Shown here one piece after another: positions 1 to 52,535 of a stretch of 52,535 bases of DNA. The position numbers and the translations under genes were made by a program. The DNA lies in assembly GCA_021432655.1 (NCBI GenBank), contig MU271342.1, forward strand, positions 33,629 to 86,163, written 5' to 3'. This stretch comes from Atractiella rhizophila (lineage: Eukaryota). The notes beneath the pieces are model-generated. The model saw only the letters and a program-made list of their open reading frames with translations, did not search any database and was not told where the DNA came from. The stretch's first letter is position 1. The number at the start of each line of letters is the position of its first letter.

Positions 1-555
1 GGTCGCCACTTGGATGTCCTCGTCATCGACTGCTTGCGTCTCTTACCTCACACCTCACACTACGGGCTTCCCCAAGCCCTCTTGACCTCGTCGCTCCTCC
101 GTCCAACTCGCACCTACCTCACGGGGTTCGCACATCGCACCACCCATTCTCAGTGGATAAGCGTAGGGAGGAGTTGGAGCGAATCCGGATGGAGCATCCG
201 TGGAGTAAAGAACATCCAAAGGCTGGAAGAGATGGATGTGCTTCAAATTCCTCCCCAGGATGTCGATCCCTACGTTTTCAACGAGACATCCCAAATCATC
301 GAGAATGCGGCAAGTGGAGATGATTTTGCATTCGTGCGGTTAGCGAGGGAGATGACGGAGAGCATAGCCCTCAAGGAAATCCTTGGGGACGTTGCATGTG
401 AAGTACAGGGAAAGGTGATGTTACGCCAGGCGTCTGCTACAACATGGGTTCGACCTGCCTATGATGGCCTTAACGTTTTCATCGGAGTTGGTGAGCAGGG
501 TAAACGAGTTTGGGACGACTCTCCGGAAGAGGACAAAGTTGATGATGACAACTAG
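1..555 (+). CDS. Metallo-beta-lactamase-fold hydrolase (PhnP-like, fungal), 3' end; starts upstream of the window
   Basis: C-terminal motifs DVLVIDCLR..PHTSHYGLPQAL, RPTRTYLTGFAH and VRPAYDGL match PhnP-like MBL hydrolases; stop TAG at 553-555. Confidence 0.8.
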   Translation, partial: GRHLDVLVIDCLRLLPHTSHYGLPQALLTSSLLRPTRTYLTGFAHRTTHSQWISVGRSWSESGWSIRGVKNIQRLEEMDVLQIPPQDVDPYVFNETSQIIENAASGDDFAFVRLAREMTESIALKEILGDVACEVQGKVMLRQASATTWVRPAYDGLNVFIGVGEQGKRVWDDSPEEDKVDDDN

Positions 556-1602
556 TGACCTTTACTTCGAATTCCTTTTCAAGTTGGCCTTGACGAAGGG
601 CAAAGGAACAGCGTACACCGACAGCGTTACCATAAAATACAATGAGCTCCTGCGCTTTGAGTGGGCTGAGAACGCAACCACACCACGCACTCACTCCATC
701 TCAAATCCTGGGAAGCAATCTTCAACTTTTCCAGCATCCGTTCTGCCCCCTTCCGTTCTATTGGCACCGCGATAAAACACACCTCTGACGGCAGCAGCAA
801 AGAACTGCAATCTGCGATTCCCAACTTTTCTTCTACTATATCCACAAGCGAACCCATCCAGCTTGCGGATGAACTAGATCGAGAGAACTTGGGAAGTTCA
901 AGGCGTTCAATACGTTCAATGCGGTCCAACCTCCAGCAGCATTTTCTCCAGAGCAGGGTACTGAGTATTGAACGTTGCCTCAAGTTAGGGGGGGAGCGCT
1001 CATGTGAACAGCAAGCTCTCCCTTGCTATCCACTTGAACTGCCACCCATTCACCCAACATCCGCCTACTTGGGGTTGATCAAGCCATTTTGGAGCAAAGC
1101 TGTCAACTGGCAATGGTGGGTGAACCTTTCGTTTGTGGGTGTAATCCTGAACATCGTCGTGTATCTGTCGTTCGCATGGTTCTACTAGTACAGGACCTCT
1201 TCATCGAACGATCTGAATTTTAGCTTTTTACTACCTATTGCAGTGCTAGTGCTCTATGTACCAGGCATTGCTCGAACAAATTGTGTTGGTTCGTGCTCAG
1301 CGCATGAAACAACCGTTTGGATTCTTGCTCAACCCACGCCTCTCTCCAACGAGACAAGAACACAAGCACAGACAGAGCATGCTTTCTTCAGTAATGTGCC
1401 TGGAATGCTGCAGACTTTCGCTTCTACGTGACTCTGATGAGTAACGTGCAGGATCTAGCTTCGGCTTTGAGAAGTCAGAAAATCACAGAGAAAATCACTT
1501 TAGCTATCCTGAATCTCAACGCCGCCACTATTTTTTTCATTATATGTGCATGATGTTGAAGCATTGTTATGTAAATCTTCCTCGGTTTTATCACATCAAC
1601 AG

Positions 1603-1920
1603 GCACTCGAGGAGGCAAAACTACTTCATCGAGATGTCCCTGTCGAAAACGTCCTATCGCTAAGATCGGAGAATGGTGAGGGGCGAGGAATACTTACAGA
1701 CTAAGAACTCGCGAAGAACGTTGATGATTCGTCTGCACTTGAGCCAGAACAAATCGTTGGTGTATCCACATCCACAAACACATTTAACAGGGAACTTATC
1801 AGTACCTTTCTCTTCGACTGGTAGGAGAACCTCGAAACCAGCGTCTTGTCTGACGACCTGAAGTCTTTCCTTTACGCCCTCTTTTCGGTGACTTGTGGCC
1901 CGTGTCAACCTACCCCTTAA
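1603..1920 (+). pseudogene. Relic of a fungal-type protein kinase (FunK1/Pkinase_fungal), catalytic core only
   Basis: Reads ALEEAKLLHRDVPVENVL...GRGILTD*ELAK (TAA at 1702-1704 where FunK1 kinases have the W of DWELAK), then GTYQYLSLRL after a short intron-like gap, then a frameshift to SDDLKSFLYALF (FunK1 DDLESF motif). Confidence 0.7.
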
Positions 1921-2726
1921 CTGTATCGACCCCAAAGAGCTGCTGAAGATGTCTACGCTTCAAGGCTTGGCTTGATATCAAGACTCGTCAAAGCTGTCTA
2001 TGTGACGAGTAGTCCCCTCAAAACACTCCTCAGCAGGCTGCTGATGGTACTAATCGCAGCGGTCCCTCTTCCAGGAGTTGCGGGATAGAGGGCGGCAAGT
2101 GACAGGGGATCACGATCATATCGAAGGAGAATGAACGATCACGATTACTTCCTGAAAGAACTGAAAACGGCCCTTAAAGGTATGGCGTGGAAGTAACAAA
2201 AGATGGGGGCTTGGATACTGAGAGTGGGTAAGGTGTAATGCGATGGTCTCAAATACCCTTCACTTGAGCGGTCGAATTTTTGTTCAATTAGTTTTCGAAC
2301 GATGTTGCCAGTTCTCTTCTAGATCCTTGCTGTAAATCATTAGAGTTAGCTTACTCTCTCTACACCGATTCGGGAGCAGGACACGATTGACTCTCCACTC
2401 AGAACTGAGGTATATCACAGGTTAACCACCGTTCCGCCAGTCCCACCGCTTGCGGTTTGGTTGGGATCGCATAGGGTAGTCAGTCAGAAATTCCTGACTT
2501 TTGGGACTCTCAAGCTCTCGATCGACCCATTAATCCAACTTTTGTGAGGTTGAGCCCGGGTTTCGAATACGGATCCCACACAACCTTTGTCCCCAGCTGT
2601 TGTTGATCACTTTATGATGACTACAATTGCAACGCAATTAGCCAAAACTGGTCCAATCCTTCAGGTCTTGCCCTACCAGCTGTTTTAATAACCGACTCAA
2701 AGTCGTCCCATCGACCTGGAAATGTG

Positions 2727-5679
2727 TTACGCTGATAATTTCGGTGCAGACGGATTGCTCACCCCTTTTCGGTCGGATATATCTGCAAACGCTTCGGAAG
2801 GGTATAAGCGTATTATTCGCCTAATGTGTTCCTCGCCGTCGATTGCCCTGTTAAAGTTGGCACGTTGAAGCTGCGACACGGCGGCAGAGAGTAAACTTTC
2901 TTCGAATGAAATCAGGTCGTTGTACGTTTGTTCGGCATTACCAGAATTTTGAACTCCTCTCGGGAGTAGATAGAGCTCCTTTGCGACTACTACGCCGGCG
3001 ACCTCCTGGATGGAACGGTGGAGAAATGGATGCCAATGTGAATCGTGGTCGACGGCCACCTCAGGCAGCAATTTGATTCCTCCAGCGCGTAAGAGGTTCA
3101 GAAAATAATGGCTCTCCTTAGCGAACTGGAGTACAAAGGTCGCATTCTCCCTACTCGTTGTCAGGAGCCTGATACGCATAGAGAATGCATTACCTCTCTT
3201 TCCTTGTCCCATTGGACATTTTAATGTCCTGGAGAAATAACAGGTAGAGGCGCGCAATGATGCTTTATTGCGTCAGCACCTTCATTTCCTGCAAACAAGA
3301 AACATACAGCGTGATGGGATGAACGTAAATAACCACATCCTCATCGTACATCACCTTTTCAACCAGGTCCATGATACCATCAATGTTGTCTCGGATGACT
3401 TTCCAAGACAGGATGATCATAGATCCTGGACGCCGACTTAACGCAAGAAAGCGGTTCAAAGAAGGGACACACCTGCTCTGAGTATGCGCTGAGGCTCTCT
3501 ACCTTGGCCAAATAAGATGACCGCTGCCTGATTGTTCTTCAAGACTCGGATCAGAGATACAAGGTTTTGGAAGCCACTATTATCCTCCTTTGTCAAATGT
3601 TTCGAGGATCTATCGAGGTATTGGACTATGATTCGGAGGGAGTCGCGGTGGATGAAGACAATGTTAACTGACTGAATGTTATTCGGATGACTGCCACTCC
3701 CAAGCCATTCGAGTTGGTGGCCGTACTGCAACGCTGTAATGTACAGAGCTCCAATGCGAAACCGCTCTTTGACAAGCTGCTGGTCCACGTCATGCCCTGG
3801 GAATGAGAATGATGGTGCAATGATGCCGAATGTGGCGGACTGGAGCAGCTGAAGCATTTCTTTGTTCAGCCTAGAGGCTCGTTCCGCCAATTGATGTGCC
3901 GCTTGCTTCTGATCCTTAAGGTCGCGAAGATGCGTCCTGCAGCGGTTGAACTCGAAGAAAATTTGGTCCTTGTCGTGCAGGCTGAGGTAGGAGTCGCGCT
4001 GTCGTTGACATTCTCGCTCGTTATTGGCTTCATCGGCCGTTTTCTGCTCTTGCTGATACTTCTTCTCTTCTTGGTTCCTCCTCTTCGCACTGAGACCTTG
4101 CATCTGTAGATAGGAAAAGCTTTTGGAATGTGTAGGAGGAGGCGCCACTGCAAGAGCTGTAAGTTGTTCAGCTGCCAGTGAGACTGAAATCTGGAACGAA
4201 CTCGTTCTCCCTTGAGCTCCCATATTTACGCGGCTAACTCCTTTTTTGATCTGAGGAGACTTTGTTGGATGAGTGACGCCGCTCTCACTATGCAAATTCA
4301 AAGGTTTGATCCACAATGAGGGATTGGCGTACTCAGCTATTGAACCCCTCGCTCTCCCCTTGTTAAGTTGATCTTTGATCTTTGACCTAGCTGTTTGTTC
4401 CTCTGGAGGTGGAGTATCCTTCCCGAACGCTTTCATTCGAGCCTTCTTCCTCCTTTGCAGGATAGGATTGTTAGCATCTTCCTCCGCTTGTTTCTCCGCT
4501 TTGGTGCTCCTTTTCCTCTTCTTCGCGCCACTCTCATCAGCTCGTCTCAGGCGATGAACGCTGACAAGGGGTTCGGAGTCGGAACTGATCTCCAATGTTA
4601 AACACCTGGCAGTAAGAGGAACTATCGGACCTCTCAGAATCAGATTCAATGATGTCTCTCTTCCTCTTTTTCCCCTTTTGTGCCTTTGTGCTTGGAGATT
4701 TGGAAGTTAGTGAGGATCTCAGACCGAGAGGAGGTGATGGTGAGCGGATTTTTCGTCTGTTCACACCTCGTAAGACGTTCGAGCTGGAAGACAGTTGATT
4801 TGATGTTCCCTCATCGCTTCCGGCTGTTGTCGGCTTGAGCAAAACAAGAAACGAAGTAAAAGGGAGTGAAACGCACCAGGCACGTAACCGACAACCATGT
4901 CCCAAAACTTTTGAACGATGTCATCACCGAAGTCGTATGCAACGGAGATCCTATGTGCGCCGTCAATTTCTATCCAGTTGATCCAACAGGAGTGAAACAC
5001 ACCTATCTTTTGTTCCCTTAACATATTCACGATCCTGAGCTGGCGTCACACCATCTTCAAGAAGTGAAGGTTTGACGCAAAAGAGTCCGATGGCGAGATC
5101 GTTTTTGAATCCTTCTTCAAAGTCATCCAATGCCACGCAGTCATTCACATTTTCTCTTGGTTCCCTTTTACACCATGACAATGTCAATCACATGTACTGA
5201 AGAGCTGCGAGAGGAAGTCGAACCAGGTATTTTCTGAAGCATCAAAGTACTCCCACTTGACCCAGTACCATTGCTCGTTTTGATCCCCACTTCGATGAAT
5301 CGTCCTTGCTTCAATTTTTTCTAAACGCGGAGCATCCAATCAACGTGACCCGAAGTATAACGGGGAAATTCTGCGCACCTACGGCCCAACAGTCGTCTGG
5401 TTCCTCCACCACCTTCTGTTTTTTCTTTTGCGGTATTTCATTCCGGTTATTGCTTGCCAGCTTCCGATTCTCCCTTCCCTTGTCCTTTCTCCCCTTTGTA
5501 TTTCCTGACAGTGGTCTGGTACCAGAAAGCTTTTCGGCGAAGCGGACGGGAGAAACGGGAATTTTCCTTGATGTTGGCGCGTGGGAAAGAGACTGTGTTG
5601 GCTGGCTGGGAGCTTCAGAATAACGGATATCAACAACCTCCATGTCCAGTAGCCCGACGTGATCTCGTGTAGGATCCAT
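2727..5679 (-). CDS. Large chromodomain-containing protein (~850 aa, ~7 introns): N-terminal chromodomain, basic low-complexity linker, coiled coil, globular C-terminus
   Basis: Removing GT-AG introns 5321-5378 and 5165-5223 gives WAVEKIEARTIHRSGDQNEQWYWVKWEYFDASENTWEPRENVNDCVALDDFE, a canonical chromodomain. Further phase-compatible introns link it to ORFs 3456-4649, 3265-3459 and 2727-3257. ATG at 5679. Confidence 0.75.
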
Positions 5680-7062
5680 TACGGCAGAAAGATATGGCTG
5701 TTGACAAGACAGATGAGAATTGGAGTTAAATATGAACAAGCAAGAATTGACATGGAAACAACGCGGAAGGAGCACAAAAAAAAGGACAAGACAGTTCTGC
5801 CCGAACTGTCGCGGTCCTTGAACTAAGAAATCGTGAGTTCCTCAGGCTGACGCTGCGGCGCGCGGTTATTCAGTGCGAACGAATGGGCAACTGGATGCTG
5901 GATGTGATAACTGAGAATAATGGCACTTTGTGAACTTTAAACTGTAACCATTAGAGCCAGGTCTTACAGGAGGCCTTTAGTTCACTCATTTAGCTCATCC
6001 CTCTGGTCAAGCTGTTGTGTGCGGGTCTCTGCTCGTAGTATCAAATGTCCAGGCTGTTGCGCGACGGTGTGTCTGCTCAGACTATCAACGAGCTTGCAGA
6101 AATGAACCATCAATTGCCCATTGCACACTCCACGAACTGGATGAATGCAGAACCATGAACTGCCCAGAAAGCCTTCTGTAAAGATCTCAAGATCTGGAGG
6201 TAAAAAGACTTGAAACAACTGCTGATAGCAGCTATTGCAGAGCAGAGTTCCCTTCTTCACGAAACTCCCGTGACCTTGTCGCACAGGACTCAAAACGGTA
6301 GAAAGAGACCCTTTCAAGCATTTTCTAGAGTACCACTCACCACTTCGGTTGTATACACCTTTGTTTACCAAGAATTACTACTGAGGCGTACAATGGATGA
6401 CTTTCGACCTTCCACCACAATTGTTTCAGCTGCTGACGGTGCTTAAGAGCCTATTTATGTATCTTACTGATAGTTAAAACAGAGGTTTTCAGCGGGAGTT
6501 GTTCGTGGTGGGATATACCTAAGAAGAAGCGCAGGATCTTTCTCAAGTAAACGACCTGGGAAACGCGATCGGTTCTGAGCTTCCTCAACTCTTCAGCGCG
6601 CTTCAACTATCATCAACTTGCCTTGGAGAGGCATTAGAGGCACAGGAGCAGGCACAGTAGCTCGATCAGTTGATTACGGATATTGCACGCGAACAATTAA
6701 GTGGTTAAGCTCCACCCAGCACCGATACTGAGATCCCAGCACCATTCACAGGCAGTGACGAGGCTTCTCTATGATCCTGGACCCCTCAGCTTGCAGCTCG
6801 TTGGTGGCAACATGACAGATGCCAGATGCCGACAGTGCTGAGGACAGCTGCAGCAAATGATCAGGATATCAAAAACCTAGGATCTTTCAGCTACTGACCT
6901 CAGGACATGAAATCAATAAGGGTGACCTGTCATTATGAGTTTAGTGCAAGCACCCTTGCCTCCGCAAAGCTAGCAGAAGGAAGAGCAGCTGTTATTTCCA
7001 AGCCCATTTGCACTACAAATGAAAAAACGAACCTTCTAGGAATGAAAAGCATCGTGTAGTCT

Positions 7063-7638
7063 TCATCCAGCCTCCTCTCTTCGGTTTAGGTGTGCTTCCA
7101 TCTCTTCCAACAACTCCACCTTCAACTTTAGCAAGATGTCCACTTCCTTCTGCTCTCCCTTCTCTTTCGCAGCCTCCATGGCACCATCGATCACCGCTAA
7201 GGAGTCTTTGAAACTTTGGAGATCTGAATCGGACGACCCCCAGTCTGAATCTGAATCTGAGGAGGAAGTTGACGAAGCAGACGATGAAGCTGGTTCTGAT
7301 TCTGAATCATCCATCTTCTCCAACTCCACAGCTTCTCCTTCACCAGCACCTCCGCCAACTATGCTTGAACCTCTGCCATCACCTTCCGACGAAGGTTCTT
7401 TCGTGCGATTCAAAAAACTTTTCACTCGCTCAACCAAGTCCGTATCTCCTTCATTTCTCTCCATAACTGCTACACTTTCTTCAATCTCCATTCCAACCTC
7501 TTCCTTCCTTCCCTCCTCTGGAGTACTGACAACTTCGATTTTTGGTCGTTTGTTTGAACTCTTTGGAGGATTCTGCAGCATGGAATATACGAGAGAATGC
7601 GACCGTTTCAGGGGTCGTTCTGAGGAAGACTGTGACAT
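7063..7638 (-). CDS. Hypothetical acidic/Ser-rich protein (191 aa), possibly nuclear
   Basis: Uninterrupted ATG-TGA ORF with KRPK-type basic patches, an S/D-rich tract and a helical C-terminus; no recognisable domain. Confidence 0.55.
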   Translation of the reverse strand: MSQSSSERPLKRSHSLVYSMLQNPPKSSNKRPKIEVVSTPEEGRKEEVGMEIEESVAVMERNEGDTDLVERVKSFLNRTKEPSSEGDGRGSSIVGGGAGEGEAVELEKMDDSESEPASSSASSTSSSDSDSDWGSSDSDLQSFKDSLAVIDGAMEAAKEKGEQKEVDILLKLKVELLEEMEAHLNRREEAG

Positions 7639-7827
7639 TATCGCCGTATTGTGAGATTGAAGAAATTATCTTATCTGGTTTTTTGGTTTTGGCTCTGGCG
7701 TATGTACCGTCACGTGAAGACTGGAGAATAGAATGCTCCTGGTGAGCAACAGTGAGTCGCCATTCGCCATCATCATCCGCTGCAGGTCTTGCTGGGATTG
7801 ACTAATAATCTCTATCAACATAACGCA

Positions 7828-9839
7828 ATGTCTCCCACCCGCCGTGGTCGCGAGTCGGGACCAGCATACAATCCAAACACTTCAACCAGTCCCTGTCGCA
7901 ATGCACCACAGTCGTCTCCAGCTTCCATTGCTGCATCAAGTTCAAAGAAATGGATACTCAACACGCAACATTTGATGTTCCTCAACGACGAAGGCGAGAT
8001 GGGCTGGATTCCTGTAGGAACGCTGAGAGACGTCCTGTTTCATGAACAGGCGTTCCACTTTCTAGCAACTTCAGCTGCATCCTCTCCGTTTGATTCAGTG
8101 CCGTCTCCATCTTCGATTCCCACTTTGGTTGAAGGACGGTGCGATCCTCAACGCCAAATGCAACTTGAGGTCTCGCCGATGAACACTCGCAGCTCTGCTA
8201 GCTGTTCGTCAACTGAACTTGCTGGATTGCGTGTCAAGCAGAGAAGTAGGAATATAAAGAGGAGGCGGTCCAGCGCTCTGTTTGTCAACGAATCTTATGC
8301 TAGAGTAACCTCTGAAGGGAAGGCGGTTTACCCTTGGGATATTAACGGTCAACGTGAGTTTAGTGATGTCCTAAACGTCAACATCTGAAGCTGGCTGCAG
8401 TGTGGTTCCACGGACAATCTTTACAAATAGGCAAGCCGAGCAATTCATAGCTCTCACCTCATTGACCTGAGTTATCAGTCGATAACCATGACCCTGTCTT
8501 CAGGCTCTTTGATCGCGCGGTAGCGATTGACGATGTCAATGATCCTTCCTTCCTGTCACGAACATCATTCATGCACCTTGCGACTGGCGCTTTTTCCAAT
8601 CTGATAGTCAAACTGGAACTGCGTCTCGAACGGTTCCTCGACTCTGAGTATTATTCTCACTCTCAGTTCCCCGCGCGAACCGTCTGCATGCGAAAAGCAA
8701 AGGCTTTGAAGGCGTTGGAACGGTTCATCCAGGGCATCTCTCGCTTGTCTGCCGGTGCTGATCGATCCTCTTCCCCTACGTTTCTAAACTCTCCAACTCG
8801 TCCTTGTTCAGACCCGTCAGACAATGTCGGTTCCAGCCTGCCTGTCCCTGTCACTGGCAGCCAAAGAAACAGTTTGTCCTCCCGATATTTTCTCACTGTG
8901 GTCTCATTTAGGAAGAGTAGATTGTGAGCTTTTAGGTCTGTCAACCACAACCTTTGGATCAACCGATGTTACGGACTGTGCCAAACAACCAACCTCTGTG
9001 CTCTCTTCACTCTTTAGTCCAAACAATGTTGACAACTCGACTACTGGTTCCTTCGCCGAAAGCATCCTTCCTATGGAGGGGATTCAGTATGCTCCGTCTG
9101 TCAGTGCTGAACGCTTCTACGACGACCGTGTCTCTGCAGGGCCCCAAAGTGTTTCCTGCGATTTGCCTCTCAAATCGATCAAGATGTCTCCAAAAGGAGC
9201 AACACTCTCCATTTACCGCATGTTACAAGACCTTGTGTGTCGGTGGAATCATCAGACAGGGACCGTCGAACGCGGATATCCAACGAAATCAAGAGAGACG
9301 TTTCGTGACCCTAACACAAACGAGCAGAAGCCCAAATGGTCTATTCTGGTATTTGACAAGGAAACCTACAGTGAAGTCCGAATAGGGACAAGAACTGTTT
9401 ATCCTTGGGATAGAAACGGTCTAGGTCTGTTTCTCTTCCGGTCGCTGGATGGGCTGCTGACAAAAGCGCAGAATGGTTCAAAGGACAACTACTCCATTTT
9501 GGTATCCCACCTATGTTGTTCATAGGAGCAGCAAGCTGACCGTCATCACTCAGGGAACTGCCAGAATCCTGCATTCAAGTTCTTCTCCGAAAGCTCTATA
9601 AATGACGACCGGAGTGTTACTCCTGCCACGAGTAGTGACCCATTTGTCCGTCCTATCAAGTCCAGGTTTGCGTCTTTCTTGTCCTTATTTGACCCCAGCT
9701 TATTGAAGTAACCAGACAGCATCTAGCAGCCGGAAAGTGCCATGCTCATCGTTGCCAAGAGAGTCTTGTTCAGCTTTGTCGCTTACAACTCGAAGCGGCT
9801 GGTTGGAAGGGTGATGTTCGTTCATCTCAACCACTCTGA
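7828..9839 (+). CDS. Hypothetical protein (or two tandem paralogues) carrying two copies of an uncharacterised VYPWDxNG-WFxGQ module
   Basis: Copy 1 splices to KAVYPWDINGQLWFHGQSLQIVDNHDPVFRLF...HLATG; copy 2 to RTVYPWDRNGLEWFKGQLLHFGNCQNPAFKFF...HLAAG. Each has a 30-nt exon (8401-8430; 9472-9501). Probable final stop TGA at 9837-9839. The connection across ~8760-8930 is uncertain. Confidence 0.6.
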
Positions 9840-10099
9840 CTGCAAGCAAGCTAAATGAGCGGAACAGCGCCGTGGCAAAAAGGGTCGTCTAGTTGCAGCT
9901 TGAACTTCTCGGTTGTCTCACCTCTTTAGTGGTTTATGTTGTACTGTACTCCCTTCTCGTCGACGATTAGCATCAAGTCCTCACGCTGCCAAGTCTTCAC
10001 AGTCAATTGACTCCCAGTCACTTAGTCACTTGTGATAACTGATATGCATTCCACTACATTCTGAACCTGTTTGTACAGCCCTCCACTAACAGTCCCTCC

Positions 10100-11281
10100 T
10101 TAGTCGTCGATGCAGGAGAGAATAGACGCAAATTTATCCCTAACGACAGCTTGACGAGCTTTATCGAGATCTGAAACAACCCAGACATCAGCTAACTGCT
10201 TCCAGCAAAGAAAAGAAAGGTATGAAAGGGAAGACGAACCAAATTTATCACTTGAATCAAACCCACTAATGCTCACACGGCAGTTGCCCGAATCAATAAC
10301 ACTGCTCTCAGTAGGCAAATGGTTGGTTCCACACTGCTGCACGTCATCCGTGAACGGGTTGATATCGATGTTGACCCTGCTGAGGACGAATTTGAAGTCG
10401 TCGACGGACGCGCACGCGTCCGTTATGTCGGGAAAGTTGACGTTGAGTCCTACGCCGGATGGAAGGAAAGGTGCACCAGAGTCGACGAGGGTTTGGACGA
10501 CTTTGAGGGTGAGACCGGCGTAGACATCTGCGATTGGATCGTCCCCGTCGGCGAAGGATTTGGCTACCCCTCCGGCAGCGGAGAAGGCGATAGCTGGGAT
10601 GCCTTCCTTCACGCCTTCAGTTGCAGCTCCGCTGTTTCGATTCAGACAGGTTAGATAAATGACACACAAAACGGAGCGGGAGGAGACTGACACGGTTCCT
10701 GAGAATTGAGTGACGATCCCGAGGTTGCTTCCCTTTTGTACACCGTCAGCATTTCGCGTTGATTTTGGAGGGTAGCAGCATCAAGAAACGTACCACATTC
10801 GGACCGGTAATAACGAGATCAGGCTTCCCTCCCAGTTCGCGAGGAGCAACAGTCTTGATACCAAACTTAATCGCGGTGACTGGGAAGGAGTTGACGTAGT
10901 TGATACGGGAGTCGTTGGGATCACTTCCCGTTGCAGGAGCGCCAGCAGGAATTGTGCCGAACTGACCTGCGCTAGTCAAGGGGGTGGCAGGGAGGTCGAG
11001 GGAAGAGGAGCCAGACTTGTTCTCAGCGGGAGCTGAGATGATAGCTGGTCATCGCAGCGTGTATCAGCTCAGTATCTCGCAACAGGTGTAGACAAACATG
11101 GGAATCCTGCGTCAGTGAGGGTGTTGTAAGCGGTGCGAATGAAAGAAGTCGCCCATCCATCGTCGTCGCCAATCGCAATCTTCACGTTCCCGTTCTGCCT
11201 CTTGAAATTCGTCGAGCCCGCAGTAGGAGCTGCTACGGCGGAAAGCACCAGAGCGGAGGCGTAGAAGAGGTTGGGATGCAT
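10100..11281 (-). CDS. surE: Secreted SurE-family 5'/3'-nucleotidase / acid phosphatase (4 introns)
   Basis: Signal peptide MHPNLFYASALVLSAVAA; motifs DDGW, SAPAENKSG, YVNSFP, PDLVITGPNVGSNLG, FSGTVGAA, GIPAIAFS and LNVNFP; stop TAA at 10100-10102. Confidence 0.9.
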
Positions 11282-11883
11282 AGTTCTTGTCAAAAGAAAG
11301 AGGAGAAAGAAAGTCGATCAAGCCTTGAAATCTTGCCACCGATTGCCACTGAGACTGAATGTCAAAGGGAAGGTACAATAGTCGAACCAGCTTTTATGTG
11401 TTTGGCAGGGCCCTCCTTGGCTTCCCCATTGGGGTGACAACGTGCAATGCTGGAGTTCCGCGCACCGCTTTAGCGAGAAATTGCGTATGCCCTTGACCAT
11501 GTTAGCCGTCGTCACGAACACTTTGAACATCTGGTGTAATAAGAGGGACCGGGCAGTTTGAACACGTTCAGCGTGCTCTGGAATTGCTACCTCGTGCGAT
11601 TTGGGGAAGTGAAGCGGGGCAGAGCTGCGATCGAAATTATGAAAATCACAGGCGCAAGCAATCGGCAATCAGAAGGCTTGGTAACCGCAAAAGGGAAGGC
11701 ATAATGCTATTTCAAGGCAGCAGCGCATACTCGTCAAACTCTCTAGTTGTCAACTGCGTCTCCAGCTTGAATATTGCTAACAATGTATATCAGAACCTTA
11801 AATAGTCCGAAAAAGGCAGTTGCCCAAAGAAGGAACCATTCACAAACCTTATAAATTTTGTTACCCACCACCTCGCGACCAGC

Positions 11884-12311
11884 ATGACGTTCTTTCGCCC
11901 AACACCATACATCAAAGTCCTCCCGCTTCCCTCCTTCCTGGTCCCCCACCATCTCCTACGCCTCCCTCCCGCACTCGTGCGTCCGCCAACACCTCGAAAA
12001 CGACTCACAAATCTCGCGCTCACTCTCCGTCGACAAGGTGTATCCATCCCACCGAATCTAAGGATCACGCATTTCAAAGAGGAGCATAAGCAAGTGAAGA
12101 TACAGAAACACCGGTGGTTGCAGGGTGTGAGAGTGGTATGGAGAAGGAAGGGTCTGAAGGAGGGACGATACCCGTTGAGTTGGGGTAGGAAGCTTGGTGG
12201 GGGAGATATTGCACGTAGAGGACCTGCTAGGGATCTGGTATGTTTCCTTTCTTTGGTGTAAATTAACTCTAACTCGACGTTTAGGTGGAGTTGATTCGGA
12301 GGGACAATTAG
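11884..12311 (+). CDS. Small basic hypothetical protein (~126 aa, one intron)
   Basis: Arg/Lys-rich ORF with a GTATGT donor after ..ARDL and a TTAG acceptor at 12284, giving VELIRRDN*; divergent from the SurE gene. Confidence 0.55.
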
Positions 12312-13170
12312 GAGGACCTACAACACCTTCATCGTTCAGTGTTTCTCCCAATAGGCATTGTGGCAACGGTCTAGCTTTACTTCGTAAAACGGAATCATGA
12401 CGGAGCCAGCGAGCGAAGCTACAAGTGGTTCGAGGACTGGCCTGAACTGCCTTCCTTTGCTTCTCCCTTATTTCATTCTTCGAAGGCGATACGACCAGCT
12501 GAGTAGAGAGAGCCTTTTTCTCTTATAACAAGGAGAATGATATCTTTCAAGACAATCCACAATCTTTTGCTAGTCAGCTGATAGAGATTTGACTTGACTA
12601 CTGGTGATGAAAGTGGTTGTGCACGTTGGCATAATTCAGCGTGAACGAGATAATAAAGGACAAAAAGACAAGAAGGAGACCATGGTGTCATTGGGCGGCA
12701 TTGTGCAACTGCCCAACTGGACAGAGATATTAAGATCTAGTTATTTTTATCGATGGGCTATTGCAACGATGGGAAACTCGAGCACCAATCTCATCCAGTG
12801 ATAGCTTGTGGTCCTTTTTGCTCTACCATGCACCATCCTCGGCGCGGTCTTACCGCTCTGTTTCACCACTCTGTAGACATTTGACCTCACGCTATTTGGC
12901 CTCGGAAACCGCTTTCATGTTTCCGATATTGTCGTTTAATTCTGAGCTTGTCATGGTCTCTATTCCTATATACTCTGGTCAGAAATGGCAAAGGAATGTG
13001 ATTACCACAGTCCCATCTGGACGGAGAGACACCAGCTTGAAATGTAGAAGCCTTGGAATGTTGTTATTATCATTGTCTCAAGCAGCTAGGCTATGGAACG
13101 TGACCATTATACGAGGACACTGTCTGGAAATATATCCAAAACCTCTCCTCCTTGAAAGGCAGTCAGCTTT

Positions 13171-14345
13171 TTAGTGTTTCCTCAGCCAGTCAACCTGGTA
13201 CGAAAGTAGGATAAGTGACCTGCAAAGTTGTCGATTGATGATCAGAAACTCACTGCGGCAAAGAATGCCCCTTCTTTCGCTGCCTTTTCGATAGGATTGG
13301 ACTTTTTTGTTTATTATGAGCAATAGGATGGCAGTATAACAGAGACTTACGAGATTTGCGCGAACTGCAAAGCCGTGAGCTACACCTTTGAAGAAGGTTC
13401 TGTTGTAACCAGGTTTGTACTTCCCATCGCCCATTAAACTGTCTACCAAGGCTTGGCTGGTGAGATTGAACGCGTTGTCCAACTCAGCACTGTCCATTCA
13501 AACCATGACATCAGCCACTTCACGATTCACAGCCTGAAAGAGCGGAAGGCCGCAAAACAGACCTGTTAATTTGGATAGGCACTTTTGACTTTTCGAGGAG
13601 CGTGTTGAAATCGTCTGGCAAAACGAGAGCGCTTGGATGTGCCATTGTGGACACTTTGATATCGTTTCGTTGGGCCAGTCTGACAGCATATTTGCCTGCA
13701 TGGGAAGATGAGGACAAAAGATACCACTGGCGGCATTTATTCGAGGACATGACTAACCTCCAAAGCAGTATCCTGTCGTTAGGAATCGGTTATATCCCTT
13801 CTGCTTGAGGCCTTCAATCAGATTAAGGACGACAGGGAGGGTCACGGCTTCGGTATGGTTTGCTGACCAGGCTGTCAAGTTGAACTGAGCGTAGGAGACT
13901 TGCGTCACTCCCCGTACAATTCAGGAACAAAATAAGGGCGACGGACGTTGGGATCGTTTAGGCCGTCTGCAGGAACAGCGTCTCCATTGAGGTAATCTGG
14001 CACAAAGGTATCCCAGCCGTAGTTGGCAAAGTCGTCCGCAAGTAACTTGTTGTTTACGAGTGGGAGTCCAAAGATGTCAGTGAGCAAAATGAGTGCTTCC
14101 GTCTTAGGAAACCATCCTTTGGATTTCGCAACGTAGGTTGGAACTCCGTTGATTGTCTTGATCGTTCCTATCCAGAAACTGGATTGTCCAACATGGACGC
14201 AGAGAAAGTACAGGAAACAAACCATTTGCGTGCCTTCAAATGTCACTCCTTTCTTGCAGTCTTCAGTGAAAGGGATCGTAAAACCACGCGGAAGCAGTGC
14301 AGCGGAAGTAGAGAGCGCGAGGGACAAGACAGTAGCCACCTTCAT
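13171..14345 (-). CDS. Dienelactone hydrolase family alpha/beta hydrolase with predicted signal peptide
   Basis: Motifs LTDIFGL, NNKLLADDFA, PDYLNGD, nucleophile GYCFGG (~13757-13773), AHPS and catalytic His in GVAHGFAVR; several short introns; ends VDWLRKH*. Confidence 0.9.
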
Positions 14346-16265
14346 CCTGGATTTTAACTTGCAGGAATGACAATGTCGAAGAGGTTGCTGGCCATGAGCT
14401 CTTTAAATGGCCATCGATGTTGCAATCCGGCCAGGATCAAAATGCCGGTCCCTCTTGCCTTAGCGCTGTCGTGGCAAGAATGAAGTGGGACAACGCGCCA
14501 TGTGTACACGCGTTGAGCTTCTTGAGCTTACTGAGCAAGTGGACTGACTTCCCGGAGGCAGGAGCGGCGTCACCGCAGCGGGGAAAACTTCCGGAGTGTC
14601 TATCGGGAGGTGCAAAGGATGTTCAAAACGCATCAAAGTCGGTGAAGCACTGATTCTGCAGACAGAGCGGAGGACGCAGACATTCCCGCATACCTTACTT
14701 TTCAATCACGCGTACTGACTGGACTCATCATCTCCACTATTGCTGCTCTAATTCCGGGCTATCGTCCTGTCCTAGGTAGGCCCTAGACAAGAAGGAAGAA
14801 GGAAGCGGAAAGTATTTCGGCCTTAAAGGCATCGACTGAGCAAGTCTAGAAAGATTTGTACTTGAATCTTCGACTGTTGCTTACTTATTTCGCCGAAATG
14901 AGAATTGAAAAGGAGTTCGTCATTTCTGTACATTTTCTGATCGGATAAAGCAAAGTGCCAATTGGCCAACTTTTGCATCCAAATAATAGGGGACGGCGTT
15001 CCTTCGTACTCACTCTCAGCGTGGAGGATGATAGACTTTTTTATGATCAGAGATTGAAGTGGACGCTTCCTGAACGCTATAGAGACTTAGGGGACAGGAG
15101 TTTTGAAAGCAACAAGGTGGAGAAGTCAATTATTTCTAACTTGTACATTGGCAACCATGAGAAAATGTGTGAGATAAGAACCAAACACCCTTCTTTAAAA
15201 CAGAAAGCTTTCCTAACGATTGTAAGACTAGATGGAAGGTTTCAAAGGAATGCGAGACAGTCACAAGCAGTGTAGATCAATCAGGATGATGAATTGACGG
15301 TATACAACAGAAGAAAACAGCAAAGTGCACCTTAGAACCCCTTCAGAGTGCATAAGTCGGGATAACACACCGTATGGAGAGATTCATCACATCTGGTTTC
15401 ATCCAAATTTCAGCCCCACAGCTCGCCGGATCCGTGAGAACATTGGGCTTGAATTTGAAAACCACAGATAAGGTTTGATAACTTTCTTCAAGGAGTATCC
15501 TAACAACCTTTCTTGCAGTTGGTACAGGATTCATTAACAACCGCTTTCATTCTCACCAACCGCACGAACAAGGGCATTAAGGTATACATTATAAGGGCAG
15601 CCAGTCAAATTTGAAAGGAACAAGCGTCTGGAACGTACCGTACTTTCGGCGGATTTCGGTGGATAAGACGGGATAAGGAGTTGTGGCGTTGGTCAGCAGG
15701 AATCTAAGCTTGTAACGTCCATAGGTGAGTACCTTCTCGCATAAACGTAGATGGTAGCGGCGGTTTTGCAGATTCTGAAGTGCATCGGTTATGTACAGTT
15801 GTGTGCATGCGAGATCAAGTTGATGTATTATCACTTCTGCCCTAGTCTTGCATCTGTCTTTGATATCTTAATGGTTGTTTTATCATAATAAAGGCTGGAT
15901 GCAAGCTGTTGAACGCCCCTGGTCTGTTTGGATTAGTGTGGCGACCTGAATTCCCAAAAACCTTTCCCGAGAGTACCATTGCATTGAAGCGGCTGCAAGC
16001 CGATGGCAGTTGTAAACAGCTTGCTTTGGATGGACTGGTAATGTGAAGGATGTGACGAGTTTGTGAATATTGGAGCAACGTTATACCCTCGAGTTTCACG
16101 CTGCTTGCCGCTTCGCTTGGGATGCTACGTGCTCCCTTTCTGACATGCTCCCTTTCAGTCATAATTTAATTACAGAAGTGATCGGATCCCGAACTCAACG
16201 CTGGATGGAATCCGCATTTTAAGCGAGCAGCAGTCGCTAACACCTCTTGTCTACAGGGAGTCAAG

Positions 16266-19200
16266 ATGTCTCATCCACCGCCATTTGTTTCCGCCTCTGT
16301 AAAAGGCAAAGAACGCGAGGGTACACTCCCATCCCCTCACCCTACCTTCCCTCTCCACCTTCCCTCCTCTTCCCGCCCTAGCGCCAATGCTTCATCATCC
16401 TCGGGCACACGCTCCAACCTAGTCCTCGTTACATCCACGATCTCTCCTCCTACCCCTGCTCCGAGTCCACGACCTCACGATCCACGACGTTCCGCAGTGG
16501 GGCTGGCTGCTTCCATTCTGCCGTGGATGGACCTTCCCAATAGCCCGACATCTGAAGCTGGGGATGGGGAAAAGCAACTTGGTCATAACAGTGTAAATGG
16601 ACACAGGGAAACGGATTTCTCGACCTCTCCCGCATCCTTCATTACCACTCTTCTTAATCTACCTCGCGCAGAACTCCATCTCTTCCTCAGGGACCTTCTC
16701 AATGCTCTCCCTCCTACCGATTTGCATATGCTCTCGCAGCTACTCTCTCCGCTCCTCAAACGTGATTTCATCCGCGACCTGCCTCCGGAACTTGGGCTTC
16801 GAATCCTCCATTTTGTATCAGAAGATCCACGATCTCTCGCAAGGTGCGCACTTGTGAGTAGGTCTTGGCGAAACATTGTAACGGATGATGAGATTTGGAG
16901 AGTCATGTGTCGGCGCCGGGGCTTCGAAGGGGAAGCTGTGAGGAGCCCAGTTGGGTCCAGTGATAACTTGGATGAGCTGGATGTGGATTCGGAGACCACG
17001 ACGAGCGATGGAGAGAGAGAGGTGTTGGAAATGGAGATGGGAATGGGAATTGGAATGAGCGGCATGGGAATCGTGCCCGAGTTCGGGATAAGTAGCAGTT
17101 CTCTCACCCAGTTCTCCCAAGTTACAGACGCGACATCGAACACAATGCAATCGGAACGTTCCGAGGGCGATGCCAGTGCTAGCGCCAGTGAGAGCGATGA
17201 CAGAGGGATGGAGAGGAGTGGAAGCTTGGGGAGCAGCGCGGCTGGTACAGATGATGATTCGATTTTCTCTAGGAGTGAGGAGGAATCCGAAGACGAATAT
17301 TATAAACGTTTGAGGGAAGGGAGGAGGAGACAGAGGTCTGGAACAGAGAGATTGAGGGATGATAATGGAACGGATGCGGTCAGGACACCTCGAGCTGTGG
17401 GAGGGGAAGAACTGAGGGCTGGCGAGGAAGGACAAAAAATGCCGTGGGTTCAGAGAGATGGGATAGATGATGGAAGTGTGAATGGAGCCAGGGGATCCAC
17501 AGAACCAGTCGCTTCCGCCTCCACCAGCAGCTTGCGCCGCCCTCGGCAGCGATCAGAAGGCTCGGATTCCACCGCAGAGGAGAGTCTCATTGCTTCGAAA
17601 GTTCTTAGGGGAACGAGCCCAACCCCGTCCAAGAGTCCAAGAAATCAACCTTCTCCATACCCTCGAAAGCCACGCACCAAGTCTCTTTCCATACACAAGG
17701 CAGTTTCTCAACCCGACATTTACGAACTTGCAAACGCCAATGGCTCTACTTCACTCGTTTCTGAGACCGGACGGAAATTGGCGAAACCTCGCGGATATTC
17801 TGCCTCATCATCGAAGACACATTTACCCTTCACTTACAAATCTCACTTCAAGCGTGCCTACCTCACGGAGTCCGCTTGGCTCAGAGGTCCCGATCGCCTC
17901 ATCACCACGCAAGTTGCGTCGGATGATGCCGTCGTAACTACACTGAGCTACGACGATGACTGGATCGCAGTGGGGATGACAAGCAGCCAAATTCATATTT
18001 TCAGTGCTGTAACAGGCCAATATGTGCGCAGTCTACAGGGCCACGAACAAGGTGTTTGGTGCCTTACCCTCGTCAGCGGAAGTGGTAGGACAGCGCGCAA
18101 GGCAGAAGCAGCGACGTCTTGGTCGACAATGAAGCGGTCTAGTTCTCGATCACCTCTATCGAGAAGTGAGCATTCAGATTCGGAAGCATCCTCAGAACTC
18201 GAACCTGAACAGGTAGAAATGGCCTGGCATTCATCTGATATCCGTCACAGCGCATCTGCCGGCCCTTCCTCGCCTTCTGATACTCCTGAAGTTGCTGAAT
18301 TACGTTCGAGAGGTGGGAGGCGACCATCGTCGTTTCATGCTTACGACCGCGAAAGGAATGTTAGGCCGATTGTTTCTGCTGCTGGTGGAATGGGCATTGG
18401 TGCTGGTGGACCAACCGGGTTCTCGCCTCAACAGAGTGCAGTGTGCGGGATAGCGAGGGGATGGGGGCAGAAGAACGCATTGCTTGTATCGAGCGGGTGT
18501 GATAGGGATGTGCGGGTTTGGGATGTTAATACTGGGTTCGTCTCTTCACTTATGAGATTTCGGTGGCCGAATCTTACCTGCGTTGATCTGTAGTGCTTGC
18601 AAACACATCCTTCGCGGTCACACTTCGACGGTGAGATGCTTGAAGGTTCTTGATGGGCGACCAATCGCAGTCTCCGGATCGAGGGATACAACGATGCGGG
18701 TTTGGGATATTGAGAAAGGCGAATGCAAAAAGGTCCTTATTGGACATGAGCATGCCATCCGCGCAATCGATGCTTGGGGGAATCAAATCGTCAGCGCCAG
18801 CTATGATTGCACTGCCCGCTTGTGGGACCTTGACACTGGCAAATGTGAGCTGTTCTTTATCTTCCGACTGTTATAATAAACAGTGGACGTGAGGCATCCT
18901 CGTATATCGCGGTCACTTTCATCAAATATACTCCGTTGCATTTGATGGAACCCATATCGCCACCGGAAGCTTAGATTCCACCGTTCGGATATGGTCACCA
19001 AATTCAGCGTTAGCCGCCTTCTCCTTCATACTTATTAATCTAACACGATTTAATGACAGGGAATGTTTGGCCGTTTTACAAGGACACACTTCTCTCGTCG
19101 GCCAGTTATATCTCAGTCCGGAGGCTCTGGTCACAGCAGGTTCCGACGGCCGTGTCATTGTCTTCTCTCTCTCCACCTTCCAGACCCTTCACCGGATCTG

Positions 19201-19441
19201 CGCACACGACAATTCCGTCACCTGTCTGCAGTACGACTCGCGCTTCATTGTAACAGGAGGGAATGACGGGAAAGTCAAGCTTTTTGATCTCAAGACTGGA
19301 GCATTCATCAGAGAGTTGTTGGATGAAGGTCGGGATGGTGCAATTTGGAAAGTCGCCTTCAGGGACGACAAGTATGTGGTTGTCAGCAGGAGAGAGGGGA
19401 AGACGGTCCTCGATGTGAGAAGCTTTCGACCTTTAGAATGA
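16266..19441 (+). CDS. F-box/WD40-repeat protein (Cdc4/Fbw7-like SCF substrate receptor)
   Basis: F-box DFIRDLPPELGLRILHFV..LARCALVSRSWRNIVTDDEIW; WD40 repeats GHEQGVW, GHTSTVRC, SGSRDTTMRVWD, ASYDCTARLWD, TGSLDSTVRIW and GGNDGKVKLFD; introns in the 3' part. Confidence 0.9.
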
Positions 19442-20438
19442 GGATAAGCGGCGCAGTGGAGTGGATGGACCAAGAAGTGTTGTGCTTTTACTTTTTTGGT
19501 TGATCGTCGTTCGTTAGGGAAGTTACGTTTCATTCTGAATGCCTTATAGACATTCTGATCTTTTGCAACAATAATCAACGTCGTTTCATTCCACGTTTCA
19601 TATTCTCCTCCAGTCAAAGCAGATCCGGAACTCTGACACCTTCCAGGCCGATTCTTCCTCCAACGCCGTGACCACCGTTGCTGGCCAACGGTCTTGGTGC
19701 TGAGTGTGATGATTAATTTTCGGGGAGGCAGAAGGTGACTAGTGAAAGTCCGGCGGAGGCTATCTGTGGTGTCCAGACTGGAAAGTCTTATTCCGTTGGA
19801 AGAGAGTCTTCGTGCCAGGATGCAGGATGATGAAAGAGAACATACAGTATCCCCATCACACCGATCACCATTTCCTTCCCAGGGCCTAAGCGCCTGGAGA
19901 CGCCCAGTAATCACGCGTGGGCGGGCAGGATGAGCCGTGAGAGCTGGACGTGGTCCAGATAAATCGTCATAACCGGCCGATGGGCGAAGCGAGCTGACGC
20001 GCTGGTGCTCCGAAAGAGTCACAATGATGCACTGTTTCAGCAAGGCTCCAGCAGATGTTGGCTCACATGCTTCGTGCACTCAATTTCTAAATCGATGTGA
20101 ACTAATCTCGGACCTCTCATCTTTGCTGCACGATAATGAAGCTGGATCGACGGCCCGCTTTTGATCACGTCGAGAAGAAGGCGTTGCATGTTCAAACATT
20201 CAAGATTATTGACATCTACCTCCTGGACGCAATGAGGCGTGCGGAGGAACATGTGGTTATGCTAGATCGATATTGAAAACGTCAGCAAGCAGCCCCGCAT
20301 GTTTAGCATCAGGCTTCTTCCTTCGTGTCGCATTGGTTGGGGAGGTAATTCTAGCGAATGCTGTAGTGGTAATAAAAGCAACATGCCATACCTGTTTCGC
20401 TCCTACATCGCGCTCTTCGTTAACGTGTCAGATCCTTC

Positions 20439-23305
20439 ATGAACGCTATGAACCGCTTGTCCTTGCTCGCGCTCACGATTGTGCACCTCGCCAAGGCACT
20501 TCCCCAATTTCAGACGCCTGTTGCAACTGACGGAATCATCCCTTCCCTCTCAGACTATACCCCACCGACAGCGAGCTCTGCATCATTCCCAGAGCCTACA
20601 GGGAACCCGTATTCTCAGGATAGGTTGGATGCTCGTACGCGTTTGTCCTCGTGTGAAGAGGCAGTGATAAATTCGCGATGTGCAGTGTGGGACGCGGTTG
20701 AAGGCGCTGGTATCCCGGTTGAAGTGCATCCCATAAACAGCGTCCAGCCTGTCAAGGACTTCGAAGTCCCAGATACTCCCACTCTTCCAACCTCTCTGCA
20801 TGATCATGCACCGAAGGATCTGAAGTTCCCGAAGGGTACGCTCTCTGTTTACATCTTCAGGATTGACGCTAAAGAACATCACTGTAGACTTCCTTGTAAG
20901 CTTGAGCTGATGATCAAATACGTTTCTTCATGATGCTTCCTACAGTTTGGCGTCGCAAGTGCGGCTCAACAAGTCGAGGGAGCTGTGAAGGCGGAAGGGC
21001 GAGGACCTTCTCACGTGTGTGACAATATCTTGTTTTGATTCGAACTGACGCTTCCTGCAGTGGGACTATCTTTGCCATGTCTACGTGAGCTGGATGTTCC
21101 TCCAACTTCACCAAACTCAAGGGTTGGGCAGCCTTCCGCTTGTACCAACTATACGTCAGATGTAACTGACCTTCAATACTACCTTTACAAACAAGACATT
21201 GCTAGGATCAAGGTACAACTGCCGTGGTTTCCCAAACAAGAACCGCCGAAGCCTTCTTGACAGGCTATGGGCGTAAATGCTTACTCCTTTAGCATCAGGT
21301 TAGCATGATGCACGAATTGTCTTTGTCCTAATCCTGGGTCCAGCTGGAGTCGTGTCTTCCCATTCGGTAAAAAGGATAGCCCCCTCAATGAAGCAGGGCT
21401 GCAGTACTACGAAAACTTGGTCGACGAGCTGTTAGCCAATGGTATCAAACCCGTCGGTATGTTTCCCACCATCCACACTAGTAGTTGTTGACGTACAGAC
21501 AAGCTACGTTGTTCCATTGGGTGAGATTCTCTTTCCCAATGCTTATCGTCGTCAAGTCCTGAAGCTCGTTAATTAGGATACACCTTTGAATCTTGTTTTC
21601 GAGTATGCCCTTCCTGTTAGAAATACCAGTATTTGATAGGCGATCAGATATGGTGGCTTCATCAACAACAACGGAACGGTCGTAGAGGATTTTACTGCTT
21701 ATGCTGAGGCTGTTTTCAAGCGATTGGGCAACAAGGCTCGTTGATTTGATGTTCAATATTGTGCGACCAAGTGACAAAGACTGCAGGTTACCACTTGGTT
21801 CACTTTCAACGAACCAAGGTGAGGGGCATGGTGTTCGCATGGATAGGGAATGTTAACCTTTTTCTAGAGTCTACTGCTCGATGTATGGCGGTCCTCCATT
21901 CAGTCAAACCTCGTACGGCGGCAAGTGGAACTCTACGACAGCACCTTACCCCTGCACTTATAACGTATCGTTGTCTTGCATCTTATTTCGTCGTGACTAA
22001 CAAAGAATTTATGCAGGTGCTGAAAGCTCATGGGCATGCTGTCGCAGCTTACCGACAGCTAGTCAAGGACGGTACGATCAAGGCTGGCGAGATCTCCTTT
22101 AAAAACGATGACTCTCACCGTAATTTATCTTCCGTCCCTTATGAAACTGGCTGACTTCCAACAGCCGTACCTTGGGATTCATCCAACCCTGCTGATCAAG
22201 AGGCTGCTGATGTGAGTTGTTTGCAGCACAGCCAACTCAGTTCTAACATTGCTGGAAAGCGCCACTTCGCTTTCCAAATCGGAATCTTCTCTGAGCCAGT
22301 CTACGCATCTTGCGACTACCCAGGAGTAGTTCTGGACACAATCCCTGCTGATATCTTGCCACGATTAAGCGACGAGGATAAAAAATACATCTGCAAATCT
22401 GCAGACTTCTACGCCATTGATGGATACAGGACGAACGTCGCAAAAGAAGTTCCTGGTGGAATTGACGCCTGTAAGCACAATTTAACGAACCCCGCATGGC
22501 CTATCTGTCAAGACACCTCGAATAATGGCCAATACACTTTGAAGAATGGCTTTTCGCTCGGAACGCCAGCCGACCCCTTCGCTAATTGGTGCGTCACCTG
22601 AAGCCCCAATTCCTCTCGCTCACCCAAGCTTAGGTTATACAACACTGCACCTTTCGTAAGACAGCAATTTAAGAGTCTGAACAGCAGCTTCCCGTCGCCC
22701 AAGATTTACCTAACAGAATTTGGATTCGCCAGGTATGCACATGGCTTTTTCGATTTCATTACTCAGACAATTTGCAGGGAGTTTGAGTACCAGAGACAGG
22801 AATTATACCAGGTTTGTCCTTGCATCTGCAGACTCGAGAGCATGCTCTGACTCTCTGTAGATCACTTGGGATTCAGGTTTGCCTTCTTAGCCTTTCTTAA
22901 CGGAATCAACTTACAGCGAGAGGTAATAGACAGGACTGCTTACTTCAACGATTACTTGACCGAAGTACTTCTTGCTATCCATGAAGATGGTCTCAACATC
23001 GGTGGAACGTGAGCATATTGCATTCAAACCGCTGACCCATTTAACGTAGCCTAATAGTTTCGCTTGGAGCTTGGTCGATAACTTGTAAGAACTTGTCCAT
23101 AATGCTTGAGCTTCGACTGACTTTCTTCTAGCGAATGGAACAGTGGATTGCAGCAAAGATTTGGCCTCGTAAGTTGTCATCCTACACGCAGTGTGAAGTC
23201 TAACGTGCGCGATAGCAATACGTCAATTACAGCTCTCCGACCATCGAACGCCACTACAAGTTGTCTTTCCTTTCTATGAGGGATTTCTTCAAGAATCACC
23301 TCTAA
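20439..23305 (+). CDS. Glycoside hydrolase family 1 (beta-glucosidase-like) with signal peptide, about 21 introns
   Basis: Spliced sequence gives FPKDFLFGVASAAQQVEGA, FSISWSRVFP, TLFHWDTP, WFTFNEP (acid/base Glu), IYLTEFG (nucleophile Glu) and WSLVDNFEW; stop TAA at 23303-23305. Confidence 0.92.
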
Positions 23306-23490
23306 GGTGAAAAGTAGCTGTTGTCATGTAGATCAACGTAAACGTAAACCCAATTCGATGTTATTATGCTATTTTACAAGAACGTGGATTGCAACGACAA
23401 ATCTAAATTAGATGTGTGAAACCAAGGAACCGTGTGTTTGCGATTTGCGACAGGCCACCATGATGAATGAATCGACCACCTAACAGCGTT

Positions 23491-25245
23491 CTAGCCATGA
23501 CAGCCTGGCCACTGAAGGTAATACGGAGGATGAATTTGGGATGGTATGGGAGGAGGATGAGGATAGGTTAGGAGGGGAAGAGAAGGAGGATCGGTTGGGA
23601 GGGCGAAGGGTTGGCGGGGGTACATAGGAGCTGGTGGATGTGGATAGTATGCTCCGTAACATGGTAGGGAAATGTGGGCCAGCGGAGGGTGAGGTGTATT
23701 CGGATCTAGTAACCCAGGTTGATAGGGCTCCAATGGATGTGGTTGTTGATACGCCAGAAAGTAGTTAGGAGTCGTCTCCAACTGGCATGGTGGCGGTGGC
23801 GCGTATTCTCTGAATAATTTGATATTGTTTCTGATCCGCTATGACATGGCAAAGATGCCGGCGATGACGGTTGATACTCATGAGACACACCCACGTGTTC
23901 ATGCAGCGAACCAATGGGTGGAGCATACGATGTGGGCGATAGTGGCGTATGTCGAGATGGCTCCATAACAGACGGTGCAGAGGACCTATGCCATCCGCGT
24001 TTCCCATGACGTCCTCTCTGAAAAGGTCTACCACACATGCCCCTTCTGCGTCTCGAACCAGTGCACCCGCGTTTAGAATTGTTTCTACTAGTCAGGGACC
24101 TCGACGTATCAACATCCGGATCAGCGAGAGACAGGTCCCTCTTCAACGATCTCTTCAGGCTTGAGGTGATGGCTGAAAGTCCTGGTAAAGGTGGCACTTC
24201 CAGTGGAAGAGATGGTTCATTGCTAGCAGAGGGAGAATGAGTGGAGCATGAACGAGGAACTGAAACGTTTTGACGCTTTGCAAACGGTCGTGATGCGTTC
24301 TTCCTCTGGAATGGATCTGACGAAACTGGTTCTTTGAAATCAGGCGCTAGAGGAGAAGATACCTAAGGAAACAATGAAGTCAGTCACCTAACAGAGGAGA
24401 CGGAAAGGATGCACAGGACTAAGATGTAAATCATCAAGCCAACCGTGCCCAGAAGTCCGTTCGCAGGACATCGCTCGAGAGTGAATATTAATCTCCTCTG
24501 CGTTGGGATGAATCGCCTTTGATTCTAGAGGAGGCCTAAAGGCTCCCTTGTTGGATGGCGAAGGTAACCTAGGATCCACCCTAGGATCTTTCGTCCTCAG
24601 TGTCGAAGTGTGAAGTGACTCAGGAAGTGACACTGAATTTCGCGTGACAGGTCCATCAAAGAGAGGGTAAAGTCGGCGCGGAGCAACAGCGGCATTAGAC
24701 ACTGGAGGGGCTTCTGCTAAACTCTTCCACGTTTCATGAAACCAACTGAGAGCAAGTGAACTTCCACAGAAAGGTTTCTTGTTCAAAGTACGTATTGCTT
24801 CTGAAGCGCGTTGTTCCGATCGGAATGTAACTAGAGCTTTCCCAAGGCTCTGGCCTGACCTCTCATCTCTTGAAAGACTGATGGATGAAATGTGTTCCTG
24901 GTAGCTGGAGAATAAAACGGTTAGCACTTCCTCGTCAACGTGAGTCGTCAATCCTTCGACAACCACTTTGAAGTGAGACGTCGTATCTTCCGTCGAGGTA
25001 GCTGGCTTTACAGGAAAATGTACTATGAGAGGGATGCCAAAAATCTTGAGATTGTTGAGAGCTCGTACGGCCGTTTCTGCTGATTCAGGTTTTTTGAACT
25101 GGACTTCTCCGTATTTCGTTCTTTCTCCCTCTTTGTGCGGGAAAAACCTAATTCTGTTGACGGCGCCAGCAGAAGCTTCGAAGATCTTCTTCAGTTGGGA
25201 AACAGTGGCATCGATGACAAGATTATCCACGATAACTGTGGACAT
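23491..25245 (-). CDS. RNA-binding protein with two RRM domains and a Pro/Tyr-rich tail (3' exons and start uncertain)
   Basis: RRM1 VIVDNL..KYGEVQF..AVRALNN; RRM2 VVVEGL..SLGKALVTF..AIRTLN; downstream low-complexity exons probably end in the P/Y-rich ORF that stops at 23491. Confidence 0.7.
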
Positions 25246-27155
25246 TCCGGACTTGCCCAACAAGGGAGCAGCTTTGAGAGGTGCTGGGGACAACTGATCG
25301 AGTACTGACTGTAGGACTATCTGAAGATAGTAGGTTTCTACAAGCCAGCGCGCAGAGTGGAAAAGCGAGGTCGTGAGTGGCAGAAATATTGTTCTCGAGA
25401 AAAGGGATGTATGACTAATCAAATAAGGTTACAAACAGTCCGAATTTTCTCACGACCTATCTAAAACAAACAGCCAGTATGCAATTATTATAATGCAGCG
25501 TCGGAAAGCCGTTCGCCACACAGTCGAAGTCCACATCTGCTTGAATTAATGAGGCAATGTCTCGTACGCCCGACTTCGCGACGTTTTCTCCTTCTTCGCA
25601 CAATGCAAGCACTTTTGGCTGCTGCATCCGCTTCATTCAACATTTTACGCAATTATTTCCTCAGATTTTGCAGCATCCGAGAGCATTTTCGTCGTCCAAA
25701 ACAATAGTAAACAAAGCGATGCCAACAGTTTTGTATCAGGTATCGTCATCCCATCCCAGCCAAGGGCAACACTTGAATATTATGAGGTATTTGCATTGAT
25801 GTGTTGGCTATTGGCTAAAGCAATGAGTACAAGCCTGAGTACAAGCGGAAGTTGGTGTCTAGTATGTTTGGATTTGCCAATGCCTACAACGCGGCCGTGA
25901 CGTTTAACAGGAATTCTGAATCAAAACAGGATCTCATCACATCTCCGACTTGAAAAAATCTACAAATAAATGCATCGGAGTCTTCGTTGAGGCACAAACA
26001 AAGCACAAACTGTACTGGGAAGTACAAGTTCGCGCATTCTGGACTAACTCTCCTCGAGCCCAAAAACGTCGACAGGTGCCGTAACAATACTTCTCTTTTT
26101 TATCAATCCTCCCTTTTTGGCATGATGTAACAATGTTTGCCTCTTCACTGCTCTGAAGCGGACAATTAATAGTGATACGAGAAAGCTGATGCGCTGATGC
26201 GCTGATGATGTAAGAAATGCAACATCCCTGCTCTCTCGTTCCTCTATTTCGGGTAAGCCTTAATCGTCAAGACGATTTTGTGCATTAGAGAAGCAGCTCT
26301 AGCGGTTCGACTTGCAATCACAGGGCTAAAAGCATAGCCTCTGCCCAACTTCAAAGCCCTTGCGGAAGGACTGAACTTCTGGCCATCTTGCTCTCCGACG
26401 GCGACCACAAAGCACTGGAAACGATTCCAGACTTTCCGCTCGAGTACAGAATCGAGTTCAATACCACACCAAACATGGGTAATGCATCTTAGCATGGCTG
26501 AAATACCTTGACGTTCCTTCAAATTCGAAATCCATGAACCATTACTAATGTAGAAAATTTACAGCCACACCTTGGATTACAGAGCAGAATAGCTGCCAAT
26601 TCAACGTCCCCATGCAACTCATTAACCGTTACTCTTCCCGCCACAAGCATTCCTTCCATGCTGCAGCAGAAAATGTTAGTCATTCTCGTCTGACTCATAA
26701 AATTTACATGTATCTAAGAATCACGTGCTCGCTCTGCCTCAGAAAGGCGAGGTTCGTTCCTGAATGTCTTCAAACGCTTGGCAGTAGCTCGAGAAATTAG
26801 ACTAATGGGGATGATACACGAATATATTGCAATCCTAGAACAACAATGTCAACTCAACAGAAGCACTGAAAACCTTTAAAGCAAGTCTATCTAGATTTAT
26901 AGGCGTGGAACAGCTACATATGATCACCGATTACTGAGCACTGAAAAGTGAAGACTGGATTCGAAAGAACATGTTCTTTCTTTTGAACGACAAGAGGTAC
27001 AGAGTAGCCTAGTGACTAAAAGTGTTGGTAACAACGCTGAAGACGGAAGGGTAAAGAGTTTCTGAAATGATATCGCTGATTCGACGAAAGGAATCGGCAT
27101 TCTGCCACATATCGCTGATAACCAGCATAAACAACACAGAAAGGTAACTGAACTG

Positions 27156-28441
27156 TCACGATCCGACCTTGCGGTAGCCATCCTCGATCAAATTGCAAAC
27201 AGTCGTGAGCCAGTTTTCTGTCGAGATGGCAAAATCGACAATGGAGTATACGCGCCCGTTGGCGTAAACGATTTCTAGAGCTCGCTTCTTCCCAGCAGCC
27301 ATACTTTTCGAAACGTGAGGGGAATCGACACCTGCTCCGCGTGGGCTCGTGAACTTGCGTAGGGGATCGTCTGGTGCAATAAAGGTAATCGCGATCCGTT
27401 TGATGTATGATGTATTGAGCCATTCGTGTTGGTTGTCGGGGCGGAAGCTCGGCGCTGACGAACCGAGAAAAAAGCTTGTAGGAGAAAATTGTGTCATGAT
27501 GTCCGAGAAACTGTAAGCACTATGATACTTTCGAGGGGTAGGACGGGATGAGGTGGGAGGCAACGATTCGACTACTCGCTTGAGAGATTCAGCGGCCGGA
27601 GATGGTGATGCGTGAGAATAGGCGCGGGCAGGACGCGGTAGCGGGTAAAGAGGAGGACTTAAATCGGAATGATTAGCGGATCAGGGGATACATAAGGTGC
27701 AAGGTGGACAAACCGGTTGACAGAAACCGCATGACTAGATTCTTTGCTCTTTGTTCTGACATCCGACCCAGAGGAAATTGTATGTCGATGAACCACACGC
27801 TTTGTAACAAAGCGACTGGATGCATTGGTGTTCACATGAAGATCGGATGTCGTGCCAACAGATCTAAAGGGAACTTGTGGAGTGGTTTGAGGCTCCTCCA
27901 ACGGTGCGGTTGGAGGGGGTTGGCGTGGAGGTGGTATGGTTGAGAGAGGGGAGATGGGAGCGCGACGTGCTCGTGAATTAGGACGAGAGGGGCGATTGGA
28001 AGACGGCGAACTGGTGCGACGAGCGTAGCTAAGGATCGGGGTCGGAGCTCTACCGCTTCTGGATGAACGAGGACGAGGTGCACTCGTCTCGGTTGGGAGG
28101 TCCATTTGGAAAACGTCAAGGTCATACAAGGGTGGGGTATAGACCTCCTCGTCGCCTTGTCGACTGCTCTTCCGTGACGATGGACGGCTGTAAATGCCTT
28201 GTGCGACGGGCCCCATTCGAGATGCAAGCCAAGGAGGGTTCTCCAGACCGGAGCCAACATATGAGGAAGCTGGAAGAGGCGGTTTGCAGCCACGGATGGC
28301 GATAGGAGTCGCCGATGTGGGTCTTGAGGAATACGAGGAAAAATCGCCTTCGAAATGGAAGATGGGTTGATCTGACGTCGAGCAACCGACTTTGGCAAGA
28401 GGGGTCAGACGAGTTAGTGTTGTTGCTCGTGCGGTGGCCAT
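27156..28441 (-). CDS. Hypothetical protein with a Ser/Pro/Arg-rich region and a small globular C-terminal domain (may start further upstream)
   Basis: ORFs 27659-28549 and 27156-27563 join in frame through a GTTTGT..TTAAG intron (~27659-27714); first in-frame ATG at 28441. Confidence 0.6.
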
Positions 28442-31400
28442 ACTAGTAATAGTTAGCGGCGAAGGGCTAAAAATGTTGTGATCTTCAAAGTCAGAGGGAC
28501 TGAGTCGCAGGACGGAGTCGAAGTGGGCACTTGGACGAAAAGTCTCCACGTTGGGCGACTTCTCTGTAGAGTGTTAACGCTGAGCTTCTGCTAGAGGCGA
28601 GTTACAAAGGTAGTTGAGTGAAAACTGAGCCCGATTCGCCACAACAATATGGAAGGACGATGTAGACAACCAAACTGGCCTCATTCGTTAGCACGCTTCT
28701 CTGGGGCAGTTGAAGGGCTTACCTTTCGAATGATATCGACGGAGCCTCGACGAGTCTGTCGCTGGAAGTGAGTGATTCTGTCCAAGCCTTGTCAGCTTCG
28801 TTCAGATGCCCCTGACCGGTGTGAAGCAGACAGTTGGAAGGAGGTTACACCTCTTATACTTCCAATCAATTAGACTTCAAGGAGGTTGCGATGGTTAACC
28901 GAAGCTTAACCTTCAGTCATGCGACACTTGACTTTCTCATTCAGTCCTTCAAAATTCAAGCCCAAATTGTCGGGATGAATTAGAGCAATTCTGCAAAACT
29001 GGAAGCTTCAGCTGAAACTCAGCAACTCCCCGATGGGAAGTAAAACAAGCGAACGTGGGTGGGTAATTTACACTGTAACCAAATCTGAGAAAGCATCAAC
29101 AAAGCTCAAAGAAGAATGCAACATCGGCATCTCAATTTGGCTGCAACACAAATTGTGAACTCTTGAGCGACATCGGCACGATGAAAGATCGAGCGGTTCT
29201 TTGTCGCGACGCATCTCCATTATCTGGAAAGTTTCCATTCATTCATGCGCAGCTTTCTGTGGAACAGTGGAAAGAACACCAAGAAGAAGACCATTAGAAC
29301 ATCTCAAGAAGTGCGTTTAGGTTTGGAAACCTGGTACGAATCGGGGAGGATTTAGAGTGGGTCGATCCGTGGGAAGGGCCATTGTCTTTGACCTTCGCCC
29401 CAGGTTGAAACGGCAAAGCTGGCGGCAAAAGGGGAGAAATGGAGAAACCAACGAGGAGCGACGTCAAACCTCAGCTTCAAAATTGCATTCTAACAAACTA
29501 GCGACAGTTCGGAAACGTCGCAAGCTCAAGCTTTCCAATCGTGCTCTTGACGACAAACCCTGCAGCCTTGGGGATTTTTAGCTTTACACTTGACCACCTC
29601 AATGGGGCATCAAGACAAGCATGTAACCACTCAAGACTCAATCCCAGGATGCAATTTGGAACAAAACGACCTCTCAAGTCGCAGCAATAAGCGAGAGCTG
29701 AAACCATGTCCATCGGTGTGTGGGAAAAGCCAAGAGCCTCATATAATATTAGCTTCTGGTTGAGGGTTCCGCATCCTCAAACCAGAACGTCGAGCAAGTC
29801 CAGTCATCGCTTGGTGGTCGGAACCTTGGAAGGAGAGGTTCCATGAGATATAGATGGGTCACGAAAAAGGCGAAACCAAAAGGAAAAGTTGAGCAGACCT
29901 GAAAGAGACTTACCAAATGCCGCTGATGTGGAGTGAACATGGCACTGGCATTGAAGGGAAGCAAGCCCTTTTAACTTGTCAAGACTCAACAAGGTTTTCC
30001 AAACTCTTTTCAACACCACCTAACCTAAACATTTCCCAAGCATCTGGAAGAGATCGCCCCAACCACCATATGGGGATTCCAGCCTGATCCTCACCCCTTT
30101 GAGCTTGTACACAATAAGGAAAGGAAAAGTCGTGGTGAGGTGAATCAGGACGTTTCCAAGTAGCTCTAAGATTCCTCCTCCCTTGTCCATCCTTTCCTGT
30201 TCAAAATCATAGGAGTAATACCGCGCCGAAGTTTAGCAGCATTCCAAAACCGCAAGTCCCTGGCACTGTGTGAAGACGCGGAGCATGGACGACGTATGAC
30301 AGAAAGCAAACCATTCATGCCTTCGGCCAGACAGCTTCGGGAACATCGACTAAGTTTGACAGACGCGAGCTCAGAATATGCAAACTCTCCTTACGTCCCT
30401 AAAGACGTAAAATCTGGGGAAGATACCTCCGGCACTACTGAAGATAAATGATTTGCGACACGACTAAGGAGAATGGCAAAGGAGTTGGTGCCGCAGTTAG
30501 ACATGCTGAACTACATCTCGTCTTAACCTGACTGCGATGAGCCAGCGTGGACGTGGGCTTGGAGTTTTGGGTCTAGGACTTGTATTGGGAAAGCTCTGAC
30601 GATGCATCGCACATGGATACACCACCCATAGTTCTCAAGATATTCCTACCAGATCTCCAGAGTCATCCTGAACTGCGATCGTCGGCACTTTCTCACTGTC
30701 ACCTGCAGCTCTCACATTCTATCTACATTCAACTAGAATGGACTTGAATGGCTGACGAAGCAAGAGGGAAGCTGAGATCTGCGTAGAGCCACCTCGTCCC
30801 ACCTAAGGTTCCAAAACTGATCCACCCTCAGTCAATATATCAAGGGAACCTGAATCTGAAGACAAGAAACAGAAGCTGAAGGAAGGGGGGAGAAAGTCTC
30901 CTTTTCTCCATCCTCAGCATCGCATCGAAAAGTCAAACCGATTGAGAACGCAGATTGCTCCCCTTACATAACCGTTGAAACTCGTTTGCTGTCTCGGGCC
31001 AGGCTTTCAGGGCCGATGGACCAAATGTATCGGCTTCAATGGAGAGGGGGAATGAAACGCATGGCGCCGCAAACAAAAATGAAAACGGAACCAAACGTGG
31101 AGCATTCGTCGATGGAGGGTTGTGACTCTACTTTTTTTGCAGTGGCAATCAATTACATTGTAAAAACGGCTGGAGAACAGTATCACCAGGCATCATTCAA
31201 GGTCCCAGCCCGATTCCAGTGGATTCCAGACCCGGGCAAAGCCTTCACCGGTGGGTTTTACTCATAATCGGAGCACTTCCAGCAACTTCATGGAGCCCTC
31301 AGCTCCGAATCTAGTCATCGCTTAAATGTACGACGTCGCCTTATTCACAAGTTGACAATCAGCATTGAAATCAATATGCGTCCTTCGATTGCGTTTGTAC

Positions 31401-32702
31401 GAAGGTCAATGCTATGGTGCATAAAAATTTGACATATATATTCAACGATGAAGATTCTGCCCTTGAAACCTTGAGTTGACTGTACGCGAGCCATCCCCTC
31501 TAACCTTGTTAGGTTGACAGCATTAGGGTGCTGGAGCTGGCTGAAGAGTACACTGAAAAGTCTCACGTTTTGCAATGAGAAGCCTTGGTCGATGCCCATT
31601 GTTCTCAAAGACAAATGTAATCACGGGACATGCCGTTCTTTTGCTCCGTGCCTATTGTACGATGGACGGTCTTACGAAGAATACCTAACAGAACACTAGG
31701 ACTTCACTTCTTCTCCTTGCATCCGTCAGCATCCAGGATGGTACATGGAGACAGACAGAACTCCTCAGAACTGATTGGAAACGAACGAAAGGGTAAGAAT
31801 CGGAGGAGCGCGGAAGGCGCAGGGAAAGCTAGACGGCATTACCTCCTCCGAGATCGACGCGAGAAGGGCTAAAACCCTGATAAGACGCGGTAAGCTGTTC
31901 CACAGAAGAACAGGACATCCAAGCAGCTTTTCGGAGGCCGCGTATCATTTGCATACAGCGTTCAAGCCATCAAGCAAGCTTCTGTCTCCACAAAGACGCT
32001 TCTTCGCTCAATACTGACACGGAACCAAACATATACTGATTGATCTCATCGTCATTTCTGCAGCCTAAGCTTTTGATTGTGGTTCCTACGAGGAGGCATT
32101 GAGTGCATTCCAATTAGCGCTCAGTGCCTCCAAAATAAAAACGCGAAGGTGACGTTCAAATTCTCGGGATGAATAAACACCATCAAAATCAGATCAATCG
32201 ATGCAGGAAAGGATTAGATTGTATGGAAAGTATGTATATCTCCACTGTGAGAACAGGAAGAGATAGAGCTCATGAAAGAGCTCAATACCCAATGACAATT
32301 CCACCTCCACGCAAGCACTTAATTCAGATTGCTCACCTTCTTTCACCCTTTCTCTTTCCTTGCTAAATCACTGCGGACAGCGATCTGCCCAGGGATCTTA
32401 CACTACATTCCTGCATCTTCCGCCGCTGGGTGGACATGTTGGCAGCCGTCAAACACGTCCAATCCGATTCAATCCATTTCTGACCCAATCAAGTCCCTTT
32501 ACTCCTCCATCTCGCTGCCCAATCTCGATCTCGAATTTCGAGCAAGCGCTCCTTACTGCCATGAAACTGAAAGCAACCAGGGAATAAAGGGAGCCTCAAA
32601 AAGTTGGTCGTTTTGTTGTGTTGTGGCATTGTCATTCCATTCCCAGAATCGCCGCCCAAAAGCAGATGTGGAAGTGGAAACGACGAACGCGTCAAAGCGA
32701 GA

Positions 32703-33637
32703 ATGTCGGCCTCTAACCATCCCTCCTTCTCAGCACATCACCAGCGCCTGGCCCGCCAATCGCTGTATCCACGACCAGCAACACAAGGCGGTCCCTCTAC
32801 CTCGAAGAGCGGGGAGGGGACGACGACTGAACTAGATGTTTTGAAGCAGCACCATCGATTCATACGGTCCGAAGACGGTGCAAGTGGTGAAGGGAAGGAG
32901 GGAGAAGGAGATGAATGGGGAGATAGGCTTGCGAAGAAACATTATGAGAGTTTGTATAAGGATTGGGGGATCGTGGATCTAAAACATTGGAAGACTCGCG
33001 CTGTGGGTCATCTCCCTCCGTTTCCTTCCTTGTTTGTTATATGAAAACATGGGTTATTGCTCGTTAATCTCTCTTCTTGGTGTTTGGATTTGGGTACCAG
33101 ATTGCGATTCGCTGGAGAACGGAATCTGAAGTGCTTTCAGGAAAGGGAGAAACTCGATGCGCGAACGTCCGTTGCACGACCGTCCAAGCCTCCCCCTCTC
33201 CCACACACTCGCCCTCTTCGACCGAACGGCGGGGTGCGAAGGAAAAGGAGGAGGATGAGGAGGACGGGAGGGAGAAGCTGAAGGAGTACGAGATCCCGTT
33301 CTCGTATGTCGAAGGAGGGCAGAAGAAGAGCACCACGGTCCGTGTTCGGGTTTGCGCGAGGTGTGCGAGGAAGTTAGTGCCTTCAAGATCTAGGAAGGAG
33401 AAGGGATTGAAGCAGGATGAGAGGGAAGAGAGAGGTGGACCAGATGATCTTGTCGAGGAAGAGGGAGAGGATGAGTATGATAGACCAGAAGACGAAGAAA
33501 GCAAGATGAATGGGAGAGAAATGGAGCGGGAAGGGAGAAAGAGGCGGAGGGAGGAGGAGAGGGAAGAGAGGCATCGAAGGGATAGAGACAAGCGACGGCG
33601 CGTAGAAGAGGAGGAGCGGCGTCATCGCCCGAAATAA
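32703..33637 (+). CDS. FRA10AC1: FRA10AC1 homolog (spliceosome-associated protein), one intron
   Basis: TELDVLKQHHRFIR, RLAKKHYESLYKDWGIVDLKHWK, IAIRWRTESEVLSGKGETRCANVRC and YEIPFSYVE..RVCARCARKL; charged R/E tail. Confidence 0.88.
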
Positions 33638-33848
33638 TGTGAAGATTGCTCTTCACTTGGGGATTGGGAGTATTGCATCATGTATGTCTATGGTTCGTCG
33701 TTATCGTCACGATGAAAGCTTCCAATGCTATTGCTGTACACATATCATTTCTGTTTGTTACATTTGCAACCTCCCTTTTCACAACCAACAGTTGACCCCA
33801 GGTATCGAGAATCCCCATCCCACTCTAAATTCTCTGCAAAACCCACAT

Positions 33849-34986
33849 CTACGAATGCACAAACAGTCCCCTATCCCTAACGACCAACCCTGTCCTAGCC
33901 CTCTCCGCCCACGCCCTCACGACCTGCATGCTCCCCTCCTCTGGCGACTGTGATCTCGGACAAAAGAACCAAAGGACGCAATCGACCTGATGCTGCGGGA
34001 GGCGCCACAAGACCAAGATGGCGTCCGTGAGCCCTTTGCGGGGGTGTTCAAAGGTGCCTTCTAGCAGTGGAGCGGGAGGCAGAGGATGGGGAGAGGAGGC
34101 GGTGGTGCTGGAGGCGGTGGGGATGGAGACGGTGGGGATGGAGGAGGTGAGGGAGAGCGAGTGGACGGTGGACGAGGTGGAGTCGGAGTCGGAGGCTTGG
34201 GCTGAGAAGTGGAATCTGCAAGATTGGGAGTGAGCAGCTTGCTAAGTGGAGATAGTGGTTTAGAAGGATTGTCCCATGCCAGAGATTTGATTTGAATCAT
34301 CGTTCTCGCTCTTTGATCTGATCTAGCATATACAGACAATTCGAAGGCTCATAAGACTACAAAACCATCCATTCCCAGTCCTTGTTGTTGTCCGAATCTG
34401 ATAAACTCAGAGGAATGAAGGAGAAGCTTGAGCGGTCAACTCTTCGTCTCTTAGAGTGCTACAAACATTGAAAGAGTCTTGTCTCATAAGCAGTCAAGCT
34501 TGGAATGCAGAGAACGATATCAAAAATGTCTACTCTATCGTATCAAACTAAGGTTTACGCCTAGCAGACAGGTACATCATCTGCACCAATAGGTCAAGGA
34601 CCATGGTAGCGCATGTAATGATATGCTCTCAAGGTCGGATAATGGCTTCGCCAAACGAAACAAGAATCGAAAGGTCGCAACTGAAAGGAAGAAACGGGAC
34701 AGAAACCACAAACCTCAGCGCCGCTTCCTCCCCTTCACCTGCACACACATGTTCCAATATCTCAAACAATATGCTGCGTCCGCTCTCGTCAGGGAAGACG
34801 AAGAGCTCCTGTGTATCAGGTACCGGTCTTATATCCCTGTCATCGCATGCGTTCATCAACATGTTGTTTGACTGGGGAGTCGGTGTGTGCGTACGATGCG
34901 TCTTTGAGGTTGGGAGGGAGGAGCAGCGTCAGTGCGCCGTCGAAGAGGGGACGAGCTTCTAAATCGTTGGGAGTTGGTTCCTTCAT
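33849..34986 (-). CDS. MOG1: Ran guanine nucleotide release factor Mog1 (Mog1/PsbP-like), two introns
   Basis: Spliced: MKEPTPNDLEARPLFDGALTLLLPPNLKDASDIRPVPDTQELF..SILFEILE..ALRFHF...LWRLPQHQVDCVL...LVVRDRGLF; second intron 34216-34713; stop TAG at 33849-33851. Confidence 0.85.
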
Positions 34987-35146
34987 GTATTAGATTCAGC
35001 GGATAGATGATGGTGGATTTGGCGGGAAGGTGTCTGAATTTGAAAACTAAAACGACGAACTTGATGACATCCAAGAAAAGACGTCGGCGCTTGACAAAGT
35101 AGCGAAGCAAATAGAGTAGTATAAGGCAAATATCAGCACGAAAGAG

Positions 35147-37757
35147 ATGGAATGCCATTTCTGCGGTTCCCCTCACTCACTCTCCACCAGCACCTCCACT
35201 TCGAGGAACAACAGCCCACTCTCAACCCTCCTCCGGTCCTCAAATGGGAAGAAAGGGAAAGGGAGAGAAGGATACACGTTCAAGTGCTTGGATTGTGAGG
35301 CGTGGAATTGGTGGGATGCTGAGAAAGGAGAGTGGAGCGACTGGAGGGAAGAGTGGGCGAGGGGTTTAGGTGGAGGTTGGTGTTCCCTTGAGTTGTTGTC
35401 TTGCTTCTGTGAAGTGTGGTGTTGTTAAGACTGAAAGTCCCCGTTCGAGTTGGAAAGAACAAGAATTGTGTTGTTCTCTTCCTCCTCTCCTCCAAAGAGT
35501 ATATCTACAGCGAGTACGCGCTTTCGAAGCTGCGATTGTTCGTTATCCCTGGACAGTTGATTGTTCGGTTGGTGTCGAGAAAAGGAGAATTCTCCCTTTC
35601 TTTTCAACATTTGGATATCAGCGAGTAAACCTGCCAGGAGTGTTGTGACAGGAGCAGGGAGCAAGTCATTGCCCTAAGCGCAAGTCGGCTTGACTTTTCA
35701 GGTCTGTGGAGAACGCACATTCATAAAAGTTCTGTTCTTGGTTTTCCCTTCGTCAACGTTCCATGGTTGTTTCTTGACAGTTCAAGCGGGTCAGTAATCA
35801 AGAGTGATGACTTCCTGATGTGTTGAGGCTTAAAACGTCGCTCACCCGCACCAGGAGGAGAAGACGTATTTCGCTATTCCAGAGAGCCAGTTTCTTCGCC
35901 TATCACGCTGTCTTCCTTTTATTCTTTGACAGCAGCCATTTTGACCGCCCCATTTCACCAGTTAACCAATGAGGAGACACATTTCGACGTGAAATGAAAG
36001 CTGAGACAAAGTTTTCTATGAGAATGAAGCTGAAACCATGTACTAACCTCGTTTGAACCAGCGTCGACCTCCTATGCGCAACCCACGCCATCGCTCTCGC
36101 GCTCCTCGACACCTGTCGATCCTCCATTCTGCAAGGACTGTCTATCGAACCAATCGCTACAACTATACCTGCTGTCGAATTTTGCTTCCAACAATGAAGC
36201 CGAAGTTTCCGCCTATCGGGAAACATTGAACCATCGATATCCCATCCTCTGCGCTTCTTGTGCTCCCAAGGTTGAAGAAATCGTAAAGCGGAGGGATTAC
36301 AGAGTTCGAGCTATGTACCTCAATTCACGATTGGGGGAGAGGCGACGGCAATTACCGAACTCTAACACGACAACGAATCACGGGAAAGGGAAGGAAAAGG
36401 AGGAGCATCATGGCCATCATGACGGTAGATCGGTGTGGACTTGGCGGGTAAAAGGGGCGTTGTGGGGAGTCACAATCTTTCATGGCTGGTGCTGGAAGGG
36501 AGAGTACATGCCATGGATCACTATTTGGTTCTTGCTGTCCTTCGTTTGGAGCTTTTGGGACCCCCATTGGAGGAAAGCATGTAACTTGAAGCGGGCCCAT
36601 TGCAAAGTAGATCGACTGGGATTGACTCAATGGAAGGTTTGTCGTCTCTTCATCTATCGATTGTCCTCATGCCAACATATGAGAAGTAGATATCTCAAGC
36701 CGTCGTTTTTGGTCTTCGACTTTCAGAACTAATGTTCTATTTCGCTTTCGGATATGACATGCGAGTGAAACTAGTTTCGCTCTGTATGGCAATATTGGTC
36801 AGCTTACCTACTACCGTCCGAATCGCAATCCTAACTTAGACTATTAGGGTCTTTCGTATGGTTATTGGAATCTCCGTTTGAGCTCTCAGATACCTGTCAA
36901 AGTCCACTTGTCTCATCGACCTCAAGTGGCTACCCCTATACCGCTCAATCCCGACGACATTCAAGAACGATCCGTTCTCGACCCGCTCGTGTCTCTTTCA
37001 CTGTCGACCGCAGATGCCTCTCCACTCACAATTTCTGCACAGCAGCGCCAACCAATATTTGGCGAGGCCTCGACACCAACATCTACCCTCATCGGGCAAC
37101 CAAACGACTCCCCCGCACCTGAAGGGGACATGGATTGGCAACCGACATACCAAGAGCCAAGTACACGGCGGAAGTCGAACAGCTTCGTCCCAGGCCCACA
37201 ACGATTTTGGCCGCCTGAAAAGCCGACCGGACTCGAATCCTTGTTCGGCAATTCCCTCCAGCTTTTAGAAGGCTCCTCTTCCTCCCCTCGATCCTCCACC
37301 TCAACACCTTTGTTAGACACACCTGCTCACGACGTCCTTATACGTGGTCCAACAACTACGACTGATGCATCGGGAAGGAACAGGCAGCCATCATCCATAT
37401 TGCAGCTTGCCTGCGATGTGATCGGATTGGCCTTGCTTTCAAATCATATCTTTACGAGCAATCTACCGTTTTTTGCAATCATGTGCATGATTGCTGGTTT
37501 GGCGTTGTGGGACGACCTCAACCAACCATGGCGAATGTCACTTTCACACGTTGTGAGTCCATGCATGCATAGAGCAAACGAAGCTGAAACTAATGATTTG
37601 TTAGGGTCGGAGACTTAGATTATTTCTGTTGATGGCTGGCTTATTCGTCCCCGTAATATCGTTTAATTTTGAGACTTCGATGCAATCGTCCAAATGGACG
37701 ACAATCTTTGCAATCGACTCTTTTTGGAATATATTGATTTTGAGCGTTTCGTTTTGA
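35147..37757 (+). CDS. IMA1: Ima1-like inner nuclear membrane protein (Ima1/Samp1/TMEM201 family)
   Basis: Four CxxC motifs of the Ima1 N-terminal domain (CHFC, CLDCEAWN, FCKDCLSNQ, RYPILCASC), hydrophobic segments and an RFWPPEKPTGLESLF motif. Splicing between 35376 and 36061 is not fully resolved. Stop TGA at 37755-37757. Confidence 0.85.
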
Positions 37758-38231
37758 ACAAATCTGTGCATTGCAAGGCGGTATGAACACAAAGCGATGA
37801 ACCAAAAAGTGAGTAGTGTTAACTGAGACTGGAGCAGCTGGTATCACAAGACGAAACCATTTCTTAGAGGCAAACAAGCAAACAAATTGAGAGAATTGGG
37901 AATTGTCATACAGGCTGGGTATGACACTAGACGAATTACCGCATACAACTGAAGAAGAAAACCAACAATTACATTCCTTACGAAAACAATATCGAGTGAG
38001 AAATCTGTGGTGGAGATGAACGACGGGGATTGAAGGACCACAGATTAGATTGTGGGATTTGAAAATGAGAATGCTTGTTTGCTCTCTGCATGTAGACGAA
38101 AGCAGTGGTCATGATCTGCGAAGAAGGAAGGAGTTGCTGAATGCGACAGGAATAGTCGTTCTGTCACTTATTGTGAACTTCGTCTGATGAGGCTCGGAGA
38201 GGCATACCATGAAAAGTGCTTATTGTTCAAA

Positions 38232-41200
38232 TTACTTTTTGAGACCTCTCAACTTGAGTTCAATAACCGCTTTTCTAGCCTTAATATCTTCAAGAGAGTG
38301 CAAGCCATCTTTAATTTCCGTGATAAGTTTGTCCGCTTCCAAACCGAGCGCCCTACGCCGGCATGTCAGCTTTCGAGGGACAAAGAAACAAGATCACATA
38401 CTGCGACGTGACTTCACTATGCTCGTTGAACTCGAAGACGTCCGAAGAAGACTCCGAAGGGGAGAAGAGGAAGGTGCCCGACAGATCGACACCTTTGCCC
38501 TTCAACTTAGCTTGCGCTGCAGAGTCGTTGAAGCCCGCAGAAATCTCGGATATCAAAGCCAACTTGCGCAACTGTAGTTCTTCCAATTTACGTTGCAACA
38601 ATTCCTCTGGATCGATGTTTGACACGTGAGGGCTATTAAATCTGCGATCATTCTCGGCCATTTCGCGACGAAGTTCAGCATTGAGTCGTCGAACAATGTC
38701 CTCTCTGTCTTGCTGCCTGCCTTCCGTATGGATCGTCTCCAACTCCAACGCGAGCTTCCTTTTCTCTAATTCGATCTCCTTCAATAACTGTCCCTCTCTC
38801 ACCTTTCCCATCGCCTCAAGCATTTCCATCGTTATTCTCTTTCTAGCCGGGGGCACGTTAGGCGGAGCAACGTTGGTAGTAAGCTTCGGCGGGGCTGCCA
38901 ATGGTGCCATACGAGGGGTGTTCAACGGCGCTAATCCTGGCGTTCCAACGCGTCGAAATGGTGGTGGGAGAGGACCAATCATTCCCAGGGCAGGGACAAT
39001 TCCGCCGTTGTCGAAGGCGTGACCTCCAACGAGTAAACCAGCTTGATTGTGACCGATACTGACAGGAGTGGTACGATGGGACGGTGCGAGATCGGGAAGA
39101 TCAAAGCTGACCCTCCTGGTGCGTTTGGGTATGGCTGGACTGTTGGCTCGTTGTACTTCTGCAGCAGCCTTCAAGGCAGGAAGCGCAAGACCACCAGCTC
39201 CTCTGACAGCCGCTTTTCCATCCCTTCGTAACCCTTCTGTCGAGAAAAGTGAAGTCCTAGCATCTCCTTTGCCTTCAGCACCACCAGACCCAGCCGAGGT
39301 CGATGCATCTTTCGCGGCCGTTTTATCTTTTGAAGAGCCGTTTTTCTTGAGAATCGATTTCAACGGCTTAGCGGGTATGGCTGGGGCGGGTTCAGACAGG
39401 AGTGAAGGTGACAGATGGTTCAGGCCATCGGCCACCATGGGGGACGACATCGAAGCTCTTCGAGGTCGTACGTCAGTTGCTTTGGCAGGACCCTCTCCTT
39501 TCCCGCGCAGAGTCTGCAGTTCCACCTCTGCTGCTTTGATCTTCGCTCGGAGGTTAGCTTCCGTAGCACGCAGAGTAGCTTCGTTGAGACGAGCCTCGAG
39601 CATCGCGTCAGCCGTGATGGCGATATTGCTAAAGTTCAGCTCCTGCAGATTAGGGTACTGTCGTGGCGTCTGGTGCGGTTGCAACACATAGGAGCCAGAC
39701 ATCGATCGACGATGGTTCCGAATGGGGTGATTGAAGGCTGTTTCGGCAGAAGGGGTGACTCGGGAACGCAATTCTCCCCAACCCCCGACGGCAGGCTTGA
39801 TGGTCTCCGGTCGATTTGCAGCGGGACGCACGGTCCTGTCGATTGTAGGAAAAAGAGGGGTCTTGAGGGCAGCGGACATGCCTGGATCAATAGCAGGGCC
39901 TCTCGGCGATGCTGCCTTCTTTGTATCAGGGGAGCCATTGAAAGGAGAACCATTGAGTTTGGAAGCAGCTGATATGGCAAGGTTAGACAACAACGGCGCT
40001 GTGACAAAGACACTCACGTTGTGGGATTGGTTTATTCGTCAGTTTTCTCAAACGTTCTTGTGCTCGTTCCATATCCTCGCTTCTTATATCTTTATCACCA
40101 CCAATCAAGGACCATTCACCTAACCTTCCTTGATCGACCTTTGGCGCTGAAGGAGGGACAGGAAGTGGGACATCAGGCCTGGGCGAGGGCTTCTTCACAT
40201 CCTCCAACTTCGTGTTTACAGCAGCAGTAAGAGTATCGGTTTTCGGAGACGGTGCAAATTGAGGTCCAATCTGAGGTTGATTTGAATCGATGGCACGATC
40301 CATAATCCCACCGAATCCGTCTTTAATTCCCCAATAAGCACCAGCCATGGACGCCGGCGGCGCGGTCCTAGCCAGACCAGAATCGACGGAAGTCTTCCTC
40401 TCCCTCGCAGTTGGGATCACCGGTCCATTCCTGAGCAACACATCTCTCGCCTCTTTCTCCTTTCGTTGCGCCTCAGCCATCTTCTCTCTCCTCGTCGCTT
40501 CTTCCTTCCTCGCCTTCTCCGCCGCTTCCGCCTTAGCCTTCGCCGCGCGTTCCATCTCCACCAGTCGAATCACTCTTTCCACCCTTGCGATTCCAGGGTC
40601 GAGCGATGTTTGTTTCATGGGAACTTTCGCCTCCGAGCCACCGAATAAGGAAGCTGGCCCTGTGCTCAGTATCCGAGCCTTAGAGATCAGAGGTTCCGGT
40701 TCGTAGTCGTACCGAGGGGTCTTGCTCAAATCAGTGCGAGGGGAAGGATTGAACATTGGACGCGGATCGGCACCATGTTGGATGTCGAGGCTCGACCGTG
40801 ACGGGGGAGAGGGACGCTGAGGCTGGATATCCATGCTAGGTCGGGAAGGAGATGGACGCTGAGAGGAGACTAATGGGGATGCATCAAGAAGGAAGTCAGC
40901 TGGTGATTGGACATTGGGAGATGGCCTCCTTTGGTCCTGCTGAAGACGAGGGATAGGATCCATCAACAAGTCCTGCGACACCTTATTCGGCGCGCTCTGT
41001 CCTTGTGTGACCTGCGCTCGGATCTCTTCATCGCTGTTCAGCCAAAGCATCAGCAAGCATTCCCTGCAAACCAACTAAAGTAAGACGCACCTGAAATCCT
41101 CTCCCAAGCTCTTGAACTCCTTCGTCCTCAGCTGCTCAAAAAGTGGGCTCTTCACACCCATCGCTCCGGCTCCACCATCGTCCTCCAAATCCGCTCGAGC

Positions 41201-42733
41201 CTTCATCGACTCTCCCCCACCCGTCCCATTTAAACGGTCCGCGAAAGCTTTCGTAGCTTCATCATCAAACTGATACCCCTCAAGCGCAGGGGACGGGACA
41301 CGTTTGCCTCCGCCTCCCGAAACGTCAGCGAAAGCTTGGATCGTCGGAGCATGTTCGAAGTAGCTGACAGAAGGGGTGTAGGTCGCTTTCGAGACGGTCG
41401 GATTATCATCTTTATAAAACCTGTCCTGCATCCCACCTGCTACTCCCTTTCCAGGGACTTTCTCCAACCCTCTTGAAGGGCCAATTTGGGATGAACGCGC
41501 CGAGGAAGAATTAGAATGCATTTGTTGTTGGCTCGTCGACATGGCCATGGCGATGGAAGTTGGTTCGACAGAGTTGAGATAGTTCATGACGGGACTATCG
41601 ATTCCGAAATCATTGATGATCGATTCTCTTCTCGAATTATTCTTGCTTCCATTCCCACTTCCAGGGAGAGAGAACGACCCCGCCGGTTGGAGGTCGAATG
41701 GGACGCTGCTAATTTCGCTCGCTGAAGACTCGGACCTGCTTCTCGGATGGTTGGCATAAGCCGTCGACGACGGTTTCGTTTCGTCCGTCGCAAAATCGGT
41801 GCGATACCTAGCGACAGGGGTCTTCTTCAAGCCTTCGTACTCATCCCCTCCATCGTCGTCGTAGTATTCGTAATCGTACTTCCTCTCTCCCGCTCCTTTG
41901 CTCGCTCTTCCTCGCGAAGCAGACCTGATCGTCCCAGAATCTTTGAACTCCTTCGCAGTCGAGGTCGTACCCACGCCTCTCCCAGAAGGCGTCTTCCGAC
42001 TCAATTCCCTGAGATCGTCCAAGTCAGAAGTAGACGAGGAAACGTTGGAGTTTCCCCGTCCCCGCTTCCTGTGATGACCATATGACTTGGAGTTTGGATT
42101 GACGATGGCGTAGGAGGAAGATGAGGAGTCGGAGTCGAGGGAAGACGGAAAGGGGACAGCCATCTGTGCTTTCGGGGTTGTAGCAGGTTGAAACGATGGA
42201 GGTTTAGGAAGTATTGAAAGCGCCGAGGCGGGAGGAGCGTAGAATCCATAATCTGAGAAGAGAGAAGGCATCGGTTTAGCTTGTTGTGTATTAATATTCG
42301 TGTTCGAGGTAGTCGGTGAGAATCCGTCGTTCGAAACTCGCTTGGATCCATTCTCGATCCTCCCTCCTCCGAACATACCATTCTCCCTCGCCATGGACAT
42401 CGAAGTCAGGCTAACCAATCCTGACTCCTTCTTCCATTCGGTGGCAGCAGCCTCCGCTAAACCAGAATGTTCGAGATTCTCCCATCCGCCTGAATTCTCA
42501 GACGAAGCGGTTGGGGAAGACGGAACGGTCCTCTTCTTTGGTGACTGTGATTGTGATGATGACAGTTGATTCGATGGTCCGGGTCTGGCAGAGGTGGATG
42601 GGAGCTCTTCAAATCGTTCTTCGGAGCGAGGGTCGGGATGGACGATGTGGTTATCAATGATTTGTGCGCCGGTAGATGATGATGCACTTTTGTTGGAGAA
42701 CAGGGGGAGGATGGAACCGAGGGAGAACGACAT
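38232..42733 (-). CDS. Large (~1450 aa) low-complexity hypothetical protein with coiled-coil segments, three introns
   Basis: Three long consecutive minus-strand ORFs joined by ~50-nt GT-AG introns (~41033-41090, ~39969-40018, ~38353-38400); last exon ALGLEADKL...LRGLKK*. Confidence 0.75.
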
Positions 42734-43380
42734 TGTCTATGAGAAGGAAGAATCAAATCAGCAACCAAGCTGGCATGAGTAAAGCATGTAGGTAGCCTTC
42801 TTAAAGGGTGTTTTATACGTGCGCGAGAATCAGGTGAGCAAAGAGCGACCATAAGGATGCAACGATGCAACCCACGCAAACAAGTGATCAGATGAACAAT
42901 GAAGTCATGATCAGCAACTTTGGCAGCGAGTGGAGCTGAGCAAACATGGAAACATCTCCTTTCAGCCGATAGCTCCACGCCACCAAAAGCACAATCAAAT
43001 CCACTGCTGAAAGATCAAGCGGACGTTCATCTCATGTACCGTCAACATTGGCAGGCCACGGCAAGGCAGTTAGCGATGGCCCAAATGCCGATTGGTCGAA
43101 TTTCTTCCAAAAAACGTTGACGTAGCGGCTCTCGCCTTTCGGCACAACGCAACCACAGATCCCCACGCTCGCCATCCGCCACGAAGCGAGAGGACGTACC
43201 TGCAACGGCAATCTCCTCTCCGCGGTCAATCCTGGTATCCCGATAAAAAACGCTGGCTATTAAATATCGTATAGGTAGACAGGGGGCTCGTGCGCAAGGT
43301 GGTGCCAAAGGCAAAGGAGGGAGAAGGCTTCTGTTGATTCTGATGGTCGTTTGCTTTGGGCACAAAATTTCGATAAAGCG

Positions 43381-43405
43381 TGAGTCACATCGCAGATCTG
43401 ACGTC
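43381..43405 (+). promoter_or_regulatory. Candidate bZIP sites (TGAGTCA Gcn4/CpcA/AP-1 type; TGACGTC CRE-like) upstream of DTD1
   Basis: TGAGTCA at 43381-43387 and TGACGTC at 43399-43405, about 155-180 nt before the DTD1 ATG; short motifs that could occur by chance. Confidence 0.25.
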
Positions 43406-43559
43406 GTTAATTAAGTTCGCAGCGATTGCTCTGCCTATCTGTCCCGATTAGGTTCCGGCCGACAAATGCGCCCAAACATTAGGTCAACAGCGCCCAACAC
43501 AACAGCTTCCTGAGTTCTCAACAAAATTAGATAGAGTGTGATTGTAGAATATCGCTGCC

Positions 43560-44280
43560 ATGAAAGGTATGTCTGTCTATCTTCTTCGCTTAGTGCCACG
43601 CTGACTCGATCACGAAGCGATCCTCCAGCGTGTCCTGTCATCCTCCGTCCTAATTCCCCCTTCTCCAACTCCCTACTCTTCAGCAGGCCCTGGCCTCGTC
43701 GTACTAGCCGGAATCTCTCCAACAGACACAGCAGAAGATGCGGAGAAGCTCGCCTCCAAGATTCTCGCGCTGCGCCTATGGGATTCAGCAGAAGGACAAC
43801 GGTGGAAGAAGAGCGTGACGGATATCCAGGGGGACGTGATGCTCGTCAGTCAATTTACATTATTTGCAAAAACACACAGAGGATCCAAGGTACGCTGTTC
43901 TCAGTTTATGGATCCTGAAGCTATAAGAGGTTGAAGAATTCGCGTGATGGATGAAATGGAAGGAGTAGCCCGACTTCCACGGTGCCCTTGGCCCCGATAA
44001 GGCGAAGCCGCTCTTTGATCTGCTAGTCAGCAAGGTGCGAGAGAAATACGTGTCCGTGCGTCCATTTGCCGCTTTCGATCGCTCGCGGTTCATCGTTTGA
44101 TTTTGGTGGGACGTGGGACAGGAGCGTGTGAAAGAAGGCGTGTTCGGAGCGATGATGCAGGTCGCTTTGGTCAATGACGGCCCTGTGACTGTGGAGGTAG
44201 ACACTGAGATTGGGAGGAAGGGGAATCGGAAGGAGGGAGAAGTCGATGGTGACAAGGTGATAGAGAAAGATGATCAATGA
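43560..44280 (+). CDS. DTD1: D-aminoacyl-tRNA deacylase (D-Tyr-tRNA deacylase), intact copy, ~174 aa, three introns
   Basis: Spliced: MKAILQRV...GLVVLAGI...LRLWD...[23 protein letters not shown]...[21 protein letters not shown] at 44278-44280. Confidence 0.93.
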
Positions 44281-47176
44281 AACCTTTTCTGCGCAAAAGC
44301 CAGACTCGATCGCGGTTTCTTACTTCAACTCTCCATCTTCCAGAAGTAGGCAGGGAAGGCTCAGTCCTCTCCATCAATTATTCGTTTCAGGTCCGCGTAC
44401 AGCTATTTCTCGCCGTCTTTATCAAAATCAAATGAGAAACTTGAGTTATGGCTTAACGCCAGAAGAAGAAAACAAACACCAAGTACATGGTATGCATCGC
44501 AAAAAGAGGTAGGAGGTATCAGTGTTGGCGTCAGTGGACCAGTAGACTTGGAATCGGGTTCTCCAAGAATGAGAAAGGGCACGACTCGCGCTCACAAGAG
44601 AGGACACTGCACTTTGTGGCACTCAACATTTTAAAAGGCGGAGTTGCAATCATTTATACAGCTATTAGTACAGATGGAGTAATGTAATGTATATCAAAAG
44701 AGAGAGCCAGAAAGTGTGAGTGAAATCTTTTGTCAGTCGAATAGAAGCGTTCTGAATGTCGTTGCTTCTTGTGAGTCATGGTTGGGCGAAATGAGAGACA
44801 GATCCGCGTTGTTCGCTCTGTTCATGAATTGAATCCGTTTACGGATAATTCCTTTATCCAGACTTCATTGCAATATCAGCTTGCGAGGGCGACCACCTCA
44901 TCCATCGACACTACTTTTAGAGTAGATAAGGATGGAGAGCATCTTCAACCTCTACGGGAAGCGAGCCTATGCCAATATAGAGGACGGCGAGGTTCGGGAA
45001 AGCAGTGAGGGAGAAAGGGATCAGAAACGGAGTTGGGGGACGCAACATGTACAGGGACAGGGAGGAGGGAGTGGCAGTGGCAGTGGGAATGGGCATAGGA
45101 GAAGGAGTAGGCGGGGAAATGGCAGCGGTGGCAATGGGAGAGGTGTGTGATTCCTTCTGGAAGGCAGAGTTGTTACCCAAGTGGTCGTTGTGTTTGACCT
45201 TTGTTTGACCTTTTCCCTCAGATTGAACAGTACTTTCTCACCCTCTGCATGGGTGAGAGTGTTTCATTCTGTTTTCTAACTCTTTTGCATCTAAGAATTT
45301 CTCTCTAAGTTCCTCAGAATCCGTGCAGGCTTGTTTATTTTACATTCCTGATATTATTCTTAGCATATGCCGTGGCTACGTGACTCTGCCAAGGATCAAT
45401 GAACCTGAAAGTGCCTCGACTTGCTTCCACAATGAGGCTGTGTGCCCGTCGCGATCTGAGCTCATTTGTCTTTTCATTTCTGATGAGCTTCTATGCACAC
45501 AGGGGAGGTGGATGACCATCTTGACATAGAATATTGACAGTCCTCGCCGCTGTAGAATGCTTCAATATTGTACTCACGCTCTGCTCTAGGGAATCAAGCT
45601 TCTCCATTTGAAGGCACAAGCGCGAGATTGCTGGGTCCTCATGTTAGCGATACGGAGTCCAAAAGAGGTCTCCAAGAGCAACTAAACACGTACAGCAGAA
45701 TGTATGCCGACGAAAAGAGGCTTCGCGAGCAATCGGAAGCCGAGTGCCAGAGGTTGCGAGGGGAGATGAGCGAGCTCGCGACTCGAGTGGACAATATGAA
45801 AGCTCAGCTGAAAGGTATGGTTTGGCACCTTTGTGCGTAGTTCAGTAAGCTCAATCCAGTGTGATTGGGGCGATAGAACAAGATCCGACACAGTATCAAC
45901 ATACCATCGATCGGATGGGACAGGAGCTGCATCAGACGAGGAGCGAATTAGATACGATTCGAACCAACTATTCGAACCTCCAAAACTCCTACTTCGAGAT
46001 CGATCGGATGCACATCGATTCGCGGACCCAAGTCCACCGTTTGCTCGTAGCGCAAGAGAATGTCGACGCTCTCAAGGACCAATGGCAGCGCAAGGAGGAT
46101 CTGTTGCGACGGGAGATCCGAGAGGTCCGTGGCGAATCCGCAGACTTGAGAAGGGACCTTGCAAGAGAACGTTCGGTCCCCGTGCGAGCGTTGGATGACG
46201 TGAAAAGGTTGAGAGAGGATTTGGAGAGGGAGAAGAGATTGAGACGTCTGGCAGATGAGAAGATTGCCGAGCTGACTTTGAATGCGACGAAGAGGACGAC
46301 GAATATTGGAAGTCAAACCGCAATTTCGTTGCAGGTATCCGCTAAGGAGCGGGAACTTGGTGTGTTGCCGTTTATCTTTGCCTCAAACAGCAGATGGTAA
46401 TGGGAGGCATAGAGACGAAGTTTACGAAGGAGAAGGAAGATCTAATCTCTCAACATCAGCAGGAAATCCGCGAATTCGAGCGGACCAAGGTCGATTTGGA
46501 GAGAGCAGCTGCAGATGCTCGCAAGGCCGTTGATGACCATGCAGCGGACGCGACAATGTGGGAAAACAAATATACAAAGCTCCTTGACAAGAGTCGGAAG
46601 CTCAAGGAGAAACATGACGCGACCGTTCAACTGGCGAAGGAGTATAAGGAGCTAGTCGATAGCACAGTCCCTCCTACGAAAGGTGGCAAGGGGAAGAAGA
46701 AGGCAGATGGTACGGGATCGAAGAGTCTTCCTTCGGCTAAGAGGATCCAGAAGGAATCTGCGCCGCGACCCGCCGTCGTCGATGCTCCAGCCTCTGCTGT
46801 CGCTGTCACGCCAAACACGACCACAGGTTTGCCCGTGCAGCAACCAGGGATGTATCCTATACCACAGCCCTCGACTTCGATGCAAGCCTCTTCCTCCACT
46901 GCGCAGCCGGCGCTCCAAGCCAATTCTCAACCCCATCGTCCGCCTGCTCCTGTACCTCCTCATCAAACAGCAGCTGTCCCACCTGCCCCTGGATCCACTA
47001 GCCAATCCCCTGCTGTTCCACCGGCACGTCCCCTTAAGACGGCACCTCCGTCCCAAACAACAAGAGCGGCGAATCCTGCAGCATCTTCTGCTCCACCATC
47101 CATGCACGAGAACCCGCTCAGCATCTTCAAAAGAAAGTCCAATCCTATGCACTCTCCGGTATCTTCACAAGCTGCC
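43818..47176 (+). repeat. Tandem segmental duplication, copy 1 (~3.36 kb)
   Basis: Sequence starting ACGGATATCCAGGGGGAC at 43818 recurs at 47177; the copies are collinear with scattered substitutions and small indels. Confidence 0.95.
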
Positions 47177-47640
47177 ACGGATATCCAGGGGGACGTGATG
47201 CTCGTCAGTCAATTTACATTATTTGCAAAAACACACAGAGGATCCAAGGTACGCTGTTCTCGATTTTATGGATCTTGAAGCTATGAGAGGTTGAAGAATT
47301 CGCGTGATGGATGAAATGGAAGGAGTAGCCCGACTTCCATGGTGCCCTTGGCCCCGATAAGGCGAAGCCGCTCTTCGATCTGCTAGTCAGCAAGGTGCGA
47401 GAGAAATACGTGTCGGTGCGTCCATTTGCCGCTTTCGATCGCTTACGGTTCATCATTTGATTTTGTTGCGGCGCGGGACAGGAGCGCGTGAAAGAAGGCG
47501 TGTTCGGAGCGATGATGCAGGTCGCTTTGGTCAATGACGGCCCTGTGACTGTAGAGGTAGATACGGAGATCGGGAGGAAGGGGAATCGGAAGGAGGGAGA
47601 AGTCGATGGTGAAAAGGTGATAGAGAAAGATGATCAATGA
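44932..47640 (+). CDS. Chimeric gene: coiled-coil/Pro-rich protein fused in frame to the C-terminal ~105 aa of DTD1
   Basis: ORF 46394-47278 reads ...[24 protein letters not shown]... across the junction; downstream DTD introns keep GT/AG ends and the TGA at 47638-47640 is retained. The first exon (44932) is inferred. Confidence 0.7.
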
Positions 47641-50511
47641 AACCTTTTCTGCGGAAAAGAGAGACTCGATCGGGGTTCCTTACTTCAACTCTCCATCCTC
47701 CAGAAGTCGACAGCGAAGGCTCAGTCCTCTCCATCAATTCTCCATTCCAACCCATTCGTTTCAGATACTTCTCATCCGTCTTTACCAAATGAGAAACTTG
47801 AGTTATGGCTTAACGCCAGAAGAAGAAACACCAATGCATCGCAAAAAGAGGTAGTGTTGGCGTCAGTGGGCCAGTAGACTTGGAATCGGGTTCTCCAAGA
47901 ATGAGAAAGGGCACGACTCGCGCTCACAAGAGAGGACATTGCACTTTGTCGCACTCAACGTTTTAAAAGGCGGAGTTGCGATCATTTATACAGCTATTAG
48001 TACAGATGGAGTAATGTAATGTATATCGAAAGAGAGAGCCAGAAAGTGTGAGTGAAATCTTTTGTCAGTCGAATAGAAGCGTTCTGAATGTCATTGCTTC
48101 TTGTGAGTCATGGTTGGGCGAAATGAGAGACAGATCCGCGTTGTTCGCTCTGTTCATGAATTGAATCCGTTTACGGATAATTCCTCTATCCAGACTTCCT
48201 TGCAATATCAGCTTGCGAGGGCGACCACCTCATCCATCGACACTACTTTCAGAGTAGATAAGGATGGAGAGCATCTTCAACCTCTACGGGAAGCGAGCTT
48301 ATGCCAATATAGAGGACGGCGAGGTTCGGGAAAGCAGTGAGGGGGAAAGGGATCAGAAACGGAGTTGGGGGACGCAACATGTACAGGGACAAGGAGGAGG
48401 GAGTGGCAGTGGCAGTGGCAGTGGGAATGGGCATAGGAGAAGGAGTAGGCGGGGAAATGGCAGCGGTGGTAATGGGAGAGGTGTGTGATTCCTTCTGGAA
48501 GGCAGAGTTGTTACCCAAGTGGTCGTTGTGTTTGACCTTTTCCCTCTGATTGTACAGTACTTTTCTCACCCTCTTCAGGGGTGAGAATGTTTCATTCTGT
48601 TTTCTAACTCTTTTGCATCTAAGAAATTCTCTCTATGTTCCTCAGAATCCGTGCAGGCTTGTTTTATTTTACATTCCTGATATTATTCTTAGCATATGCC
48701 GTGGCTACGTGACTCTGCAAAGGATCAATGAACCTGAAAGTGCCTTGACTTGCTTCCACAATGAGGCTGTGTGCCCGTCGCGATCTGAGCTCATTTGTCT
48801 TTTCATTTCTGATGAACTCCTACGCACAGTGGCTGAAGCGGAGGTGGATGACCATCTTAGCATAGAACATTGACTCTCCTCATCGCTGTAGAACGCTTCA
48901 ACATGGTACTCACGGTGCGCTCTAGGGAATCAACCTTCTCCATTTGAGGGCCCAAACGCGAGATTGCTGGGTCCTCATGTTAGCGATACGGAGACCAAAA
49001 GAGGTCTCCAAGAGCAACTAAACACATACAGCAGAATGTATGCCGACGAAAAGAGGCTTCGTGAGCAATCGGAAGCCGAGTGCCAGAGGTTGCGAGGGGA
49101 GATGAGCGAGCTCGCAACGCGAGTGGACAATATGAAAGCTCAGCTGAAAGGTATGGTTTGGCACCTTTGTGCGTAGTTCGGTAAGCTCAATCCAGTGTGA
49201 TTGGGGCGATAGAACAAGATCCGACACAGTATCAACATACCATCGATCGGATGGGACAGGAGCTACATCAGACGAGGAGCGAATTAGATACGATCCGAAC
49301 CAACTATTCGAACCTCCAAAACTCCTACTTCGAGATCGATCGGATGCACATCGATTCCCGGACCCAAGTCCACCGTTTGCTCGTAGCGCAAGAGAATGTC
49401 GACGCTCTCAAGGACCAATGGCAGCGCAAGGAGGATCTGTTGCGACGGGAGATCCGAGAGGTCCGTGGCGAATCCGCAGACTTGAGAAGGGACCTAGCAA
49501 GAGAACGTTCGGTCCCCGTGCGAGCGTTGGATGACGTGAAAAGGTTGAGAGAGGATTTGGAGAGGGAGAAGAGATTGAGACGTCTGGCAGATGAGAAGAT
49601 TGCCGAGCTGACGTTGAATGCGACGAAGAGGACGACGAATATTGGAAGTCAAACCGCAATTTCGTTGCAGGTAGCCGCTAAGGAGCGGGAACTTGGTGTG
49701 TTGCCGTTTATCTTTGCCTCAAACAGCAGATGATAATGGGAGGCATAGAGACGAAGTTTACGAAGGAGAAGGAAGATCTAATCTCTCAACATCAGCAGGA
49801 AATCCGCGAATTCGAGCGGACCAAGGTCGATTTGGAGAGAGCAGCTGCAGATGCTCGCAAGGCCGTTGATGACCATGCAGCGGACGCGACAATGTGGGAA
49901 AACAAATATACAAAGCTCCTTGACAAGAGTCGGAAGCTCAAGGAGAAACATGACGCGACCGTTCAACTGGCGAAGGAGTATAAGGAGCTAGTCGATAGCA
50001 CAGTCCCTCCTACGAAAGGTGGCAAGGGGAAGAAGAAGGCAGATGGTACGGGATCGAAGAGTCTTCCTTCGGCTAAGAGGATCCAGAAGGAATCTGCGCC
50101 GCGACCCGCCGTCGTCGATGCTCCAGCCTCTGCTGTCGCTGTCACGCCAAACACGACCACAGGTTTGCCCGTGCAGCAACCAGGGATGTATCCTATACCA
50201 CAGCCCTCGACTTCGATGCAAGCCTCTTCCTCCACTGCGCAGCCGGCGCTCCAAGCCAATTCTCAACCCCATCGTCCGCCTGCTCCTGTACCTCCTCATC
50301 AAACAGCAGCTGTCCCACCTGCCCCTGGATCCACTAGCCAATCCCCTGCTGTTCCACCGGCACGTCCCCTTAAGACGGCACCTCCGTCCCAAACAACAAG
50401 AGCGGTGAACCCTGCAGCACCTTCTGCTCCACCATCCATGCATGAGAACCCGCTCAGCATCTTCAAAAGAAAGTCCAATCCTACCCACTCCCCTGTATCT
50501 TCACAAGCCAC
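47177..50511 (+). repeat. Tandem segmental duplication, copy 2 (~3.33 kb)
   Basis: Collinear with 43818-47176 and ends at TCACAAGCCAC (50501-50511), matching the junction TCACAAGCTGCCAC. Confidence 0.95.
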
Positions 50512-50926
50512 CTTAACCCCTGCTTCTCGAAAGCCCGTCGCCGCCCCGGCTCCTCCCCCAACCGCAGCGAAGGTACTACGGCCGCCTCCTCCCATTTCAA
50601 GAGGACTCTCTTTTGCCCGATCCGCCGCACCGATGGAACCGGACCCGGAGGAAATGAGGAGACGCAAACTCTTCTTGGATGAAGAGGATGAAAAACCAAT
50701 CGTTGAGGAAGAGAGTCCGCGTAGGAGGAAGCCAACGCCAATCGATTTGGACCCGGACGACGGTGAGGCGAGACCTGATGCGGCCATGGTGTCTAGCGCA
50801 GTGAAACTGAAGCTTGAGCAGGATGATGGCATGGAGGTGGATGAGTTACAAAGGGATGATGCGTACGTCGATGACGAAGAGCAAATGTGGAATCAAATGA
50901 AAGCAGAGATTATGGGTTCAAGGTGA
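48264..50926 (+). CDS. Hypothetical coiled-coil protein with Pro-rich and acidic C-terminus (intact parent of the chimera)
   Basis: Coiled-coil exons (~48926-49150, ~49212-49670) and terminal exon 49730-50926. The first exon from ATG 48264 is supported by an in-frame 6-nt GS-repeat indel between the two copies. Confidence 0.75.
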
Positions 50927-51283
50927 TCTAGGTCCAGTTCCTCGTTTCTTACCCCCAAGCAACATCTACCTTTCGACATGTGTGTTGTAGCCACTACACT
51001 ACGATTGCAGCATTTATGTTTTAAACCATGTAGTACTAGCGAGCATCCCTCTGTTTTGAGACTGCACTGTCAAGGATGAGATCGATGAGACTTGAATACT
51101 ACATTGTAAGATGCTAGTGAGATGCAGAAACGACAGAGACTCATACCGCAAGCTGTCAGAACTACACACTCGACTTCTCGACAGCCAACAAAACAAAAAT
51201 AAGGAACAAGAACGACGAAAAAGACCGCTTTTTCCGAAACCAGAGTCCCCAAGACTAGACAGTTCACTGCTCACCAAAACAGT

Positions 51284-52535
51284 TTACTTTCCTTCTCCCT
51301 CTCCGCTTCTGCTTCCTGATCGCAATCTTAAGCCATCAACACCACTTCTAATCCTTTCGTCTTCTTCTTCTTCCTCCCTTCCTAAAACTTCATCTAGTGT
51401 CCTTCTCTTTCCTGCTGCCAGCAGCCTATCTATTTCCTCGGATGTAGCTCCTCCGAGAGAAAGCGACTCGCCCATCACGAGTACTGTCGGAGATGGAGAT
51501 GTTGAAGAGGGGGACGGCGTGAGGGAGAATTCGATTCCGGGGAGGAAGACTTCGAATTTCTGGAGGAAGGGAAGATCATCCTTGAATAGTTGGAAGGCGC
51601 GAAGGACAGCGCTGCCCGTCGAGATTCTGTAGAGAAGAAGAAACTTTTGTGAGCATTTCGGCTACCCAAAATAAGGAACAAAGACGATGGGCGTGCGTAA
51701 ATATCAGGAATGAGAGGAAGTGTTGAAGAATCTTGCAGTTATCCATTCGAACATCGACAGAATTCTGCCAATGAATCAAGGACAACTTAGTTTGGTTCAT
51801 ATATGATCAACTTAGTTGATATACGGTTGTCACTTACTGCCCCGAAAAGATTTGTAAGGCGCGCTGAAGCATGAAGGGCCCGGTTACTTCCTCATTAAAG
51901 GATGGGAGCATGAAGCTCCGAGAAGGAGAGATGGAACGAGCTTCTTTTCCTTCTTCCCCTCGGTCAATCTGTTGAAGCTAATCTTAAAACTCTCAGAAAC
52001 AGGATATTAATTACCGTTCCAGACTCTGCTTCCCTTCCAACATCGTGACAACCACATCTAAGGAAGAAACGAATCGCTGCGCTGTAGCGAGCTGGAAGAA
52101 AAATTGTAGAGATTCTGGGGGAATAGAAGCTTTGTTATCATTGCCCATCCAATGCAGACTTCTGTGCCTTCACTTTCGATATGTCAGATCGGCACGGCCA
52201 GTAACATTTCCTTGTCTCCACGTGAGGCTTCAACGTACCAGTGAGAGTGTGAATGCTACATAGGAATAAAAAGCAAGATGTCGCACTATCTTCTCAAACC
52301 GTTACATATTTCTTTAGAGCAGAAACGGCGCTGCCTGTGCTGTCTAAATGCACGAAGAGCTTTACAATAATCTTTGTGAGCTTTACAGTACAGCTCTTAA
52401 ATCGGGTGGAAATCAAGGACTTCCATTCTCCCTCAGACAGCAGACCAGAATACCAAACTCACTTCCGCGCCTTGACCTCTCCCAACAATTCCGTCGTCTC
52501 GAAATAAACATCGCTTTCCACGCCATACACTTCCC
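51284..52535 (-). CDS. 3' part of a protein ending in a PAH (paired amphipathic helix)-like domain; 5' end lies beyond the window
   Basis: Removing intron 51627-52462 (GTGAGT..CTACAG, phase-compatible) gives EVYGVESDVYFETTELLGEVKARKISTGSAVLRAFQLFKDDLPFLQKFEVFLP, matching the spacing of Sin3 PAH repeats; stop at 51284. Confidence 0.6.

Follow-up and report, generated by a model that had tools for sequence, protein, structure and literature searches.

An in-frame fusion of a coiled-coil gene to a truncated D-aminoacyl-tRNA deacylase at a tandem repeat in Atractiella rhizophila: more likely a product of assembly than of gene birth

An open reading frame that joins the 5′ part of an orphan coiled-coil gene (gene B) to the 3′ part of DTD1, a D-aminoacyl-tRNA deacylase gene, lies between two tandem copies of the DTD1-B region in a 52,535-nt stretch of an Atractiella rhizophila contig (the window), and this fused frame was more likely created during assembly than by the birth of a gene. 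The favored reading, to which a probability of about 0.55 is assigned, is a haplotype-stitching artefact of the type known as tandem assembly error or false duplication. The window would then hold two alleles of a single-copy DTD1-B locus placed head to tail, copy 1 and the left flank representing one haplotype and copy 2 and the right flank another, and the join at 47176|47177 would have arisen in assembling a heterozygous isolate with several haplotypes; the fungus itself would have DTD1 and gene B only, and no 666-aa chimeric gene. This reading is favored by the pattern of selection on the two copies, their distances to a single-copy allele from a public sequencing run (X1), the grouping of a public protein (P0004), the lack of the junction elsewhere, the apparently uncollapsed haplotypes, and the existence of a known artefact type.

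The repeat is a direct tandem repeat with a 3.36-kb unit that spans 43818-47176 and recurs at 47177-50512 (96.9% identity; all features are on the + strand), and no other long repeat was found within the 52.5-kb window. Eight repeat families with a spacing of 3328-3360 nt, together with a local alignment of 43818-47172 to 47177-50508 (3208 matches, 103 mismatches and 16 gaps; 96.9% identity), bear out the claim of the first-pass annotation that a unit of ~3.35 kb, from mid-DTD1 into the last exon of the next gene, is tandemly duplicated. Copy 1 (W1, 43818..47176, 3359 nt) starts at DTD1 codon 70, crosses the intergenic region and stops at gene B codon 561, its true end being placed at 47176 because contigs of related isolates match the window up to that position; copy 2 (W2, 47177..50512, 3336 nt) begins with the DTD 3′ part that the chimera uses and continues across the intergenic region into parent B, as far as codon 563. 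Divergence between the copies is 3-6% from 43890 to ~45800, falls to zero over an identical tract of 672 nt at 46398..47069 (0/672) that is flanked by diverged sequence, and rises again to 8/103 nt at 47070-47172. The first 85 nt of copy 2 are the same as those of copy 1.

Both parent genes read through intact beside the chimera, as had been noted earlier. DTD1 (43560..44280; exons 43560-43566, 43618-43889, 43969-44055 and 44122-44280) encodes 174 aa, and its exon 2 matched the Pfam family Tyr_Deacylase, PF02580 (E 6.4e-24, 85.4 bits, profile 3-89); the whole domain (profile 1-144) is present, covered by exon 2 and by later exons identical to those of the chimera. A public full-length allele, P0005, aligned over residues 1-150 with human DTD1 (2okv; E 2.5e-31), the PDB relatives being 2okv, 2dbo, 3knf, 1jke and 1j7g, and an AlphaFold2 model of P0005 made without an alignment was unusable (pLDDT 36.3). 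No public protein carries the same residue as D166 of this DTD1. Parent gene B (48264..50926; exons 48264-48480, 48926-49150, 49213-49695 and 49749-50926) encodes 700 aa and is identical to public protein P0006 (700/700 aa). Its product, an orphan protein, combines a coiled coil with a region rich in Pro, Ala and Ser: no Pfam family was assigned, sub-threshold matches to DUF3629 and DUF4200 being set aside, a search of 1.84 billion representatives recovered its own cluster alone, and an Atlas search returned just generic coiled-coil clusters (best 0.91, 150 shared features), none above TM 0.27 by query.

The chimeric frame (44932..47640) has six exons (44932-45142, 45590-45814, 45877-46359, 46413-47248, 47329-47415 and 47482-47640), with introns placed by means of RNA contigs from a related isolate, at their GT..AG joints and loose ends; GT..AG is retained in all five introns and the frame is open throughout. 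Its 666 aa consist of gene B residues 1-561 followed by DTD residues 70-174, so that the in-frame fusion of a coiled-coil protein to a truncated DTD, as first described, stands. Translation and the Pfam positions (~61-144) likewise agree with the description of a chimera that lacks the first 69 DTD residues and keeps the downstream introns and the SQFTL and NDGPVT motifs, both of which are also present in DTD1. Family evidence on the chimera, gathered exon by exon, consists of matches at profile positions 61-89, 90-116 and 119-144 of 144, and the complete PF02580 domain is lacking.

The junction (47176..47177) reads ...CAAGCTGCC|ACGGATATCC... and is blunt: B codon 561 is followed directly by DTD codon 70, neither gene being cut within a codon, and the two sides share no bases. 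No N occurs here or anywhere else in the window. The in-frame outcome is expected in one of three cases by chance and is not significant. The first-pass annotation had described a 2-nt AC microhomology and an extra GCT codon at this point. Contigs of two related isolates match the window to 47176 and then go on CTAACCCC..., and one public protein has SQAAL at the gene B site; because these sequences carry it, GCT GCC is read as an ordinary gene B allele rather than an inserted codon. The microhomology-plus-inserted-codon reading was rejected accordingly, GCTGCC being the common allele and the join running codon to codon.

The two copies differ in the manner of functional alleles. Synonymous divergence between them is 5-11% with dN/dS of 0.04-0.14, the truncated DTD piece included. 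Within the DTD fragment, eight differences are synonymous and one is nonsynonymous (pS 0.114, pN 0.004, dN/dS 0.04); at most one nonsynonymous change out of nine has P = 4e-5 under neutrality, and the single replacement (D166) lies in intact DTD1, leaving the fragment unaffected. The corresponding values for the B part are pS 0.052 and pN 0.0074. A DTD piece without 40% of the fold would be unlikely to stay so constrained, and the divergence is therefore considered older than the join. At 61 copy-differing sites in the contigs listed for X1, its single-copy allele carries the copy 1 letter at 49 and the copy 2 letter at 12, and over the B part (~1779 nt) copy 1 differs from X1 at eight positions and from copy 2 at 42, i.e., copy 1 is ~5 times nearer to the single-copy allele of another isolate than to copy 2. 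A further argument, that X1 matches both copies as a shared polymorphism, was dropped in favor of distances and groupings, since any third sequence is bound to agree with one copy or the other at such a site. The public single-copy allele P0004 has the copy 2 state at a GS indel and at alignment columns 76, 82, 83, 302 and 533, and the copy 1 state at columns 96, 528, 554 and 563. From the X1 and P0004 groupings, each copy is nearer to some single-copy allele than to its tandem partner; the copies are not each other's closest relatives, as copies that diverged after a duplication would be. Divergence after duplication was rejected on the selection pattern, the X1 distances and the P0004 grouping. 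Judged by the selection pattern, the distances and the groupings, the copies are two old allelic lineages of a single-copy DTD1-B locus and not diverged duplicates. No mutation could be assigned to the chimera, and by the same comparisons the junction is younger than any detectable mutation.

The first-pass annotation had proposed looking for the junction in other isolates, transcripts and peptides. Among four public sequencing runs, apparently of other isolates (X1, X3, X5 and X6), the parental form was recovered and the junction was not: no run (0/4) gave a contig across 47176|47177, and three of the four had the parental arrangement at one or both breakpoints, with contigs from X1 (DNA) and X3 (spliced RNA) running uninterrupted through both parental breakpoints and X5 through the DTD1 breakpoint; the parental continuations show as loose ends in these three runs. 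By arithmetic estimate, parental contigs account for nearly all of the depth in bin 47150-47261. Full-depth differences from both copies occur in X1, X3 and X6 at 46268 and 46319, with two more in X1 at 46151 and 46181; given these fixed differences from the window, the runs appear to come from other isolates, and the absence of the junction there does not refute it. A junction peptide was likewise missing among 5.8 billion proteins searched with chimera exon 4 (longer, similar-length and shorter sets: P0004, P0005, 0 candidates; none junction-crossing), an absence that is weak evidence because the parent genes, too, returned no run fragments. JGI metagenome contigs contained no exact match to a 24-nt junction sequence, nor to the control, a 26-nt sequence across the parental DTD1 breakpoint; the organism is absent from that collection, and the scan is thus uninformative. 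The proposal of a "gene birth caught in the act" accordingly has a frame that is real on paper; it needs the junction to exist in the fungus, for which there is no independent support.

Public A. rhizophila proteins place the gene pair on three contigs (86163, 31649 and 19886 nt) that carry three different DTD proteins, which points to uncollapsed haplotypes. P0005 equals the left flank plus the copy 2 reading, i.e., the window minus copy 1, and is also obtained from a cross-copy splice model on the window that requires a 3439-nt intron spanning all of copy 1. The identity of P0005 and P0006 to readings of the window suggests the same or a very close isolate. The copy 1 DTD1 (D166), the copy 1 B allele and the chimera have no counterpart among the public proteins. 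Three protein types were counted for each segment, so a real duplication would need three haplotypes, and an artefact four or a mosaic copy 2. An exact look-up of ten long ORFs of the window, intended to link its flanks to a public contig, matched none (0/10), which is the outcome anticipated for intron-rich genes. The literature search yielded nothing on the genome, ploidy or heterozygosity of Atractiella; one paper acknowledges "unpublished genome data for Atractiella".

Allelic copies correspond to the haplotype-misassembly case foreseen in the first-pass annotation, and a real exchange between homologues would look alike. Several features weigh against an assembly join. The join contains neither N nor gap, and the sequence to its left and right is clean, with a contig of a related isolate matching 46908-47176 at zero differences, unlike the usual ragged contig ends; overlap-based assemblers do not normally butt non-overlapping ends together. 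In vivo, end joining commonly leaves blunt joins of this kind. The three-haplotype count suits a real duplication, where an artefact needs the additional haplotype or the mosaic, and the missing junction in runs that apparently represent other isolates is uninformative on the source isolate. That the junction is real is given somewhat less than an even chance. It would then mark a chimera of zero age, formed by homology-free exchange between diverged homologues and equipped with a full promoter, five working introns and a terminator, with no mutation yet, and would attach to an orphan coiled-coil protein a DTD half-domain that retains both active-site motifs, next to an intact DTD1.

Two versions of a real junction were weighed. 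An isolate-specific duplication of essentially zero age, by non-homologous joining or by template switching between homologues with different alleles, is possible but on balance doubtful. The chimera would take the whole upstream region of gene B (44281-44931) and the DTD1 3′ end and would probably be transcribed like B; the C-terminal 105 residues of its 666-aa protein would be unable to form the DTD fold alone, and it may have no effect or, by pairing with DTD1, interfere mildly. Consistent with this, the frame and the GT..AG joints of all five introns are intact, the junction is blunt and clean on either side without N, both regulatory flanks are duplicated, three haplotypes suffice for the protein types seen, and retention of SQFTL and NDGPVT, which form the cross-dimer active site according to PMC3845328, makes pairing with full-length DTD1 conceivable. 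Such an event would, however, require two diverged alleles in one nucleus and a homology-free exchange, which is rare; there is no chimera-specific mutation, and neither the runs of apparently other isolates nor the protein searches yielded the junction in any read, contig, transcript or peptide. P0005, apparently from the same or a very close isolate, fits an unduplicated haplotype, but cross-copy splicing gives the same protein. Very improbable is an older tandem duplication that still segregates, in which crossovers with single-copy alleles replaced copy 1 on its left side and copy 2 at its right end, so that the founder haplotype would survive in both copies in the middle tract only. The divergence profile has the predicted shape, passing from diverged to identical (46398-47069) to diverged, but two alleles would be just as likely to share an identical tract. 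The junction is, moreover, missing in X1, X3 and X5 and in two public contigs on which DTD adjoins a full-length B, and the own branch of the junction-linked DTD fragment carries four coding changes, all of them synonymous (P ~0.0025 if neutral), which argues against a long drift as a dead fragment.

The assembly-join reading has known counterparts. Tandem assembly errors arise in heterozygous assemblies often enough that HaploMerger2 includes a module for removing them (PMC5870766, section 2.5), and a discussion of how allelic and tandem duplicates are mistaken for one another in corals is given in PMC10236652. As in such errors, two versions of one locus that have diverged to the level of alleles stand head to tail here, and the public set has the locus on several contigs; unlike them, the join has no gap or N and is bordered by clean sequence on both sides. 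In Drosophila, chimeric genes from partial tandem duplication have been catalogued, and their copies are each other's closest relatives at birth. The fused frame resembles these in being the product of a two-gene partial duplicate, with the 5′ part of the downstream gene and the 3′ part of the upstream gene joined in frame and both parents kept, but each copy here is nearer to a single-copy allele elsewhere and the junction has no read or transcript support. With respect to the DTD family (PF02580), DTD1 of the window is an ordinary full-length member, and the chimera has both motifs; it differs in lacking profile positions 1-60 of 144 (residues 1-69), leaving a fragment that would be unable to fold alone. 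DTD is a homodimer in which, as PMC3845328 describes, the active site combines SQFTL of one subunit with NXGP(V/F)T, including a Gly-cisPro, of the other (further papers on DTD: PMC4880308, PMC5802732).

If the join is an artefact, it would caution against taking gene counts from heterozygous fungal assemblies at face value: false duplication can yield an open, spliceable, in-frame "new gene," and it can distort annotation, P0005 then being a gene model that jumps a 3439-nt intron. Whether the copies are nearer to single-copy alleles than to each other, and whether a "dead" fragment appears to be under purifying selection, make up a reusable test that works without reads. If the junction is real, this early-diverging basidiomycete would carry a chimeric gene of zero age, a rare find, formed by a mechanism of gene origin that is already well known, and the gene would lend itself to studying whether fusions that have just arisen do nothing, poison the parent dimer or bring some benefit.

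The window is eukaryotic, its GT..AG introns are short, and it contains no N; named protein hits assign it to, or very close to, the root fungus Atractiella rhizophila. Its single long repeat is a direct tandem repeat at 43818-50512, in which eight repeat families are spaced 3328-3360 nt apart; no inverted repeats were found within the 52.5 kb. Local alignment of 43818-47172 with 47177-50508 gave 3208 matches, 103 mismatches, and 16 gaps amounting to 65 nt (96.9% identity), bearing out the tandem repeat described in the first-pass annotation. The two copies (copy 1, 43818-47176; copy 2, 47177-50512) are identical over a 672-nt tract (46398-47069) flanked on either side by diverged sequence. 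Immediately after this tract, the end of copy 2 within intact parent B (50406-50515) is unusually divergent, with 8 + 3 differences in ~110 nt relative to copy 1 and related isolates, four of which change amino acids (A/V, S/P, M/T, A/T).

Introns were set by joints and loose ends in RNA contigs (related isolate X3; two RNA-type runs), with splice sites checked, and were placed at 45143-45589, 45815-45876, and 46360-46412 in gene B and, for DTD, taken from its second copy, at 47249-47328 and 47416-47481. The RNA joints fix the donor of the third gene B intron at 46360 (CTTG/GTGTGT) and rule out a donor-like CAG/GTATCC at ~46335. With these introns, both parents can be read intact on either side of the junction, DTD1 at 43560-44280 (174 aa) and parent B at 48264-50926 (700 aa), and a stop-free chimeric open reading frame at 44932-47640 encodes 666 aa, in which residues 1-561 of B run into residues 70-174 of DTD; as first described, it retains SQFTL and NDGPVT and lacks the first 69 DTD residues. 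Exon-by-exon Pfam matches confirmed DTD1 as a Tyr_Deacylase (PF02580): its exon 2 aligned with profile positions 3-89 at 85.4 bits, the chimera pieces matched only positions 61-144 of 144, and human DTD1 (2okv) aligned with a public full-length allele at E 2.5e-31. Gene B is an orphan without family, having no Pfam match above cut-off, only generic coiled-coil neighbors in Atlas, and, when 1.84 billion representatives were searched in full with HMMER, only its own cluster. Its 700-aa product combines a coiled coil with a region rich in Pro, Ala, and Ser, and the gene is nonetheless spliced and present in RNA contigs from the related isolate. A GGGSGSGSG-coding repeat in its exon 1 (45045-45075; 48383-48410) has allele-dependent length, 6 nt longer in copy 2 than in copy 1 and 9 nt shorter in X3.

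The chimeric frame is thus real on paper, with one detail wrong in its original description, which had placed an extra GCT codon and a 2-nt AC microhomology at the junction. A contig from the spliced-RNA run X3 matches window positions 46908-47176 with no differences and then continues as CTAACCCCTGC..., the DNA run X1 likewise matches to 47176 and continues in the same way, and the public protein P0004 contains SQAAL. On this evidence GCT GCC is the common, ordinary gene B allele, and the join at 47176/47177 is therefore blunt: B codon 561 abuts DTD codon 70, with no inserted codons and no shared bases. Copy 2 reads GCC ACC TTA at the same site, a diverged allele of equal length. An in-frame join is expected by chance in one case in three.

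The four best available public sequencing runs were mapped onto 44350-47700, and among these runs, apparently from isolates other than the window's, no contig spanned 47176/47177. In X1 and X3, B runs on into its own C-terminus and DTD1 is preceded by its own 5' part, as it also is in X5; both breakpoints are crossed, unbranched, by long contigs (696 nt in X1, 446 nt in X3), and by arithmetic the parental contigs almost account for the depth of the junction bin. The runs probably derive from other isolates because they differ at full depth from both window copies at 46268 and 46319 (X1 additionally at 46151 and 46181), so they show just that A. rhizophila is not fixed for the junction. Searches for the junction in metagenome contigs and protein collections returned no match and were uninformative. 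X1 and X3 each carry two variants at some places (e.g., 46109-46181), so these isolates are heterozygous. In X1, variant contigs at 46109-46181 and 46878-47003 have depths of ~100 + 125 and 110 + 63, and collapsed contigs ~200-210; depth steps of ~63, 110-137, and 200 could fit three haplotypes.

Three public contigs, whose accessions run consecutively, carry the DTD-B pair: one of 86163 nt (DTD P0005; B P0007, 540 aa), one of 31649 nt (P0008; P0004, 697 aa), and one of 19886 nt (P0009; P0006, 700 aa). Since the three DTD proteins are all mutually different, at least three haplotypes of the locus appear to have been assembled separately for the species; a single assembly would thus hold three or more haplotypes or paralogous segments, where a simple dikaryon would give fewer. 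The copy-2 B of the window equals P0006 at 700/700 aa and contains P0007 as an exact part, and these contigs apparently come from the window's own isolate or from one very close to it. P0005 is identical to the window read without copy 1 (left flank plus copy 2), and equally to DTD1 exon 2 spliced to copy-2 exon 3 over a GT..AG "intron" of 3439 nt (43890-47328), which takes in all of the first gene B copy; if the window is the 86163-nt contig, its annotation skips the duplication by way of this "intron". Plain DTD1 (with D166), the copy-1 B allele, and the chimera have no match among public proteins.

Between copies, the DTD fragment differs by eight synonymous changes and one nonsynonymous change (pS 0.114, pN 0.004; P = 4e-5 under neutrality), and the sole replacement, D166, is located in intact DTD1; the fragment's protein is identical to public full-length alleles, and all four coding changes on its own branch are synonymous. 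The B part gave pS 0.052 and pN 0.0074. Among the contigs listed for X1, covering 61 copy-distinguishing sites, X1 carries the copy-1 letter at 49 and the copy-2 letter at 12. Over ~1779 nt of B, copy 1 differs from X1 at 8 positions and from copy 2 at 42; in the DTD part, where the copies are 19 apart, X1 lies between the two, 9 positions away from copy 1 and 12 away from copy 2. P0004, whose gene adjoins its own full-length DTD gene on the 31.6-kb contig, agrees with copy 2 at five sites as well as at an indel, and with copy 1 at four sites. The copies are therefore two alleles, and their differences do not stem from divergence following a duplication; with no changes assignable to the period since the join, its age is indistinguishable from zero.

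Two alleles side by side at zero age were either joined by an assembler or brought together by a real exchange, free of homology, between homologues. The best-supported reading, to which we assign a probability of about 0.55, is that the fungus itself carries no such chimera and that an assembler stitched two haplotypes of the DTD-B locus head to tail, which would create an apparent tandem repeat. Tandem errors are described as a known product of heterozygous assemblies in section 2.5 of PMC5870766 and in PMC10236652, the A. rhizophila assembly looks uncollapsed, the unduplicated reading exists as the public protein P0005, and a real exchange calls for a rare event. An assembly join is weakened, however, by the absence of any gap at 47176/47177, by clean sequence reaching the join from left and right, and by its need for an additional haplotype, failing which copy 2 would have to be a mosaic. 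Blunt joins, moreover, are seldom made by overlap assemblers. These same features speak for a new duplication by exchange between homologues, which we regard as possible but doubtful given the rarity of such events and the match of the unduplicated reading to a public protein. An older duplication, still segregating, with its outer parts exchanged by crossing over, would fit the profile of diverged, identical (672 nt, 46398-47069), and again diverged sequence, but is very improbable, as the junction is missing from all other haplotypes seen and the DTD fragment shows no drift.

The interpretation as gene birth is unproven. If the junction is real, the chimera would be expected to be expressed like gene B, since the whole B upstream region and the DTD1 3' end are both present in duplicate; the product would lose the C-terminal 139 residues of B and carry 105 DTD residues, with the first ~40% of the domain missing. 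DTD active sites, as described in PMC3845328, cross the dimer interface, with SQFTL from one subunit and NXGP(V/F)T from the other. The chimeric fragment has both motifs but would probably not fold alone; a putative interference with DTD1 is conceivable.
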